Shown here: piece after piece, positions 1 to 64,000 of the stretch
Position numbering within the stretch: position 1 is the stretch's first letter
How the letters are laid out: every line of letters starts with the position of its first letter
Origin: an uncultured Alphaproteobacteria bacterium
GTDB lineage: Bacteria; Pseudomonadota; Alphaproteobacteria; RF32; CAG-239
DNA: 64,000 bases
Direction of reading: 5' to 3'
Assembly: GCA_944393235.1 (NCBI GenBank)
Contig: CALXZJ010000003.1
Span: 4,291-68,290, forward strand
The notes under the pieces: generated by a model
Told to the model about the DNA's origin: nothing
The model's input: only the letters and a program-made list of their open reading frames with translations
The model's database searches: none
Program-made: the position numbers and the translations under genes

Positions 1-1
1 G

Positions 2-952
2 ATGATGAACAAAAATTTATATGATGTTTTGGGCGTTAGCAAGTCAGCAAGCGAAGCGGAAATAAAATCAGCTTATCGGAAATTGGCGCGTAAATATCAT
101 CCGGATTTGAATAAAGATGACAAAAGTGCGGCGGAGAAATTTAAGGAGGTTTCCGCAGCGTATGACATTTTGGGCAATAAAGAGAAGCGCCAAAAATATG
201 ACAACAACGAAATTGATGCCGAAGGTAAGCCGACCGGTTTCGGAGCGGGGTTTGGCGGTGGAAGCTATGGCGGTAACCCGTTTGGAGATGGTTTTGGCGG
301 AAGTTATCGGACATATTCAACACGTGGCGGCAATCCGTTCGGCGGCGATGGCGGTTTTGATTTTTCTTCTTTGTTCGGCGATGATATTATGTCGCAATTT
401 ACCGGCGGCGGAAGACGCAACTATCGTTACAGCGGTCCGCAAAAAGGGCAGGATTTGGCTTATACCATGAGTGTTGATTTTTTGGATGCGGCGCAAGGGG
501 CTGAAAAAAACATCAGTTTGAGCGGCAAAAATATTAATGTTAAAATTCCGGCCGGTACGGAGAACGGGCAGACTTTAAGGTTAAAAGGTTTGGGCGCCGC
601 CAGCCCGAACGGTGGTGAAAACGGCGATGTTTTGATTACGATTAATGTTCGTCCGCATCCGTATTTTAAGAAGGAAGGTTTAAATGTGCTTTTGGAGCTG
701 CCAATCAGCATTAAAGAAGCGGTGTTGGGTGCCAAAATCACGGTGCCGACCATCAGTGGTAAAGTTAAAGTGAGTGTTCCGCCGTATGCCTCAAGCGGTG
801 AAAAATTACGCTTGAAAGGCAAAGGGATTAAAAGCAAAAGCGGGCAGGGTGATGAAATTATTGAACTGAAAATCGTTGCGCCGAAAACACCGGATAAAAA
901 GCTTGAAGAAGCACTTAAAGATGTAACCGATACCGCAGTCAGGACGTTTTGA
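2..952 (+). CDS. DnaJ-class co-chaperone, CbpA-like (type II J protein)
   Basis: J domain with HPD (YHPDLN), G/F-rich linker, DnaJ C-terminal domain, no CxxCxGxG zinc finger. Confidence 0.9.
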
Positions 953-1509
953 TGAGGTTGGAAGATTTAAAAGGCTTTGATTGGTATAATGAACCGGAGA
1001 ATGTTATTTTCAACGGGGCAAAAATGATTATTGCCGCTAAGCCGGAAACTGATTTTTGGCAAAGCTGCGGACATGGTTTTAATAAAGATGACGGACACTT
1101 TTTTTATAAGCAGCGCGAATCTGATTTTGTTATGTCGATTTGCTGGTCTTTTGATGATGTTTCAGATTTTAAGCAATGCGGCGTGATGGTGCGTGTTGAT
1201 GAAGGAAATTGGTTTAAATCGGCATTGATGTGCCGAGATATCAAGCGCCCGGAAATCGGTCATTGCCTGACGGTGATGGGGAATTCCGATTGGGCGGCAG
1301 TGCAGCTTGCGACAACACCCATGAAATTATGGTATCGGGTCGTTCGCCGCAAAAATGATTATCTTGCTTTTTATTCGCTTAACGGTACAGATTATATTAA
1401 AATGCGGCAGTTTTATCTGACAGGAGAAAATGTTTGTATCGGCGCCTATATATGTAATCCGCAGCATGGCGCTTTTAGCGCTGCTCTTGAAGATGTTTCG
1501 TTTTCTTAA
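949..1509 (+). CDS. DUF1349 family (concanavalin A-like) protein
   Basis: TDFWQ...D.GHF and QCGVMVR.DE.NW.K motifs; overlaps the stop of the upstream gene. Confidence 0.75.
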
Positions 1510-1555
1510 CCTTTTTTTAGTAAAAAAGTTCTTGCATTTGGTTTTTTTTCGTTAT

Positions 1556-1573
1556 ACATACATGTAGGTATGT
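1556..1573. promoter_or_regulatory. Putative TetR/AcrR operator palindrome
   Basis: ACATAC-N6-GTATGT inverted repeat just downstream of TTGCAT (1532); resembles the AcrR-type TACATAC...GTATGTA operator. Confidence 0.6.
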
Positions 1574-1592
1574 TCGATTACGGAGATAAAAA

Positions 1593-2210
1593 GTGCGTAA
1601 AACAAAGGAAGAAGCGGAAGAAACAAGAAGGGCGATTTTAAAATCGGCGTTGGATACTTTTTATGAAAAAGGGTATTCCAAAACCACTTTTGATGAAATT
1701 GCCAAGCGCATCAATCTGACCAAAGGCGCGGTTTATTGGTATTTTAGGAATAAGCCCGATTTGGTGGCGGCTTTGATTAATGAGTATATGGAATATGTGC
1801 GTACCTGCATAGATAAAGAAGGGACAAGTGCGGAGACTTTTGACGATATTGTTAAAAGTTTTTTGAACTATGCCGATTATATTTTGAGTTCGCCGACCAT
1901 TTATAAGGTTGCGTTTTTCTTAACCTGCCAGATGGAGTGGTCGGAAGCTATTATTACCAAGGTGGCGCCGCAAGTGGCGAGCAATAAAGACTATTGGTGT
2001 GAAAGGCTAAAAGAATCGTTGACAACTTTACAAAAAAATGGCGAAATAAGCGCAAATATTGATATTGGCATGTTGGTGTCGGTTATCATGAATATGTGGG
2101 CGGGAACGCTGGATGCTTATTTAAGCAAACGCTGTCGGACAGATTTAAAAACAATGGTTAAAGAGAGTTTTAATTTAATTTATAACGGCCTGAAAAAAGG
2201 AGAGGACTGA
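1593..2210 (+). CDS. TetR/AcrR family transcriptional regulator
   Basis: RKTKEEAEETR...IAKRINLTKGAVYWYFRNK HTH; heads the RND operon. Confidence 0.93.
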   Translation: MRKTKEEAEETRRAILKSALDTFYEKGYSKTTFDEIAKRINLTKGAVYWYFRNKPDLVAALINEYMEYVRTCIDKEGTSAETFDDIVKSFLNYADYILSSPTIYKVAFFLTCQMEWSEAIITKVAPQVASNKDYWCERLKESLTTLQKNGEISANIDIGMLVSVIMNMWAGTLDAYLSKRCRTDLKTMVKESFNLIYNGLKKGED

Positions 2211-2212
2211 AA

Positions 2213-3367
2213 ATGCGCGTAAGTAAACCTAAAAAAAGTGTTATTTTGAAAAATGTGGCATATTTTTTAATTTGTGTCGGTATCGGTTGGTATTTGAAAG
2301 GGCGCTTGAGCCCAAATTACGGTGCCAATATGGGCGGTCAACAAGAACCGTATGTGTTGATACAAGAAGTACAGGCACAAGATACAATGCAGGCTAAAGA
2401 GCATATTGCTCATGTGGAAGCAATCAATAGTGTTAATTTGCAGGCGCAAGTCTCCGGAACGATTGATGACGTGTTGTTTAAGGAAGGCAGCTTTGTTAAA
2501 GCCGGCGATGTGTTGTTTGTGATTGATCGCGACCGTTATCAGTCTACGGTTAATCTGCGTGAGGCAGAGCTTGCCAGTGCTAAAGCTAATTTAACGGAAG
2601 CAGAGCGCAATTATAACCGCCAGTTGACTTTGAGTAAACAAAACATTGCTTCCAAAGCCGCTTTTGATGCAGCCGAAAGTGCTTATTTGCAAGGAAAAGC
2701 TGCGGTCAAACAGGCAGAGGCAAATTTGGAACTGGCTAAAATCGATTTGGGCTACACCGAGGTAACGGCGCCGATTAGCGGTTATATCGGTAAAGCGTTG
2801 GTTACCAAAGGAAACTATGTGACGACATCTTCGCAGGTTTTGGCAAGAATTGTGCAAGTCAGTCCGGTACGGGTAACGTTTTCTTTAACCGACCGTGAGT
2901 TTTTGAACTTAAAAGAACAATATGAAATAGATTCCGATGTGGATATGAAAGCAAAAATTACGCTGCCGGACGGCAAAGACATGATTGAAGATTTCAGTTC
3001 GCGTTTTGCCGATAACGAGGTAAGTACCGATACGGCAACGGTTTCGATTTATGCAGATTTTACTAATACTGATGAAAAATTATTGCCCGGTAACTATGTG
3101 CAAATTGCTTTGTTTAAAGGCAAACCGGACACCAATGTGGTGATTCCGCAAGCTTCTTTGGCGCAAGATGAACACGGTTTTTACACGTTTGTCGTTAACG
3201 GCGACGAGGTGGTGGAAGAGCGCCGTTTGGTATTGGGTGATGTTATCGGTTCTAACCAGATTGTCAAAAGCGGTTTGAAAGCCGGCGATCAGGTTATTGT
3301 TCAAGGTTTGCAAAAAGTTCAGGACGGCACAAAAGTCAGAGCCGCTTTGATTCAGCCAACCGAGTAA
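2213..3367 (+). CDS. RND efflux periplasmic adaptor (membrane fusion protein)
   Basis: N-terminal TM, QVSG...EGSFVKAGDVLF lipoyl halves, coiled hairpin, APISGYIG. Confidence 0.93.
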   Translation: MRVSKPKKSVILKNVAYFLICVGIGWYLKGRLSPNYGANMGGQQEPYVLIQEVQAQDTMQAKEHIAHVEAINSVNLQAQVSGTIDDVLFKEGSFVKAGDVLFVIDRDRYQSTVNLREAELASAKANLTEAERNYNRQLTLSKQNIASKAAFDAAESAYLQGKAAVKQAEANLELAKIDLGYTEVTAPISGYIGKALVTKGNYVTTSSQVLARIVQVSPVRVTFSLTDREFLNLKEQYEIDSDVDMKAKITLPDGKDMIEDFSSRFADNEVSTDTATVSIYADFTNTDEKLLPGNYVQIALFKGKPDTNVVIPQASLAQDEHGFYTFVVNGDEVVEERRLVLGDVIGSNQIVKSGLKAGDQVIVQGLQKVQDGTKVRAALIQPTE

Positions 3368-3383
3368 AGGGGATTGACGTAAT

Positions 3384-6300
3384 ATGTTTTCAAAGATTTT
3401 TATTGAGCGTCCGCGCTTCGCGATGGTGATTGCCATCGTGATGGCGCTTGCGGGCGTTATTTCTCTGTTTTCGTTGCCGATTTCACTTTATCCGCAAATT
3501 ACGCCGCCACAGGTTCACGTTTCGGCAAACTATACGGGTGCCAGTGCGGACGTGGTGGCCAGCACGATCGGTATTCCGATTGAGCAAGAAGTCAACGGCG
3601 TGGAAGACATGCTTTATATGGAGTCAACTTCTTCCAACTCGGGCGATTACAGTTTGTCGGTCAGCTTTGAAGTGGGCACTGATCCGGATATGGCGCAAGT
3701 TAAGGTGCAAAACCGTGTGCAACAAGCTGTCAATAAACTGCCGGCTGAAGTGCAACAGTACGGCATTAGCGTTCGGCGTCGTTCCTCGGATATTTTGGGT
3801 TTTTTGAATATTCGTTCGCCAAACGGGACGCATGACACGCAGTTTTTGAGCAACTATGTTGAAAACAACATTAAAAATAACTTGAGCCGTGTGTACGGCG
3901 TGGGCGACGTGAGTGTGCACGCCGCGCCTTTGAGCATGCGCGTGTGGCTTGATGCCGATAAAATTACGGCTTTAAATATCCCGATTTCAGCCGTAAGGTC
4001 GGCGATTGAAAGCCAAAACTATCAGCCGTCTTTGGGTTCGGTCGGCGCTATGCCGGGCGACGGCGGTCAGCAGATGATGTATTCTTTGCAAACGCAAGGC
4101 CGTTTGAATGAGGCTAAAGATTTTGAAAATATTATCGTTCGCACCGAGCAAGACGGCGGATTGGTTCGCTTAAAAGATATTGCCAAAGTTGAAATCGGCA
4201 CGGAAACGTATATGGTTAAATCCGAGCGTGACGGTGCGCCTTCGGTGGCAATTTCATTGAACACCTTGTCGGGTGCAAACGCCATTCAGGCCATGACGGC
4301 GTTGAAAGCTGAATTGGAGCGTTTGTCACACTTTTATCCGGACGATTTTGAGGTTGATATTTTTTATGATGCAACCGAATATATCGTGGCCTCGGTTGAG
4401 GAAGTGGTATTTACGCTGGTGCTTACTTTTGCGCTGGTTATCGGCGTATGTTATGTCTTTTTGCAAGACTGGCGCTCAACCCTTATTCCGTCAATTGCCA
4501 TTCCGGTGTCTTTGCTGGCAGCATTTGCGGTGATGTATGCTTTGGGCTTTAGCTTAAACATTCTGACATTGTTCGGTTTGGTGCTGGCTATCGGCTTGGT
4601 GGTGGATGACGCCATTGTGGTGGTGGAACGTGTTTTGACGTTGATGGAAGAGGAAAAATTAACCCCGAAGGAAGCTGCCATTAAAGCCATGGAGCAGGTG
4701 TCAAGCGCGGTTATCGCGACAACGTTGGTGTTGATGGCTATTTTCGTGCCGATTGCGTTTTTGGGCGGTATTACCGGTAAAATTTATCAGCAATTTGCCG
4801 TGTCTATTTCATTTGCGGTGTTGTTCTCGGGTATTAACGCTCTGACGTTGTCGCCGGCTTTGTGCGCGACGATGTTGAAACCTTTAAAACCGGTGACGCA
4901 TGGTCCTTTGGCGTGGTTTAACAAATTGCTTTCCAGAACGCGCAACAAATATTTGGCAGTGGTGGCTTATTTTGCCCGTAAAGTGAGTGTGATTGCGCTG
5001 TTTTTGGGGTTGTTGGTGTTTTTTAACGGCATATTCCTGAAGTTAAGCAACACAACCTTTATTCCGGCTGAAGACCAAGGTGTTATTTTGGCAAATATTC
5101 AATTGCCGGAAGGTGCGACACAGCCGCGTGTTGAGAAGGTTGTAGATGAGATTTTGCCGATGATTAAAGCTGAAAAAAGCGTGCAGTCGGTGATGACGAT
5201 TATGGGCTTTAGTATGCTTTCCGGTCAAGGCGAAAGCGTGGCAATGTCGGTTATCAGCTTGAAACCGTGGGGCGAGCGTAAGGAAGATTCGGAATATTCA
5301 ACCAATATTTTGAACCGTTTGAAAGCACAGTTTTCACAAATTCCGGATGCGGAAATCAACTTGTTTGAGTTTCCGGCCATTCCGGGGTTGGGTACAACCG
5401 GCGGTATGGATTTCCGTTTGCAGGCGTTGGATGATACCGACCCGAAACATTTGGAATCGGTCTTGCGCAGTTTCTTGAGCAAGGCGCAACAATTGCCGGA
5501 GATTTCGTATGCGTTTTCAACCTACACGGCTGAAACGCCGCACGCTTATATTGAAATCAACAAAGAAAAAGCCGAGGTAATGAACGTGCCGATAAGCAAT
5601 ATTTATTCGGTTTTGCAAAATTACCTTGGTTCGGGCTATGTTAACGATATCAATATCGGTACGCAGGTTAACAAGGTGATGATTCAAGCCGACTGGCCAT
5701 ATCGTAAAGATATTGACAGCATCAGCAAGCTGTATGTCCAGAGCACGACCGGAAATATGGTGCCGCTGGGCAGTTTGGTGTCGGTTAAGATTATTCAGGC
5801 GCCGCGCAGTATTGACCGTTATAACCAATATCCGAGTGCGACGATTACAGCAATGGCTAACTCTTCGGTCAGTAGCGGTCAGGCGATGGCAGCTCTGGAA
5901 AAACTGGCGGAAGAAGCTTTGCCGGAAGGTTACAGCTATGAGTGGTCGGGCATGAGCTTGCAAGAGCGGCAAAACAGCGGGCAGGTCGGTATGTTGATTG
6001 CGCTTGCCGTGGTGTTTGGTTATTTGTTCCTGGTTGCCCAATACGAAAGCTGGATGTTGCCGGTATCGGTGCTGACATCGGTTACGGTGGCGGTGCTGGG
6101 TGCATTCTTGGGCCTGTTGATTACCGGTATGCCTTTGAGTATTTATGCTCAATTGGGTTTGGTGTTGCTGGTTGGTCTGGCAAGTAAAAACGCCATTTTG
6201 ATTGTGGAGTTTGCCAAAGACGAGCGCGAAAAAGGCGTCAGCATTCAAAAAGCGGCGGTTACCGGCACGCGCGAAAGATTCCGTGCGGTGTTGATGACGG

Positions 6301-6560
6301 CGTTTACGTTTATTTTGGGCGTGTTTCCGCTGATTATTGCCAGCGGTGCCGGCGCGGGAAGTCGTGTGGCAATCGGTGTTCCGGTGTTCTATGGTATGTT
6401 AATCGGTACATTTGGCGGCTTGGTCATTATTCCGCTGCTGTATGTGTTGGTTGAAACCATGGTGGAACGTTTGACCGGCAAGAAAGTCGTTGCGACGGCA
6501 GAAGTTGATGAAACGGTGCCGGCTGCGAAAACACCGAAAGGTAAGACTAAGGAAAAATAA
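3384..6560 (+). CDS. RND efflux permease, HAE1 (AcrB/BepE-like)
   Basis: FIERPRFA N-terminus, [30 protein letters not shown]; 1058 aa. Confidence 0.96.
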
Positions 6561-6577
6561 ATATTTCTCGGATTGAA

Positions 6578-6617
6578 CAAAACCCCATTTGAAGGAAACT
6601 TTGGATGGGGTTTTTTG
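6578..6617. terminator. Intrinsic terminator after RND operon
   Basis: aaaaccccat...atggggtttt stem followed by a T-tract. Confidence 0.7.
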
Positions 6618-6708
6618 ATTTTGTTTTTATACGGTTATAACCTGAATTATCTGATTAATTTTATTTAAAAGATAGGAATTGAAAATTGTTTTTGATTATC
6701 AATTTCAA

Positions 6709-8796
6709 TCAACCGGAAAGGTAGGTTTTTAAGGAGCGGTCTTGTTCAAACAGATATAATAAAATTCTTAACGCCTGTCCGCGGGGTGAGGTGAAGTTTT
6801 TATCGGTTTGCAAAACAAATTCCGCATCTTTGCGCGCTGTATAAAGCAAATCTTTATGCACGGTCAAATCCGCTAATTTAAACTCGCCGAAACCGGATTG
6901 GCGGGTACCTAAAACCTCGCCGCCTCCACGCAATTCCAAATCTTTTTCGGCAATTAAAAACCCGTCTTCGCTGTTTTTCATGATATTTAAGCGTTCCCGC
7001 GAAGTTTGGCTTAACGGAAAGCCATACATCAAAATACAGGTTGAGGCTTCAAAGCCACGTTTGATGCGGCCGCGTAATTGGTGGAGCTGTGCCAGTCCGA
7101 AACGTTCGGCTTGTTCTATAATCATGACTGTTGCTTCCGGCACGTTGACGCCGACTTCAATTACGGTGGTTGCCACCAAAAGCGCCAGCGCTCCGGTGCG
7201 GAATTGTTCCATCACGGCGTCTTTTTGTTTTTCTTTCATCTTGCCGTGCACCAAGCCGACTTTATCGCCAAAGATTTTTTGCAGTGAGGCAAAGCGTTCT
7301 TCGGCGGCGGCCAAATCGGTCTTTTCGGATTCTTCTACCAAAGGACAAACCCAATAGGCGCGGCAGCCGGTGGCAAGTTTGCGTTTTAAGCCGGCAACAA
7401 CGCTTTCAATTTTGCTCAATGGCAGCACACGCGTATCAACCGGTTTGCGGCCTTTAGGGACTTCATTAATTTTGGAATATTCCATATCGCCGTATTGTGT
7501 TAACACCAAAGTGCGGGGAATCGGCGTGGCGGTCATGACCAAAACATCTGCCTTGTTGCCTTTTTCGGAAAGCTCCAAACGTTGATTGACGCCGAAACGG
7601 TGTTGCTCGTCCACCACCACAAAGGCCAAATCCTTAAACGCCACATCTTCGGTAAACAAGGCGTGCGTACCGATGAGAACATTAATTTTTCCGGCTTGTA
7701 AATCTGCCAAAATTTCATCGCGCTTTTTGCCTTTGATTTTACCGGTCAACAATTCGGCGCGAATGCCGACAATCTGCGCCCAAGTCGACATGGTTTCCAG
7801 ATGCTGTTTGGCCAAAATTTCGGTCGGTGCCATGATGGCCGCCTGCGCACTGCATTCCACCGCGTTTAACATCGCTAAAAAAGCGACCACGGTTTTGCCG
7901 CTGCCGACATCGCCCTGCAATAGACGCAGCATTTTGTAAGGTGCAGTCATGTCATTTTTGATTTCGCTTAAAACCCGTTTTTGCGCATCGGTCAATTCAA
8001 AACCTAAATTTTCAAGTAAGCGGCGGCATAAATGTCCGTCACCGTCAAGAATGCGTCCGGCTTGTTTTTTGACACGCTCACGCGCCAAAGCCAAAGTCAG
8101 CTGATTGGCTAAAAGCTCGTCATAAGCCAAACGGCGTCGGGCGGGCGAATTGTTTTCTAAATCTGCCGGTTTTAACGGATGATGAACGCTCAACAATGCG
8201 GTTTTAAATGGCGGAAAACCTTCGCGGTTTAAAAAACGCTCGTCCTGCCATTCGGGCAAGTCAGGCACACGCGCCAGCGCCTGTTTTTGCAGTTTGAGCA
8301 TTAATTTGTTGGAAACACCGGCACAAAGCGGATAAACCGGCTCGACACTTTTTAACGCATCCAGCATTTCCGGCGCGACAATATAGTCAGGGTGGTTCAT
8401 CTGTAAACGACCGTTGAAAATTTCCAACTTGCCGCTTATGGCTTTATAGGCGCCAACCGGAAGGTTTCTGGCCAGAGAATCTTTATAGTATTTGAAAAAA
8501 TTTAAGGTGATATCCGTCCCGTATTCATCCACGGCGGCAATCCGGTACGGTTGTTTTTTGGTGGGCGGTACCAAGTGTTCAATAATCCTGATTTTTCCGG
8601 TCCAGATGCGGCCGGTGGCAGCTCGGCTTAAAGGCGTGCCATAGGTGCGGTCAATCAAATTTATCGGTAAATGCCAGAGCAAATCCGCAATTTTTCTGCC
8701 GTTAACCAAGTTGCATACCAACTTGTTGTAACGGCTGCCAATGCCTTGTAAGTTTTCAATCAAGCCAAAGAGCGGATTTAGGATTTCCGGACGCAT
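6709..8796 (-). CDS. recG: ATP-dependent DNA helicase RecG
   Basis: RLLQGDVGSGKT, DEQHRFGV, MTATPIPRT, LAQLHQLRGR. Confidence 0.97.
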   Translation of the reverse strand: MRPEILNPLFGLIENLQGIGSRYNKLVCNLVNGRKIADLLWHLPINLIDRTYGTPLSRAATGRIWTGKIRIIEHLVPPTKKQPYRIAAVDEYGTDITLNFFKYYKDSLARNLPVGAYKAISGKLEIFNGRLQMNHPDYIVAPEMLDALKSVEPVYPLCAGVSNKLMLKLQKQALARVPDLPEWQDERFLNREGFPPFKTALLSVHHPLKPADLENNSPARRRLAYDELLANQLTLALARERVKKQAGRILDGDGHLCRRLLENLGFELTDAQKRVLSEIKNDMTAPYKMLRLLQGDVGSGKTVVAFLAMLNAVECSAQAAIMAPTEILAKQHLETMSTWAQIVGIRAELLTGKIKGKKRDEILADLQAGKINVLIGTHALFTEDVAFKDLAFVVVDEQHRFGVNQRLELSEKGNKADVLVMTATPIPRTLVLTQYGDMEYSKINEVPKGRKPVDTRVLPLSKIESVVAGLKRKLATGCRAYWVCPLVEESEKTDLAAAEERFASLQKIFGDKVGLVHGKMKEKQKDAVMEQFRTGALALLVATTVIEVGVNVPEATVMIIEQAERFGLAQLHQLRGRIKRGFEASTCILMYGFPLSQTSRERLNIMKNSEDGFLIAEKDLELRGGGEVLGTRQSGFGEFKLADLTVHKDLLYTARKDAEFVLQTDKNFTSPRGQALRILLYLFEQDRSLKTYLSG

Positions 8797-8871
8797 AATG
8801 TTCTCCCTTTTATTTGCAATGTAACAATAAAAACGCAGCTTGTAAATAAGGGAAACTATCCGGCTGCTTGT

Positions 8872-10260
8872 TTATTCACCAGCTTTGATTTTTTCAATCA
8901 ACTCTTTTACCGTCGGGATGCCGTTGCGATACAATGGATCGGTGGCAAAGCGGTAAACTTGATGTCCGGCAAACAATAAGTGGTCTTTTACACTGCCGCC
9001 GTGACCGACTTCATAAAGAGTTTTATGAATACAGTAGGTGCGTGGGTCAGGTAGCTTGCCGGTGGTGCCGTTGGCGCGAGACCATGTTGAAAATTGGCAT
9101 TGCGATAGGCAGCCGACGCATTCGGCGCGATCTTGTTTCATTTTCTTCCAGTCTTCTTCGCTCATAAATACGATTGTTTGATCCGGAGTTTCCTGAATGA
9201 CGCTTAAACCGGCGTTAATTTGGTTTTGTGCTTTGTCGGTATCTTCGGGTTTGATATAAACCGTGCGGTGGGCGTTCATTTGTAAGGCGTTGGAAAACTC
9301 GGAATCCGGTTCGTTTTTGAAAGCAATCTCGCCTTTTTTACGTTCAATCAGTTTTTCTAAAAAGGAGTTTTTGATTGCTGATGAGAAAAATCCGGTCGGA
9401 CTGAATTTTTGCAAAATTACGTCGCCTTTTTTGACGTGCATCATAACGTTTTTCCAAGCATCGCTTATCGGGCTTTCTTTGGTTATCATCGGACGGGTGC
9501 CGAATTGGAACGCTACGTCGCCCAATTCCGGATTGTCGATATAATCTTGCCAGTCGCTTAACTTCCAGACGCCGCCGGCAATAATAATCGGGGTTTTTTC
9601 AAGCCCTAATTCACGCAAAAGCTTGCGTAATTCAACCAAGCGGTTGTATGGAGATTGCGGCTGATTGGGGTCTTCGGCGTTAGACAGACCGTTGTGTCCG
9701 CCAGCCAACCATGGATCTTCGTAAACAACGCCGCCTAAATATTCCGAACATTTGGAATAAGCCCGTTTCCATAAAACTTGAAAAGCGCGTGCCGAAGATA
9801 TAATCGGGTAATAATAAACTTTAAATTTTGAGGCTAATTCGCCCAAATGATACGGCAAGCCGGCGCCACAGGTTACACCATGAATAAGCCCTTTGCTTCC
9901 TTCCAAAATGGCGGTGATTATGCGTTCAGAATCAGCCATTTCCCAAAGCATGTTCATATGAATACGCCCTTTGCCTCCGGAAACCTCATGGGCAATTTTG
10001 GCTTGGTCTATGCCACCTTGAATGGCATATTGAACCATTTCTTCGTGCCGTTCGGCGCGGATTTTTTTCTTGAAAGTTTCAATAATCACGTTGCCTTTGT
10101 TATCTACGACATCGGGACTGACCGCCGAGAATGTGCCGACGCAGTTTTCTTTTGCCCATGCGCCGGAGCTGTATCCGTTGCTGCCGTTGATGCCTTTGCC
10201 GCCTTCAATTAAGGGCAGAACTTCTTTTCCTGATAAGAGAATCGGGTTTAGGGTTTTCAA
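8872..10260 (-). CDS. Nitronate monooxygenase/FabK-FabX-like FMN oxidoreductase
   Basis: PLIEGGKG, EDPWLAGGHNG, IIAGG, FQFGTR, CxxCxxxC; likely TTG start at 10260 behind an AAGGA RBS. Confidence 0.8.
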   Translation of the reverse strand: MKTLNPILLSGKEVLPLIEGGKGINGSNGYSSGAWAKENCVGTFSAVSPDVVDNKGNVIIETFKKKIRAERHEEMVQYAIQGGIDQAKIAHEVSGGKGRIHMNMLWEMADSERIITAILEGSKGLIHGVTCGAGLPYHLGELASKFKVYYYPIISSARAFQVLWKRAYSKCSEYLGGVVYEDPWLAGGHNGLSNAEDPNQPQSPYNRLVELRKLLRELGLEKTPIIIAGGVWKLSDWQDYIDNPELGDVAFQFGTRPMITKESPISDAWKNVMMHVKKGDVILQKFSPTGFFSSAIKNSFLEKLIERKKGEIAFKNEPDSEFSNALQMNAHRTVYIKPEDTDKAQNQINAGLSVIQETPDQTIVFMSEEDWKKMKQDRAECVGCLSQCQFSTWSRANGTTGKLPDPRTYCIHKTLYEVGHGGSVKDHLLFAGHQVYRFATDPLYRNGIPTVKELIEKIKAGE

Positions 10261-10415
10261 TGTTTTTTCCTTAAATATTAAAAAATTTTTCCTTATTTTA
10301 TTTATGCATTTTTTTGTAAAAAGAAAAGTAGGCACTTGAAAGGTGTATAGTTTCTTTAAGGATACTAATGTGTATTTCTGCGGCTTTGAGCCGTATTGAT
10401 GTGTTAAAAAATATT

Positions 10416-11891
10416 TTATCCGGCAATTTTAAAAATGGAAAAATTTAAATTGTTTAAAATAATAAAGGCGACAATGATGTTGATGAAGGCGTAAATTTGA
10501 AGCATGTTAAACAATGCTTGGTTTTGCAACAGAGGGAGTTTGCTTTGTATGAAATTTCCGGTGGTATACAGCGCTTTGATGAGTAATGCACAGATTATGA
10601 GCTGTATGCAATAGCCTCCTGATGTCAGAAAATTTTGAGCCGGTTTTAAGATAAAGGAAAGGCTGCCGAAAAATAACAGGTAAAAAACAATGCCTAATAA
10701 TGTGAGCTTGTTTAATTTGATAAACCGCAGTCGTTTTTCCAGTTTCAGCTGTTCGTTTTTTTCGGTGGAAAGTTCGGATATATCAAGCCCGCGAATTTTG
10801 GCAGGCATGGCTTTTTCTTCTTTGACGGCTGCCATGTTTTGTTTGAATTTTTCTTCTATGGCGCATAAACCACACCCTTTGGAGGTGAAATATACATGGT
10901 CAGGATTTTGTTTGCAGGTTTTTAAATTGCGGAAAAGATATTCCATATGTTCCTGCCATTCTTTGGCAGTCGGCCGTTTTTGACCTTTTAGAAATGCACG
11001 ATCAAAAAGTTCTAATGTCTTTTTATCAAAATAACGGTGTATGCTATATGGGTTGGGTGATTGGTAAGAATCCGGCCATAAACCGTAGGCATAATGGTAT
11101 TGTTCTATGCGGGTTTGAATGGTTAGCATTTCATCGGTGGTTTTACGCGGTGTGCCGGAAAACGGATGAATGCCGTTATTTAGTAATTTGAAGATGATGA
11201 CGGCAAGTGCAAATTTATCCTGTTCTTCGCCCATGTCTTCACAATTTTGCAACATGCCTTCGGGATAAATATATTCTTCACTGACAAATTCAGCCGGATA
11301 ACGTTCGGTTTCGCCTTTGATGGAGAAGCCGTCGCAATCAAACATTGCAACTAACATATTTTCTTTATAAACCGAAACATTAGCCGGTTTTAAATCTACA
11401 ATGTAGTGTCCGCATTTGTGTAGCGCGGCTACCATAGATGCAATGTTGTATGCTGCGTATAAACGATTGCTGTAACTTTCGGATAGCCCAAGTTTTTTGC
11501 GGACGGCTTTTTGCATCAGATGGTCTAAGGAAACAGCCTCGTTCATATTAATTAACGGCATTAAATAGCCCACACAAAAACCGTCATCGTCTTCTAAAAC
11601 AGCTTCCGGCCAAGCAATTTGCACATAAGTTTTGCCGTCGTGTTCAATCGGCGGAATGTTGGGCCGATTGTGCAGCATGGCTTCTAATTTTTGGCGGTTG
11701 GTGTGGCTTTTGGTGCGGTCATGGAATATTTTAGCGACAAATTCCGGATGATTGACATCTCGATATATTTTGCCGGCAGCACCACCCTTGTTTAATAGTT
11801 CATCTAGTTTTTCACGTTCAAAGTGACCGTCGCCGTATATGGCGTTGTAATATAAATATTTTGGTGGTGTTTTTGTATCTTGTTTGTTCAT
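10416..11891 (-). CDS. YegI-like membrane-anchored Ser/Thr protein kinase (TerY-P kinase)
   Basis: GGAAGKIY, VAKIF, AWP, DLKPAN, DCDG, D.FALAV.IF.LL..GIHPF.G, C..N..H...C..C, 3 C-terminal TMs; ATGA overlap with the PP2C stop. Confidence 0.85.
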   Translation of the reverse strand: MNKQDTKTPPKYLYYNAIYGDGHFEREKLDELLNKGGAAGKIYRDVNHPEFVAKIFHDRTKSHTNRQKLEAMLHNRPNIPPIEHDGKTYVQIAWPEAVLEDDDGFCVGYLMPLINMNEAVSLDHLMQKAVRKKLGLSESYSNRLYAAYNIASMVAALHKCGHYIVDLKPANVSVYKENMLVAMFDCDGFSIKGETERYPAEFVSEEYIYPEGMLQNCEDMGEEQDKFALAVIIFKLLNNGIHPFSGTPRKTTDEMLTIQTRIEQYHYAYGLWPDSYQSPNPYSIHRYFDKKTLELFDRAFLKGQKRPTAKEWQEHMEYLFRNLKTCKQNPDHVYFTSKGCGLCAIEEKFKQNMAAVKEEKAMPAKIRGLDISELSTEKNEQLKLEKRLRFIKLNKLTLLGIVFYLLFFGSLSFILKPAQNFLTSGGYCIQLIICALLIKALYTTGNFIQSKLPLLQNQALFNMLQIYAFINIIVAFIILNNLNFSIFKIAG

Positions 11892-12637
11892 TTTAAGCCA
11901 ACCCATAAAAAGGTTTTATCATCGGGATTTAATTGGCAGGCTCGCGGCGTGCCAAGTGTGTTGTTTAAAGCCCGGACGGCTTTGCGATGGTTTGTTTCGT
12001 TTTGTAAAAAGCGGTTGATTGGCTCAATAAAACCGTTTTCTATATTGTCAAAACCTTTGGTAAAGGCAAAGCCGGTTACACCGTCGGTCATCAGTATCAG
12101 ACTTTTGGCTTTTTCAAAAGGGGTAAAACGCAGGCTGTCTTTCCAATCGTCCATGGTGAAAAAATAAGTTTCACAAGAAAACAATCCATTTTCAGGGCGC
12201 GAAACAACGGTATGTGGGTGCGAATCGTTTAATGCAATAGCGGCTCCATCGCCGATATGAAAAAAAATGCCGCCTTTTTTGGTATATACAGTGCCGACAA
12301 CGGTGGCGGCAAAGTCGATTAAACCATTTTCGCTTTTGGTTTTGTTGAAGCGGTGATATATTAGTTTTTGCCGAGAAATTTCTAAGGCTTCGGTTATCTT
12401 TTGTTGGATGTTTTTGAAAGAACAAGAAACCAAAATATCACACAAAGTGTTGCAAACGGTTTTTGCCCCGATTTTACCGTATTTGGCAGAGCCGGCACCG
12501 TCGGATACGACAGCTACCAATCTGCCGCGGCGGCAAACGTGGGCATAACAATCCTGACATGGTAGATTTTTAGCGCGGTGATACTGACCGGTCACGCTGG
12601 TGGCAACAATGTGTATGTTTGGTTTTTTATTCATCAT
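11888..12637 (-). CDS. YegK-like PP2C family phosphatase
   Basis: SVTG.YH....PCQD, VSDGAGSA, HIGDG, TDG, DDKT; start overlaps the vWA stop. Confidence 0.9.
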   Translation of the reverse strand: MMNKKPNIHIVATSVTGQYHRAKNLPCQDCYAHVCRRGRLVAVVSDGAGSAKYGKIGAKTVCNTLCDILVSCSFKNIQQKITEALEISRQKLIYHRFNKTKSENGLIDFAATVVGTVYTKKGGIFFHIGDGAAIALNDSHPHTVVSRPENGLFSCETYFFTMDDWKDSLRFTPFEKAKSLILMTDGVTGFAFTKGFDNIENGFIEPINRFLQNETNHRKAVRALNNTLGTPRACQLNPDDKTFLWVGLK

Positions 12638-13316
12638 TCCAGTCGTTAATATCCTCAAGTAAATCATCAGCATTGGGCGCGGCTTTGGAAATGCAGGAAA
12701 CGCTGCGGCTCAGCCATAAGAAAAATTCGGTAAATTTTAACCCGGTCAGGCGTTTGGGCGACATTAAGGAAAATTTTGCCAGTTTTTCCAAATTTGCCCC
12801 TTGTGTACCAACGGCATGAATAATGACTTTTTTGTTTTGTTGAGCATAACGGCATTTTTCAGCAGCTTGTTCCCAGCCGTAGTCTGTGGGTTCGCCATCA
12901 CTGATTAAGAATATCCATGGACGCTTTGATGTCACGCCGCAGCTGTCGTAGAGGCATTTCTGTTCTTCAATTTTTTGCAAAGCCAATTCCATGGCTTTGC
13001 CAAGAGGTGTTAAACCACCGGCTTCCATGACCGGTGCGGTAAAATTCATGGCGTCAACCCAATCCGAACTGATGACGGCCTCGTCTTTGCCGCAGGCTTT
13101 GATAATTAAGAGTTGAACGCGTGAGCTGGCATCGATATCGTCTTTTAATTCTTTTTCTAAAGCGCTTAAACCGGCGTTGAGCTGCTTTATTGGTTCGCCG
13201 CGCATGGAACCGGAACAATCCAATACCAGCACGCAGGGTGTGCGCTCATTGGCGTTGTCGGCAAATTCTACGTACGGAATCGTTTCATCAGAAGTTTTTT
13301 TGGTTTGTTTTTCCAT
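12627..13316 (-). CDS. TerY/YegL-like vWA domain protein
   Basis: MIDAS DCSGS, GLTPLG, RPWIFLISDGEPTD, F.EFF.WLS.S. Confidence 0.9.
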   Translation of the reverse strand: MEKQTKKTSDETIPYVEFADNANERTPCVLVLDCSGSMRGEPIKQLNAGLSALEKELKDDIDASSRVQLLIIKACGKDEAVISSDWVDAMNFTAPVMEAGGLTPLGKAMELALQKIEEQKCLYDSCGVTSKRPWIFLISDGEPTDYGWEQAAEKCRYAQQNKKVIIHAVGTQGANLEKLAKFSLMSPKRLTGLKFTEFFLWLSRSVSCISKAAPNADDLLEDINDWNDE

Positions 13317-13331
13317 TGGTGAACATCCTTT

Positions 13332-13466
13332 TTAATGTTGCGGATAGTTGTGCGGATATCCGCTTCCTTCAAGAGGTACGGGTTCGGAAACCTTACCGCA
13401 GGCGGTTAAATTTCCTATGGTGAAAATAATAAGCGATATTATAAAAAAATTTAAAATATATTTCAT
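13332..13466 (-). CDS. Small lipoprotein (44 aa), LptM/YifL-like; not in the ORF track
   Basis: Manual translation MKYILNFFIISLIIFTIGNLTACGKVSEPVPLEGSGYPHNYPQH; lipobox LTAC. Confidence 0.75.
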   Translation of the reverse strand: MKYILNFFIISLIIFTIGNLTACGKVSEPVPLEGSGYPHNYPQH

Positions 13467-13556
13467 TTTTTAACCTTTTTGTTGTATTCGGATTGAGGAT
13501 TATTATATTCAAAGAGATTGTAAAATACAAAGTAAAATTAAGGATTTTCACAAGGT

Positions 13557-14084
13557 ATGTTAAAACTTATTATTCAAACAGTCGTTGGCGTTTTGTTGTT
13601 GTCGGCTCCGGTACAAGCCGAAGACAATGTTAATATTTATCCGGAGCCGCGTGAGGCTCCGACGCATGAAATTATTCATCAAAGCGGTAAAAGTTACCGG
13701 CTTTCGGATTTTAAAGGCGATTTTGTGGTGGCAATTTTTTGGTCGCGCGATTGTGGTCCTTGTTTGGCTGAGCTGGAAAGCTTGAACGGTTTTCATAACG
13801 CCGTTAAAAATAACGGCGTCAGATTGCTGTTGATTTCACCAAAGGAAGAATGGCGTTCTGTTGAAGAGCAAAAGCGTTTTTTGAAACGTTATGATGCACC
13901 CGATGTGGATTTTTATGTTGATGAAAGAGGGTTAACTGCTGCGGATTTGGGAATTTTTATCAGCCCGCATACGGTTTTGTTTAATGAAAAAGGTGAGGAA
14001 ATCGGGCGTATTCGCGGCAGTGCCAAATGGGATCGAGATGACGTGATTGAATATATATATCAATTGAAAGAAAAGTATGGTTAA
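13557..14084 (+). CDS. TlpA-family thiol-disulfide oxidoreductase
   Basis: Signal peptide, LSDFKG, FWSRDCGPC..E, GEEIGRIRGSAKWD. Confidence 0.88.
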   Translation: MLKLIIQTVVGVLLLSAPVQAEDNVNIYPEPREAPTHEIIHQSGKSYRLSDFKGDFVVAIFWSRDCGPCLAELESLNGFHNAVKNNGVRLLLISPKEEWRSVEEQKRFLKRYDAPDVDFYVDERGLTAADLGIFISPHTVLFNEKGEEIGRIRGSAKWDRDDVIEYIYQLKEKYG

Positions 14085-14199
14085 AGTTTATGATGCAACG
14101 AGTTGCTGTTTGTATGGCATTTAGGAAAAACCTTGACGACAAGGCTTTAATGTTATACTCTTAAAATATGGGGATTTGAGATATCTGAGGGCTGACGGA

Positions 14200-15396
14200 A
14201 TGCGGATATTGTTTAAATTTTTTGTGTTATTGTTTTTGGTTATGGCAGCACAAGCAAATGCCAAAGTTTGTTTTTTGCCCGGTGTTTTAAATGGCGACGG
14301 CTGCCTTGATAACAGCAGTTGGGCAGGCGGCTGCTCTAATTATCCCAGAACTCAGCCATGCGAGCCCGGCTATGAAGAACAAACATGTACCAGCAAAGGA
14401 AGGACGTATTACCGTTGTTCTTGCCGAAGCGATAATTTTTTAGATTCTCAGGGAAAGTATGTGTGTAAAGGCGGCAGCTTTGATGATCCGTGCGGCTGCG
14501 CTCCAGAAAACACTTATTGTAGTTCAGATTATAAGTATCAGAACTGTGATGAGTATCCCGGTACAACGGCGAGTTCTTCTTGCCTTAGCCCGGCAGAAGG
14601 GATTACTTATTATAAAGACTGTGTTTGTTCAAAAGATATTTATCCTTTTAATAAATGCTCGGAAAAAGGTTTGAAAGAGCCAAGCGGTATTATCAGTGGT
14701 TTATATTGTGAAGAACCCAACGGAACCACTTGGTATTCGCAATGCGATTGTGATGATTCATGGAGTTATGAAGAATGCAATGATAGGTCAGACGGATGTA
14801 CATTGTTGGTAGATTCTGTTTATAATGGTCGGGATTATTGCTATCTTTGCGGTGCGGAAACCTGCAGTGACTCTAACCAAGTTAATTTGGAATCTTATTG
14901 GTGCAATGTGTCAACTAGCATCACAACCAATTGTGCGTCTTTAGGATATGATTATAAAACAGTTTGTGCGGACGGCACAACCGGTACGAAATGTCCATTC
15001 GACAGCGATTATGTTTATTGTTCCGAACCGAAAGTTTGTCCTAAGGGAAGTTATAGTACCAGATCTGCTTGTATGGGGCTTTCGCTTAACTTGACTGATA
15101 AAGTTGTTACGGATGGGAGTTTGATCAAAGAGCCAATCGGAACAACCGGTTCGGCAACTTTAACGGCTACTAAAAGCAGCAGCGAGGATAAAGTTTTTGA
15201 CCTTTCAGATAAGTTCGTTGATGTTAATACAGGTTTAACGGTTGATTTTGATCACATCCTTGGAGATTATGAGCACGTCGTTGATTTTGATAAGATTCAA
15301 GCGTTATATCTTTGTAACCAAAATTCGGATGGATGTTGGTCGCGTAGAACTAATATTGTAAAGCCGGTAAATCCTGTTTTTCCCGTTAATCCTTGA
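14200..15396 (+). CDS. Cysteine-rich exported protein of unknown function
   Basis: Signal peptide ending ANA; about 33 Cys; repeated (Y/W)Yx(1-2)CxC motifs. Confidence 0.75.
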   Translation: MRILFKFFVLLFLVMAAQANAKVCFLPGVLNGDGCLDNSSWAGGCSNYPRTQPCEPGYEEQTCTSKGRTYYRCSCRSDNFLDSQGKYVCKGGSFDDPCGCAPENTYCSSDYKYQNCDEYPGTTASSSCLSPAEGITYYKDCVCSKDIYPFNKCSEKGLKEPSGIISGLYCEEPNGTTWYSQCDCDDSWSYEECNDRSDGCTLLVDSVYNGRDYCYLCGAETCSDSNQVNLESYWCNVSTSITTNCASLGYDYKTVCADGTTGTKCPFDSDYVYCSEPKVCPKGSYSTRSACMGLSLNLTDKVVTDGSLIKEPIGTTGSATLTATKSSSEDKVFDLSDKFVDVNTGLTVDFDHILGDYEHVVDFDKIQALYLCNQNSDGCWSRRTNIVKPVNPVFPVNP

Positions 15397-15420
15397 TCTT
15401 AATTTCAAGTTTATGGCGGT

Positions 15421-16017
15421 TTAGAGCCATTTAATCAGCATGAAACTGCCGATTAAAAGGATTAAGAACAAAACAGAAAGCCAACCCAAATTCTTTTCAA
15501 TAAAGACTTTCATCGGTTCGCCGTATTTCTTTAACAGCCAAGCCACAAAGAAAAACCGCATGCCGCGCGCTAAAATGGAGGCAACCGTAAAGACAAACAA
15601 ATCCAAATGGACAACGCCGCTGGCAATGGTGATGATTTTATATGGGAAAGGCGTTAAGCCGGCACCAAAGACAATCCAAGCCCCGAATTTGTGATAGTAG
15701 TCTTCAAACTCTTGAAACTGCTCAAGCGCATTGTACATTTCCAAAATCGGTTTGGCAATCCAGTCAAAGCAAAAAGCGCCGATAACATAACCGAAATATC
15801 CGCCCAAAACACTGGCAATTGTTGCAAGGCCGGCAATACGCCAAGCTTTGTTCGGTGTGGCTAAAACCATCGGGATAATCATGACATCCGGCGGAATTGG
15901 GAAAAACGAGCTTTCGGCAAAAGCCACTAAAAACAAAAAGAACATGGCGTTGGTGTGCGCCGAAAGTTTGAGCATTAAATCATACATTTGGTGTAAAAGC
16001 TGGTGTATGCGTTGCAT
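15421..16017 (-). CDS. YqaA/DedA family membrane protein
   Basis: FAESSFFPIPPD, AGLTPFPYK, RGMRFF. Confidence 0.9.
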   Translation of the reverse strand: MQRIHQLLHQMYDLMLKLSAHTNAMFFLFLVAFAESSFFPIPPDVMIIPMVLATPNKAWRIAGLATIASVLGGYFGYVIGAFCFDWIAKPILEMYNALEQFQEFEDYYHKFGAWIVFGAGLTPFPYKIITIASGVVHLDLFVFTVASILARGMRFFFVAWLLKKYGEPMKVFIEKNLGWLSVLFLILLIGSFMLIKWL

Positions 16018-16091
16018 GTTTTTCCCCGGTAAAAATTGAAACACCCTCAATTTATGCCGTATAATTTTTGTTTTGACAATACCTTATTTTT

Positions 16092-16466
16092 TTAATGTAG
16101 ATAGTTTGTTTGATTTTTTTTGATAATGCTTAGTATTTGATCTTTTTTTAATGTGTTTGAGTTAAATTCAACCTGGTGAAAATTTTGGTTGTTTTGAAAT
16201 TTGGCTGATGCGTTGAGATATACTTCCGGACAAGTTTTGCCGCATAAGATTTTTTCAACATTTTTCCACGTTTGAGAATCCGGTAAAAAATTGTCTGAAA
16301 AATTCATGATGACAATATCGGGATTGATTTCACCGGAATATTGTAAAAGCTGATAAAGGTTATTGAACCCGAAAATTAAAAAACCTTGTGCCTCCATTTC
16401 TTGGCGGAGAAGTTGGTTTTGTTCAAGATTGTTTTCAAAAATAAAGACTTTCCCGAAAGCCGACAT
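16092..16466 (-). CDS. Degenerate receiver-like single-domain protein
   Basis: KVFIFENN...PDIVIMN resembles a REC fold, with Asn at the phosphoacceptor position. Confidence 0.5.
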   Translation of the reverse strand: MSAFGKVFIFENNLEQNQLLRQEMEAQGFLIFGFNNLYQLLQYSGEINPDIVIMNFSDNFLPDSQTWKNVEKILCGKTCPEVYLNASAKFQNNQNFHQVEFNSNTLKKDQILSIIKKNQTNYLH

Positions 16467-16527
16467 GGTTTTCTCCCGTTTGTTATAGGAGATTTTTATA
16501 TATGCTTTGCGAGGTTTGTTTTGTAGG

Positions 16528-17370
16528 TTATTTATGATTTTGTTTTAAATATGCTTCGTAAGTGTTTTGTAACAGCATGGCAACCGTCATTGGTCCGACG
16601 CCTCCGGGAACGGGGGTGAAAAAAGAGGCTTTTTCAGCGGCGGCGGCTTCAATGTCGCCGCAAAGTTTGCCATTTATGCGATTAATACCAACGTCGATTA
16701 GGACGGCGCCTTCTTTTATCCACTCGGCTTTAACCATTTGCGGGCAACCACAGGCAGCAATGATGATGTCAGCCGTTTTTACCAATTGGGGTAAATTTTG
16801 GGTGTGAATATGTGCAAATGTAACTGTGCAGCCATGCTGCAAAAGCAACATGCCCGCCGGGCGGCCGACGATTTTGGAACAGCCGATGATAAGCGCGTTT
16901 TTGCCGGTTAAATCGATTTTTTCTTTTTCCAAAAGATATAAAATCCCTTTCGGGGTTGCGGCAAGCAGGGCTTTGCTTGAGCCGTTTTGCAAACGACCAA
17001 TGTTTAGCGGGTGAAACCCGTCAACATCTTTTTTAGGGGCGATAAGGTCAAGCAGTTCTTCCTCATTTAAATGTGCCGGCAAAGGCAATTGAACAATCAT
17101 ACCATTGATGTTTTTATTATTATTTAAAGTGATAATTAAATCTGCAATTTCTTTTTGAGAAACATCTTCAGAAAATTTGTGCAAAACGGCATTTATGCCG
17201 ATGGCGGCGGCAGCTTTGAGCTTGTTACGGACATAGATGGTGCTGGCTTCATCATCGCCGACTTGGATGATGGCAAGACCTGGCGCGGAAGGCAGTTCGG
17301 CAATGTCGCTTTTTAAGACGGCTTCCAATTCTTCGGCAGTTTTTTTGCCGTTGATGATTTGTGCACTCAT
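16528..17370 (-). CDS. folD: Methylenetetrahydrofolate dehydrogenase/cyclohydrolase
   Basis: YVRNK, VQLPLP, KDVDGFHP, TPVPGGVGPMT. Confidence 0.97.
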   Translation of the reverse strand: MSAQIINGKKTAEELEAVLKSDIAELPSAPGLAIIQVGDDEASTIYVRNKLKAAAAIGINAVLHKFSEDVSQKEIADLIITLNNNKNINGMIVQLPLPAHLNEEELLDLIAPKKDVDGFHPLNIGRLQNGSSKALLAATPKGILYLLEKEKIDLTGKNALIIGCSKIVGRPAGMLLLQHGCTVTFAHIHTQNLPQLVKTADIIIAACGCPQMVKAEWIKEGAVLIDVGINRINGKLCGDIEAAAAEKASFFTPVPGGVGPMTVAMLLQNTYEAYLKQNHK

Positions 17371-17672
17371 GTTTGTCCCTCTGCTAATTTTGAAATGTTT
17401 TTTGCGTCTACGTTAGTTATGTATATTTTTTTTAACCGATTTTGCATGCCGTTGACAATGGTTATTGCTGATTTCGGAATGTTAAGCATTTTTGCCAAAA
17501 AGTCAATAAGTTCTTTGTTGGCTTTGCCGTTTTCCGGTACGGAAACGACGTTTATTTTTAAATAAGTCTGATTGTGTTCGTCAAAAAACAATCCGTTTAT
17601 TCGACAACAAGAAGAGTTAGGGGTTAACCTAACTCTTAGTATATAGCCATTGTCTTTTTCTTCAAAAAACAT
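17367..17672 (-). CDS. DUF167/YggU family protein
   Basis: VRLTPNS, PENGKANKELIDFLAK; adjacent to yggT and folD. Confidence 0.88.
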   Translation of the reverse strand: MFFEEKDNGYILRVRLTPNSSCCRINGLFFDEHNQTYLKINVVSVPENGKANKELIDFLAKMLNIPKSAITIVNGMQNRLKKIYITNVDAKNISKLAEGQT

Positions 17673-17696
17673 GGGTGGATTAAACCCAAAGGTGGT

Positions 17697-17996
17697 TTAT
17701 AACACCATTTCTCTTAAAACGTAAATCAGGCGGGCAACAAAAAACAGCGCCAACAGTAAAATAAACGGCGAAGCATCAAAGTCAGCAAATGGCGGAATTT
17801 TTGCCCGGATTTTTTTGTATACCGGTTCTGTTGCCATTTTTAAGATGTCCATAAATTTTTGGGCATATTTGTTGGTTATGCTGATAATCTTGAAATGTAA
17901 CAGCCAGAATAACACAATTTCAACAACAACAATTTTGAAATATATGTCAACAACCAAAGCCAGTGTGTCAAAGAAAGGGATTAAAAGCATTCCCAT
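17697..17996 (-). CDS. YggT family membrane protein
   Basis: TEPVY..IR..IPP...FD.SP. Confidence 0.85.
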   Translation of the reverse strand: MGMLLIPFFDTLALVVDIYFKIVVVEIVLFWLLHFKIISITNKYAQKFMDILKMATEPVYKKIRAKIPPFADFDASPFILLLALFFVARLIYVLREMVL

Positions 17997-18018
17997 TATT
18001 TTTCTCCTTTATATAAAG

Positions 18019-19038
18019 TTAAAAGTCTCTTTCATTCATTTTTTCATTCAATCGAGCATTTACAATGTTGTACTTTACACGAAATGTATTTTTACGTCCA
18101 GATAATTCTTGCAGTTTATCAGCAATTTCTTGCGTCCGCGGCTGTTCGGTTTGTGTGTCCGGTATTGCATGACTAATATGCATTTCCGGTTCACGCGCCA
18201 GGTCATGTGCCAATTGGTATTCTTGGGCAATATAGTTTATATCTTCTTCTTCCATTTGGTCAAGTATGGCATTTAAGAGGTTGTCATAATAGTTAAAATC
18301 TTCGTCTAAATCATCATCATCGTCATGATTGATGTTAAGATTAATTTTTTGTTGGCGGGTAATATCATAACCGAAGGGTAATTTTGCCAAGCCGCGATAT
18401 AATTTATAATAAGGAACTGCCGCTTCATATTCGGCTCGTGATATTTCTTTGTCGGCTTGATTGCGCGTGCGGTTTTCAATGGCTGAGCGCATTTCGCGTA
18501 ATTTGGCAAGTTTGTAACGTATTTGTTTGGCTTTTTCATGAGCTTCAGGGTTTTTACTGCTTTGATAAAGCCCTAAGCAAACCAGTAGTTCTGCCTCGCG
18601 TTGGTGGCTGAAATCAAGAAATTCGTTTCTTTTTTCTAAATCTTCTTCAGTGACAAAACCGTCGTTCATATTTTTTAAAATATCGGTTGTTTCGTCCAGC
18701 CAACGGAAATATTCCTGTGAAGATGAGGTTTCGCTATTGATGTTTTCTATGCTTTGAGCAATCATGGATTGTAAATCCTGTGCGTGTTCAACACTCTTGC
18801 CGCTGCCTAAATTTTCAATCGTGTTGGCAACTTCATAACGCAAATCTGATGCCGAAATATTGCGACCGCCAATTTTTACTTGTCTATCCTGCGGGGCAAA
18901 AATTGTTTCCCGTGTTGCTTGGCGCATTGCTTTTTCGTTAAGGTCTTTATAAGTAGAAAGCAAGGCACGTTTGATAATTTCTGTTTCTTTTTCTTTTTTG
19001 ATGTTTTCTTCTTCGCGTTGTACGTCATATTTATCCAT
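18019..19038 (-). CDS. Hypothetical acidic helical protein
   Basis: 339-aa ORF with AGGAG RBS; no recognised family. Confidence 0.65.
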   Translation of the reverse strand: MDKYDVQREEENIKKEKETEIIKRALLSTYKDLNEKAMRQATRETIFAPQDRQVKIGGRNISASDLRYEVANTIENLGSGKSVEHAQDLQSMIAQSIENINSETSSSQEYFRWLDETTDILKNMNDGFVTEEDLEKRNEFLDFSHQREAELLVCLGLYQSSKNPEAHEKAKQIRYKLAKLREMRSAIENRTRNQADKEISRAEYEAAVPYYKLYRGLAKLPFGYDITRQQKINLNINHDDDDDLDEDFNYYDNLLNAILDQMEEEDINYIAQEYQLAHDLAREPEMHISHAIPDTQTEQPRTQEIADKLQELSGRKNTFRVKYNIVNARLNEKMNERDF

Positions 19039-19060
19039 GTTGCATCTCCTGTGGCTTTAT

Positions 19061-19501
19061 TTAAGCATCTTCGAAAATGATTTTTCCTTGCTCAATCCAG
19101 ATGATTTTATCAACCACCCAATTGCTGATTTGTTCAATCTTTTCAAGTTCAATGCCAACGGCTTTGCCGATGTTGCCAATAAAAACGACCTCGTCATCGC
19201 TTAAATCGCTGTCGGAGTGCCCCAGTAAGCAGAGCTCTTTTATCAGCTCTAAATAAACGCGCCGATTGCCTAGTTTTTTTATTTCGTTTAAAATATTTTC
19301 TTCTGTTTGAAAGTCGAAAATTTGAGAAGATTGTTGAATTTGAAATTTTTCGGCAGCGTCTTTAATATATTTGATTTCTTCTTCATCAAGCCGACCGTCA
19401 ATTTTTGCCATATAGGCAAGCGCTTTTAAAAAGATGATTTTTTGTTCTTCGCTTAATTTTGATATAAAGCTGTTGGCTTCCAGAGTTTCAGTATAAGTCA
19501 T
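19061..19501 (-). CDS. TerB-family (tellurite resistance TerB-like) protein
   Basis: MAKIDGRLDEEE and GHSDSDLSDDE paired motifs. Confidence 0.75.
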   Translation of the reverse strand: MTYTETLEANSFISKLSEEQKIIFLKALAYMAKIDGRLDEEEIKYIKDAAEKFQIQQSSQIFDFQTEENILNEIKKLGNRRVYLELIKELCLLGHSDSDLSDDEVVFIGNIGKAVGIELEKIEQISNWVVDKIIWIEQGKIIFEDA

Positions 19502-19670
19502 AATTGTTGGTTTCCTCTATTTGTTTGATAACATCATAATGCTATTTCTGATTTTTTCAATAAAAAAAGAAAGTTTTTGATGTTGCCGGCAAAATTAAAA
19601 AAGTGTTTGAAAAATATTAAGGATTGGCATAGCATAATAGACAATTAAATAAAGATTAAAAGAAAGAAGC

Positions 19671-21002
19671 ATGTCTAAAAAATATTTTATCAAAACTTTT
19701 GGCTGCCAGATGAATGTGTATGATTCACACCGGATGGCGGTTATGTTGGAAAATTTGGGGTTTGTGCCGGCAAAAAATCAGACCGAAGCGGATTTGGTGT
19801 TGTTTAATACCTGTCATATTCGGGAAAAAGCCGCAGAAAAAGTTTTTTCCGATTTGGGACGCGCGTATTTAATTAAGCAAGAGCGTGCCGAAAAAGGGTT
19901 GGATACAATCATCGGTGTTGCCGGCTGCGTCGTGCAGGCCGAAGATGAAGAAATTGCCAAACGGGCGCCGTATGTTGATTTTGCTCTCGGACCGTTGACA
20001 TATCATCGCTTGCCGGAGATGTTGGCAAAAATCAGCCGTAAGCACGGAACAACATTAATAGATACGGATTTTCCGGCTGAGGCAAAATTTGATTTTCTGC
20101 CGGAAAACCGTGCTGAGGGCGGATGTTCTTTTTTGGCGGTGCAGGAAGGCTGCAACAACTTTTGCACTTATTGCGTGGTGCCTTATACCCGCGGTGCGGA
20201 ATATTCACGGCCGGTGGCGGAAGTGGTGGCGGAGGCAAAGCGTTTGCTGGCAACCGGTACCTTGGAAATCAATCTGTTGGGGCAAAATGTTAATTCATAT
20301 CATGGTGAAGACGAATCCGGCAAAGAACGGAATTTAGCCTATCTTTTGCAAAAAATTGCTGAATTGGATGGTTTGAAACGGCTGCGTTACACGACTTCTT
20401 ATCCAGCCGATGTCGATGATGATTTAATCGCCTGTCATCGGGATTTGCAGGTATTGATGCCGTATTTGCATTTGCCGGTGCAGTCCGGTTCGGATAAAAT
20501 TTTGAAGACGATGAACCGTCGTCATGACCGCAAGCAATATCTTGAGGTGATTGAAAAATTGCAAAAAGCTAATGACAAGCTGCGTTTTTCATCGGATTTT
20601 ATTGTCGGTTTTCCGGGAGAAACAGATGCAGATTTTGAACAAACCTTGAGTTTGGTCAATGAAGTTAAATATATTCAAGCTTTTTCTTTTAAATATAGTC
20701 GTCGGCCGGGAACGCCGGCAGCCGTGATGCCCGGACAGGTGGAAGAAAAGGTTAAAAAAGAACGTTTGGATATTTTGCAAAAGCTGTTGTTTGATTATCA
20801 AACAAAATTTAACGAGGCTTGCATCGGAAAGGCTTTTGAGGTGCTGTTTGAACAAAAAGGACGGCACAAAGGACAACTTATCGGTCGGACGCCGTATATG
20901 CAGAATCTGCATGCGAAAGCCGATGAAAATATGTTAAATAAAATTGTTGAAGTTCGGGTTACGGACGCAACGACAAATTCTTTAAGCGGAGAGGTATTAT
21001 AA
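19671..21002 (+). CDS. miaB: tRNA-i6A37 methylthiotransferase
   Basis: GCQMNVYDS, NTCHIREKA, CNNFCTYC, TRAM domain. Confidence 0.97.
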   Translation: MSKKYFIKTFGCQMNVYDSHRMAVMLENLGFVPAKNQTEADLVLFNTCHIREKAAEKVFSDLGRAYLIKQERAEKGLDTIIGVAGCVVQAEDEEIAKRAPYVDFALGPLTYHRLPEMLAKISRKHGTTLIDTDFPAEAKFDFLPENRAEGGCSFLAVQEGCNNFCTYCVVPYTRGAEYSRPVAEVVAEAKRLLATGTLEINLLGQNVNSYHGEDESGKERNLAYLLQKIAELDGLKRLRYTTSYPADVDDDLIACHRDLQVLMPYLHLPVQSGSDKILKTMNRRHDRKQYLEVIEKLQKANDKLRFSSDFIVGFPGETDADFEQTLSLVNEVKYIQAFSFKYSRRPGTPAAVMPGQVEEKVKKERLDILQKLLFDYQTKFNEACIGKAFEVLFEQKGRHKGQLIGRTPYMQNLHAKADENMLNKIVEVRVTDATTNSLSGEVL

Positions 21003-21973
21003 TGGCTGAGATTGAATTGGAACTTTTTAATAATCAATTGGTGCAAAAGCTGGTCGGTGTTTCGGATGCGAATCTGAGGCTGATTGAAAAAATGCTCAAT
21101 GTGGAAATTTTGAGCTTTGGCAATCAGATTACGATTAAAGGCAGTCCAAAAGAAGTTGAGGAAGCCAAAGCCGCTATCAATGTTTTGTATGACAAGGTCA
21201 GCAAAAATATTGAAGTCGGTGAGCAAGAAGTCAAGGCTGCGGTACGGATTTGCAGCGATTGTCATAATGATGAAGAAGTGCAAAACTTAAATGAAATCGT
21301 TTTGAAAACCAAAAAACGATATATTTATCCGCGTTCGGCAACACAAGCCAAGTATATTCAAGAGATGATGAAAAATGAGTTGGTGTTTGGTCTTGGTCCT
21401 GCCGGTACGGGTAAAACTTATCTGGCGGTGGCGTTGGCGGTTTCTATGATGTTAGAAGGCGCGGTTGATAAAATCATCTTGTCGCGTCCGGCGGTGGAAG
21501 CCGGTGAAAATTTGGGCTTTTTGCCGGGGGATTTGAAGGAAAAAGTTGATCCGTATTTGCGTCCGTTGTATGACGCTTTGTATGAGATGCTGCCGGCTGA
21601 ACAGGTAGATAAAAAACTGGCGCTGGGCGAAATTGAAATCGCACCGTTGGCGTTTATGCGCGGTCGGACGTTATCCAACGCTTTTGTGATTTTGGACGAG
21701 GCGCAAAACACCACACCGATGCAGATGAAGATGTTTTTGACCCGACTGGGCGAAAATTCACGCATGGTGGTCAACGGCGATTTAAGCCAAGTTGACTTGC
21801 CGCGGGGAACGGTTTCGGGGTTGCGTGATGCGTTGGATACCTTGAAGAATATCAGCAATATCAGCTCTGTTACGTTTAGTGCGGCTGATGTTGTGCGTCA
21901 TGGTTTGGTGGCTAAAATCGTTAAAGCTTATGAAGAAAAAAGCAAAAAGTTGCAGGAAAATGACAAAGATTAA
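21002..21973 (+). CDS. PhoH-like ATPase (YbeZ)
   Basis: GPAGTGKTYLA, FMRGRT, DEAQN. Confidence 0.95.
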   Translation: MAEIELELFNNQLVQKLVGVSDANLRLIEKMLNVEILSFGNQITIKGSPKEVEEAKAAINVLYDKVSKNIEVGEQEVKAAVRICSDCHNDEEVQNLNEIVLKTKKRYIYPRSATQAKYIQEMMKNELVFGLGPAGTGKTYLAVALAVSMMLEGAVDKIILSRPAVEAGENLGFLPGDLKEKVDPYLRPLYDALYEMLPAEQVDKKLALGEIEIAPLAFMRGRTLSNAFVILDEAQNTTPMQMKMFLTRLGENSRMVVNGDLSQVDLPRGTVSGLRDALDTLKNISNISSVTFSAADVVRHGLVAKIVKAYEEKSKKLQENDKD

Positions 21974-22472
21974 AGTATTTGTTGATATTGAAGAGGCAAA
22001 ATGGACGGCGGCGGTGGAGAACATCGCTGCCGTTGTTGAACGGGTCAAAGAGGCCGTGTTTAAAAGAGTGGAAGGCGAGGTTGATTTTTTGGCACTGCCT
22101 AAAACTTTTGGCGTTAATCTTTGTTTGAGCAACGATACGGCGGTGCATAAGCTTAATATGGAATTTCGGCATATGGACAAGCCGACGAACGTGCTTTCTT
22201 TTGCCAATCTTGACGATCCGGATTTTGATGATGTTTTGGCACATGAAGAGTTTGTGGAATTGGGCGATATTATCGTGGCGTTTGAGACCATGGAGCGGGA
22301 AGCTGAAGAACAGGGTGTTTCTCTGCATGATCATTTTTGCCATTTGTGGACGCATGGGCTTTTGCATATTTTAGGCTACGACCATATGACTGCAGAAGAA
22401 GCCGCGGAAATGGAATCGCGCGAAATAGATGTTTTGGCAAAATTAGGTGTTGATAATCCGTATCGGGAGTAA
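21960..22472 (+). CDS. ybeY: rRNA maturation RNase YbeY
   Basis: DKPTNVLSF, HGLLHILGYDH. Confidence 0.95.
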   Translation: MTKIKVFVDIEEAKWTAAVENIAAVVERVKEAVFKRVEGEVDFLALPKTFGVNLCLSNDTAVHKLNMEFRHMDKPTNVLSFANLDDPDFDDVLAHEEFVELGDIIVAFETMEREAEEQGVSLHDHFCHLWTHGLLHILGYDHMTAEEAAEMESREIDVLAKLGVDNPYRE

Positions 22473-22475
22473 ACG

Positions 22476-24017
22476 GTGGCAGAGCAAACGGCAGAAAAAA
22501 AAGAAAATTTTTTTATTAAGCATCGCAAGACAACGGCTTTGGTGCTTGGTTTGGCGGCGGCATTCGGGTTTGCGCCAAGTTATGCCGTGCTCGTGACGTT
22601 GTGTTCATTGCTTGCAGCGTTTGTTTTAACCGATAAAATGCAAAATTTGCGGCAGGCGGCAGCTGTTGGTTATTGGTATGGTTTCGGTATGTTTGCTGCC
22701 GGTTTTTATTGGATCGGCAACGCGTTGTTGATTGATGTTGCGGCATTTGGTTGGCTTTATCCGTTTGCATTGTTCGGCGCCGGTGCTTTTTTTGGTTTGT
22801 TTACGATTGTGCCGTTTATGCTTTGGCATCAGTTTTCGGCTTTGGGTGTGTGGCATAAAATAGTTGCTTTTGCTGCGGCATGGGTGTTGATGGAATGGGT
22901 CAGAAGTTTTATCTTAACCGGTTTTCCTTGGAATCCGCTGGGTTCGGTTTTTGCTTTTCATCCGGTCTGGATGCAGACGGCAAGCTTGTGGGGCGTTTAC
23001 GGCTTGAGCTTTTTGGCGGTTTGTTTGGCCGGAAGTTTGTATGTGTATTGTTACGGGCAAAAACGCGGTGCAGTCGTTTTTTTTGCAATGCTATTATTTA
23101 TGATGGGTTTCGGGGCATGGCGCGTCGGGCAATATAAGCCTTATGCCGGAGAAATTACCGTACGGTTGGTGCAACCATCTATTCCTCAACAGATGAAATG
23201 GAAACGAGAAATTTTGGAAGAAAATTTTGCCGCTTATATTGAGATGAGCCGACAAAAACCGTTGACAGATATTGATTTTGTTATCTGGGGCGAAACGGCA
23301 ATACCGTTTGATTTGGATCGGGATTGGCGGCATTTGCAACAGCTAAAGGGAGCCGTGCCGCCGCAAGGTTATCTGATTGGCGGCATGGTGCGTTTTGATG
23401 GTGAAAAAGCCTATAATTCGTTATATGTCTTTAATGAAGAAGGCGGGGTCGAAGGCTTTTATGATAAAAGTCATCTGGTGCCTTTCGGCGAATATATTCC
23501 GTTAAGAAAATATCTGCCGGAATGGATAAAACCGGTGGCGGCGAATATGGCAGATTTTGGCGCCGGAAAAAAGTATAAAAATATTAAAATAGGCGATTAT
23601 CCGATTTTTGGCGCGTTGATTTGTTACGAGATTATATTTCCGGGGGAGGTGGTCAATCCAAACGAGCGCCCCTCTTGGCTGGTGGTTTTGAGCAATGACG
23701 GGTGGTATGGCGACAGCGCCGGTCCGTATCAGCATTTGGCAGCGGCACAGATGCGCGCGGTTGAAGAGGGGGTTACGGTGGTGCGCAGCGCTAATTCTGG
23801 TATCAGTGCGGTTATCAATCCGGTTGGGCAGGTTGTTGCCAGTTTGCCACTTAATGAAGAAGGCATTTTAGATGTCAGGTTGCCGCATTATCTGCAAATA
23901 TCTACGTTTTACAGTCGGTGTAAAAATATACCTATCTTTTTTTCTATTGTCTTAATTTTGAGCGCTCTGATAATCTATGTTAGGTTGATAAGTGCGAACA
24001 ATACAAAAAATAGTTGA
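22476..24017 (+). CDS. lnt: Apolipoprotein N-acyltransferase
   Basis: TGFPW, WGETA, YDKSHLVPFGEY, ICYE, SNDGWYG. Confidence 0.95.
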   Translation: MAEQTAEKKENFFIKHRKTTALVLGLAAAFGFAPSYAVLVTLCSLLAAFVLTDKMQNLRQAAAVGYWYGFGMFAAGFYWIGNALLIDVAAFGWLYPFALFGAGAFFGLFTIVPFMLWHQFSALGVWHKIVAFAAAWVLMEWVRSFILTGFPWNPLGSVFAFHPVWMQTASLWGVYGLSFLAVCLAGSLYVYCYGQKRGAVVFFAMLLFMMGFGAWRVGQYKPYAGEITVRLVQPSIPQQMKWKREILEENFAAYIEMSRQKPLTDIDFVIWGETAIPFDLDRDWRHLQQLKGAVPPQGYLIGGMVRFDGEKAYNSLYVFNEEGGVEGFYDKSHLVPFGEYIPLRKYLPEWIKPVAANMADFGAGKKYKNIKIGDYPIFGALICYEIIFPGEVVNPNERPSWLVVLSNDGWYGDSAGPYQHLAAAQMRAVEEGVTVVRSANSGISAVINPVGQVVASLPLNEEGILDVRLPHYLQISTFYSRCKNIPIFFSIVLILSALIIYVRLISANNTKNS

Positions 24018-24077
24018 CTTGTTTGGTATAATCGGTTATTGATGTTGATATTACATTTTATGGGGGACTAGTTGATT

Positions 24078-24569
24078 ATGGAATTGAAAAAAGAAAAATC
24101 TGTCCGCGGAAGAGTGGCTGAAGGCGTGCCTAATCCGGTTGATGTGCATGTTGGCAATCGTATTCGGTTGCGGCGAACTATTTTAGGATATAGCCAACAG
24201 TTTATGGCACGTAAACTCGGTTTGACGTTTCAACAGGTGCAAAAGTATGAAAAAGGCTGCAACCGCGTGGGTGCCAGCCGCTTGTGGGATATCAGCAAAG
24301 TTTTGAAAGTGCCGATGGATTTTTTCTTTGAAGATATGGATAAATCGGTTGAAAGCCAAAGCCCGATGATGTTGACTATGCCTGATAATGAAGAAATCAG
24401 CATGTTGGCTGAAGATACCGATGATATAGATTTGGATCCGATGAAAAGAAAAGAAACTTTGGAGCTTGTTCGGGCTTATTACCGGATTTCTAATCGAAAA
24501 ATTGCTAAAAATTTATTTGATTTGATTGTGAGTATGTCGAGATCAAATTCAACGATGGCCGATGAATAA
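24078..24569 (+). CDS. XRE-family HTH regulator
   Basis: PNPVDVHVG.RIR...LTFQQVQKYEKG.NRVGASRL, typical alphaproteobacterial family. Confidence 0.9.
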   Translation: MELKKEKSVRGRVAEGVPNPVDVHVGNRIRLRRTILGYSQQFMARKLGLTFQQVQKYEKGCNRVGASRLWDISKVLKVPMDFFFEDMDKSVESQSPMMLTMPDNEEISMLAEDTDDIDLDPMKRKETLELVRAYYRISNRKIAKNLFDLIVSMSRSNSTMADE

Positions 24570-24596
24570 AGCTTGATTATTTATGGTTTTTAAAGT

Positions 24597-24633
24597 AAAA
24601 AAATCCCGTATAGTTGTTTAACGGGATTTTTTT
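24597..24633. terminator. Intrinsic terminator
   Basis: aaaaaaatcccgt...acgggattttttt. Confidence 0.65.
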
Positions 24634-25380
24634 ATGCAGCAGAGAGAAGTTTTAATGTGTCAGATGAATGTGCCAAAATTTTTCGGAAGAAGAAAAGGAC
24701 GGGTTTTGCATAAGACTAAAAGCGTATTGTTGGCAAGGTTTTTGCCGAAAATTAAAATCGGGTTAAATACGTTTTTTGATAAGAAAAGTTTGTTTGGGAA
24801 GCCGGTTCAAAAAGTATGTTTAGAAATAGGGTTCGGCGATGGGGCGCATTTGGCAGGCTTGTCTTACAAACAACCTGATATCGGCTTTATTGGGGTTGAG
24901 GTTTTTCAAAACGGGGTGGCAAATTTGTTGAATTTGTTGACCGGTGTGAAAGAAGGTAATCATATTCCGGAAGATATTTGCCTTTTACCAGAACGAGAAG
25001 ATAATGTCAGAGTTTTTGATGACGATGTTCGTTTGTTGTTTCCACAAATTCCGGATGGCTTTATAGACAAGGTTTATTTGTTGTTTCCTGATCCATGGCC
25101 GAAAAAAAAGCATGCCGCGCGGCGCTTTATCAATCCGGGAAATTTAAAAGAATTGGCGCGGATTATTTCTCCCGGCGGGGTGCTGCAGATAGCGACTGAT
25201 CATAAAATATATAAGTCATGGGTGTTGCACACGATGCACGATAATCCGGATTTTAAGTGGATGGCAAAAACATCAAACGATTGGCGTTATCCGCCGGCGG
25301 ACTGGGTTGAAACCAAATATCAAAAAAAAGCCGTACGCGAAGGGCGGAAGCCGGTCTTTTTTGAATATGAGCGGGTTTAA
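24634..25380 (+). CDS. trmB: tRNA (guanine-N7)-methyltransferase
   Basis: LEIGFGDG, FPDPWPKKKH, ATDH, TKYQ; start uncertain. Confidence 0.94.
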   Translation: MQQREVLMCQMNVPKFFGRRKGRVLHKTKSVLLARFLPKIKIGLNTFFDKKSLFGKPVQKVCLEIGFGDGAHLAGLSYKQPDIGFIGVEVFQNGVANLLNLLTGVKEGNHIPEDICLLPEREDNVRVFDDDVRLLFPQIPDGFIDKVYLLFPDPWPKKKHAARRFINPGNLKELARIISPGGVLQIATDHKIYKSWVLHTMHDNPDFKWMAKTSNDWRYPPADWVETKYQKKAVREGRKPVFFEYERV

Positions 25381-25832
25381 TATTCCGGATAGGTGGTTAT
25401 TGTCGGTTGGATATTGGGTTCGGTTATGGTTTTGATGTCGTTTAGCGGAAATGACTGCACATCGTATATCCGGTCGCCGCTTTGATAAAGTGTGTTTTGA
25501 ATTTGGTTTTGCTCTTCTTGAGGTGTTTCTGAAAAAGGAGCCGGATTTTGTTCAGACGTTTGATTTATGATGTCTGACGGTGTGGTTTGGCTTGGTTTTG
25601 TTTCGGGGACGGCGGAAAGAGATTGTTGCGATGTTTGAGCGGCAGGTACTGTGTCCGGGACGGTTATAATCGGGTTGCCCAGTGGGTTGGGTGCATCTTC
25701 AGGCTGGACGACCATAAACTGATTTTCTTTTCCGCCGGCAGTTTCGGCAGCGCCGTAAACAACGGTTGGGGTCTGTGCTTGTGCAGGAAAAATATACAGC
25801 AGGAATAAAATAAGCGTTCTTACCATCGGCAT
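25377..25832 (-). CDS. Hypothetical exported Pro/Thr/Gln-rich protein
   Basis: Signal peptide (AQA), low-complexity middle. Confidence 0.6.
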   Translation of the reverse strand: MPMVRTLILFLLYIFPAQAQTPTVVYGAAETAGGKENQFMVVQPEDAPNPLGNPIITVPDTVPAAQTSQQSLSAVPETKPSQTTPSDIINQTSEQNPAPFSETPQEEQNQIQNTLYQSGDRIYDVQSFPLNDIKTITEPNIQPTITTYPEY

Positions 25833-25884
25833 ACCTCATTAATTATGCTTATATAAATATGTTTTGGTTTGATGTTTTAAAGAT

Positions 25885-26178
25885 TTAGGACATGATTTTT
25901 ATGGTGTCAAAAATTCCTTTATAATCATTTTTATTGGTTTTCGGTTTGGGAAAATAATTTGGTAAATGTTTGTGCATGTAAGTAATGGTGAACAAACGCA
26001 CAGAACAGGTAAAACCGAGTTTGGGATCTTTATTGCTTTCAATAATTTCAAAAAGTCGTTTGCGTTTGATATTTTCACGCCGGCAGATATCATCAACGGC
26101 CTCCCATTCGGGCATAGCCAAACGCATGCTTGTTTTACGATCAAAGACTGAGATAACGCGGTTTGCTAATTTGGTCAT
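25885..26178 (-). CDS. Ribbon-helix-helix domain protein (RHH_4-like)
   Basis: RKTSMRL...EW..V.DIC.RE...SVRLF; GGAG RBS. Confidence 0.8.
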   Translation of the reverse strand: MTKLANRVISVFDRKTSMRLAMPEWEAVDDICRRENIKRKRLFEIIESNKDPKLGFTCSVRLFTITYMHKHLPNYFPKPKTNKNDYKGIFDTIKIMS

Positions 26179-26315
26179 TTGGATCTCCTTTCTATGAACA
26201 GTTGCTTAATAAACAAATATATACTTATAGTAGAAACAAGAAATTTGCAACTATTAATTTATTTTTTTCAGCAACATTTTTAACAAAGTGTGTTTTTATT
26301 ATATTTTATATTTTA

Positions 26316-26382
26316 GACTCAATGGACTCAATAGACTCAAAATGGTTAATGCGAAGAATTGCGAATTGACTCAAACAGAGTC
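26316..26382. promoter_or_regulatory. Cluster of five GANTC (CcrM-type) sites
   Basis: GACTC at 26316, 26325, 26334, 26368 and GAGTC at 26378. Confidence 0.55.
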
Positions 26383-26435
26383 AGGCTAACGGCTGGCGGT
26401 GTTAACTTTTTTTTGATTTTTTGTGCATTTTTTGC

Positions 26436-26464
26436 TTGCAAAGTTTGTTTTGCTATGTTATAAG
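26436..26464 (+). promoter_or_regulatory. Putative sigma70 promoter of the S10 operon
   Basis: TTGCAA-N17-TATAAG. Confidence 0.55.
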
Positions 26465-26631
26465 CCCCTCACAACGTTTGTTCGGGGTCTTTAACAAACC
26501 TCGGTGATGTTAAATATAAAATATAGGGCAAAGCGTTGCTATAGAACGATTTGTCAGTGTTTTAACAAGTTAAATGGCAGGGTTCCGTTAAGGTGGCTTT
26601 TGCCGTTTAGTTATAGGGAATAATAAAAACT

Positions 26632-26943
26632 ATGATGGAAACCCAAAATATAAGAATCCGCCTTAAGGCTTTTGACCATCGTTTGCTTGATCTTTCTACT
26701 AAAGAAATCGTGCATACAGCCAAAAGAACGGGCGCAAATGTCAGAGGACCTATTCCTCTGCCGACCAGAATTGAAAAGTTTACGGTGAACCGTTCGCCGC
26801 ATGTTGATAAAAAGTCGCGCGAACAATTTGAGATCCGTACTCATAAGAGACTTCTGGATATTGTAGATCCGACACCGCAGACGGTTGACGCTTTGATGAA
26901 GCTTGATTTGGCTGCCGGCGTGAATGTTGAGATTAAGTTGTAA
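26632..26943 (+). CDS. rpsJ: 30S ribosomal protein S10
   Basis: [17 protein letters not shown]. Confidence 0.98.
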
Positions 26944-27010
26944 TAATAAATTTTAATGTTGGCGTTTTGAAATATGAGGCGTCAACCAATTAGAAAAGGA
27001 AAAAATAATA

Positions 27011-27739
27011 ATGCGTACAGGTCTGATCGCAAAAAAATTGGGAATGTCCCGCATTTTTGAGGCAAACGGCGTTCATGTTCCGGTTACGGTTTTAAGCGTA
27101 GACGGGCTTAAAGTTGTTGCTGTTAAAACTGTCGAAAAGGATGGATATACTGCCGTTCAATTAGGAACCGGCGCCATTAAGGCTAAAAACGTATCCAAAC
27201 CGATGAAAGGACATTTCGCAAAAGCTAATGTTGAACCGAAAAAGAAGTTGGGTGAGTTCAGAGTTTCTGAAGATTGCCTGCTTTCGGTCGGGAACGAATT
27301 GTCGGTTGAACATTTTGTTCCGGGACAGTATGTCGATGTTTGTGCAACCTCAATCGGTAAAGGTTTTGCCGGTGTTATGAAACGCCACAATTTTGCCGGT
27401 TTGGAAGCTACGCACGGCGTTTCGATTTCGCACCGTTCACATGGTTCTACCGGTCAAAGACAAGATCCGGGTAAAGTGTTTAAAGGCAAAAAAATGGCTG
27501 GTCACATGGGTGCTGAGCGGGTAACTGTTCAAAACCTCAAAGTTGTTGCCATTGATGCTGCCAGAGGCTTGATTATGGTTAAGGGCGCTGTTCCGGGGTG
27601 TGAAAACACTTGGGTTCGGGTTACAGATGCCGTTAAAAAAACAGCCAATGTCCAGCTGCCGATGCCGGCCGGATTGAAAAAAGTTGATGAACCTGTTGCA
27701 GTTAAAGCCGAAGAAGCAGCTCCGGCTGAGAATGCATAA
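27011..27739 (+). CDS. rplC: 50S ribosomal protein L3
   Basis: [22 protein letters not shown]. Confidence 0.98.
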
Positions 27740-27759
27740 GATTGTAAGGATTGAAAATT

Positions 27760-28380
27760 ATGAAACAGGACATCTTAAATTTAGATAACAAAAATGTCGG
27801 TACGATTGAACTTGACGACTCGATTTTCGGGCTTGAAGTCCGTGCTGATATTTTACACCGTGTTGTTGTTTGGCAACTCGCCCGCCAGCAGGCTGGTACC
27901 CACCAGACCAAAGGCCGTTCTGATGTTGCTTTGACACCTGCAAAGCCGTTTAAGCAGAAAGGCAGCGGCAATGCACGTCAAGGTTCTCGTAAAGGGACTC
28001 AGTTCCGTAAAGGCGGTATCGTGTTTGGTCCGGTTGTCCGTGATCATTCGCACGATTTGACCAAAAAATTCAGAAAACTCGGTTTGAAGACGGCTCTCTC
28101 CGCGAAAGCCAAAGAGGGCAATCTTGTTATTATTGATCAAGCAAAGTTGTCAGCGCCGAAAACAAAAGATTTGCAAGCCAAGTTGGATGTTTGCGGTTTG
28201 AAGAACTGCTTGTTTATTGATGGCAAGGAAGTGGATGTAAACTTTGCGTTGGCCAGCCGTAATATCGCAGGCGTTGACGTTCTGCCGACAATCGGGGCTA
28301 ACGTATATGACATCTTGAGAAGGGACAAACTGGTATTGACCAAAGATGCGGTTGAATGCTTGAAGGAGAGATTGAAATGA
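27760..28380 (+). CDS. rplD: 50S ribosomal protein L4
   Basis: [15 protein letters not shown]. Confidence 0.97.
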
Positions 28381-28697
28381 TAAAAAATCTTAAAAAATCA
28401 AACAATGTTACCGCTAAAATGTACGATACATTGGTTCGTCCGGTAATTACCGAAAAATCTATGGTTTCATCGGAAGCCGGCAAAGTTACCTTTATGGTTC
28501 CGTTGTCAGCAACTAAAGATGAGGTTAAGGCCGCCGTTGAAACAATTTTCAACGTTAAGGTAAATAAGGTAAATACCATTCGTCAGTTCGGCAAGGTAAA
28601 AGTATTCCGCGGCCGTCAGGGTGTGCGCTCTGACTATAAAAAAGCCGTTGTGACGCTTGCCGAGGGTCAAAACATTGATGTTACAACAGGAATTTAG
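28377..28697 (+). CDS. rplW: 50S ribosomal protein L23
   Basis: [15 protein letters not shown]. Confidence 0.97.
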
Positions 28698-28699
28698 TC

Positions 28700-29533
28700 A
28701 TGGCTTTAAAAACATTTAAGCCCACATCTCCGGGGCTTCGTCAGCTGATTATTGTTGACAGAAGCGAATTGTACAAAGGTGCACCGGAAAAAACATTGAC
28801 AGTCGGTTTGACCAAAACCGGTGGGCGTGATAATTTTGGACATGTTACAAGTCGGAGAATCGGCGGCGGACATAAACGCAAGCTGAGAGTTATCGACTTC
28901 AAACGCAATAAATTTGATTGTGAGGCAACAGTCGAACGGATTGAATATGACCCGAACCGCACATCTTTCATTGCTTTGATTAAGTATGAAGATGGTACGT
29001 TGGCTTATATTTTGGCTCCGCAAAGATTGAAAGCCGGTGATAAAGTTATCGCTTCGGCTAAAGCTGATATCAAACCCGGCAATGCGATGCCTTTGAAGAG
29101 CATGCCGGTTGGTACGATTGTCCACAATGTTGAGTTAAAGGCTGGTAAAGGTGGTCAGTTGGCTCGCTCAGCCGGCTGCTATGCTCAAGTTGTCGGTAAA
29201 GATGCCGGTTATGCCCAATTAAAATTGAGCTCCGGTGAATTGAGAATCGTTCGTGAAGAATGTCTGGCAACGGTTGGTGCCGTTTCTAATCCGGACAATC
29301 AAAACAAGTCGCTTGGCAAAGCTGGTCGTTCCCGCTGGATGGGTATCAGACCGGTTGTCCGCGGTGTTGCGATGAACCCGGTCGACCACCCGCATGGTGG
29401 TGGTGAGGGCAGAACTTCCGGCGGCCGTCATCCGGTTACGCCGTGGGGTAAGCCGACCAAAGGCGCTAAGACTCGTTCTAACAAGAAGACGGATCGCTTT
29501 ATTATGAGATCACGTCATGATAACAAGAAATAA
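28700..29533 (+). CDS. rplB: 50S ribosomal protein L2
   Basis: [19 protein letters not shown]. Confidence 0.98.
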
Positions 29534-29548
29534 TAAGGAGAAAAACTA

Positions 29549-29827
29549 ATGACACGTTCCGTTTGGAAAGGACCTTTTGTTGATGGTTATCTTCTTAAGA
29601 AAGCTGATGCTGCCAGAGCTTCAGGACGTAATGAAGTGATTAAAATTTGGTCACGTCGTTCCACGATGTTGCCGCAGTTCGTCGGTTTAACTTTCGGCGT
29701 TCACAATGGTCACAAATTTATCCCGGTTTTAGTTACCGAAGATATGGTTGGCCACAAGTTCGGTGAATTTGCACCGACCCGTACTTTTTACGGGCACGCC
29801 GCAGACAAGACAGCGAAGAGAGGTTAA
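29549..29827 (+). CDS. rpsS: 30S ribosomal protein S19
   Basis: [19 protein letters not shown]. Confidence 0.98.
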
Positions 29828-29829
29828 TT

Positions 29830-30204
29830 ATGGGAAAAACTAAAGATGCAAGAAGAGTAGCTCAAAATCAGGCGATGGCCGTTTGCCGCTCTATCCGCAC
29901 CAGCCCGCGTAAACTGAACTTGGTTGCCCAGTCTATCCGCGGTCTGTCGGCTGAAAAAGCTGTCGCAGAGCTCTCTTTCTCAAAGAAGAGAATCGCTAAA
30001 GTTGCATTGGGGTTGCTGCAATCAGCCATTGCCAATGCTGAAAACAACCACAACCTGAATATTGACAAGCTCGTTGTCAGCGAGGCTTTTGTCGGTAAAG
30101 GTTTAGTTATGAAACGTATGCATGCACGCGGTCGCGGACGCGGAGCTCGGGTGTTAAAGCCGTTCTCCAGCCTGACTGTCGTTGTTACCGAGCGTGGGGA
30201 GTAA
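29830..30204 (+). CDS. rplV: 50S ribosomal protein L22
   Basis: [19 protein letters not shown]. Confidence 0.98.
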
Positions 30205-30209
30205 AAGAG

Positions 30210-30881
30210 ATGGGACAGAAAGTAAATCCTACCAGTCTTCGTTTGGGCGTTAATCGCACTTGGGACTCTCGTTGGTATGCTGATGATGACAAGTTTACCG
30301 ACTATCTCCACGAAGATTTGAAAATTAAAGAATTCTTGAAAGAAAAATTGGCTCAAGCAGGTGTTAGCCGTATTGTGATTGAACGTCCGGCTAAGAAAGC
30401 CAGAGTTACAATTCATTCTGCCAGACCGGGTGTCGTTATCGGCAAAAAAGGTCAGGATATTGAGAATTTAAGAAAAGAAATTCAGAAACTGACATCTTCA
30501 GAAGTTCAGTTGAATATTCTGGAAGTCAGAAAACCTGAGTTGGATGCCAAATTGGTGGCTGATTCGGTTGCCCAACAGTTGGAAAGACGCGTTGCTTTCC
30601 GTCGGGCGATGAAGCGCGTGATGCAGTCTGCCCTGCGTTTGGGTGCAGAAGGTATCAAAGTTTGCTGCAGTGGTCGTTTGGGCGGTGCTGAAATTGCCCG
30701 TACCGAATATTACCGTGAAGGCCGCGTGCCTTTGCACACTTTGCGTGCCGACATTGATTATGCTACCTCTACGGCTCATACCACTTATGGCGCTTGCGGC
30801 GTTAAAGTGTGGATCTATAAGGGCGAAATTATGGCTCATGATCCGATGGCTCAGGACAAAAAACTGGCTGAACAGAAATAA
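30210..30881 (+). CDS. rpsC: 30S ribosomal protein S3
   Basis: [21 protein letters not shown]. Confidence 0.98.
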
Positions 30882-30901
30882 GATAGCGAGGTTAGAATAA
30901 G

Positions 30902-31330
30902 ATGTTAAGTCCAAAACGTATGAAGTTCCGCAAACAGCATAAAGGCCGCATTCACGGCTTGGCCAAAGGCGGATCAACATTGAGTTTCGGTACATACGGC
31001 CTGAAGGCTTTGTCTCCGGAACGCGTTACGGCGCGCCAAATTGAGGCAGCTCGTCGCGCGATTACCCGTGAGATGAAGAGAGCCGGCCGCTTATGGATCA
31101 GAATTTTCCCTGATGTTCCGGTGTCGGATAAGCCGGCCGAGGTTCGTATGGGTAAAGGTAAAGGTGCTGTTGAATTCTGGGTTGCAAGAGTAAAACCGGG
31201 TCGCATTATGTTTGAGGCGGAAGGTATTGATGAAGAAACCGCTCGCAGAGCATTTGCCCTTGGTGCTGCAAAATTGCCGGTCAAAAGCAAATTTGTTCAG
31301 CGCTTGAATTCGGATAGAGGAGAAGCATAA
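30902..31330 (+). CDS. rplP: 50S ribosomal protein L16
   Basis: [12 protein letters not shown]. Confidence 0.98.
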
Positions 31331-31527
31331 TGGTTAAAACAAAAGATTTGCGTGCTATGACGATTGATGAGTTGGAAGCTAAACTGACCGAAAATAAAAA
31401 GGAACAGTTTAACTTACGTATTCAACAATCTACGGGGCAATTGACCAATACGGCTCAAATCCGTAAAGTCCGCCGCGAAATAGCCAGAATCAACACGCTC
31501 TTAGATGAGCGCAAGAAGAATAGTTAG
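31330..31527 (+). CDS. rpmC: 50S ribosomal protein L29
   Basis: EQFNLR.Q..TGQL, RREIAR. Confidence 0.97.
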
Positions 31528-31537
31528 GAGAAAAGAT

Positions 31538-31774
31538 ATGCCTAAAAGAATTCTTCAAGGTGTTGTTGTTAGCGATAAACAGGATAAAACCGTCGTGGTC
31601 AGCGTAGAGCGTCAGGTGATGCATCCTGTTTACAAAAAGTTCGTGAAGAAGAGCAAAAAATATGCCGCTCACGATGAAAATAACCAGTTCAAAGTCGGTG
31701 ATAAGGTTTCGATTATTGAATCTAAGCCTTATTCAAAGACGAAAACTTGGACTGTATTAGTTGATAACGCCTAG
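31538..31774 (+). CDS. rpsQ: 30S ribosomal protein S17
   Basis: [15 protein letters not shown]. Confidence 0.97.
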
Positions 31775-31792
31775 AAAAGAAGGAATTAGAAA

Positions 31793-32161
31793 ATGATACA
31801 GATGCAAACCAACCTAGATGTTGCAGATAATTCTGGAGCACGTCAGGTGCAGTGCATTAAAGTTCTTGGCGGGTCCAAGAGAATGCATGCTTCCGTAGGT
31901 GATGTTATTGTTGTTTCAATTAAGGATGCGATGCCCAAAGGGCGCGTCAAAAAAGGCGATGTTTGCAAAGCAGTTATTGTCAGAACCGCCAGCGATATTC
32001 GCCGCAAAGACGGCAGCGTCATCCGTTTTGACAGCAACGCAGCAGTTCTTATCAACAAAGACGGCGAGCCGATTGGTACTCGTATCTTCGGCCCTGTCAC
32101 CAGAGAGCTGCGCGCAAAGAAATTTATGAAAATCATTTCATTAGCACCGGAGGTATTGTAA
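31793..32161 (+). CDS. rplN: 50S ribosomal protein L14
   Basis: [15 protein letters not shown]. Confidence 0.98.
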
Positions 32162-32475
32162 TGCCTAAAATGAAAATTAAAAAAGGTGATAAAGTTATTA
32201 TCTTGTCAGGTGATGACAAAGGTAAAACCGGCGAAGTTTTGAAAGCGATGCCCAAAGAGAGCAAGGTGGTTGTTCAAGGTGTCAATTTGGTTAAAAGACA
32301 CACCAAGCCCAGCCAGACCACTCCCGGCGGAATTGTGACCAAAGAAGCCGCTATTCACGTTTCAAACGTCGCGATTGTAACTTCGGACGGGAAAGCTTCC
32401 CGCATTGGTTACAAGGATGACAAAGGGACTAAAGTGCGTGTTGCACGTAAATCCGGTGAAGTAATCGATAAATAG
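32161..32475 (+). CDS. rplX: 50S ribosomal protein L24
   Basis: IKKGDKV...[14 protein letters not shown]. Confidence 0.98.
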
Positions 32476-32486
32476 GAGAAAATTTT

Positions 32487-33026
32487 ATGACAAACTTTGA
32501 AAAACTTTACAATGAAGTCATAAAGAAATCTCTTGTGGAAAAATTCGGTTACAAGAACCCACACGAGATTCCGAAGCTGACGAAAATTGTATTGAACATG
32601 GGTATCGGCGATGCCGTTACCGATAAGAAAAAGCTCAACAACGCTATGGAAGAGCTGGCTTTGATTGCCGGTCAGAAGCCGGTGATGACGACGGCTCGCA
32701 AATCCATTGCGACATTTAAGTTGAGAGAAGGTATGCCGATTGGCTGCAAAGTGACGTTGCGCTCTACCAGAATGTATGAATTCTTGGAAAGACTGATTAA
32801 TATGGCTTTGCCGCGCATCAGAGACTTTCACGGCATATCGGGCAAAAACTTTGACGGCAAAGGCAATTTCGCTTTTGGTATCAAAGAGCAGGTTATTTTC
32901 CCGGAAATCAACTATGAGAAAGTTGAAGACGTCCGCGGAATGGATATTGTGATCTGCACATCGGCCAAAACAGATGAAGAAGCTAAGTTTTTGCTGACTT
33001 CATTTAACCTGCCTTACAAGAAATAA
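32487..33026 (+). CDS. rplE: 50S ribosomal protein L5
   Basis: [16 protein letters not shown]. Confidence 0.98.
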
Positions 33027-33040
33027 GCGGAGATTTTACC

Positions 33041-33346
33041 ATGTCAAAGACAAGTTCAGTATATAGAAACTTGAAAAGAGTAAAGATGGCTGAGAAGTAT
33101 GCTAATCGCCGTCAAAAATTAAAAAACGTCGTTATGGACAAGAACGCTTCTCCGGAAGAACGTTTCCAAGCGACTTTGAAATTGGCCGCACTGCCGCGCA
33201 ACTCTGCCAAAATCAGAGTGAGAAACCGCTGCAAATTGACCGGTCGTTCACGTAGTTATTACCGGAAGTTCGGTTTGAGCCGTGTGGAACTCAGAAACAT
33301 GGCCAGCTTCGGCGAAATTCCGGGTTTGGTAAAATCAAGCTGGTAA
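33041..33346 (+). CDS. rpsN: 30S ribosomal protein S14 (long, Zn-free type)
   Basis: RNRCKLTGR, IPGLVKSSW. Confidence 0.97.
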   Translation: MSKTSSVYRNLKRVKMAEKYANRRQKLKNVVMDKNASPEERFQATLKLAALPRNSAKIRVRNRCKLTGRSRSYYRKFGLSRVELRNMASFGEIPGLVKSSW

Positions 33347-33358
33347 GGAGGAGATATT

Positions 33359-33757
33359 ATGTCAATGACTGATCCTTTGGGCGATATGCTCACACGCATT
33401 AGAAACGCACAAAGAGCGAAGAAAAGTGATGTTGTATCACCGGCCTCTCGCCTGCGTGAAAATGTTTTGGAAGTTCTGAAAAAAGAAGGCTACATTGAAG
33501 GTTATGAAAAACGCAATGTTAAGCCGGGCATTGATGAACTCGTCATTAAATTAAAGTACCATGAAGGTGCTTCGGTTATAACTGAAATTTACCGCGTTTC
33601 GACGCCGGGCCGCCGCGTTTATTCAAGCGTTAAGGACCTGCCGAGAGTGTATAACGGTTTGGGTATTTCCATTGTTTCCACCCCGCAAGGTGTGATGAGC
33701 GACAATGATGCCCGTAAAGCCAATGTCGGCGGTGAAATTTTGTGTCAGGTATTTTAA
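33359..33757 (+). CDS. rpsH: 30S ribosomal protein S8
   Basis: [13 protein letters not shown]. Confidence 0.98.
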
Positions 33758-33769
33758 GGGAGAAAACGG

Positions 33770-34306
33770 ATGTCAAGAGTAGGTAAATATCCGGTTGTTA
33801 TCCCGGCTGGCGTAACGGCTGCTATTGAAGGCAATGTTGTTACGATTAAAGGAAAATTAGGTGAACTTAGCTGCACTTTTGACGACAGCCACATTGCAGC
33901 CAAGCTGGAAGACAATAAAATTGTCGTTTCCCCGCTGTCAAGCAGCCAGACGGCTCGTGCTTTATGGGGAACAACCCGTGCAAACATCAACACTTTAGTG
34001 AAAGGTGTGAGCGAAGGTTTCACTAAAAATTTGGAACTGGTCGGCGTTGGTTACAAAGCCCGTACTGAAGGCAATAAACTTGTTTTGTCTTTGGGCTTTT
34101 CGCATGATGTAAACTTTCCGGCTCCGGAAGGAATTAAGATTTCTTGCGAATCTCCAACCCAGATTAAAATTTTTGGTGTGGATAAACAGCTTGTCGGACA
34201 AGTTGCTGCGGAAATTCGCAAATACAGAAAACCGGAACCTTATAAAGGCAAAGGCGTGAAGTATGAAGGCGAATATGTACGTCGTAAAGAAGGCAAGAAG
34301 AAATAA
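33770..34306 (+). CDS. rplF: 50S ribosomal protein L6
   Basis: [14 protein letters not shown]. Confidence 0.98.
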
Positions 34307-34320
34307 GGGATAGGCTTAAG

Positions 34321-34683
34321 ATGAATACACCAAGAAAATTGTTTGAAAAAAGAAAGGCGCGTGTCAGAACCGCTTTGAAAAAAGCCGCCAACGGAAAGTT
34401 GAGATTGTCGGTTTTTCGCAGCGGTAAGCATATTTACGCGCAGATTATTGACGATGCCAAAGGTGCAACGGTTGCTTCTGCATCTACTTTGGATAAAGAA
34501 GTCCGCGACAGCATCAAAAAGTCATCTACGGTTGAAGCCGCCGGCTTCATTGGTAAATTAATTGCTGAAAGAGCAGCTAAGTCAGGTGTAAGCGAAGTCG
34601 TGTTTGACCGCGGCGGCTATATTTATCATGGTCGTGTTAAAGCTTTGGCAGACGCTGCCCGTGCAGCCGGATTAAAATTCTAG
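34321..34683 (+). CDS. rplR: 50S ribosomal protein L18
   Basis: RLSVFRS.KHIYAQ, FDRGG..YHGRV. Confidence 0.98.
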
Positions 34684-34693
34684 GAGAAGTAAG

Positions 34694-35254
34694 ATGGCAG
34701 TAGATCGTCATAACAAAAAAGAAAAAACCGAAGAATTGGTCGAAAAACTGGTTCACGTTAACCGCGTTGCCAAGACCGTTAAAGGCGGCCGTACGATGTC
34801 TTTTGCAGCCGTTGTGGTGGTTGGCGACCAAAAAGGGCGTGTCGGGTTTGGTTCCGGCAAAGCCGCCGAGGTTCCGGAAGCCATTGTTAAAGCGACCAAC
34901 GAGGCGAAAAAGAATATGGTTCGCATTCCGCTGCGTGAAGGCAGAACGCTGCATCACGATGTGGCGGGTCGTTTCGGCGCCGGAAAAGTTATTTTAAGAA
35001 CAGCTCCGGCCGGTACCGGTGTTATTGCCGGCGGTCCGATGCGTGCCGTGTTTGAAGTTTTGGGCGTGCAAGATGTGGTTGCAAAATCATTGGGTTCAAA
35101 CAATCCGTATAACATGATTAAAGCAACTTTTAACGCTTTGCAGTCTATCAATTCTCCGCGCATGATTGCCGCCAAACGCGGTAAAAAAGTCGGGGATATT
35201 GTCAGCCGCCGCGAGAATTCTTCAAACGTTAAAATGGAAAAAGAGGAGGCTTAA
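34694..35254 (+). CDS. rpsE: 30S ribosomal protein S5
   Basis: [18 protein letters not shown]. Confidence 0.98.
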
Positions 35255-35257
35255 TCC

Positions 35258-35440
35258 ATGGCTAAAAAGACATTGAAAGTTACTCAAATCGCGAGCCCTA
35301 TCGGCAAGCCGAAAGACCAGAGAGCAACTTTAATCGGATTGGGCTTGAACAAAATGAATCGCACTGCGGTGTTGGAAGATACGCCGGCAATCCGTGGGAT
35401 GATTAAAAAGGTTAGCCACCTCGTTAAAGTTGAGGAGTAA
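35258..35440 (+). CDS. rpmD: 50S ribosomal protein L30
   Basis: SPIG...QRATL.GLGL. Confidence 0.97.
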
Positions 35441-35546
35441 CGGTTTTACAAAGCAGGCTTCAAGTTGTCCGGTTTGCCCGCTTATGTGGCTGTTTGCACA
35501 TGGTGCTTACAAATCGGACAACGGTAAGCCCGTTTGTAGAAATCTG
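35441..35546. repeat. Long imperfect palindrome (REP/MITE-like) between rpmD and rplO
   Basis: Nested arms tacaaa/tttgta, ggctt/aagcc, gttgtccggtttg/caaatcggacaac, atgtg/cacat. Confidence 0.65.
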
Positions 35547-35598
35547 TTTATGACAAAACTTTTTATAGTAAAATTAAAAATTAGTTAGGTGAAAGAAA

Positions 35599-36054
35599 AT
35601 GAAACTTAATGAATTGAAAAACAATCCGGGAGCGACCAAAGACCGTATCCGTGTCGGACGCGGTATCGGCAGCGGCAAGGGTAAAACCGGTGGCCGCGGC
35701 GTTAAGGGTCAGAAATCCCGCTCGGGCGGCGCCAAAAACGGTTTTGAAGGCGGACAAATGCCGATTTACCGTCGTTTGCCGAAACGTGGTTTTAAGAATC
35801 CGTTTGCGCTTCATTTTGCGGTTGTTAATCTGGATACTATTCAAAAAGCCATTGATGCCGGCAAGTTGGACGCCAGCGCTATTGATATTGAAGCTTTGTT
35901 GAAATCCAGAATTATTTCCGGCAAAAAAGACGGTGTTCGTCTGTTGGCTCGCGGTGCGATTACCACCAGCATCAACATTTCAGTCAACTCCGCTTCCAAG
36001 GCGGCGGTTGAGGCGGTTGAAAAAGCCGGCGGTAAAGTCAACGTTGTTGCTTAA
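35599..36054 (+). CDS. rplO: 50S ribosomal protein L15
   Basis: [26 protein letters not shown]. Confidence 0.98.
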
Positions 36055-36077
36055 GTCGAGAGCTTAGAGTAAGTGCT

Positions 36078-36112
36078 AAAAAAGCCCACCATTTCAGATG
36101 GCGGGCTTTTTG
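36078..36112 (+). terminator. Intrinsic terminator after rplO
   Basis: aaaaagcccaccat...atggcgggcttttt. Confidence 0.75.
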
Positions 36113-36425
36113 GTATGAAGAGCTTTGGTGCTTTTTGTTTATGGAAATTATGTATGGGGAGGCGATTTGCTTGTAGTACTTTGAGTTCTGCGAGTTTTGG
36201 TTTTGGCAAGGTGTTGTTTTATTATGTACAAAAACGCCAGTACGATTGCCAACAAGCCGCCCCATAACGATACATTGATATGAAAAGTAAAATATGTTTC
36301 CAGCAATTCGGGGTTTGCGGGGATATACTCGGCGCCTTTGGCGGCGGCAAGGGCGAGGTTTGGTGATTTTGATTGCCCAAGGAAGATATCGTGTTATAAT
36401 GCAGATATATAAGGAGAAAAAAACA

Positions 36426-36725
36426 ATGGATGAAAAAACAGATTACAGCGACCCGACGGTTTTGGCACAGACGGACACAGCCATTGAGATTATGGCCGGA
36501 ATGCGGGCAACCCGCATTACGCGTCTTGCTTTGGAAAAAATGAAGCCGGAACAGGAAAGAGACGATAAGCTTATGGCGCGTTTGGAAAGAGAATTGCAAC
36601 TGCTTAATGAAGAACGTCATTTGATGTATCAAGGCGACCGGGAAACCAGAGATAAAATTTTGAATGAATATTCCAAAGAAATGAAAGAATATCTTGCGGG
36701 AAAAAAGAATGACAGAGGATTATAA
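36426..36725 (+). CDS. Small helical protein, putative antitoxin of the zeta toxin
   Basis: 99 aa, AAGGAG RBS, TTGCCC-N16-TATAAT promoter, overlaps the zeta start; function inferred from position only. Confidence 0.55.
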   Translation: MDEKTDYSDPTVLAQTDTAIEIMAGMRATRITRLALEKMKPEQERDDKLMARLERELQLLNEERHLMYQGDRETRDKILNEYSKEMKEYLAGKKNDRGL

Positions 36726-37039
36726 ACTTCCGCCAGAAGTTCACGATGCTATTTGTGAGGAAATAAAAAAAGGTTTATTTGACGGGAAAGAACCGGTTTC
36801 AAACCCGCAGATTTTTATTTTGGGCGGTCAGCCCGGTGCCGGAAAAAGCGTTTTAACCAAAAGGGTTTATGAAAATTTTGGCAGTTTTAACCGGTTTGCG
36901 CCATCAACTTACGGCGGGGCTTATTCAAAATGTGCGTTCTAAAATTGCAACACCTAAAAACAATCAAGATAATATAAAAGACACGCCGGCTTCTCGCGGT
37001 GAAACTATTATCAGAAAAAACAATCAGAATACATTATAA
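36709..37039 (+). pseudogene. Zeta toxin (PezT-like) remnant with internal deletion
   Basis: N-terminus with ILGGQPGAGKS P-loop; similarity is lost after about 58 aa; a second frame stays open to TAA at 37039. Confidence 0.7.
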
Positions 37040-37142
37040 GAATTTCCTTGCAAAAAAGTTTGTTTTCTTTAATATAAGCACTGCCGTCGGTTGACGGTGG
37101 TGTCTAACAAACATCTTACAAACAAAAACTCCTTCTTGGGGA

Positions 37143-37210
37143 GTGGGCGAAATAAGACCTTCGGGTACGAATAAGCCTGACTGAGTTTGTACAGTTTTTG
37201 AGCTCCCCAC
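37143..37210 (+). ncRNA. C4/CI-like antisense RNA candidate
   Basis: GTGGG/CCCAC closing stem, ACC-TTCG-GGT hairpin, CTG/CAG stem whose loop GTTTGTA is complementary to upstream TACAAAC; terminator hairpin at 37207-37234. Confidence 0.5.
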
Positions 37211-37270
37211 CTTAAAAGTTTTTAAGGTGGTTTTGTTTTAATTTTATAAACAAATTAAGGAGCAAAAAAT

Positions 37271-37573
37271 ATGAGTAAAGGAAGCGGCCACGCCAAAGTG
37301 GTCAAAAGGTCATTTAACAAACAACTCATGCGTTGCCTGGGCGAATATCGCAAACAACTGGGTTTAAGCGCCTCGCGGGTTTCGGCGGCGACCGGCATTG
37401 CCGAAATCAAGTTAAAACGCGCCGAAATAACGGGAAACATTTTGGCGTTTGACATGGCAAAGTTGTTGTATTTTTACCGCAAATGGTTTACGGTCAGCTT
37501 GATTGATGAGCAGCCGCTTCATGAACAAATTGTTGTTTTGCTTAATCAAAAGCATGAAACGGGCGAAGATTAA
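37271..37573 (+). CDS. XRE-like HTH protein
   Basis: LGEYRKQLGLSASRVSAATGI...LKRAE; AAGGAG RBS. Confidence 0.65.
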   Translation: MSKGSGHAKVVKRSFNKQLMRCLGEYRKQLGLSASRVSAATGIAEIKLKRAEITGNILAFDMAKLLYFYRKWFTVSLIDEQPLHEQIVVLLNQKHETGED

Positions 37574-37716
37574 AAACACTTAATATATTATTACTTGTAA
37601 AACTTTTTTGTACATAATCCTTTTTATGAGGTTTGTGGGGTTATATTATATGAAAAATATTGACGAATGGGTGTTTTTTTTATATCCTAAAATTGTCAGA
37701 CATCGGGAGAGAGAAA

Positions 37717-38235
37717 ATGAAACTCAGTCTGCAGGATACTTTTGGCGCGACAATTGAGAAAGGCTCTTATGAAAGGGTGGATTTGAGCCGTGCCAAAGGT
37801 TTTTATATTGAACCCGGTGTCAAAATCAAAGTTCTTATTTTAAACAACACTTATCGTGCCAATATTCCCAAGGGAAAATACGGGCGGATTTTTCTTAATC
37901 AAGCCAGCGAATTTCATATTGATGAAGAAGCAAAAATCAATAGTTTGATTTTGAGTTCGTCACGTCGTGCCAAAGTGCCGGCTTTGAAATATGATGAAAT
38001 TAATTTGAGCGGCGCTTCAGGGTTTGAAATCGCGCCCGGCGTGCGTGTAGGGAAACTTTTTTTGGAAGGTTGCCGCCATTTTGTTATTCCGAAAGGGTGG
38101 TATCATTTTATTTTTTTAGGCAACGCTTTGGATTATATGATTATGCCCGGTGTGAGACGTTGGCGGATTATCGGTGCCGACCCTAAACTTGTCCGTTTGG
38201 CTGAGGAACACGGCAAACAGGCGGAAAACGGATAG
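37717..38235 (+). CDS. Hypothetical 37-aa tandem repeat (solenoid) protein
   Basis: About 3.5 repeats of YxxIxLxxAxxFxIxPGVxIxxLxL...IPKG. Confidence 0.65.
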   Translation: MKLSLQDTFGATIEKGSYERVDLSRAKGFYIEPGVKIKVLILNNTYRANIPKGKYGRIFLNQASEFHIDEEAKINSLILSSSRRAKVPALKYDEINLSGASGFEIAPGVRVGKLFLEGCRHFVIPKGWYHFIFLGNALDYMIMPGVRRWRIIGADPKLVRLAEEHGKQAENG

Positions 38236-38386
38236 TCTCAACAGCGCTTGGCAAGCTTCCGGTAAAAAATTGAGGATAAAGAGAAAATTGTTGCAATAAA
38301 TTTTTAATTTGTGTATTAGAGTATGCAAAAGGGTTTTTTATGACCCTGTTTATTTGTGTTTTAAATAATGATTTAAGGAAGAAGAA

Positions 38387-39739
38387 ATGGTATCATTGGC
38401 AGAAAAAATGGCGGCGAATATGGATATGTCCGCGTTTAGCAAAGCTGACGAACTTAAAAGAAGATTATGGTTTACGATTTTGGCGCTGATTGTGTTCCGT
38501 TTGGGTACGTTTATCCCGCTGCCGGGGATTGACGCCAGAGCTTTGTCGGAAATTTTTGCACAGCACTCGGGCGGAATTTTAGGCATGTTTAATATGTTTT
38601 CCGGCGGTGCTTTGTCGCGTATGACGATTTTTGCCTTGAACATCTTCCCGTATATTTCGGCTTCCATTATTATTCAACTTGGGCAGTCGGTTATTCCGTC
38701 GTTGGCGGCTTTGAAGAAAGAGGGCGAGGCAGGACACCGCAAGGTGACGCATTATACCAAGATTTTGACGGTGTTTATCACGATTATCCAAGGTTATGGT
38801 ATTGCCGTCGGCTTGGAAAGCATGAGCGCCGGTGCCGGTGCTTCGGTGGTGGTTATTCCGAGCTTTGTGTTTAAGTTTACGACGATTGTTTCGCTGGTGG
38901 GCGGCACGATGTTTGTGGTGTGGCTCGGCGATCAGATTACCTCCCGCGGGGTGGGCAACGGTTCGTCTTTGATTATTACCGTTGGTATTATTGCCAACAT
39001 TCCGAACGCTTTGGCGCAAACTTTTGAGTTGGGTCGAATCGGCTCCATGTCTTTGGGTGTGATTGCCATGTTGTTGGTGATGGCTTTGGCTTTGATTTAT
39101 ATTATCGTGTTTGTGGAACGGGCGCAACGCAAAATCGTTATTCAATATCCGAAGCGTCAGATGGGCATGCGTATGACCGCGGCAGAAAGTTCGCATTTGC
39201 CGCTTAAGATTAACCCGACGGGCGTTATTCCGCCGATTTTTGCCAGCTCGTTGTTGCTGCTGCCAATTACGATTGCCAATCTCTCGGCACAAAACGGGCC
39301 TTCATGGGCGCAGACCATGAGCCAGTGGCTCGGTCACGGCCAGCCTTTGTATTTGGCTTTGTATGCGTTCTTGATTATCTTTTTTGCCTTTTTCTATACC
39401 GCGGTGGTGTTCAATCCGGAAGAAACGGCGGATAATTTGAAAAAGCACGGTGGTTTTATTGCCGGTATCCGTCCGGGCAAAAATACGGCTGAATACTTAG
39501 ATTATGTTATTACGCGTTTGACGGTTTTGGGCGCGGCGTATTTAACAGCTTTGTGCATTTTGCCGGAAATTTTGATTTCCAAACTTTCGGTTCCGTTTGT
39601 TTTGGGCGGTACGACTTTGCTTATCGTGGTGCAAGTAACCATGGACTTTGTAACGCAGGTTCAGTCGCATCTGATTGCTTATCAATATGAGGGGCTGATT
39701 AAAAAAGCTGCTTTGGTGCATAACAAGAAAAGAAAATAA
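38387..39739 (+). CDS. secY: Preprotein translocase SecY
   Basis: NMFSGGAL, GVGNGSSLII, IPPIFASS, GIRPGKNT. Confidence 0.98.
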   Translation: MVSLAEKMAANMDMSAFSKADELKRRLWFTILALIVFRLGTFIPLPGIDARALSEIFAQHSGGILGMFNMFSGGALSRMTIFALNIFPYISASIIIQLGQSVIPSLAALKKEGEAGHRKVTHYTKILTVFITIIQGYGIAVGLESMSAGAGASVVVIPSFVFKFTTIVSLVGGTMFVVWLGDQITSRGVGNGSSLIITVGIIANIPNALAQTFELGRIGSMSLGVIAMLLVMALALIYIIVFVERAQRKIVIQYPKRQMGMRMTAAESSHLPLKINPTGVIPPIFASSLLLLPITIANLSAQNGPSWAQTMSQWLGHGQPLYLALYAFLIIFFAFFYTAVVFNPEETADNLKKHGGFIAGIRPGKNTAEYLDYVITRLTVLGAAYLTALCILPEILISKLSVPFVLGGTTLLIVVQVTMDFVTQVQSHLIAYQYEGLIKKAALVHNKKRK

Positions 39740-39744
39740 TAGCC

Positions 39745-40434
39745 ATGGATAAAAACGGAAATGGTTTGCATGTGGTCTTTACCGGAGCCCCGGGTTGCGG
39801 TAAAGGCACACAAGCCCGAATCTTGAAAGAACGGGCGCACATATGCCATCTTTCCACCGGTGAAATGCTGCGCACAGAGGCCGCCAAAGACACCCCCTTG
39901 GGGCGGGAGCTTAAAGCGGCACTTGATCGAGGCGAATTTGCCACCGATGAGATGATTATCAAAATGGTTTCAAACCGAATTGCTGAGAATGATTGCAAAA
40001 ACGGTTTTATTTTAGACGGCTTTCCAAGGACACTGCCGCAGGCGGAAGCCTTGGAAGGGATTTTGAGCGAAAAGGGCTTGAAGCTTGACCGCGTGATTGA
40101 GATTCAAGTGCCGGATGAGATTATTATGGAGCGTATTTTGGGACGTTATAGCTGTATGAAGTGTGGACAAGGCTATCATGACAAGTTTCAAAAGCCTAAA
40201 GTTTATGGTGTGTGTGATGTTTGCGGCGGCACGGAGTTTGCCCGCCGGGCAGATGATAATCGTACGACCGTGCAGAACAGGCTGATTAATTATCGGGCTT
40301 TGACGTATCCGACCATCCCCTATTTTGAAAAGAAAGGTTTGCTTTCGTGTGTGGATGGTACCGGAACAATTGAGGCTACGGCGCAAAAAATTGCTAAAGT
40401 TCTAGGGCTTAAAGACACAGAAACAGCTGGGTAA
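39745..40434 (+). CDS. adk: Adenylate kinase (Zn-lid type)
   Basis: GAPGCGKGTQ, LDGFPRT, CxxC...CxxC lid. Confidence 0.96.
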   Translation: MDKNGNGLHVVFTGAPGCGKGTQARILKERAHICHLSTGEMLRTEAAKDTPLGRELKAALDRGEFATDEMIIKMVSNRIAENDCKNGFILDGFPRTLPQAEALEGILSEKGLKLDRVIEIQVPDEIIMERILGRYSCMKCGQGYHDKFQKPKVYGVCDVCGGTEFARRADDNRTTVQNRLINYRALTYPTIPYFEKKGLLSCVDGTGTIEATAQKIAKVLGLKDTETAG

Positions 40435-40596
40435 ACGTTATAAAAGTCTGGTCAGGGCGGTTTTTATGAAAAAAAATGAATTTTTTGTTAAAAACGCTAT
40501 TGACTCTGAGAATTATTCGAATATAATCCGCTTAATTTTGAAAAGTGGTGATCAACTTTTTAAATGTTTTAATTTTAATGAAAATGGAGAGTTAAT

Positions 40597-40965
40597 TTGG
40601 CTCGTATAGCTGGCGTAAATATTCCGACCGCTAAGAGAATAGAAATCGCACTGACGTATATTTTCGGCATCGGAAGAAAAACTGCTCAAGACATTTGTGC
40701 AAAATCGGGAATTTCTGTTGACCGTCGTGTACAGGACTTAAGCGATGAAGAAGTTGCTAAAATCCGTGAAGTGATTGATCGGGATTATTTGGTGGAAGGC
40801 GAACTTCGTCGCGAAGTCGGCGTTAATATCAAGAGATTGATGGATCTTGGTTGTTACAGAGGTTTAAGACATCGTAAAGGTTTGCCGGTACGCGGACAAA
40901 GCACTAAGCAAAATGCTCGTACGCGTAAAGGTAAACGCAAAACAGTTGCGAATAAGAAGAAGTAA
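40597..40965 (+). CDS. rpsM: 30S ribosomal protein S13
   Basis: [22 protein letters not shown]. Confidence 0.98.
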
Positions 40966-40976
40966 GCGAGGTTGCA

Positions 40977-41369
40977 ATGGCTAAAGCAGTAACACAACGT
41001 GTTAAGAAAAAAGAAAAAAAGAATATCACTTCCGGCGTTGCCCACGTGAATTCTACATTTAATAATACCAGAGTAACAATCACCGATGCTCAGGGCAATA
41101 CAGTTGCATGGTCGACAGCCGGTGCACAGGGGTTTAAAGGTTCACGCAAATCAACCCCATATGCGGCACAGGTTGCTGCTGAAGAAGCTGGTAAAAAGGC
41201 TCAGGAAAACGGTATGAAAACTTTGGAAGTCGAAGTCAAAGGTCCGGGGTCGGGCAGAGAATCGGCAATTAGAGCTTTACAGGTTATCGGTTTTACAATT
41301 ACATCAATTCGTGATGTTACACCGATTCCGCACAATGGTTGCCGTTTGAGAAAAAGACGTCGCGTTTAA
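40977..41369 (+). CDS. rpsK: 30S ribosomal protein S11
   Basis: [25 protein letters not shown]. Confidence 0.98.
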
Positions 41370-41465
41370 GATAAGTTTTGTTCGGGCGGAGGTTTTTTAA
41401 TCTCCGCTGTTTCAGTGTTTTTTATAAAATATATGCATATATAACTTAGAAAAGAGGGTATACCG

Positions 41466-42476
41466 GTGATTCAGAAAAATTGGCAAGAACTTATTAAACC
41501 AACTAATTTAGAAGTTACTTCCGGCGAAGGCGGAAATAAAGCTAAAATAGTGGTAGAACCCCTGGAGAGAGGTTTTGGTTTGACTTTGGGCAATGCCTTG
41601 CGCAGAGTTTTGCTCTCCTCGTTGCAGGGTGGTGCGGTAACCGCCATCAAGATTGACGGCGTTCTGCATGAATTTTCAGTTGTTCCGGGCGTCCGTGAAG
41701 ATGTGACGGATATCGTCTTAAACGTTAAAGGGTTGGCAGTGGCTGTTCATAATGAAGGTCAAAAAATAATGACCTTAAAAGCGGAAGGTCCCTGCACGGT
41801 AACGGCAGCAATGATTGAAACCGGTCATGATGTCGAAATTATGAATCCGGATCATGTTATCTGCAATTTGGATGCAGGTGCAAAAATTTCTATGGAATTG
41901 ACGGTGGATACCGGCAAAGGTTATGTTCCGGCTTATCAGAACAAGCCGTCTGATGCACCTATCGGATTGATTGCCGTTGATGCAATTTATTCTCCGGTCA
42001 AGAAAGTGTCTTACAAAGTTGAAAATACTCGTGTCGGTCAAATTACCGATTATGATAAATTAACTTTGGTGGTTGAGACCAACGGCGTCGTTTCGCCGGA
42101 AGATGCCGTTGCTTATGCGGCGCGCATCCTGCAAGACCAACTCAAACCGTTTATTAACTTTGACGAGCCGGAAAATGAAGTTGAAGACGTTAAGGAAGAA
42201 CTACCGTTCAATCGCAATCTCTTGAAAAAGGTTGATGAACTTGAACTTTCCGTTCGTTCCGCCAATTGTCTCAAGAACGATAACATCGTTTATATCGGCG
42301 ATTTGGTACAAAAGACCGAAGCCGAAATGCTCCGTACGCCAAACTTTGGTCGCAAATCTTTGAACGAAATCAAAGAAGTCCTAGCCAAAATGGGCATCCA
42401 TCTCGGTATGGAAACCCCGGGTTGGCCGCCGGAGAATATTGAGGAGTTGATTAAGAAATGTGACGACCACTTCTAA
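41466..42476 (+). CDS. rpoA: RNA polymerase alpha subunit
   Basis: [27 protein letters not shown]. Confidence 0.98.
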
Positions 42477-42586
42477 AAAGTTCGTCTAACGGTCATCTAC
42501 TTGCAAGCCCTGTCACTCATGTACTGTTTTGTGTACACTTCGTGACAGGGCTTGCGGCGTATCTGACGCGTTATCCGAACTTTTTA
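42474..42586. repeat. Palindromic element A (RPE/REP-like) starting at the rpoA stop
   Basis: taaaaagttcg/cgaacttttta outer arms; gcaagccctgtcac/gtgacagggcttgc; central tgtac...gtaca; catct...atctg signature. Confidence 0.8.
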
Positions 42587-42836
42587 AGCGGCTTGACCGA
42601 ATGGTGGTTTGGAGTTGCAAGGAAGCTTTCTGCGTATCTGTCTCATTCTTTGCGCTTCTTGTGTAAAAAGGGGTTCGGCGTATCTGACGCGTTATCCGAA
42701 CTTTTTAAGCGGCTTGTTCGGAGGGTGGCTTGAAGTTGCAAGGAAGCTTTCTGCATATCTGTCTCATTCTTTGCACTTCTTGTGCAAAAAGGGGTTCGGC
42801 GTATCTGGCACATTATCCGAACTTTTTAAGCGGCTT
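42555..42836. repeat. 121-bp tandem repeat (about 2.3 copies)
   Basis: 40-mer cggcgtatctgacgcgttatccgaactttttaagcggctt at 42555, 42676 and (variant) 42797; intervening 81-bp segments nearly identical. Confidence 0.9.
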
Positions 42837-42864
42837 ATTTGTGCTGATGTTTTGAGATGTATTT

Positions 42865-43833
42865 TTATTTAAAGTTGATATGCATGTATAAGGAACCTTC
42901 TTCAATGACATGGGCACAAGCGTTTCGAATTTGGTTTAAGGTTGCTGTTTGAAGTGTTTTATTATTGTCGGTATTATGAAAATAATAGTTGGCTCCTTTT
43001 GAACTCCATATTCTGAGCGTTGTAACATTTTCATATTCTTTGGCATGGTTAATGATGCTTTGACAATAGAATATTTCTGTTTCCCGGTTGTTTAAATTTC
43101 TGGCATTTATGCTGAAAGTTCTGGTTTGTCCATTGCCGATTTCGGAGACAGCCATTTCGTGGCCCAGTTTGTCATAAACATGATTAAGGACGTTCTTTTT
43201 TATCATATCGCCGGGGATGAGATTCATTTTTATAAAATACGGAATATAACCAACTGATGATGTGTGTGAGGATTTAAATTCGTCTTTATATTCATTTGCC
43301 AGATATATTATATAAAATGTTTGTTCCAAACTTTTATTAAGCCGATATTTCATCATGGCTTTAGAGTAACCGGCAATCGCGCCGACGCTTAAAACGCCGA
43401 TAATAGCCAGCACGCCGAGCATCTCCACCATAGAACGACCGCATAACGGCACATCTGCTTGCCTTCTTCTCGCTCGTGTACTATTTTTGTACACGTCGCT
43501 CAAACAAGGCTGCGCATCTGCACCCTTCTTCGGTCGTTCACCTCTTGTGCATAGAGCCGCATCTACTTGCAACTTTTCTCCTCGTGTACCTAATGTTGTA
43601 CACGTCGTCGAAAAGTTACGGCGTATCTGCAGCCCTCTGCGCAAGAATGAAAATAAGAAGGAAATCGCGTATAATGGCACATCTAAAGCGCTTTTACGCG
43701 AAGTCGGAAAATTCACGTACGTCTTTTGTACGCTAGGATTTTCCTCCTCGCTAGAAGGCACTTTATCTGCACCATTCTCCGCAATTTCGTTGTGAGCAGG
43801 TGAAGAGGATTTGAAAAAATTGAATAAATTCAT
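42865..43833 (-). CDS. Type IV pilin-like protein with a repeat-derived leader of about 132 aa
   Basis: G|RSMVEMLGVLAIIGVLSVGAIAGY class III signal (Glu+5), two Cys in the mature domain; AGGAG RBS before the ATG at 43833. Confidence 0.8.
   Translation of the reverse strand: MNLFNFFKSSSPAHNEIAENGADKVPSSEEENPSVQKTYVNFPTSRKSALDVPLYAISFLFSFLRRGLQIRRNFSTTCTTLGTRGEKLQVDAALCTRGERPKKGADAQPCLSDVYKNSTRARRRQADVPLCGRSMVEMLGVLAIIGVLSVGAIAGYSKAMMKYRLNKSLEQTFYIIYLANEYKDEFKSSHTSSVGYIPYFIKMNLIPGDMIKKNVLNHVYDKLGHEMAVSEIGNGQTRTFSINARNLNNRETEIFYCQSIINHAKEYENVTTLRIWSSKGANYYFHNTDNNKTLQTATLNQIRNACAHVIEEGSLYMHINFK
43433..43788. repeat. Three in-frame palindromic elements (B 43433-43539, C 43543-43646, D 43661-43788) inside the pilin leader
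   Basis: Each has catct...atctg and a central gtac-N7/8-gtac hairpin; C shares catctacttgcaa and cggcgtatctg with element A. Confidence 0.8.
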
Positions 43834-43878
43834 AAAAAAGACTCCTAAGAAAAGCCAAAGAACATATACTTGCCCGTC

Positions 43879-43905
43879 ATTCTAAACCGTTTTTTTTTTT
43901 TTCAA
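43879..43905 (-). promoter_or_regulatory. Pilin promoter with an A13 tract in the -35/-10 spacer
   Basis: Minus strand TTG-A13-CGGTT-TAGAAT = TTGAAA-N15-TAGAAT. Confidence 0.6.
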
Positions 43906-43965
43906 TTTTAAAGAGTCTGGTGGGGATAAGTTTCTACTGTTACTTTATCATCATGCCCCAATCCT

Positions 43966-44167
43966 CGTCACCCCATGAGCCGACAACGTCGGCGAATTTA
44001 GGGGTCTCTTCCTATACATGCGACAGACGCCTAACCTCGAGTGCTAAAGCACTCTCAGGGCGTGACAGGAAAGGGGTAAATTGTGTGGTAGACGCCTTAA
44101 CCACCGCGCTATCGCGCGGCGGTGGCGTGACGGGGAAGGAAATCGTGTGGTGGTGGCGTGACGGGGA
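43966..44167. repeat. Cluster of CGTC-type REP-like hairpins
   Basis: cgtcacccc...ggggtct followed by opposite-orientation agacgcc...ggcgtgac units (44025, 44090) and a partial copy at 44152; internal hairpins. Confidence 0.65.
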
Positions 44168-44345
44168 GGGGAAGCGCACTCTTGAGCGTGTGAAGGAAAA
44201 GAGAATCGTGCAGAGGTGGGTAATGGAGAAAAGAGGGACATTTATCTTAAAATATTAATTGGTACAAAATGGTATTGATTGATTAAGCAAGATAAAATTT
44301 GACAAAAACAATATTTTTGCTAAACTTAAACAAAGGAGTTTGAAG

Positions 44346-44594
44346 ATGAATAGCCATAAGGTTGTAAAAAAAGCTGCCGGCGGCATTTTTGGCAGTGCCG
44401 GTTATGTGCTTAAGCTTGCCGAGAGAAATTTGAGCGTTGCTGAAATTGTTTTGAATGGTGCTAGAAATATGGCGGATGGCTTTGTCAAGGCTCCGGAATT
44501 TGGTGTTGGCAAGGCTGCTTTTGATATGACCCAAAAAAGTGTGTCAACTTTGGCGAAAAAGTTTATGAAATATAGTAAAAGGATTGCCAGATAA
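44346..44594 (+). CDS. Hypothetical protein
   Basis: AAGGAG RBS, TTGACA promoter upstream, TAATG overlap with the next gene. Confidence 0.6.
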   Translation: MNSHKVVKKAAGGIFGSAGYVLKLAERNLSVAEIVLNGARNMADGFVKAPEFGVGKAAFDMTQKSVSTLAKKFMKYSKRIAR

Positions 44595-44902
44595 TGGAAC
44601 ATGAAAATGATTATCAGGTTATTATTACCCATGAAGGGACTTTGGTTTTTTTGATTAAAAGCCGTGTGCATGAACCGGATAAGCCGTTTATTTTATATGA
44701 CGGCGGCGATCATGCTACATTTTACCGACGCGAAAATGAAACAATTTTATTAGATTATTTAAATGAAAAAGTTGTTTCTTATTTGCAAAATTCTGAATAT
44801 GTGGTCGTATTTGAGCTTGATGATGATTTGGAAGATGTCTTTCGTGACTATGAAGTTTATGTAAAACATATTAAAAAAAATGTATTTACGGATAGCTTAT
44901 AA
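44594..44902 (+). CDS. Hypothetical protein
   Basis: 102-aa ORF, translationally coupled to the upstream gene, followed by a terminator. Confidence 0.65.
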   Translation: MEHENDYQVIITHEGTLVFLIKSRVHEPDKPFILYDGGDHATFYRRENETILLDYLNEKVVSYLQNSEYVVVFELDDDLEDVFRDYEVYVKHIKKNVFTDSL

Positions 44903-44915
44903 AACAGTAAAAAGT

Positions 44916-44949
44916 AAAAAAAAATCGGCTTAATTGCCGATTTTTTTTT
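44916..44949. terminator. Bidirectional terminator
   Basis: A9-tcggc ttaatt gccga-T9 between convergent genes. Confidence 0.8.
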
Positions 44950-46288
44950 ACTTTTGTTTGGATTTTTTTACATATTTTAGCAAAGGATTAAGTTGTTGAT
45001 TGGGTGATGAATTATACTTTGCAAGTATATTATCTAACTGTTGCATTTTTTCTTTGTCATTTTGTTGTTCATAAATAGGTCTTAAATTATGGGCTATTTT
45101 TTGTAGCAAAATTCTTTTGCGGGGTTTGGTGATGCGTCTTGATTTATCAGCTTCTTTCAAAGCCTGTTCCAGATAAGGCAAGCTTAACTCTTTATTTTGG
45201 GCGGCAATTTTTAATAACGTGTAGCAACGTTCTTCTCCATGCAAAAACTTCATGGCAATTAGAGTTTCCGTTTCAGTCCATTCTTGTATTTTGTGCTGTC
45301 TTAACTGCAATTTGGCAATATGTTGCAGTAAACCTAGCTTCTCGGGTTCTTTAGCGTATGATAAAGCTTGTTGATAGTGAAGCTCGGCTTGTTCCATGTC
45401 TTCGTTTTGGGTGTCACGGAAACCAGTCGGGCGATAGTTTTCAAGATAACATTCTGCCAAAGCTAGGTTTGTTTTATATAAGTCATTTGTTGTTTCTGCA
45501 GCGCTAAGTGCACGGCGATATGCGCTTAAGATGGTTTCTTTGTCGGTTAAACTGTTGCCGAAGCGGTTAAGGCAATAGTTGATACGTTTGTAATCAGAGG
45601 TGTATTCCAAAACCTTTTTTAAGCATTCTTTTTCGGCATTGTTTTGGTTTTGTTTGTATTCTTCTTTTTCACCTAACAGAACACGGTGGATAATGGATAT
45701 GTTGTAATATCCGGCTGCACGTTGTTCAAAATTTAAATATGGTGTGATGTCTTCAAATTTTTCTTGAATGCGATTGGCTTGAAAGGAAGTCATGCTTTTT
45801 TGTAAACCACCATTTAAAAAGTTGGTAATCTCACTTTGAACATCGCACACATTTTTGGCCAGTATAAGTTCGGGAATTTGGGAAAAACGAATGTCAAGCT
45901 CGTTTAACATATTGCTGCTTATTTCAGTAAGTTCTTCATCACTGTTTTGATATGATGGAAGATCTGCAAAATATAAAAGCAGGGAATATGCTTTGGGCAA
46001 GTTTTCATCTAAAGCGGTATTGATAATTGATTTTGAACCATAATTTAAACAAGCTTCCTGAAATTTTGGATCGTTGGAATGTATTTGAAAGGTGCCGTTG
46101 CCTAAATTTTTAAGATTGGTAGCGGTGTTGGAAATGATTTCAGCTAAAAGTTCATTGGCTTCAGGTTGCGTTATGAAATAATTATATATTTTTAATGCAA
46201 TTTTTTCTCTGGACGCCATAGGGGCTGGAAGATGTTTTAATGGTTCGCCGTATTTGTTAACCAGTTGTTTTTTCGTGTCGTTTGACAT
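44948..46288 (-). CDS. Hypothetical TPR-like helical repeat protein
   Basis: LALAECY...AELHYQQALSYA, YLEQAL motifs; ATG at 46288 with AAGGAG. Confidence 0.65.
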   Translation of the reverse strand: MSNDTKKQLVNKYGEPLKHLPAPMASREKIALKIYNYFITQPEANELLAEIISNTATNLKNLGNGTFQIHSNDPKFQEACLNYGSKSIINTALDENLPKAYSLLLYFADLPSYQNSDEELTEISSNMLNELDIRFSQIPELILAKNVCDVQSEITNFLNGGLQKSMTSFQANRIQEKFEDITPYLNFEQRAAGYYNISIIHRVLLGEKEEYKQNQNNAEKECLKKVLEYTSDYKRINYCLNRFGNSLTDKETILSAYRRALSAAETTNDLYKTNLALAECYLENYRPTGFRDTQNEDMEQAELHYQQALSYAKEPEKLGLLQHIAKLQLRQHKIQEWTETETLIAMKFLHGEERCYTLLKIAAQNKELSLPYLEQALKEADKSRRITKPRKRILLQKIAHNLRPIYEQQNDKEKMQQLDNILAKYNSSPNQQLNPLLKYVKKSKQK

Positions 46289-46356
46289 CAAAATCTCCTT
46301 AAATTTTCCGTAATTTGGCTTTATTTTGCCATTTTTGTACATATTTGTCAATAAAA

Positions 46357-46384
46357 ATAATCTCCGCAAAGTGGCGGAGATTAT
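46357..46384 (-). terminator. Intrinsic terminator after ferritin-like gene
   Basis: ataatctccgc aaagtg gcggagattat with a minus-strand T-tract. Confidence 0.65.
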
Positions 46385-46407
46385 AAAATATGCTGATTTT
46401 TTTGATT

Positions 46408-46908
46408 TTATTTATAATGTTTTTTAGTCAAAGCCATATCTTTTAAGAAGTCTTCCATTTCTTGTTCATGCTCAAGTTCTTCTTTTAAGATATGGGCAGA
46501 TATACGGAAAGTTTCATAATCTTTGCCGAAACATAAGTCGCAGATGTTTTGATAACGACCGATGGCGCAGCGTTCGGAAGCCAGATTTTGAGCAACGAGC
46601 GTGGCGGTATCTTCTTCATGCGGCGCTTCATATTTGCATTTGGCGAGTTTGCTCCAATCATCGGGGCTTAATACCGGCGTATCTCCTAATTGAATAATTC
46701 GTTCTGCCAACATATCGGCATGTTCAAGTTCTTCTTTGGCATGTTCGACAAATTCTGCAACGATTGAGGTTCGCATCTGACCAGCGGCAAGTTTGGCTCC
46801 CAGCCAGTATTGATAATATGCCAGCCATTCTTCGGCATAAGCTTCGTTTAAGGCTTGTGTGAGCTCGCTTAAATCGGTTTTGATAATTTTTTGTGCGGTT
46901 TCAGCCAT
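46408..46908 (-). CDS. Ferritin-like DpsL/bacterioferritin-related protein
   Basis: LNEAYAEEWLAYYQYW, EELEHA.MLAERIIQLG, ERCAI, EELEHE diiron motifs. Confidence 0.87.
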   Translation of the reverse strand: MAETAQKIIKTDLSELTQALNEAYAEEWLAYYQYWLGAKLAAGQMRTSIVAEFVEHAKEELEHADMLAERIIQLGDTPVLSPDDWSKLAKCKYEAPHEEDTATLVAQNLASERCAIGRYQNICDLCFGKDYETFRISAHILKEELEHEQEMEDFLKDMALTKKHYK

Positions 46909-47049
46909 TTTTTCCTCCTTGTTTTGTAATTGCGGTTTATAGGTATGTGTGTTTTTTGGAAAATCAATTGTAAGATTTTAAAAAATTTTACCGGAGTTTA
47001 AGTTTTCTACTTTATACTTTAATTATAGTCATGTCAGAAAGGGGGTAAA

Positions 47050-47685
47050 ATGGTTTTGATTGCACCTAGTATACTGGCTGCTGATTTTGGCAGGCTGCGT
47101 GAAGAGGTGGCGGCTTTGGAAAAGGCCGGTGCCGATTTGCTGCATTGCGATGTGATGGATGGGCAGTATGTTCCGAATTTGACTTTTGGCCCGGCGGTGC
47201 TTAAAAGTATTAGACCTTATACCAAGCTTGATTTTGATGTGCATTTGATGGTGCAAAATCCTGATAAAATGCTTGCGTGGTTTGCTGATGCCGGTGCTGA
47301 TATTTTGACCGTTCATGCTGAAGCTTGTCCGCATCTTGACCGGACGTTGGCGGAAATCAAATCTTTGGGTTTGAGAGCCGGCGTTTCACTCAATCCATCA
47401 ACGCCAGAAAAAGTTTTGACTTATGTTTTGGATAAGGTTGATCAAATATTGGTGATGACGGTTAATCCGGGGTTTGGCGGTCAGAATTTTATTCCGGCAC
47501 AACTTAATAAGATTGCTCGTGTTAAAGAAATGACTAAAGGGCGTCATATTAAAATAGAAGTTGATGGCGGCATTAACCCGTTAACGGCGGCGGAATGTAC
47601 GGCGGCAGGTGCTGATATTTTGGTGGCAGGAACGGCGGTTTTTGCCGGTAAGGATTATAAGAAAAATATAGAGGCTCTGCGTTAG
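47050..47685 (+). CDS. rpe: Ribulose-phosphate 3-epimerase
   Basis: [31 protein letters not shown]. Confidence 0.97.
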
Positions 47686-47711
47686 TTTGTGATGTGTTTG
47701 GGAGAAGAGCA

Positions 47712-48413
47712 ATGGCGACAGTTATGGTGGTGGAAGATGAAGAAGCATTAGCCTTGCTGCTAAAGTATAATTTGGAAAAAGAAGGCTATGAAGTTGTTGT
47801 CGAATCGCGCGGAAATCGAGTTTTGGGGCAGGTTGAAAAATATTGTCCGTCGGTTATTTTGCTTGATTGGATGTTGCCGGAATTGTCGGGCGTGGATATA
47901 TGCAAACTTATCCGCTCCAAACCGGATATTAAAAATATTCCGATTATTATGCTGACGGCTAAAGGACAAGAAGAAGATAAAATCAAAGGTTTGTCAGCCG
48001 GTGCCGATGATTATGTTACCAAACCGTTTTCAGTTCCGGAATTGATGGCGCGGGTTAAAGCAAACTTACGCCGTGCACCGGAAATTTCCACAGTTAAAGA
48101 ACTTTTTTTTGAAGATATTCGTATGGATTTGGTCGCAAAAAAAGTTTTCAGAGGCGAAAATTATGTTCATCTCGGTCCGACGGAGTTTCGGCTGCTTAAG
48201 ATGTTGATGGAATCTCCGGGAAAAGTTTTTTCACGCGAGATTTTGTTAAAAACCGTTTGGGGTGATAATATTTATGTGGAATCGCGAACGGTGGACGTGC
48301 ATATTCGTCGTTTACGAAAGTCACTTAATGAATACGGGGCGGATTATATACGTACCGTACGCGCTACCGGCTATTCTATTGATAATCATCAGCCGGCTGA
48401 TGAGGAAAATTAA
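47712..48413 (+). CDS. phoB: PhoB-like OmpR-family response regulator
   Basis: LLDWMLPELSG, HLGPTEFRLL, VWG.NIYVE.RTVDVHIRRLRK. Confidence 0.85.
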   Translation: MATVMVVEDEEALALLLKYNLEKEGYEVVVESRGNRVLGQVEKYCPSVILLDWMLPELSGVDICKLIRSKPDIKNIPIIMLTAKGQEEDKIKGLSAGADDYVTKPFSVPELMARVKANLRRAPEISTVKELFFEDIRMDLVAKKVFRGENYVHLGPTEFRLLKMLMESPGKVFSREILLKTVWGDNIYVESRTVDVHIRRLRKSLNEYGADYIRTVRATGYSIDNHQPADEEN

Positions 48414-48450
48414 ATAATATTATGGCTCATTTGCTGACGCGGGGCTTATG

Positions 48451-49044
48451 TTAAAGCGGCTTGCGGGAATTGAGCGCCAATTGAATGGTACCGTCGTCCA
48501 TGTAGTCCAGCTCGGCGCCAACCGGTATGCCCTGCGCCAAAGTGGTTATTTTGACCGGCATATCTTTTAATCGGCTTAATAAATAATGTGTCGTGATTTG
48601 TCCGTCCACGGTTGCCGGAAGCGCCAGTATCACCTCTTCAATTTGTTCATCTTTAATGCGGGCGGGAAGACTTTCCATATTTAAATCTTCCGGAGTGATG
48701 CCCTCCAGAGCAGAAAGAACGCCACCCAAGACATGATATTTCCCTTTATAAAAACCAACACGTTCCATCGCCCATAAATCTGCGACATCTTGCACTACGC
48801 ACAATGTTTTACCGTCACGGGATGCAGAAGAACATATGGAGCAGGGCGATTGCGTGTCAAAGTTGCCACACGTTTCGCAGGTTTTGATATTTTGCGCCAC
48901 ATCCTGCAAAGCGGCAATCAGCGGCAAAAGTTGTTCGTCGCGCTTTTTTAAAAGTTGTAGCACAATCCGACGGGCAGAACGCGTCCCTAATGCCGGCAGT
49001 TTGGCAACCGCCTTAATCAGTTTTTCAATTTCTTTTCCGGCCAC
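48451..49044 (-). CDS. recR: Recombination protein RecR
   Basis: HhH, C4 zinc finger, YHVLGG Toprim. Confidence 0.96.
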   Translation of the reverse strand: MAGKEIEKLIKAVAKLPALGTRSARRIVLQLLKKRDEQLLPLIAALQDVAQNIKTCETCGNFDTQSPCSICSSASRDGKTLCVVQDVADLWAMERVGFYKGKYHVLGGVLSALEGITPEDLNMESLPARIKDEQIEEVILALPATVDGQITTHYLLSRLKDMPVKITTLAQGIPVGAELDYMDDGTIQLALNSRKPL

Positions 49045-49061
49045 TTTGTTTGTCCTTAAGG

Positions 49062-49382
49062 CTAAAACGGAATTTTTAAGCCGCCGAAGTTTAGACCGCC
49101 GGTTGCTTCTTTCAAGCCTTCTTCCTGCATGGCTTCAATTTTTTGGTGAGCGTCATTATAAGCCGCCATAATCAAATCTTCCAAAACATCGCTTTCATCA
49201 GCAACAATCAGCGATTTATCAATGGAAATTTTTTTCATTTCCGAGCGGCCGTTTAAAGTGATTTTGACCAGTCCGCCGCCGCTTGTGCCTTCACGTTCTT
49301 CGTCACCTAAACGATTTTGGGTTTCTTGCATTTTCTTTTGCATCATTTGTGCTTGTTTCATTAAACCTTGAATGTTCATCAT
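49062..49382 (-). CDS. ybaB: YbaB/EbfC nucleoid-associated protein
   Basis: MKQAQ.MQ, SGGGLV, LEDLI.AA.NDA. Confidence 0.94.
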   Translation of the reverse strand: MMNIQGLMKQAQMMQKKMQETQNRLGDEEREGTSGGGLVKITLNGRSEMKKISIDKSLIVADESDVLEDLIMAAYNDAHQKIEAMQEEGLKEATGGLNFGGLKIPF

Positions 49383-49385
49383 TGT

Positions 49386-51143
49386 TTATTCATCCTCATT
49401 TTCTGTTATGGTCATGTTTTCATCGTCGGCTTCTTCGTTTTTAACGCTTTCTGCCAAGTTTGTTTTGCGTGTTACAGTGTCAATCCGAGCACCTTTAAAT
49501 TCACTTAATATCGCTTTGACAAGCGGGTATTCTGAAATGTTGCGTTTGTCTTGTTCCAACACGGCTTTTTCTTTGTCAGCCAAAGTTTCGCCCAATGGAC
49601 CGCGGCGGATTTCAATCTGCCAGTTTCGGCCGGTGGCTTCAGTTAAGGCTTTTTGCAGATTGAGCATAAAATCCGGCTGGGTTTTGTCGGAAATTGCCAT
49701 TTTGAGTCTGCCGTTGCCGAATTCTTCTACCGAAACATCGTTTTTTAAAGCATAAAGCAAGAGCATTTTTTTGTGCTCTTCCAAATATGCGGCGAATTCT
49801 TCAATTCGGGAAAAAGGACAGTCTTTGGCTTCAGCCGTTATATTTATAACGGGTTTTTCTGCCGTATTGTTTAAAGCAGAAGGAGCGGTTGCTGTATTAA
49901 TTGTTGCGGCTTTTTCAACGGCTTTTGTCTGCGTAACGGTAAATTGTAACGGTTTTATGCCGGTATTAGAGTTTTTTTTTATGTCATCCAAAAGTTCGGC
50001 CGGTGTCGGCAGGTTTGCTGAATATGCCGTCCGAATCAAAATCATTTCCAGGGCATCAAGTGCTGAGGGCGCGGTGTTTATTTCGCTTAAACCTTTTATA
50101 AGCATTTGCCACATGCGTGACAAAACAGCTATGGAAAGTTTGCTTGCCAGATTTTCGCATAAGTTACGTTCGTTTTCACCCAATGTCTCGGCATTTAAAG
50201 AGCCGGGAATAATTTTGACCTTGGCTAACATGTGGGTGATGTTAATTAAATCTTGTAAAACCACCAGCGGGTTGGCGCCATTTTTGTATTGTTCTGCCAG
50301 ATTTTTTAAAACTGCCGGAATGTCGCCTTGTACCAAGTGCTCAAACAAATCAAGCATTTTGTTGCGGTCTGCCAAGCCAATCATTTCAACCACTGTTTCG
50401 GTCTTGATTTTGCCGTTACCCAAAACAATGGCTTGATCCAGCATTGATAAGCCGTCGCGAGCGGAACCGTCGGCGGCGCGTGCTACCATTTCTAAGGCTT
50501 CTTCGTCGGCAGCAATGTTTTCAGCACTTAAAACTTTATGAAAAAGTTTTAAGAGAGTTGCAATTGTCAGGCGTTGCAGATCAAAGCGTTGGCAGCGCGA
50601 AAGAATTGTAACCGGAACTTTACGGATTTCCGTGGTGGCAAAAATAAATTTTACATGAGCCGGCGGTTCTTCTAAAGTTTTTAATAAAGCATTGAAGGCG
50701 CCTTTAGAAAGCATGTGGACTTCATCGATGATGTATATTTTATAACGCGCGTTGGTCGGTTTATAGCGAACGCCATCTAAAAGCTCGCGGATATCATCTA
50801 CACCGGTGCGGGATGCCGCATCAAGTTCCATCACGTCAATGTGGCGACCGGCGGCAATCGCTTTACAGTTTTCGCATGCGCCGCAAGGGTGAATGGTTGG
50901 GCCGCCTTTGCCGTCTAAACCGGTGCAATTTAATGCGCGTGCAATCAGACGAGCCGTTGTGGTTTTGCCAACCCCGCGGATGCCGGTTAAAATGTAGGCA
51001 TGATGCAAGCGGTTGTTTTTGATGGCATTGGTTAAAGTTTGCACCAAGGCATCTTGTCCGAGCAAATCTTCAAATGTTTGCGGGCGATATTTGCGGGCAA
51101 GTACCACATATTGATTTTGATTGTTTTCTTCTTCAGCCATCAT
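49386..51143 (-). CDS. dnaX: DNA polymerase III tau/gamma
   Basis: LARKYRP, GIRGVGKTT, IDEVHMLS, SRCQRF; start moved downstream of ffs. Confidence 0.97.
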   Translation of the reverse strand: MMAEEENNQNQYVVLARKYRPQTFEDLLGQDALVQTLTNAIKNNRLHHAYILTGIRGVGKTTTARLIARALNCTGLDGKGGPTIHPCGACENCKAIAAGRHIDVMELDAASRTGVDDIRELLDGVRYKPTNARYKIYIIDEVHMLSKGAFNALLKTLEEPPAHVKFIFATTEIRKVPVTILSRCQRFDLQRLTIATLLKLFHKVLSAENIAADEEALEMVARAADGSARDGLSMLDQAIVLGNGKIKTETVVEMIGLADRNKMLDLFEHLVQGDIPAVLKNLAEQYKNGANPLVVLQDLINITHMLAKVKIIPGSLNAETLGENERNLCENLASKLSIAVLSRMWQMLIKGLSEINTAPSALDALEMILIRTAYSANLPTPAELLDDIKKNSNTGIKPLQFTVTQTKAVEKAATINTATAPSALNNTAEKPVINITAEAKDCPFSRIEEFAAYLEEHKKMLLLYALKNDVSVEEFGNGRLKMAISDKTQPDFMLNLQKALTEATGRNWQIEIRRGPLGETLADKEKAVLEQDKRNISEYPLVKAILSEFKGARIDTVTRKTNLAESVKNEEADDENMTITENEDE

Positions 51144-51159
51144 TTTCTCTAAAACAGGG

Positions 51160-51248
51160 TGAAGGGACAAAAACCCCGATGCATCCGTTACGGCTGCTTC
51201 CTTCCGAACCTGACCGGGTTGGCGGATGAGTCGGCCTTTTGCCCTTCA
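51160..51248 (-). ncRNA. ffs: SRP RNA (4.5S)
   Basis: Minus strand CCGGTCAGGTTCGGAAGGAAGCAGCC domain IV; closing stem tgaaggg/cccttca; upstream of dnaX. Confidence 0.93.
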
Positions 51249-51334
51249 TTAAAAAACTTATATTTAATATTGTGAAAATCTGTTCGATTTTCAAGCAAAA
51301 AATTGAACTATCAACACGTCAAAAAGCTTAAAAA

Positions 51335-52753
51335 TCACCAATTGCCGCGAAAGATAAAACCTTCAAAAGCCGGGGGCTCTTGGTCGAATAAAAGTTTTTC
51401 GGCGGCGGCTTGATCTTTCCCATAGATTTTGGGCATAGATGTTGGTAAAATTGATGTAAAATCTACAGTTGGCGTTGATGTAAATTTTTTTGGAGCTTTG
51501 TTGATAACTTGTGTGCCGGAAGCTGTTATTTGCATAATATCCAAGCTATGTTGGTTGCTGCCGTCGGCAAAAATACGAAATGCACCATTGATGCCGATGT
51601 AGCCGTTGCTGTCGGTGATGTATTTTTCTAAATTTTTTGGATTTTTGCGCGCTAAGGCTGAAGCTAAAGCTATGCCGTCATAGCCAAAACTGAACAATTG
51701 GTTTGGTTTGGCTCCGAAATAGGTTTCATACTTTTCGTTGAAATAGGTGTTATGAATGCGCGACATCGCCGGAAAAACGCCATGATAAAGCGTGGTTTCT
51801 TTTGATAAATTGGTGTTTTCCCATACAGATGTTCCCATAAACAACACGTCCGGATAGCTGATGTCATAATAGCCAAACATGGATACGGCAGATTTTAACC
51901 GGTTCCCGGTTTCGGGTATTAGAATCGCATTAAAATCAACCGCGCCGGTGGTGTAAACGGTTTTTAAAAGTTTGAGTTCTTTTTCAGCTTCTTGGTTGCC
52001 GGCTTTTGCTTCGCGGCTTAAAAGTTCCTTGCGTTCATTGATGTCGATAGAGCGTTCTTCATAATCGGTCATAGATTTGACAATTTGCGCAAAATCAAGA
52101 GTTTCCGGTGGATAGAACCCGATTTTTACAATTTCGGCATGGTGGCGAGCGGCTGTTTTTAATGCGGCTTTGGCTAGGTTTATGCCATAGTTATTGTCGG
52201 GAACCAGAAGGGCTATTTTGTTTCGATTTTCTTGACCGGCGTAAGCAATTATCCGTTCCATTTGTTCATTGCTTAAAAGCCCAAGTGTGTAAATGCCCGG
52301 TTGTAAAACATCCGGTGAGGTAGAAAAAGAAATGACAGGCACATCTTTAGATTTTGCCGTACTGCTGATTGCAGAAACTTCAGCCGATGTTAAAGGTCCT
52401 AAAATAAGCCGGTTTTCATCACGAATGGCTTCTAATGCAGCCGTTTCGGCTCCGGCAGGTGAACTTTGCGTGTCATAAAAACTAACAAGCAAGCGAGAAT
52501 TATCAGCATCTTCAAGCGCCATCATGGCGGCGTTTTTCAGCCCTTGTCCGTAAGGCGCCCCTTTGCCGCTTAAAGGTAAAAGCATGGCAACTTTGAAATT
52601 GTTTTCCGCCTTGAAAAATGAGGTGTCAACGGGGGAGCCATGGCTCGTGTCCCAACTGCCGCCGCGCATGGAAATCCGGTTACGATCGGATATGCCGCAG
52701 GCTGCTAAAACGAAAATTAAAAAACAGACAGCTAATTTTTTAAACACTTGCAT
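51335..52753 (-). CDS. LppC/LpoA-like penicillin-binding protein activator lipoprotein
   Basis: Lipobox LAAC, VAMLLPLSG, ILGPL, GYDG, GINGAFR; divergent from rsmI. Confidence 0.85.
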   Translation of the reverse strand: MQVFKKLAVCFLIFVLAACGISDRNRISMRGGSWDTSHGSPVDTSFFKAENNFKVAMLLPLSGKGAPYGQGLKNAAMMALEDADNSRLLVSFYDTQSSPAGAETAALEAIRDENRLILGPLTSAEVSAISSTAKSKDVPVISFSTSPDVLQPGIYTLGLLSNEQMERIIAYAGQENRNKIALLVPDNNYGINLAKAALKTAARHHAEIVKIGFYPPETLDFAQIVKSMTDYEERSIDINERKELLSREAKAGNQEAEKELKLLKTVYTTGAVDFNAILIPETGNRLKSAVSMFGYYDISYPDVLFMGTSVWENTNLSKETTLYHGVFPAMSRIHNTYFNEKYETYFGAKPNQLFSFGYDGIALASALARKNPKNLEKYITDSNGYIGINGAFRIFADGSNQHSLDIMQITASGTQVINKAPKKFTSTPTVDFTSILPTSMPKIYGKDQAAAEKLLFDQEPPAFEGFIFRGNW

Positions 52754-52828
52754 TTTTTCCTAAAATATAAAACAATTCACCTTATAAAATATGTAGACTA
52801 AAAAACCTCTAATGTAAAGAGTTATAAA

Positions 52829-53659
52829 ATGTTAAAATGCGGTTTGTATATTGTGGCTACACCAATCGGTAACTTAAAAGATATTTCAGCACGAGCCCTT
52901 GATGTTTTGAGCGATGCCGAAGTCATTGCCTGCGAAGATACGCGTGTGGCGCGCAAACTTTTTTCGTTGTTGGGTTTGCCGCTTAATAAAACTTTTATTT
53001 GCTATGAGGATCATCATGAAAAAATCAAGGCGCCGGACATTGCCGCTTTGATTCAAAACGGGCAATCCGTGGCGCTTGTCAGCGATGCAGGGTCGCCGCT
53101 GATTTCTGATCCGGGGTATAAATTGGTACGTTATTGCCGAGAACGCGACATTCCGCTTTGGGTTGTTCCCGGCGCATCGGCGGTTATTTCTGCTTTGCAG
53201 CTTTCGGGGCTGCCGACCAACCGATTTATGTTTGCCGGTTTTATTCCGAATAAAGACAAAGCTCGCAAAGATTTGTTTACAGAATTGAAAAACATCAATA
53301 CAACTCTGATTTTTTATGAAACAGCACCAAGGCTTGTCAAAACACTTTGGGCAGGAGATGAAATTTTTGGTATGCGCGAAGCGGCGGTTGCTCGTGAAAT
53401 TACAAAGATTTATGAAGAATGTCGCAATGGTACGTGTGCTGAACTGGTGGATTATTTTGAAAAAAATCCGCCAAAAGGCGAAATCGTGTTGATGGTTGCA
53501 CCGCCATGCGAATCGGCAGAAAAAAGTTTTGATGTTGAAGCCGAGCTTAAAAAAAGGTTGGCGGTTATGAGCTTAAAAACTGCCGTCAAGGAAGTCGCGG
53601 AACTTTCCGGTCAAAATCGAAATGAAATTTATGCAACGGCTTTGGCGTTAAAAAAATGA
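52829..53659 (+). CDS. rsmI: 16S rRNA C1402 2'-O-methyltransferase
   Basis: LYIVATPIGNL.DIS.RA, VSDAG.P.ISDPG. Confidence 0.96.
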   Translation: MLKCGLYIVATPIGNLKDISARALDVLSDAEVIACEDTRVARKLFSLLGLPLNKTFICYEDHHEKIKAPDIAALIQNGQSVALVSDAGSPLISDPGYKLVRYCRERDIPLWVVPGASAVISALQLSGLPTNRFMFAGFIPNKDKARKDLFTELKNINTTLIFYETAPRLVKTLWAGDEIFGMREAAVAREITKIYEECRNGTCAELVDYFEKNPPKGEIVLMVAPPCESAEKSFDVEAELKKRLAVMSLKTAVKEVAELSGQNRNEIYATALALKK

Positions 53660-54039
53660 AAACTCGGCTGAAAAATGTTATTGATATTTTTAAGCAGCGC
53701 GGCAAACGAGCGGAATTTTTGGCGCGCTGGTATCTCAGACTGCACGGGTATCGTATTTTGTGTCAGAATTATGTGACATGGCGCAGAGCCGGTGCCGGCG
53801 AAGTTGATATTATTGCGAATCGTGGAAAAACTTTAGTGTTTGTTGAAGTAAAGAGTCGGAAAAATCTGGAAAAAGCAGCTTTCGCAATCAAGCCGCAGCA
53901 GCGTCAGCGGTTGATGCGGGCGGCATTATGTTTTTTGCAGGATAATCCATCGTATGGGACGTATGATGTGCGGTTTGATGCCGTGTTGGTCTGTCTGCCG
54001 TTTCGGGTTAAGCATATTCCGGATGCCTGGCGTCCATAA
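53656..54039 (+). CDS. yraN: YraN family endonuclease-like protein
   Basis: GEVDIIA...FVEVK.R, RFD. Confidence 0.9.
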   Translation: MKTRLKNVIDIFKQRGKRAEFLARWYLRLHGYRILCQNYVTWRRAGAGEVDIIANRGKTLVFVEVKSRKNLEKAAFAIKPQQRQRLMRAALCFLQDNPSYGTYDVRFDAVLVCLPFRVKHIPDAWRP

Positions 54040-54060
54040 TTGATTTTAGATACATAAAAA

Positions 54061-54089
54061 CAAAGCTCCTTTTTAAAAAAGGAGCTTTG
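54061..54089. terminator. Hairpin between convergent genes
   Basis: caaagctccttttt/aaaaaggagctttg. Confidence 0.65.
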
Positions 54090-54105
54090 CATCTGTCAAA
54101 ATTGT

Positions 54106-54957
54106 TTATTTTTTAACCGGCTCGGGTTCGGGAATTTTTTTCCCTTCCAGGTCATATTTTTCAACACTGCCAGCTTTGTATAAGTTATCAAAAGTTTCAG
54201 CGACAACCTGCTGAGTGAGCATGTTGCGAATCTGCGGTTCAAGATCTTGCAGAGGCAGCGGGGTGGAATCGCGGAAATCTTCAGCGAAAATAATGTGATA
54301 GCCGAACTGAGTTTTGACAGGAGCTTTGGTGTATTCACCTTTCTTTAAGGCAAAAGCGGCTTGGGTAAATTCCGGAACCATAATGTCTTCGGTGAAATAG
54401 CCAAGTTCAACAGACGAATCCTTGGTATAATCTTTGGCAAGTTCATCAAAGTTGCCGCCGTTGTTTAATTTTTCAATCACTTCGTTAGCGGTTTTTTCGT
54501 CTTCGACCAAAATGTGTTTGGCTTTTACTTCTTTTTTGCTTTCAAACTTTTTCAGGTAAGTGTTATCGTAAGCATTTTTAATGGCTGCGTCATTGACTTT
54601 TTCTTGGACCAGCTGTTCTAAGTAAATTTTACGAGCCAAATCTTCTTGAACAATTTTTAATTGTTCTTTATATTCCGGCGTTTCCTGAACTTTGGCATTG
54701 CTTGCTGCCTGGTAAAGCAAAGCGCCGTTAACATAAATGTCAATAGCTTGGGGGTAAAATTGTTCAAACGTCATTTGGGCAGCCAGTTGAGGATTGGCTT
54801 CATAACCCTTTTTGACGTCTTCAATGCTGATGACTTCGCCATTAACACGGGCGGCAACCCCTGCATTTTTTTCAGCGTAGACCTTAAAGGCACCAAAGGC
54901 AGCTGCTGCAATTACGACAACAGCAGCCGTTGTGGTTAAAGCGTATTTTTTTTGCAT
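54106..54957 (-). CDS. Parvulin-type peptidyl-prolyl isomerase (PrsA/SurA-like)
   Basis: AKHILV, MVPEF..AAF.L, PVKTQFGYHII; GGAGG RBS. Confidence 0.92.
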   Translation of the reverse strand: MQKKYALTTTAAVVVIAAAAFGAFKVYAEKNAGVAARVNGEVISIEDVKKGYEANPQLAAQMTFEQFYPQAIDIYVNGALLYQAASNAKVQETPEYKEQLKIVQEDLARKIYLEQLVQEKVNDAAIKNAYDNTYLKKFESKKEVKAKHILVEDEKTANEVIEKLNNGGNFDELAKDYTKDSSVELGYFTEDIMVPEFTQAAFALKKGEYTKAPVKTQFGYHIIFAEDFRDSTPLPLQDLEPQIRNMLTQQVVAETFDNLYKAGSVEKYDLEGKKIPEPEPVKK

Positions 54958-55120
54958 ATTTTCCTCCATATATAAAAAATCACTGCCTAAAGATATAAAC
55001 TTTTTTTTGTAATATTCCAAGTATTTTTTATAAGTCGTTTATAACTTTATGCCATAGTATTGACAATGATTTTGATAAACACTAAATGTAGTTTATTGTG
55101 AATAAAGTAAGGTAAAACAA

Positions 55121-57874
55121 ATGTTAAATAAAATAGCTCGCACGCTTTTTGGCAGTGCTAATGACAGATTTGTAAAAAAACAGTTTAAAATTGTAGAAAA
55201 AATCAATGCTTTAGAGCCTGATTTTATCAAGTTAACCGACGGTGAGCTCAAAGCTAAAACCGATGAATTCCGCCAAAGGATTAAAGACGGCGAAACTTTG
55301 GATGAACTTCTGCCGGAGGCTTTTGCTACCGTGCGTGAAGCCGCTAAACGCACTTTAGGGCAGCGCCATTATGACGTGCAGATGGTGGGCGGCATTGTGC
55401 TGCACAAAGGTATGATTGCCGAGATGAAAACCGGTGAAGGTAAAACGTTGGTGGCAACTTTGGCGGCTTATCTTAACGCTTTGGAAGGAAAAGGCGTGCA
55501 TATCGTGACGGTTAATGACTATCTGGCCAAGCGCGATGCTGAATGGATGGGGCAGATTTATCGCTTTTTAGGCCTGACGGTTGATTATATCGTTCATGAG
55601 AAAAACGATAATGAGCGGCGGGCGGCTTACAACTCAGACATTATTTACGGTACAAACAATGAGCTGGGTTTTGATTATTTGCGCGATAATATGAAGTTTA
55701 ATTTGGAAGACCGGGTACAGCGCGATTTTAATTTTGCCATTGTCGATGAAGTGGACTCTATTTTGATTGACGAAGCCAGAACACCGCTGATTATTTCCGG
55801 TGCGGCGGAAGATTCTTCCGAGCGCTATATCAGCGTCAATAAAATTATCCCGCAATTGACGACTGCTGATTATGAAAAAGATGAGAAAGCACGCACGGTC
55901 ACTTTAACTGAAGCCGGTATGACGCATGTGGAGCAGTTGTTAAAGGAAGTCGGGCTGATACAAGAAGGCGGTTTGTATGATATCGGCAATGTGCAGCTGG
56001 TGCATCATGTTAATCAGGCTTTGCGGGCGCATAAAATGTTTACCCGCGATGTGGATTACATTGTCAAAGACGGCAGAGTGGTGATTGTTGATGAATTTAC
56101 CGGACGTATTATGGAAGGCCGCCGTTACAGCGACGGCTTGCACCAAGCTTTGGAAGCCAAAGAGCATGTTAATATTCAATCCGAAAACCAAACTTTGGCA
56201 TCCATTACGTTCCAAAATTATTTCCGGCTTTATCCGAAGCTTTCCGGCATGACAGGTACAGCAATGACCGAGGAGGCTGAATTTAACGATATTTACGGTT
56301 TGTCTTGTGTGGAAATTCCGACCAACAAACCGGTTATCCGCCAAGATGAGCATGATGTGATTTATCGGACGGAAAAGGAAAAATATAAAGCGATTATTGA
56401 TACGATTTTGGATTGTCATCGCCGCGGTCAGCCGGTTTTGGTGGGTACGACCTCGGTTGAAAAATCGGAAATTGTAGCAGATTTATTGAAAAAAGCGGCG
56501 CCGGATTTGCATTTTGAAGTGTTAAACGCCCGTCATCACGAACGTGAGGCAGCTATTGTGGCACAAGCCGGTGTTTTGGGCGCGGTTACGATTGCAACTA
56601 ATATGGCCGGACGCGGTACCGATATTCAGTTAGGCGGTAATTTAGATATGAAATTAAAATCTGTTTTGACAGGGAATGAAACGCCGGAACAGGTCAATGA
56701 GATTAAAGAAAAATTGAAAAAAGAAATTGAGGCGGATAAGCAAAAAGTTCTGGAAGCAGGCGGGTTGTATATTTTGGGTACGGAACGGCATGAAAGCCGG
56801 CGAATCGATAACCAACTGCGCGGACGTTCCGGTCGACAGGGTGACCCGGGAACTTCAAAATTTTTCCTTTCAATGGAAGATGATTTGATGCGGATATTTG
56901 GTTCTGAGCGTATGTCTTCCGTGTTGCAAAAACTCGGGCTTCCGGAAGGTGAGGCTTTGGTGCATCCGTGGATTAGCAAGGCTTTGGAAAAAGCGCAGCA
57001 GAAAGTTGAGGAACGCAATTTTGATATTCGTAAAAACTTGTTAAAATATGACAATGTTATGAATGAACAGCGTAAGGTGATTTATGCCCAACGCAAAGAG
57101 TTGATGGAAACCGATGATGTTTCGGATACGGTTAGAGATATGCGCCAAGAATATTTGAGCGGTGTTATTGCCGGTTGTGTTCCATATGGCAGTGCGGTTG
57201 AAGAATGGCGTTGCGAAGAGTTAAAACAAGAGTTGGCTAAAGTTACCGGTTTTGTTCTGCCGGTTAGCAATTGGGCAAATGAACCGGAAATTGACAGCGA
57301 AGAAATGACGCAGAAAATTTTGGATGAGGTGGAAAAACGTATTGCAGAAAAAAATGAAAAAGTTCCGGACAATATTGTCAAATTGGTGGAAAAAAGCATT
57401 TTGCTGCAGATGTTGGATCAGTTATGGAAAGACCATATTGCCACCCTTGATATGATGCGGCATACGATTGTTTTACGTGCTTATGGGCAAAAAGATCCGC
57501 TTAATGAATATAAGCGGGAAGCATTTAATATGTTTTCTAATATGTTGGATGTGTTAAAAGAGCAGGTTACGATTGTTGTTTGTCGGACAGTTATTAAAAG
57601 CAATGCTGAAGAATCAATGCAGCGGGCAGAACAACGCCAGCAAAATGTTAAAATGCAAGCCGTGCATGAACAACCACAAAATCTGGTTGGCGGCAGCCGA
57701 CAGAGTGCGGCGGAACAGCCGGCAGCAGAAGAAAATAAGCCAGAACCTTTCCGTTATGGCAGCGGCGAAATTAATCCCAATGATCCGTCAACTTGGGGTA
57801 AGGTTGCCCGCAATGATCCTTGTCCTTGCGGCAGTGGTAAAAAATATAAGCATTGTCACGGACGAATTGAGTAA
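55121..57874 (+). CDS. secA: Preprotein translocase SecA
   Basis: [40 protein letters not shown]. Confidence 0.98.
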
Positions 57875-57876
57875 TG

Positions 57877-57906
57877 AAAAAAGCACCCTTACGCGGGTGC
57901 TTTTTT
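57877..57906 (+). terminator. Intrinsic terminator after secA
   Basis: aaaaaagcaccc...gggtgctttttt. Confidence 0.8.
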
Positions 57907-58001
57907 GTGGCGTATTTAATTGCTAGGGTTATGATAGATTTTATCTGAAAATATTGAAAAATGCTTGGCGGTTTTGTTTTTTTTGATATAAACCTTTTGA
58001 T

Positions 58002-58991
58002 ATGAATAATGATTTATCAAAAAAGCTTTTAGACTGGTATGTTGCAAGTGGTCGTGATTTGCCGTGGCGTTTTAAGGGCGGCGCGCATCCTAGCCCATAT
58101 GCCGTGTTGGTTTCGGAAATTATGCTCCAACAAACAACGGTTAAAACGGTTTTGTCCTATTTTGAGCGGTTTATGAAACGTTTTCCGACAGTTGAAGCGT
58201 TAGCTGCGGCACCAATTGAAGAGGTTTATCTTTACTGGCAGGGGTTGGGTTATTATTCCCGTGCGCGTGCGCTGCATGCGTCGGCAAAAATGATTGTCAG
58301 TGATTTCGGCGGCGTATTTCCTTTTCGCAAAGAGGATGTCAGGAAATTAAAAGGCCTCGGGGATTATACCGTTGCCAGTTTTCTGGCTCTGGCTTTTAAT
58401 CTGCCGGAAACGGTGGTGGACGGTAACGTGATGCGCATTATATGCCGTTTATATCATCTGACGCAGCCGCTTGACGAGCTTAAAGACATTATCCGGCAAA
58501 AGGCGGAAGCCCTAACCGATAAAGCTCATCCGGCCGATTATGCTTCGGCTATTATGGATTTGGGCGCGCTTGTGTGTACGCCTAAAAAGCCGCAATGTCT
58601 ACTTTGCCCGTGGAAGGGAGCTTGTTTGTCGTTCGGGCGCGCTGATATTGAGAAAATTCCGCTGCGTATCAAGCCCTTAAAAAAAGAAATCAACGGTTTT
58701 GTTTATATTATCCGTAATCAAAACGGCGATGTGTTTATCCGTAAACGGACGGAAAAAGGCTTGCTTTCCGGCTTGTACGAGTTTCCGTGGAGCGAGGGAG
58801 AAATCTTTGCCGGTGCCGAAAAAAGCGGTTTGATTGTTACACATATTTTTACACATATCCGGATGCGGCTTGAAATTTGTTTTGTTCAGACTGAAAATGC
58901 CGGTGACGGTTTTTTTGTTAAAGCCGCGGATTTGGATTTATATCCTTTTTCAACCTTGATGAAGAAGGTCAGACAAAAAGCTTTACTTTAG
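58002..58991 (+). CDS. mutY: A/G-specific adenine glycosylase
   Basis: VSEIMLQQT, WQGLGYYSRA, VDGNV, CTPKKPQCLLCP...C. Confidence 0.94.
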   Translation: MNNDLSKKLLDWYVASGRDLPWRFKGGAHPSPYAVLVSEIMLQQTTVKTVLSYFERFMKRFPTVEALAAAPIEEVYLYWQGLGYYSRARALHASAKMIVSDFGGVFPFRKEDVRKLKGLGDYTVASFLALAFNLPETVVDGNVMRIICRLYHLTQPLDELKDIIRQKAEALTDKAHPADYASAIMDLGALVCTPKKPQCLLCPWKGACLSFGRADIEKIPLRIKPLKKEINGFVYIIRNQNGDVFIRKRTEKGLLSGLYEFPWSEGEIFAGAEKSGLIVTHIFTHIRMRLEICFVQTENAGDGFFVKAADLDLYPFSTLMKKVRQKALL

Positions 58992-59317
58992 AGATTTTTT
59001 TTAAGAACAAATGTCCGGTAGAGATAAAAAAAGTCGGCAATAAATGTATATGTATGCGGTTCATAAGGTAAAAACAAAAGGGTGCATGCTAAAAAATATT
59101 GCGGTAATGGCGAAAATATTGCTTTGGAAGCGAAAAAAGTATATGTCTTTTGGCTTTTATAAGGAAGATTCTTCTTGCGTTTAAAAATTTTATATGTTAC
59201 ATACTGTTTCCGAGTTAGGGGCTTTTATGCATGAACTATATAAGTAACCGTGGTAAAAGCCGTTGTTTTTATCCGCTTTGCCTGACAAAGCAATAGAGAA
59301 AAGAAAGGAATTTTAAT

Positions 59318-59824
59318 ATGAGACATGGTGATAAACATAGAAGATTTAATATGCCGAAAAGCCAACGCAGAGCTTTGTTTTCAAATTTGACAAACGCTTT
59401 GCTGACACATGAACAAATCAGTGTGACTTTGCCGCGTGCCAAAGAGTTGCGTACTTTTGCCGACAACATGATTACTTATGCCAAAAAAGGTGATTTAAAC
59501 AGTCGTCGTCTGGCTTTAGGTTTCTTGCGCGATAATGAAGTGGTTTCTAAGCTTTTCTCAACATTGGCAGAACGCTACAAAAATCGCAACGGCGGTTATA
59601 CACGGGTTTTGAAAGCCGGTTTCCGTTATGGCGATTGTGCTCCGATGGCTATCATTGAGCTGGTGGATCGTGATGTTAATGCCAAAGGTGCTAAAGACTT
59701 AGCCCGCGTTGCTGCCGAAAAAGCAGCAGCTGCCGCTGCTGAAGCTGCAGCCGAAGCACCGGTCGAAGAAGCGCCGAAGGCTGAAAAGAAAGCGAAAAAA
59801 TCTAAAAAAGAAGATGCTGAATAG
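59318..59824 (+). CDS. rplQ: 50S ribosomal protein L17 (Ala/Lys/Glu tail)
   Basis: MRHG, TLPRAKELR, RNGGYTR. Confidence 0.97.
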   Translation: MRHGDKHRRFNMPKSQRRALFSNLTNALLTHEQISVTLPRAKELRTFADNMITYAKKGDLNSRRLALGFLRDNEVVSKLFSTLAERYKNRNGGYTRVLKAGFRYGDCAPMAIIELVDRDVNAKGAKDLARVAAEKAAAAAAEAAAEAPVEEAPKAEKKAKKSKKEDAE

Positions 59825-59841
59825 TTCTTCATTTTAAGCAA

Positions 59842-59875
59842 TAAAAAACGAATCGGGTAACCGGTTCGTTTTTTT
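59842..59875 (+). terminator. Intrinsic terminator after rplQ
   Basis: aaaaaacgaatcgg/ccggttcgtttttt. Confidence 0.75.
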
Positions 59876-59936
59876 GTTGCAGAGATGAGAATTTCTTTCT
59901 ACATTGAATATATTCATAATAACGGGAGTAAAATAT

Positions 59937-60485
59937 ATGCGAAAGATAATTGGCTTAATGGGGGTGGTTTTGAGTTTGTGCGGTTTTACCAGTCTTTCCG
60001 GACAAACAAATTCGCTTGAGATAGAAAATAATAATACAGCATGGGAAATTGAGCAAAGCGGCAGTGCGTCGGTTCGTGCATATAATTCACAATCGCAGAT
60101 GGAAATTGTTGTGAATATGAGTAGTTTGCTGCCATCATCGCCGCTTTGTATTTCAAACGAACGAATTAAAGACATTAAATTTACCTTAAATATTTTTAAG
60201 GTTGCTCAACGTGGAGATGGCGATTGGGCAAAATCGTTTGAAAAAACCCGCATCCAATTTTCGCGTCCGGGTGAAAGCGAAGAGCGTCGCATATACGGTT
60301 CAACGTTAATCAAAAACAATGCCAAATTTCAAGAAGGTGATGTGGTAAATATCGGCATGTTGGAATTTTTATCACCATTTACTTGTGATAAACTTAATGA
60401 AACGCGGTTGCGAATCGTTAATATGCGTGCCGGCAACCGCAGTTTACCAACATTGGATTTTACCGTGAAGTTTGAAAATCAATAA
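59937..60485 (+). CDS. Hypothetical exported protein
   Basis: Signal-peptide-like N-terminus, GGAG RBS. Confidence 0.6.
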   Translation: MRKIIGLMGVVLSLCGFTSLSGQTNSLEIENNNTAWEIEQSGSASVRAYNSQSQMEIVVNMSSLLPSSPLCISNERIKDIKFTLNIFKVAQRGDGDWAKSFEKTRIQFSRPGESEERRIYGSTLIKNNAKFQEGDVVNIGMLEFLSPFTCDKLNETRLRIVNMRAGNRSLPTLDFTVKFENQ

Positions 60486-60538
60486 ATATGATTTAGTTAT
60501 AAACGGCATGGCAAACTGATATTAAAATAGACTAAAAA

Positions 60539-61099
60539 ATGAGTTTTTTTGATGTTTTGTTATTGGCATTAGCGCTTTCAGTTGATGCTTTTGTGGTTTC
60601 TTTTTCGTATGGGCTTATTATAAAGAAGCACCGCTGGCTTAATGGCATGAAAATAGCTTTGGCTGTTGGCGGCGGACAATTTTTAATGCCGATTGCCGGA
60701 TGGTATTGTTCGATTCCGGTGAGCGCTTATGTGGCGCGGTTTGACCATTGGCTGGTTTTTTTGGTTTTTGGTATTTTAGGTTTAAATATTATTATTAACG
60801 CTTTGTCTACCGAGGTTGGTAAATTGGAGAAAAATTTGACACTGCCGGTTCTTTTGGCTGTCGGTTTGGCAACAAGTATTGATGCTATGGCAGCCGGTGT
60901 CAGCCTTTATTTTGCAAAAGTCCAAATTTTTGGCGCGGCTTTGTTTATCGGATTGACAACATTTATATTGTCTTTGGTTGCTTTCTACTTAAAGCGATTT
61001 TTTAAAAAACTGCCGCGGCAGAAAATGGAAATCGGCGCCGGCGTTATCCTAATTTTGCTCGGCGTAAAAGTTTTGTGTGAACATTTGTTTTGGTCTTAA
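60539..61099 (+). CDS. mntP: Manganese efflux pump MntP
   Basis: ALALSVDAFVVS, ATSIDAMAAG. Confidence 0.9.
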   Translation: MSFFDVLLLALALSVDAFVVSFSYGLIIKKHRWLNGMKIALAVGGGQFLMPIAGWYCSIPVSAYVARFDHWLVFLVFGILGLNIIINALSTEVGKLEKNLTLPVLLAVGLATSIDAMAAGVSLYFAKVQIFGAALFIGLTTFILSLVAFYLKRFFKKLPRQKMEIGAGVILILLGVKVLCEHLFWS

Positions 61100-61195
61100 G
61101 AAAAAAATTTTTAAATATAATGTTTGACATTTTTGTCAATGTGTATATGCTTAAGATGATAACGATTAATTGTGTTAAATTAAAATTTATTTATT

Positions 61196-62089
61196 ATGGT
61201 AAAATTAGGGTTTTGTGGCGCACATAAGAATCTGCCATTGGAAGTTTTTGAAAATCTTTTAGCCAATCCTGAGGTTGTGATTGTCGGCGCTTTTGATGCT
61301 GATGCTGAAATGCTGGCAAAAATGGAAGAAAAGAACGGGGAAATTGTTCAGTACACGGACTATGGGCAACTGCTGGATGAGGTGGATGCCATTGTTATTT
61401 ACAATTCGCCGGCGTTTTTTACCAGATTGCGGCAGGCAATGGAAGCCAAAGTCCATATTATGTATGAATTTCCGCAATTTTCTTCGGAAGATGATGTCAA
61501 CTCTTTACGGAAACTCTTGATTTCGTATAAGGGCGGAAAAGCATTGGAAACGTGTTTCCCGCGTCATTATGATGTTATTTTTTCCAGTCTTACTATGATG
61601 CTTCCTGAGCTGGAAAAAGAATATGGACGTGTGACAAAAATTGCTATCTCGACACGCGTTTTGCAACAAAAAGGCAAATATGATTTGTTTGCAGATCGTT
61701 TTATCCATGATGTGGATGCTCTGGATTTGTGGCTAGGAACAGGGGATGCGTTGTATGAAAAAGTTGAAAGAAAGAAAAAGAATTATTCAATTGACGGAAT
61801 ATTCTTTCGCAGCAATCGTGATAAAGTATTGGTGCATCTGGAAACTTTTTATGCAAAACTTCCGTCAGAAGCCGGCGTTCAGATTATGCTGGAATTTGCT
61901 TGCGGCGAAACAGCAACGTATCGGAGTTTTGGAATGGCGAACCATGTCAGCTCAGTTAAATGCGCTTTATTTAACAAGAAGTTTATTGAGATGGCGACCC
62001 AAATGGATTGTGAAATTTCTGAATGGGCTAGGGTAAAAACCACAAAATTGTTGGAAAATGTTTTAGCAGTCAGTGAAATGCTGCGATAA
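61196..62089 (+). CDS. Divergent Gfo/Idh/MocA-like oxidoreductase
   Basis: KLGFCG, YTDY..LLD.VDAIVI, D.FIHDVD; canonical EKP replaced by EFP. Confidence 0.6.
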   Translation: MVKLGFCGAHKNLPLEVFENLLANPEVVIVGAFDADAEMLAKMEEKNGEIVQYTDYGQLLDEVDAIVIYNSPAFFTRLRQAMEAKVHIMYEFPQFSSEDDVNSLRKLLISYKGGKALETCFPRHYDVIFSSLTMMLPELEKEYGRVTKIAISTRVLQQKGKYDLFADRFIHDVDALDLWLGTGDALYEKVERKKKNYSIDGIFFRSNRDKVLVHLETFYAKLPSEAGVQIMLEFACGETATYRSFGMANHVSSVKCALFNKKFIEMATQMDCEISEWARVKTTKLLENVLAVSEMLR

Positions 62090-62101
62090 ACATTAAGAAG
62101 C

Positions 62102-62133
62102 AAAAAGCCTTGAGAATTGTTCTCAAGGCTTTT
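62102..62133. terminator. Bidirectional terminator
   Basis: aaaaagccttgagaa tt gttctcaaggcttttt. Confidence 0.75.
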
Positions 62134-63526
62134 TGTTTTGGCAGAGAACATCAAATTCATGCAATTTGTGTTCATACATTTTTTGGTTGTCGCCGCTTAA
62201 GGGCGCCGGTTTGCGGGCGATGGTGTATTGCGGCAGAAGTTTTTTGATTTCGGCAATCGGTTTGTTCCAAACTTGCGGGCGAATGCGGATTTTTTTGTGC
62301 TGGCCGGCAGAAACGCGCGGGGTGATTTCGGCGGTGTCGGCATCTTCAAATTCGGTTAAAGTCAGCCGGAAATTTTCTAAAGTTCCGGGGATTAAAAAGT
62401 CAATAAATTCGCCGCCGTTGATGTAGTTGCGAACTTCAAAAATCGCATCATCGCCCTGCCATTCAACAATGGAGCCGGCAAACAACCATTCGCCCAAGGT
62501 TCGGGTGTATTCATAGTTTTGGCTGATGTGCGTGAGCTTCCCGTCGTGAAAGCCGAGGCAATAGCCGCGGTTTTGCAGCGTGTATAAATCCGGCATGTAT
62601 TTTTGATAATCCCAATTTTCGTGGTCTTTGGCATAATCATCAATTGCCTGGCGATAGGCGCGCGCCACCGTGCCGGCGTAATATTCGGTTTTGTTGCGGC
62701 CTTCAACTTTAAGCGAATCCATACCGATGTCCAAAATCTCATTTAAACGCGGCATCAAGCACATATCTTTGGAGTTTAAGATGTAGCCGCCGTGCTCGTC
62801 TTCCACCACTTCATAATATTCCCCGGGACGAAAGTCCTCTTCCAAAAAGAACTCAAACATGTCTTTGTTTTCGGGCGTAATTTCCAAATCCTTAATGTTG
62901 TCGTCTTTGGTTTTGAGCAGAAGTTTATAATGCCAGCGGCAGCAATGGGCGCATTTGCCTTTGTTGGCGCTGCGGTCAGCCATAAAGTTTGAAATCAGAC
63001 AGCGGCCGGAATATGACATGCACATGGCGCCGTGGATAAATGTTTCCAGCAAAATGTCGGGGCAGCGGGCGCGAATTTGTTTCATCTCGGCAAAACTGAC
63101 CTCACGACCCAAGACACAAAGTTTGGCGCCCATAGACTGCCAAAATTTGACGGTTTGCGCCGAGCATATGTTGGCTTGTGTGGAAACAAAGCGGTTCAAC
63201 TCAGGTGCGTTTTCTTTTAAGTAGTAAAAAACGCCAGGGTCGGCTACCAACACGCCGTCCGGTTTGAGTTGGCGCAACGTGTCCACAAATTGCGGCAGTT
63301 TATCAGCTTCTTCATTATGAACGTATAAATTTAAGGTCAGGTAGATTTTTTTGTTTTGTTGGTGCACCAGCTCTATGCCTTGCGCCAAATCTTCCAAAGT
63401 AAAAGCCGATTGCGTGCGCAGGCTCATATCGGGCGTGCCGGCATAAACGGCGTCGGCGCCGTACATTAAAGCGGTTTTTAGTTTGACCAAAGAGCCGGCC
63501 GGCAGCAACAATTCTGATTTTGCCAT
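62123..63526 (-). CDS. trhP: U32 family tRNA hydroxylation protein (TrhP/YegQ-like)
   Basis: ELLLPAG, GADAVYAG, HGAMCMSYSGRC, G.C.H.CRW, SLKVEGR. Confidence 0.8.
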   Translation of the reverse strand: MAKSELLLPAGSLVKLKTALMYGADAVYAGTPDMSLRTQSAFTLEDLAQGIELVHQQNKKIYLTLNLYVHNEEADKLPQFVDTLRQLKPDGVLVADPGVFYYLKENAPELNRFVSTQANICSAQTVKFWQSMGAKLCVLGREVSFAEMKQIRARCPDILLETFIHGAMCMSYSGRCLISNFMADRSANKGKCAHCCRWHYKLLLKTKDDNIKDLEITPENKDMFEFFLEEDFRPGEYYEVVEDEHGGYILNSKDMCLMPRLNEILDIGMDSLKVEGRNKTEYYAGTVARAYRQAIDDYAKDHENWDYQKYMPDLYTLQNRGYCLGFHDGKLTHISQNYEYTRTLGEWLFAGSIVEWQGDDAIFEVRNYINGGEFIDFLIPGTLENFRLTLTEFEDADTAEITPRVSAGQHKKIRIRPQVWNKPIAEIKKLLPQYTIARKPAPLSGDNQKMYEHKLHEFDVLCQNKKP

Positions 63527-63530
63527 TGGT

Positions 63531-64000
63531 TTAATCCTTTATAAAAACTTCTGTGGTGTAAGCTTTAAGCTTCCCTAACGGGGTCGATTTGATTTCGATT
63601 TTTGCCAGAAACGGCAGCTTGCTTTCGCTGTCTTGCAGCACCCAAAAATAAATCGGGCGGTCGGAAGTGGTGTTCCATAACAAATCGCCATCATCTTCTT
63701 CATCAAGGCTTTGGATATACACGGAGCATTTCAAAGCCTCGCCGGAATAGGGGATTTCTTCATCTTTGAGCGTTTCTTTGCCTTCATCTTTAAAAACAAC
63801 CTTATAATTCTTTTTGCCATCGAAAACAGTTTTTTCCATGGCGCAAAAATTGTTATCAATTATCTGACGGGCGACAGAAGCAAAAACTGTTTGCAAGTCG
63901 CTGGCATCAAAGGGGGTGTCGGGCAGGGTGATTTCCACCCGTTTGGGTTTGCCGTCCTTAGAACTTAAACGATGATCCAAAACGCCGTTTTCATCAAACA
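63531..64000 (-). CDS. DUF3108-like protein, 5' end outside window
   Basis: DLQT, VFDGKKNY, C-terminal beta-rich pattern; the frame runs to the window edge. Confidence 0.5.
   Translation of the reverse strand, partial: FDENGVLDHRLSSKDGKPKRVEITLPDTPFDASDLQTVFASVARQIIDNNFCAMEKTVFDGKKNYKVVFKDEGKETLKDEEIPYSGEALKCSVYIQSLDEEDDGDLLWNTTSDRPIYFWVLQDSESKLPFLAKIEIKSTPLGKLKAYTTEVFIKD

What the first reader, a model, noticed from the sequence alone, without database searches (positions are those of the whole stretch)
43433..43833. Prepilin leader peptide built from three in-frame RPE-like palindromic elements
Seen: the ORF has a strong AGGAG RBS at ATG 43833 and about 132 residues before the G|RSMVE cleavage site. 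Nearly all of that leader is three tandem palindromes (catct...gtac-N-gtac...atctg) with no stop in the pilin frame, and two of them encode similar peptides (ADKVP...DVPLY and ADAQP...DVPLC). Element D has the core TCACGTAC-N7-GTACGCT, which recalls from memory the centre of Rickettsia palindromic elements, known to insert in frame in genes. Inference: removing the elements leaves an ordinary short leader (MNLFNFFKSSSPAHNE...CG). The cleaved prepilin leader would then be a safe haven for a selfish repeat, or a tunable structured-mRNA or peptide module controlling pilin supply.
Basis: partly seen in the sequence, partly recalled or inferred. Interest (0 to 1): 0.85.

Follow-up and report, generated by a model that had tools for sequence, protein, structure and literature searches.

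The report
Palindromic repeats inside pilin leader peptide
Three hairpin-forming repeat elements sit in frame inside the part of a pilus-subunit gene that is cut off before assembly, which looks like a tolerated hiding place for selfish DNA in a chicken-gut bacterium with 65 such genes.

Summary
ORF 42865-43833 (-) has an AGGAG-ATG start, a 132-residue leader, then G|RSMVEM and a 190-aa domain with a type IVb-pilin-like predicted fold. Three palindromes (126, 105, 107 nt) fill leader nt 49-401, each folding at about -55 kcal/mol (z -7 to -10).

The elements are multi-copy. In this 1.43 Mb genome, 23 of 24 signature copies lie in leaders of the 65 pilin paralogues, always co-oriented with the gene. 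Pilins 189/190 identical in the mature part carry leaders with A only, B+A or A+B+C. Element-bearing leaders are scattered over the paralogue tree.

Leader copies never hold a stop in the pilin frame, yet codon positions 1-3 vary equally, so only openness is selected. The hairpin is kept (compensatory pairs in B) and folds better on the transcribed strand in 102 of 105 copies.

In other genera the same elements are intergenic. They also fill the excised spacer of the two-piece tmRNA gene (0 to 5 copies). No transposase is linked to them.

Best reading: a MITE/RPE-like palindromic repeat family living in product parts that are trimmed away, shuffled among paralogues by recombination. It is analogous to RPEs but not homologous. 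A regulatory role for the mRNA hairpins is not excluded. Translation and cleavage are untested.

The parts
42865..43833 (-). Prepilin ORF, 322 aa (132-aa leader plus 190-aa mature pilin-like protein plus stop)
   Evidence: Homologues: 6980 proteins at E <= 0.001 among 8000 scored candidates.
43842..43846 (-). Shine-Dalgarno AGGAG, 8 nt before the ATG
   Evidence: Short- and long-leader paralogues have an SD-ATG at a similar distance (about 41-45 nt) from the conserved upstream TAGAAT.
43831..43833 (-). Start codon ATG
43786..43830 (-). Element-free 5' part of the leader (NLFNFFKSSSPAHNE after the Met)
   Evidence: It is shared with MNLF-type paralogues that have short leaders.
43660..43785 (-). 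Palindromic element A, 126 nt (42 codons, IAENGADKV...DVPLYAIS)
   Evidence: Fold -54.7 kcal/mol, z -7.2. There are 13 blastn HSPs in the genome. Intergenic relatives occur in G014.
43648..43659 (-). 12-nt T-rich linker between A and B
43543..43647 (-). Palindromic element B, 105 nt (35 codons, FLRRGLQIRRNF...VDAALCTR)
   Evidence: Fold -53.6, z -9.8. Compensatory pair changes occur at 7 of 38 pairs across 22 copies.
43433..43539 (-). Palindromic element C, 107 nt. Its right terminal repeat CGGTCGTTC supplies the G-R-S codons of the cleavage site.
   Evidence: Fold -56.2, z -9.4. 30 copies are 93.4% paired. It also sits in MREN-type leaders.
43435..43440 (-). Codons for G(-1) and R(+1), the inferred prepilin peptidase site G|RSMVE (E at +5)
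   Evidence: R1, S2, M3 and E5 are invariant in 56 aligned homologues. An A24 peptidase gene is in the genome. Cleavage itself is inferred.
42868..43437 (-). Mature pilin-like domain, 190 aa
   Evidence: AlphaFold2 pLDDT 85.7, helix 3-49 plus a beta-sheet. Seven of the eight best Foldseek PDB matches are type IVb pilin chains.
43879..43905 (-). Conserved upstream motif TTG-A13-CGGTT-TAGAAT, a putative promoter with a poly-A tract (43890-43902)
   Evidence: Found upstream of 41 of 65 pilin genes in this genome, with A9-A13. The strict sigma-70 scan did not report it, so its role as a promoter is inferred.
42470..42589 (-). Fourth element of the same superfamily (AGAT...GTAC-loop-GTAC...AGAT), downstream of the pilin stop and co-oriented with it
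   Evidence: dG -67.5 sense, -60.6 antisense.
42542..42836 (.). 121-nt tandem repeat (2 full copies plus part of a third) between the pilin stop and the fourth element. It shares the motif CAGATACGCC (read on the - strand) with B.
   Evidence: families D1, D2.

Best explanation
The leader of this prepilin carries three members (A, B, C) of one family of 105-126-nt, non-autonomous palindromic repeat elements. They are of the MITE/RPE kind and are native to this family of uncultured gut Alphaproteobacteria. They persist where they do no harm, namely in parts of a gene product that are trimmed away: here the N-terminal leader that the prepilin peptidase removes at G|RSMVE, and elsewhere the excised spacer of the two-piece tmRNA precursor and intergenic DNA. 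In a leader the only requirement is that the pilin frame stays open from the SD-ATG to the cleavage site. The amino acids encoded are free to drift, while the hairpin of the sense strand is maintained. Once in a leader, the elements are copied, lost and recombined among the 65 pilin paralogues. The likely route is homologous recombination or gene conversion through the nearly identical promoter and N-terminal flanks, with crossovers between element types at the shared GCAGAT motif. SHOWN: the anatomy, copy distribution, orientation, open frame, lack of peptide constraint, hairpin maintenance, presence/absence polymorphism, and the second haven in tmRNA. INFERRED: translation through the elements, cleavage of a 132-aa leader, recombination as the spreading mechanism, and neutrality.
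For: (1) Distribution. 57 of 66 blastn HSPs of A/B/C in the own genome lie at most 360 nt upstream of a pilin N-terminus, all 57 on the pilin's strand. Of the other 9 HSPs, 6 are at contig ends, 2 are in the tmRNA gene and 1 is weak. 23 of 24 signature matches are in leaders.
(2) Turnover. P0002 and P0003 are 189/190 identical to this mature pilin but have leaders B+A (86 aa) and A (60 aa). Paralogue C19 has the same A-B-C block at 98% over 354 nt on a different mature domain. On the tree of 63 paralogues the label 'element' needs 17 changes for 19 rows (shuffled mean 16.5; 368 of 500 shuffles as low), and sister pairs differ in leader type.
(3) Open frame. Stops in the pilin frame occur in 0 of 26 B, 0 of 40 C and 0 of 16 leader-length A copies, against 12 of 12 intergenic 122-nt A copies of G014. 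The other two sense frames hold stops in most copies, except frame 2 of C (8 of 40). Of 83 distinct element-bearing 5' regions, 66 are open to an SD-ATG upstream of all elements. By my reading of the printed cases, 1 more has ATG with a weak SD, 12 run off a contig end and 4 are broken.
(4) No peptide constraint. Diversity at codon positions 1/2/3 is B 0.154/0.157/0.161, C 0.122/0.145/0.118 and A 0.093/0.101/0.141. Nonsynonymous:synonymous codon differences are 172:55, 206:63 and 61:30.
(5) Hairpin kept. 93.4% of cells are paired in B and in C. B has 35 cells with both-side changes and a covariation score of 0.181 against 0.123 (0 of 500 shuffles), with slid controls at most 0.070.
(6) Independent sites. 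In G014 (14 of 14 fetched loci) and G022 (6 of 6) the elements are not next to a pilin. The tmRNA spacer is 6-20 nt and empty in G013, G051, G020, G041 and G012, but holds 1 element in this genome, 5 in G001, 2 in G024 and several in G014, G015 and G047.
(7) Peptide matches. Across 1.84 billion representatives only 64 clusters match the leader peptide, 51 of them with G[RK]SM[VI]EM downstream. The other 13 are one unrelated 775-aa tandem-repeat protein and 12 fragments of 47-151 aa, none a recognisable non-pilin host.
(8) Machinery. The genome has an A24 prepilin peptidase, a T2SSE ATPase, PilT-like ATPases and a secretin.
(9) Precedent. RPEs of 105-146 bp lie in frame in 19 genes and in the tmRNA and M1 RNA genes, and a Yersinia MITE forms part of a signal peptide (review PMC2229807, passages read).
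Against: No expression or protein data exist. The one RNA run covers only 43186-43406 and 43903-43984 at depth 2.3 and does not cover the leader. No leader of this length is known to me for a type IV pilin (recalled, not searched specifically), so processing is an assumption. No clean target-site duplication was found; the flanking G-R-S codons are repeated but not identical. No transposase is linked to the elements. The single IS200-family gene is not found in the element-rich G001, G002 and G005 and is present in G009, where the elements were not detected. In this genome the elements avoid ordinary intergenic DNA almost completely, which plain selfish spread does not predict. The hairpin folds better on the transcribed strand in 102 of 105 copies, and every copy whose transcription direction is known is co-oriented, which hints at a role or a constraint at the RNA level. 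Copies are related by descent, so the counts are not independent events. The loci were retrieved partly with leader motifs, which enriches for long leaders.
Confidence: 0.68

Rival explanations
1. The hairpins are a domesticated regulatory module of the pilin mRNA. Stacks of very stable stem-loops just after the start codon would set translation rate, mRNA half-life or RNase III processing. The number and type of elements would then tune, or silence, each of the 65 paralogues.
For: The sense strand folds better than the antisense in 102 of 105 copies and in 24 of 24 genomic signature copies. All copies with a known transcription direction are co-oriented with it: the leaders, the 3' element at 42470-42589 and the tmRNA spacer. 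Compensatory changes keep B paired. The first 48 nt after the ATG stay element-free. Leader composition switches between near-identical genes.
Against: The same strand asymmetry holds for 14 of 14 intergenic A copies in G014, so it belongs to the element and not to the pilin mRNA. Elements are absent from about two thirds of the paralogues, which share the same promoter and SD. No terminator-like site was found and no Rfam family matched. There are no expression data.
Confidence: 0.2
2. The palindromes act on DNA as recombination hot spots (cruciforms or hairpins) that drive exchange of 5' cassettes between pilin paralogues. They would then be part of an antigenic- or phase-variation system, together with the poly-A tract in the promoter.
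For: 12 of 68 complete elements are chimeras, and 11 of those 12 break at the shared AGAT motif. At least 17 leader architectures occur. Leader type is uncoupled from the mature-domain phylogeny. An A9-A13 tract lies in the conserved upstream motif of 41 of 65 genes. Metagenome contigs show joints that skip B+C (43434 to 43661) in runs of two studies.
Against: The exchanged part is removed from the protein, so swapping leaders changes no antigen. Crossovers at the only sequence shared by A, B and C are expected from ordinary homologous recombination. The joints in contigs may come from paralogues rather than alleles. No dedicated recombinase was identified.
Confidence: 0.08
3. Translation really starts at or near the cleavage site. 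The elements would then lie in a long structured 5' UTR, or the long-leader genes would be pseudogenes, and the open frame would be a by-product of element composition.
For: In a sister lineage, gene callers give open 'leaders' up to 259 aa that include other repeat families, which shows that such frames can be open over long repeat stretches. Frame 2 of C is also open in 32 of 40 copies. 4 of 71 assessable element-bearing genes are broken.
Against: The SD-ATG lies at a similar distance (about 41-45 nt) from the conserved upstream motif in short- and long-leader genes. No SD precedes the SMVEM methionine. The pilin frame is stop-free in all 82 leader copies, whereas 12 of 12 intergenic A copies have stops. 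All element units and junctions keep multiples of three across at least 17 architectures.
Confidence: 0.04

Closest known systems
Rickettsia palindromic elements (RPE; Ogata et al. 2000, 2002, as summarised in review PMC2229807, passages read)
   Same: Both are 105-146-bp palindromes with terminal inverted repeats in an alphaproteobacterium with a small genome. Both are inserted in frame in protein genes without stops, also occur in the tmRNA gene and intergenically, and have no known transposase.
   Different: There is no sequence relationship: no NCBIfam or Pfam family matched the leader peptide at E <= 10. The host is an uncultured gut alphaproteobacterium, not a Rickettsia. RPEs sit in surface loops of many unrelated conserved proteins and stay in the mature protein. 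Here the protein-coding copies are confined to one gene family and to its cleaved leader, and are stacked up to three or four per gene.
Bacterial MITEs with open frames (Correia/NEMIS 107-bp form, ERIC, YPAL/RU-2; review PMC2229807)
   Same: Both are about 100-170-bp stem-loop repeats found intergenically and fused in frame to ORFs. The hairpins are transcribed with neighbouring genes. A Yersinia element forms part of a predicted signal peptide.
   Different: No TA or other clean target-site duplication was found, and no parent IS with matching ends. Within this genome the location and orientation are almost exclusive. Both arms carry the AGAT motif in direct orientation, as unpaired internal loops.
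REP/REPIN elements mobilised by RAYT transposases
   Same: Both are palindromic repeats with a strand-specific fold, and a Y1 HUH transposase gene is present in the genome.
   Different: The Y1 gene scores as an IS200/IS605 transposase (139.4 bits, cut-off 55). It scores below the RAYT cut-off (36.1 against 80). It does not co-occur with the elements across relatives, and the hairpins flanking it are unlike A, B and C.
Type IVb pilins (TcpA, CofA, PilS) and their leaders
   Same: Both have a mature size of about 190 aa and a fold with a long N-terminal helix packed on a beta-sheet. Seven of the eight best PDB matches are type IVb pilin chains. Both have G at -1 and E at +5.
   Different: Type IV pilin leaders are some 5-30 residues long (recalled). 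Here the leader is 132 aa, and up to 189 open codons lie upstream in L002. Most paralogues have only 5-8 residues. The N_methyl HMMs are below cut-off. Residue +1 is Arg.

Membership tests
Type IV pilin / class III signal peptide protein | Gly at -1, Glu at +5 and a hydrophobic N-terminal helix after a short charged leader | tested here: met
   G|RSMVEMLGVLAIIGVLSVG is present. R1, S2, M3, E5 and the following hydrophobic residues are invariant in 56 aligned homologues and conserved in 65 paralogues.
Type IV pilin / class III signal peptide protein | Match to the curated N-terminal methylation-site models (Pfam PF07963, TIGR02532) above cut-off | tested here: not met
   PF07963 scores 12.2 bits against a cut-off of 21.2. 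TIGR02532 scores 9.4 against 16.3.
Type IV pilin / class III signal peptide protein | Pilin fold | tested here: met
   The AF2 model has pLDDT 85.7 and pTM 0.80. Seven of the eight best Foldseek matches are type IVb pilin chains (9iuf_A, 8uhf chains, 3fhu_A), with probability 1.00 and TM 0.45-0.59. The best E-value is 1.2e-3, just above the tool's 0.001 line. The sequence search of the PDB found nothing.
Type IV pilin / class III signal peptide protein | Processing and assembly machinery in the same genome | tested here: met
   Peptidase_A24 at C5:12287-12631 (60.9 bits), T2SSE at C2:17633-18850 plus two shorter ATPases, and a secretin at C2:22140-22679.
Type IV pilin / class III signal peptide protein | Leader actually cleaved and protein assembled | not testable with these tools
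   This needs proteomics or heterologous processing assays.
Rickettsia palindromic elements (RPE) | Palindromic element of about 105-146 bp inserted in frame in ORFs | tested here: met
   The definition comes from PMC2229807.
Rickettsia palindromic elements (RPE) | Sequence similarity to an RPE family (RPE-domain HMMs, which I recall are part of NCBIfam) | tested here: not met
   No family matched the 131-aa leader at E <= 10 in NCBIfam. Pfam at E <= 1 gave only N_methyl.
Rickettsia palindromic elements (RPE) | Host in the genus Rickettsia | tested here: not met
   Related contigs are titled as uncultured Alphaproteobacteria MAGs from gut samples. The runs holding the sequence are chicken or bird gut metagenomes.
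MITE (miniature inverted-repeat transposable element) | Terminal inverted repeats and multi-copy status with filled and empty sites | tested here: met
   Terminal inverted repeats are present (for example GAACGACCG/CGGTCGTTC). Filled and empty sites occur in pilin leaders and in the tmRNA spacer.
MITE (miniature inverted-repeat transposable element) | Target-site duplication | tested here: inconclusive
   G-R-S codons flank C in MREN-type leaders but with different codons, and the right copy is part of the terminal repeat itself.
MITE (miniature inverted-repeat transposable element) | Related autonomous IS or transposase | tested here: not met
   rve and DDE_Tnp_1 gave 0 matches. There is one IS200-family gene with unrelated ends and no co-occurrence with the elements. 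The genome is a 62-contig draft, so a transposase could be unassembled.
REP/REPIN-RAYT system | RAYT gene associated with the repeats | tested here: not met
   The REP_Tyr_transpos model scores 36.1 bits against a cut-off of 80. There is no co-occurrence.

The most novel reading that the evidence does not exclude
The stacked hairpin elements are not passengers but a combinatorial 5' switchboard. Recombination deals different sets of A, B and C to the 65 pilin paralogues, and the resulting mRNA structure, together with the slippery poly-A tract in each promoter, decides which few pilins are made. This would give a small-genome gut symbiont a pilus-variation system built from domesticated palindromic repeats inside a leader peptide.
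Probability: 0.15. Interest if true: 0.85.

Novelty: new variant of a known kind. Interest (0 to 1): 0.6.

Why it matters
In-frame palindromic repeats were first seen in Rickettsia and treated as a curiosity of obligate intracellular bacteria. Here an unrelated element family does the same in free-living gut Alphaproteobacteria. It also shows a clear rule: the elements accumulate in parts of gene products that are cut away, namely a prepilin leader and the tmRNA precursor spacer. That rule gives a testable view of how selfish DNA finds neutral sites inside genes.

It also has practical consequences. Gene callers report pilins with leaders of 60-260 residues, and assemblies break at these loci: many of the 62 contigs end in a pilin 5' region.

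Finally, it draws attention to an expanded pilin family (65 paralogues in 1.43 Mb, against 2 matches in some relatives) with signs of rapid 5' exchange and possible phase variation. That family may matter for gut colonisation.

Tried and rejected
An ungapped hairpin scan of the genome missed the leader elements because their arms hold bulges. Its 145 hits were uninformative.

It folded only the + strand, so it missed elements on the - strand. It did point to the hairpin at window 42470-42589 and to hairpins upstream of pilin promoters.

Rfam gave 0 matches at E <= 1 for 42300-44500. The terminator scan gave 0 sites. The sigma-70 scan did not report the conserved TTG-polyA-TAGAAT motif, so its role as a promoter stays inferred.

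Expression could not be judged. The only RNA run (X11) gave two contigs at depth 2.3, outside the leader, so nothing can be said about transcription of the elements.

For a transposase, one IS200-family gene was found but there is no link to the elements.

Literature searches gave no paper on palindromic elements in prepilin leaders or on this pilin family. One search listed 15 of 4763 papers, one search listed 4 papers and one search listed 10 of 153; I saw listings and abstract starts only. led to review PMC2229807, of which I read the passages returned by 'find'. Supplementary files were not consulted; the review's tables S1 and S2 on in-frame Correia elements could bear on precedent.

The G:U versus A:C cell counts (86/4, 81/20, 124/29) are biased. 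The pairs were predicted on the sense consensus, so A:C positions are under-counted. I rely instead on the independent sense and antisense folds.

The pilin tree is the quick IQ-TREE search, because the careful search did not finish. Two of the 65 anchors were dropped for a mature part under 150 aa or an open end.

The genome search output itself warns that matches are not copy numbers, so the pilin counts for G009, G014, G015, G016 and G022 are rough.

I did not use the search of earlier findings (closed), the look-up of encoding contigs (closed, not called), complex prediction, the protein-atlas search or build_rna_model.
Full report
WHAT IS THERE. On the minus strand, ORF 42865-43833 encodes 322 residues. 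AGGAG (43842-43846) lies 8 nt before ATG 43831-43833. The protein starts MNLFNFFKSSSPAHNE. Residue 132 is the Gly of GRSMVEMLGVLAIIGVLSVG, and 190 residues follow. Leader nt 49-401 consist of three palindromes: A (43660-43785, 126 nt), B (43543-43647, 105 nt) and C (43433-43539, 107 nt). A 12-nt linker and a 3-nt linker join them. Each folds alone into one long bulged hairpin: -54.7, -53.6 and -56.2 kcal/mol, with z-scores of -7.2, -9.8 and -9.4 and no shuffle of 200 as stable. The 441-nt 5' region folds at -187.1 kcal/mol, z -12.0. All three share an architecture: terminal inverted repeats, a GTAC-loop-GTAC tip, and the motif (C/T)AGAT on both arms in the same orientation, forming unpaired internal loops.

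THE HOST GENE IS A PILIN. The curated N-terminal methylation models are below cut-off, and a sequence search of the PDB found nothing. Against that, G(-1), E(+5) and the hydrophobic helix are invariant in 56 aligned homologues. An AlphaFold2 model of the mature part (pLDDT 85.7) has a helix at residues 3-49 packed on a beta-sheet. Seven of its eight best Foldseek matches are type IVb pilin chains: the ETEC type IVb pilus, V. cholerae TcpA and S. Typhi PilS, with probability 1.00, TM 0.45-0.59 and best E 1.2e-3. The genome encodes an A24 prepilin peptidase, a T2SSE ATPase, two PilT-like ATPases and a secretin.

The genome is a 1.43 Mb, 62-contig, 41% GC draft. Related contigs are titled as uncultured Alphaproteobacteria MAGs, and the runs that hold the sequence are chicken and bird gut metagenomes. 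A six-frame motif search finds 65 pilin N-termini in it. About two thirds have leaders of 5-8 residues (MRENG|, MRECG|, MKHINENG|). The protein family is very large in metagenomes: 6980 hits at E <= 0.001 among 8000 scored candidates.

THE ELEMENTS ARE MULTI-COPY AND, IN THIS GENOME, LIVE IN PILIN LEADERS. Of 66 blastn HSPs of A, B and C against the own genome, 57 lie at most 360 nt upstream of a pilin N-terminus, all on the pilin's strand. Six more are at contig ends, where the assembly broke inside a leader. Two are in the tmRNA gene and one is weak. A signature search (AGAT...GTAC-loop-GTAC...AGAT) gives 24 matches: 23 in leaders, and one at window 42470-42589, downstream of this same pilin and co-oriented with it. 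Element C also sits in MREN-type leaders (MRENGRNDRP...AVLSGRSMVEM). Its right terminal repeat CGGTCGTTC itself encodes the G-R-S of the cleavage site, and B's right end does the same with other codons (GGAAGAAGT).

Across 1.84 billion protein representatives, only 64 clusters match the leader peptide. Of these, 51 carry G[RK]SM[VI]EM downstream. The other 13 are one unrelated 775-aa tandem-repeat protein and 12 fragments of 47-151 aa, which include broken pilin 5' ends, a spurious ORF on the tmRNA spacer and one on the 121-nt repeat. No non-pilin host protein was seen.

TURNOVER IS FAST. P0002 and P0003 are 189/190 identical to this mature pilin, yet their leaders are B+A (86 aa) and A alone (60 aa), against A+B+C (132 aa) here. 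P0001, P0005 and P0007 (179-181 of 190 identical) carry A+C, A and B. Paralogue C19 has the same A-B-C block at 98% identity over 354 nt, but its mature domain groups elsewhere. On a quick maximum-likelihood tree of 63 paralogues, 'element-bearing' needs 17 changes for 19 rows, no fewer than shuffled labels (mean 16.5). Several well-supported sister pairs differ in leader class.

Among 87 distinct long leaders I counted at least 17 architectures and 68 complete elements. Twelve of these are chimeras, and 11 of the 12 have their break at the shared AGAT motif. One chimera (left half of B, right half of C, in contig C20) breaks the frame.

WHAT IS SELECTED. In the pilin frame, stops occur in 0 of 26 B, 0 of 40 C and 0 of 16 leader-length A copies. 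All 12 distinct 122-nt intergenic A copies of genome G014 have stops in that frame. The other sense frames are mostly closed, except frame 2 of C. Of 150 distinct pilin 5' regions, 83 carry elements. Of those, 66 are open back to an SD-ATG upstream of all elements. From the printed cases I read one more as intact (ATG with a weak SD), 12 as running off a contig end, and 4 as broken: one frame break, two frameshifts next to the start and one lost ATG. These regions come from this genome plus loci L002-L092, and the latter are enriched for long leaders by the way they were retrieved.

The encoded peptide is not conserved as a protein. Diversity is the same at codon positions 1, 2 and 3, and nonsynonymous to synonymous codon differences run at about 2-3 to 1. 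The hairpin is conserved: 93.4% of cells are paired in 30 C and in 22 B copies. B shows 7 pairs and 35 cells with changes on both sides, and a covariation score of 0.181 against 0.123 in shuffles (0 of 500) and at most 0.070 when the partners are slid. C varies too little to show covariation.

The sense strand folds better than the antisense in 24 of 24 genomic copies and in 102 of 105 copies overall, including 14 of 14 intergenic copies of G014. The asymmetry is therefore a property of the element.

THE ELEMENTS ARE OLDER AND WIDER THAN THE LEADERS. The leader DNA finds matches in 20 of 24 other genomes of the same family and in 0 of 16 outside it. In G010, G011, G013 and part of G008, the fetched copies again lie in frame in pilin leaders. 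In G014 (14 of 14 loci) and G022 (6 of 6) they are intergenic, and those genomes give only 2 pilin matches each, as does G009.

The two-piece (permuted) tmRNA gene, confirmed by ARAGORN with the tag ANDNFAPVAVAA, has an empty spacer of 6-20 nt in G013, G051, G020, G041 and G012. The same spacer holds one element in this genome, five in tandem in G001, two in G024 and several in G014, G015 and G047, in the gene's orientation. Like the prepilin leader, that spacer is removed from the product.

MECHANISM OF SPREAD. No DDE transposase was found. The single Y1 gene is an IS200-family transposase and not a RAYT. Its flanking hairpins are unlike A, B and C. It was not found in the element-rich G001, G002 and G005, and it is present in G009, where no elements were detected. 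No clean target-site duplication is seen.

All pilin genes share a nearly identical upstream region and N-terminal coding region. Whole leader blocks also move between paralogues. I therefore infer that homologous recombination or gene conversion is the main way elements spread within the family. How they first reach a site such as the tmRNA spacer remains open.

COMPARISON WITH WHAT IS KNOWN. The nearest analogue is the Rickettsia palindromic element. According to the passages I read of review PMC2229807, RPEs are 105-146 bp, lie in frame in 19 protein genes and occur in the tmRNA and M1 RNA genes. Other bacterial MITEs also occur in frame, and one forms part of a signal peptide. The present family works like these, but it is not a member of the RPE family: no profile matched and the host differs.

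Three things are new. The coding copies are concentrated in a cleaved leader of one expanded gene family. Up to three or four elements are stacked, giving leaders of 132 residues (up to 189 open codons in L002). And there is a parallel haven in the tmRNA spacer, which together suggest a 'trimmed-away parts' rule. My searches found no paper describing this.

VERDICT. This is a new variant of a known kind. The main gap is the complete lack of expression and processing data. The one RNA run did not cover the leader, so a regulatory role of the hairpins cannot be excluded.

Noticed in passing
whole genome G000 (e.g. C1, C4, C7, C17); window 42865-43833: There are 65 pilin-like paralogues with a near-identical N-terminus (GRSMVEMLGVLAIIGVLSVG) in a 1.43 Mb genome, and many contigs end inside a pilin 5' region. 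Relatives G009, G014 and G022 give only 2 matches, and G015 gives 24.
   Followed up: partly
window 43879-43905 (-), and upstream of 41 of 65 pilin genes: A conserved motif TTG(C)-A9..A13-CGGTT-TAGAAT lies about 41-45 nt before the start codon. The homopolymer sits where a promoter spacer would be, so slipped-strand phase variation of each paralogue is possible. The assembled length is mostly A12.
   Followed up: partly
G000:C27:2319-2792 (+); element at C27:2489-2564: This is a permuted two-piece tmRNA gene (tag ANDNFAPVAVAA) whose intervening spacer holds a C-like palindromic element. The same spacer holds 0 to 5 elements in related genera.
   Followed up: yes
window 42542-42836: A 121-nt tandem repeat (2 full copies and part of a third, 88-100% identical) lies between the pilin stop and a fourth palindromic element at 42470-42589. 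It is open in several frames and appears as spurious short proteins in databases (P0165).
   Followed up: partly
window 43950-44250: The region upstream of the pilin promoter has a GC-rich stretch (up to 58% GC) with 31-nt direct repeats (44111-44172) and a short palindrome (GCCGACG..GTCGGC). Similar sequence precedes other pilin paralogues. Its function is unknown.
   Followed up: no
G000:C8:2141-2605: A single IS200/IS605-family transposase gene (154 aa, 139 bits) is preceded by three hairpins unrelated to the leader elements.
   Followed up: yes
proteins P0131, P0140, P0142, P0154 (sister lineage with GRSMIEM): Predicted pilins have open N-terminal extensions of 174-259 residues. These contain an A-type element plus translations of other repeat families (motifs such as LDSRVKPEND and VILGFIPRIH). 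The real start codons there are doubtful.
   Followed up: partly
window 43700-43745 (-), inside element A: The left arm of A holds GAGGAGG, and the right arm holds an in-frame GTG (ATG in the relatives G010 and G013, which one gene caller used as the start, P0136). An internal start inside A is conceivable, but it would still have to read through B and C here.
   Followed up: no
G000:C4 (pilin at rc 5856) and G000:C56 (pilin at 350): Two element-bearing pilin genes have their SD-ATG one base out of frame with the pilin, one of them next to a T8 run. These could be pseudogenes, sequencing errors or homopolymer switches.
   Followed up: no

Follow-up and report, generated by a model that had tools for sequence, protein, structure and literature searches.

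A slippage-prone poly-A spacer in the putative promoter cassette of a large type IVb-like pilin gene family from an uncultured gut alphaproteobacterium

The homopolymers known to switch genes from within promoter spacers come mostly from a small number of pathogens (Mycoplasma, Neisseria, Bordetella, and Helicobacter), and variable surface-antigen families usually express one or few of their members at a time. In the vlp genes of Mycoplasma, the ON length is 17 A. The spacers of porA and opc in Neisseria meningitidis are poly-G/C, the sabA tract lies beside the -35 box and not in the spacer, and the fim promoters of Bordetella depend on BvgA, with the homopolymer placed between the activator site and the -10 box. 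The opa genes of Neisseria carry CTCTT repeats in the leader-coding region, which put most copies out of frame.

The closest analogue of the locus described here is the vlp system, a multigene family of variable surface proteins with near-identical promoters that contain A tracts. According to a passage of PMC10502178, which cites Citti and Wise (1995), poly-A is present in the promoter of every vlp member of Mycoplasma hyorhinis, and insertions and deletions switch the genes independently. Our case differs in that the genes encode type IVb-like pilins, the organism is a Gram-negative alphaproteobacterium, there are about 70 copies and not a handful, and the modal spacer is 15 bp; that switching takes place here is something that we infer, as is its direction. 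The closest pilus or fimbrial case is fim2 and fim3 of Bordetella pertussis, in which a single-base change in a promoter homopolymer of ~13-15 nt alters expression (excerpts of PMC10172299 and PMC1891110), a single C deletion in the fim3 promoter being described in the excerpt of PMC10172299. The fim repeat is poly-C and concerns few genes, whereas ours is poly-A and concerns about 70.

At nspA, sabA, and porA/opc, as in our cassette, a homopolymer in or next to the core promoter tunes a surface protein, but these are single loci, whereas the cassette is family-wide. An excerpt of PMC6389960 reports that the A tract of Neisseria meningitidis nspA gives low expression with 5A and high expression with 6A, and that -35/-10 spacing was ruled out as the cause. 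For the T-tract of Helicobacter pylori sabA, the excerpted text of PMC4081817 describes a rheostat with a graded effect on expression.

The poly-A tract and its pilin gene

The window (the whole stretch of DNA that was analysed, 64,000 nucleotides from an uncultured Alphaproteobacteria bacterium) carries the tract on its minus strand, together with the following features.

43906 to 43930, minus strand: conserved upstream part of the cassette, CTTATCCCCACCAGACTCTTTAAAA, with GACTC at 43917-43913 (from column variability)
43900 to 43905, minus strand: -35-like TTGAAA (family consensus TTGCAA), overlapping the first three A's of the tract; a putative -35 box
43890 to 43902, minus strand: A13 tract, the slippage-prone core of the spacer (from the sequence, the run histogram, and cassette comparison)
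43885 to 43889, minus strand: CGGTT, the fixed portion of the spacer, which is 5 nt long in this cassette, 7 nt in clade 2, and 6 nt in genome G057
43879 to 43884, minus strand: -10-like hexamer TAGAAT, present in 60 of the 71 cassette matches of a looser motif
43834 to 43878, minus strand: predicted 5' untranslated region, with AGGAG at 43846-43842 (from the sequence)
42865 to 43833, minus strand: open reading frame of 322 aa (from its translation)
43438 to 43833, minus strand: in-frame leader of 132 codons, made of repeat modules and ending in G before RSMVEML
42865 to 43437, minus strand: mature type IVb-like pilin of 190 aa, with an invariant N-terminal helix and a variable head

Read on the minus strand, TTG (43905-43903) is followed by A13 (43902-43890), CGGTT (43889-43885), and TAGAAT (43884-43879), with 45 nt between TAGAAT and the ATG at 43833-43831. 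The first-pass annotation had described this arrangement as TTGAAA-[A10 CGGTT]-TAGAAT with a 15-bp spacer, 45 nt before the start codon, which is correct to the base, and it had rightly picked out A13 as the longest homopolymer in the window, where the next are three runs of 9. With independent base composition, A/T runs at least 13 long are expected 0.011 times in the window and 0.24 times in the genome. We infer the two boxes from the sequence; so read, a homopolymer stands between -35 and -10 just upstream of a surface-protein gene.

The hexamers are 15 bp apart, both here and at the family mode, and not 16-18 bp apart as in a canonical sigma-70 promoter. A consensus promoter scan listed eight promoter-like sites against 5.0 expected, and it missed the window's cassette because the spacer is 15 bp and the scan accepts 16-18 bp only. 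Alternative -35 hexamers at 16-18 bp (ATTGCA, AATTGC, and AAATTG) were rejected, with at most three positions matching TTGACA. As a putative -35 box, the window's TTGAAA is slightly better than the consensus TTGCAA. The 5' untranslated region folds no better than shuffled sequences (z-score 0.64), and an Rfam search of 42400-44700 gave no matches at E values up to 1. The same region holds no terminator-like hairpin and no plus-strand gene reads into the tract, and a plus-strand terminator ending in T13 was rejected. GC-rich, hairpin-type repeat modules lie on both sides of the pilin gene (44000-44230 and 42529-42872); in Logan contigs these modules show strain-to-strain joints, with skips of 121-345 nt and back-steps.

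Motif models say little about the protein: Pfam holds no family for the window's pilin, and its TIGR02532 scores of 9.4-10.3 bits fall short of the 16.3 cut-off. Inspection of the sequence by eye shows a hydrophobic helix, a G at -1, and an E at +5. A structure model built from 48 aligned sequences (pLDDT 85.9, pTM 0.80) has the long N-terminal helix on a beta-sheet head of the pilin fold, and all five structure matches at E ≤0.001 are type IVb pili. They include TcpA (8uhf_E; E 1.4e-4, TM 0.55) and the type IVb pilus of enterotoxigenic E. coli (9iuf_A; E 4.0e-4); Salmonella Typhi PilS (3fhu_A) matches at E 7.6e-3. Elsewhere in the genome are a prepilin peptidase (PF01478, 60.9 bits, contig C5) and three T2SSE ATPases (contig C2). 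The modelled fold and this context, and not the motif models, justify calling the gene a pilin gene, and the statement in the first-pass annotation that the tract precedes a pilin gene agrees with the predicted type IVb fold of the product.

Features that the window's pilin has in common with TcpA (Vibrio cholerae), CofA and LngA (enterotoxigenic E. coli), and PilS (Salmonella Typhi) are a lengthy leader, the residues G at -1 and E at +5, and an extended N-terminal helix; it differs from them in its low identity (12-15%), its modular leader of 132 aa, and the huge expansion of its family. Several of the leader modules end in G just before RS. Seven orthologues from other assemblies (P0001-P0007) are 85-100% identical to it over the mature 190 aa; their leaders are 41-121 aa long, combine the modules in other ways, and have one of two starts (MNLFNFF.. 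or MIQSIF..).

The protein family comprises 6673 proteins at E ≤1e-5 among 8000 candidates scored. The best 120 of the 6673 lack Pfam domains, and two of these bear the JGI name pseudopilin PulG. Members occur in 40 of 41 genomes and in all 23 genera of the bacterial family, and counts are expanded in several genomes, with 70 matches in the window's own (G000), 54 in G001, 81 in G013, and 37 in G061. Among the matches listed by a literature search for this pilin family in gut Alphaproteobacteria, nothing was relevant.

A cassette shared across the genome and its relatives

The window's genome is 1.43 Mb in 62 contigs with 41% G+C, and the best matches that hold the window's stretch are recorded as chicken-gut or bird metagenomes. 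Its A/T runs number 38 at length 9, 7 at length 10, 7 at length 11, 48 at length 12, and 9 at length 13. Of the 78 runs of at least 10, 75 share one context (the exceptions are C8:1337, C11:34721, and C46:8220), and the excess of long runs is thus due to a single repeated cassette. The common context is ..CTTATCCCCACCAGACTCTTTAAAATTGC-A12-CGGTT-TAGAAT.., followed by ~40 nt, GGAG, and ATG. A stricter motif found 67 cassettes, canonically TTGC-A12-CGGTT-TAGAAT, and the looser one gave 71 matches; these pattern searches need exact flanks and leave diverged copies uncounted. In the upstream box, most columns vary by 0-15% among 53 copies, with two exceptions at 26% and 55%.

Most cassettes precede genes of ~200 codons that begin MRENG, continue with RSMVEMLGVLAIIGVLSVGAIAGYSKAM, and then diverge; the mature part of the window's gene is of this kind, behind its longer leader. 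The suggestion in the first-pass annotation that paralogous pilin genes be checked for similar tracts was therefore well placed, given the 67 cassettes in the genome, and the tract is not special to the window's pilin gene, since the same cassette stands before ~70 paralogs. Its interpretation of A13 as a phase-variation switch fares in part. Length is polymorphic, in 18 of the 67 cassettes and in 7 of 21 with identical flanks, and the spacer is below the 16-17-bp norm, both as that interpretation would have it, but A13 itself arose by substitution and not by slippage. The window's copy reads TTGA-A12 where the canonical form is TTGC-A12, so that A13 is A12 plus a C-to-A change at 43902. For this reason the box distance of the window's copy is modal and not slipped: TTG to TAGAAT is 18 nt, the mode of the family. 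Six other cassettes in the genome share the TTGA form. We conclude that the feature is a family-wide, slippage-prone promoter spacer, of which the window holds an ordinary copy at the mode.

The same core promoter also stands before genes other than pilin genes (C2:57802, an A9 copy on C12, C47:379, and C49:59), and in some of these copies the upstream half differs. Two of the genes are paralogs whose products, of 113-120 aa, have a signal peptide plus one more hydrophobic stretch and may be VirB2/TrbC-like; another begins MSYPFYCQ. In 21 of 58 cassettes of the genome, TTTTGCAA occurs ~25-35 nt after TAGAAT, and 15 more have TTTTGCA; the window's copy has neither. Because this motif of the 5' untranslated region and the TTGCAAAA found where the tract starts are reverse complements, the -10 box of many cassettes is bracketed by an inverted repeat. 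A GACTC of the GANTC type is fixed 7 nt upstream of TTG in both cassette clades (43913-43917 on the minus strand in the window). GANTC is the methylation target of CcrM in Alphaproteobacteria, and GACTC in the upstream box may be a site for a regulator or for methylation. Other long simple repeats in the genome are limited to (AC)15 at C4:49261 and a C10 run at position 7352 of contig C10.

A search with the cassette DNA gave matches in all 11 of the other species of the genus and in the one genome of a second genus, and no match in the 18 further genera sampled. It is present in at least three genomes (G036, G046, and G057) of two further genera. Within the genus it falls into two clades, which differ in their upstream box. 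Clade 1 (G000, G001, G002, G003, G005, and G010) has TTGC-A12-CGGTT-TAGAAT, with modal copies making up 23/29 in G001, 30/42 in G002, 14/20 in G003, and 2/5 in G005. Clade 2 (G004, G006, G007, G008, and G011) has TTGC-A10-CGCGAGC-TAAAAT, with modal copies at 29/36 in G004, 51/65 in G006, and, among the matches listed, 39/49 in G008; the clade-2 pattern gave 154 matches besides those listed. Genome G036, of another genus, follows the clade-1 design (6 of its 11 copies have A12), and G057 has one copy, TTGC-A11-TAAACC-TATAAT. TTGC is kept in all three variants. The length of the tract differs from design to design and the distance between the boxes is constant: TTG and the -10 hexamer are 18 nt apart in all three (1+12+5, 1+10+7, and 1+11+6), which corresponds to a 15-bp spacer.

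Variation in tract length

Among the 67 cassettes of the window's genome, 49 have 18 nt from TTG to TAGAAT, 7 have 17, 3 have 16, 3 have 15, 4 have 19, and 1 has 25. The 18 non-modal copies thus comprise 13 that are shorter, four at +1, and one that is far longer (A20, distance 25); none of the 67 is a +2 copy with a 17-bp spacer, the state that the first-pass annotation predicted to be ON. In the largest group with identical flanks of 18+13 nt (21 copies), the geometry differs in seven, and variability in the core columns adjoining the tract is 0-13% across the 53 fully flanked copies. Compared across paralogs, the tract evolves more quickly than the sequence on either side. Among the listed copies no run is interrupted, the motif being blind to a break early in the run. 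Five copies without TTGC have tracts of A15-A21 (C1:1216, C13:11169, C28:17577, C17:30, and C4:71227), and in four of these the total distance from the upstream box to TAGAAT is kept, as if A's had replaced upstream bases.

Seven other species of the genus, and G036, likewise show length polymorphism among near-identical copies. Wherever more than five copies of a genome were counted, variants below the modal length were commoner than those above it. Copies above the modal length number 1/29 in G001, 2/42 in G002, 2/20 in G003, 1/36 in G004, 1/65 in G006, and, among the matches listed, 1/49 in G008, and such a small number per genome fits an arrangement in which few genes are ON. The genome encodes MutS and MutL, so the organism is not a constitutive hypermutator, and the instability of the tract is that of a long run in a repair-proficient cell. 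Neisseria and Haemophilus are repair-proficient bacteria with such switches.

At the window's own locus, four sets of Logan contigs from four studies stop at the repeats and none bridges the tract. A metagenome scan with a locus-specific 19-mer returned 36 stretches, none with the cassette, which are chance matches. The cassette repeat breaks short-read assembly (22 of the 67 copies lie within 100 nt of a contig end), and a tract length given to any one locus therefore risks error. The window's upstream flank was found in five of five relatives at 68-76% identity, with the cassette adjoining it in G001 only, in the canonical TTGC-A12 form; species of the genus, ~70% identical at this flank, are too distant for a strain-level comparison.

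The state of the modal promoter

The evidence on whether the mode is a working state or a weak or OFF state points both ways. We surveyed -35/-10-like pairs upstream of 1147 crude genes, leaving out the 148 of 1295 upstream regions that have cassette motifs. Outside the cassettes there were 32 pairs at spacer 16 and 33 at spacer 17, against ~8 in shuffled sequences, and 17 at spacer 15 against 8. The modal cassette spacer is 1-2 bp below the peak of these other candidate promoters. As 15 bp is shorter than the norm of the organism, transcription at the mode is probably weak or absent.

The genome also has a singleton conserved pilin gene (contig C1, minus strand, near 16598 from the strand's start; leader MKHINENG), and its putative promoter reads TTGCCG-N17-TATAGT, with a 17-bp spacer, behind a GACTAAAG box, which is not of the GANTC type. 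Single- and low-copy pilin promoters in other genera mostly have N16-17 after GACTAAAG where the boxes are readable. From the recurrence of GACTAAAG before low-copy pilin genes, the cassette seems to be derived from this older promoter.

The sister genus g3, represented by G013, bears on the question by analogy. Cassette DNA was not found in G013, and the two of its pilin promoters that were read have an ordinary pair of boxes and no A/T run of 7 or more. Its pilin genes instead carry a (TC)n repeat directly after the ATG, with (TC)7 in 23 of 27 copies, (TC)6 in two, and (TC)8 in two; both (TC)6 copies, and one of those with (TC)8, are at the ends of contigs. At locus L059 (G013:C8:44003-47296), we translated the two copies that start at 1292 and 2209, setting the number of units from 5 to 9. 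With (TC)7, both meet a stop after 18 codons (an 18-aa ORF), and the full prepilin of 271-274 aa is read only with 6 or 9 units. In g3, this is a coding repeat in which the number of units sets the reading frame and differs between copies. The closest analogue is opa, in which a pyrimidine repeat likewise follows the start codon in many paralogs; G013 differs in its dinucleotide TC unit and in the pilin family that carries it, and the arrangement belongs to g3 and not to the window's genome.

The modal (TC)7 of G013 is thus OFF, with ON a single unit away; ~7% of copies are ON, a share to which that of +1 copies in the window's genome (4/67) is similar. Because a sharply held mode is OFF in the sister genus, a sharp mode alone is no proof of ON. 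By this analogy, the (TC)n repeat is the strongest evidence for a weak or OFF mode in the window's genome.

We lean, with modest confidence, toward a slippage dial like those of vlp and fim, with a modal state that would be weak or OFF. The tract would be the variable-length spacer core of a sigma-70-type cassette placed before ~70 type IVb-like pilin paralogs, in the order conserved upstream box, TTGCAA, A tract plus 5 nt, and TAGAAT, and its length would set the distance between the promoter boxes. Slipped-strand mispairing at replication would add or remove A's and so shift the box distance gene by gene, such that a few genes at a time (those at +1, and perhaps +2) would be read well. The outcome would be a mutational dial or phase switch for the choice of pilus antigen, and the window's gene, being at the mode, would presumably be low or OFF. 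The strength with which each pilin gene is read probably depends on run length, and a switch at the window's locus is plausible and better motivated than before.

A fixed architecture is the first alternative, and we consider it somewhat unlikely. The promoter would work best at the modal geometry, nearly all copies would be transcribed or would be co-regulated by a factor, and the length variants would be neutral or mildly harmful slips. Of the eight species with enough copies, seven have 70-85% of those copies at the mode (G005 has 2/5), and G036 has 6 of 11; a 15-bp mode kept in eight species, in two clades, and in G036 is therefore no accidental OFF state. The 18-nt distance is compensated between variants, as expected of a functionally required distance, and extension of the run by substitution, as in the TTGA-A12 copies, leaves the geometry unchanged. 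Pilin ORFs are broken or missing at 4 of 11 short-tract copies and 2 of 31 modal copies (Fisher p = 0.03, with paralogs that are not independent; p = 0.08 when a copy without a downstream pilin gene is left out), and this enrichment at short tracts suggests that the deviant copies may be decay. Several points weigh on the other side: 15 bp is below both the norm of the genome and the spacer of the singleton pilin promoter; spacing alone hardly accounts for a pure homopolymer that persists while both flanks diverge; the sharp mode of the sister genus is out of frame and so need not be ON; and ~50 major-pilin-like proteins expressed together would be unusual.

It is considerably less probable that the tract serves to phase a regulator. 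A protein bound at the upstream box (CTTATCCCCACC..GACTC) or on the A tract itself, with its narrow minor groove and rigidity, would be needed for transcription; the tract would set helical phase or be a binding or silencing site, and control would be physiological or epigenetic rather than mutational. Such a role would suit the conserved upstream box (0-15% variability in most columns), the fixed position of GACTC in both clades, the mostly kept distance from box to TAGAAT in the A15-A21 copies without TTGC, and the precedent of Bordetella fim, whose homopolymer lies between the activator site and the -10 box. The candidate regulator is, however, hypothetical, and the box differs between the two clades. 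Slippage may moreover still be the variable input, as in Bordetella fim, and to that extent this alternative overlaps with the slippage dial.

That the run is non-functional, whether by chance, as an assembly artefact, or as the T-run of a terminator on the opposite strand, is very improbable: short-read assemblies of repeats can be chimeric and 22 of 67 cassettes are near contig ends, but 75 of 78 long runs lie in one conserved context where 0.24 runs of 13 or more are expected in the genome, and the cassette is present in 11 of 11 other species of the genus.

A wider view can be put forward tentatively, at somewhat less than an even chance. In this family of gut Alphaproteobacteria, two convergent slippage switches may have been placed on one pilin family, a poly-A spacer in some genera and (TC)n in a sister genus, and would govern the choice of pilus antigen at an unusually large scale. 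In the poly-A genera, each genome of 1.3-1.5 Mb would hold 60-90 type IVb-like pilin genes, each with its own spacer parked one step below the working length; in the sister genus, the (TC)n repeat would be parked one unit out of frame. The findings carry a warning for annotation, as the promoters fall outside 16-18-bp scans, the proteins have no Pfam name, and the cassettes break short-read assemblies. Promoter poly-A and coding (TC)n in two genera of one family would amount to a natural experiment on the origins of switches. If the proposal is true, abundant uncultured commensal Alphaproteobacteria of the gut devote about one gene in 20 to individually gated variable pilins, which would imply strong and continuing selection on the pilus surface of a commensal by host immunity, phages, or competitors.
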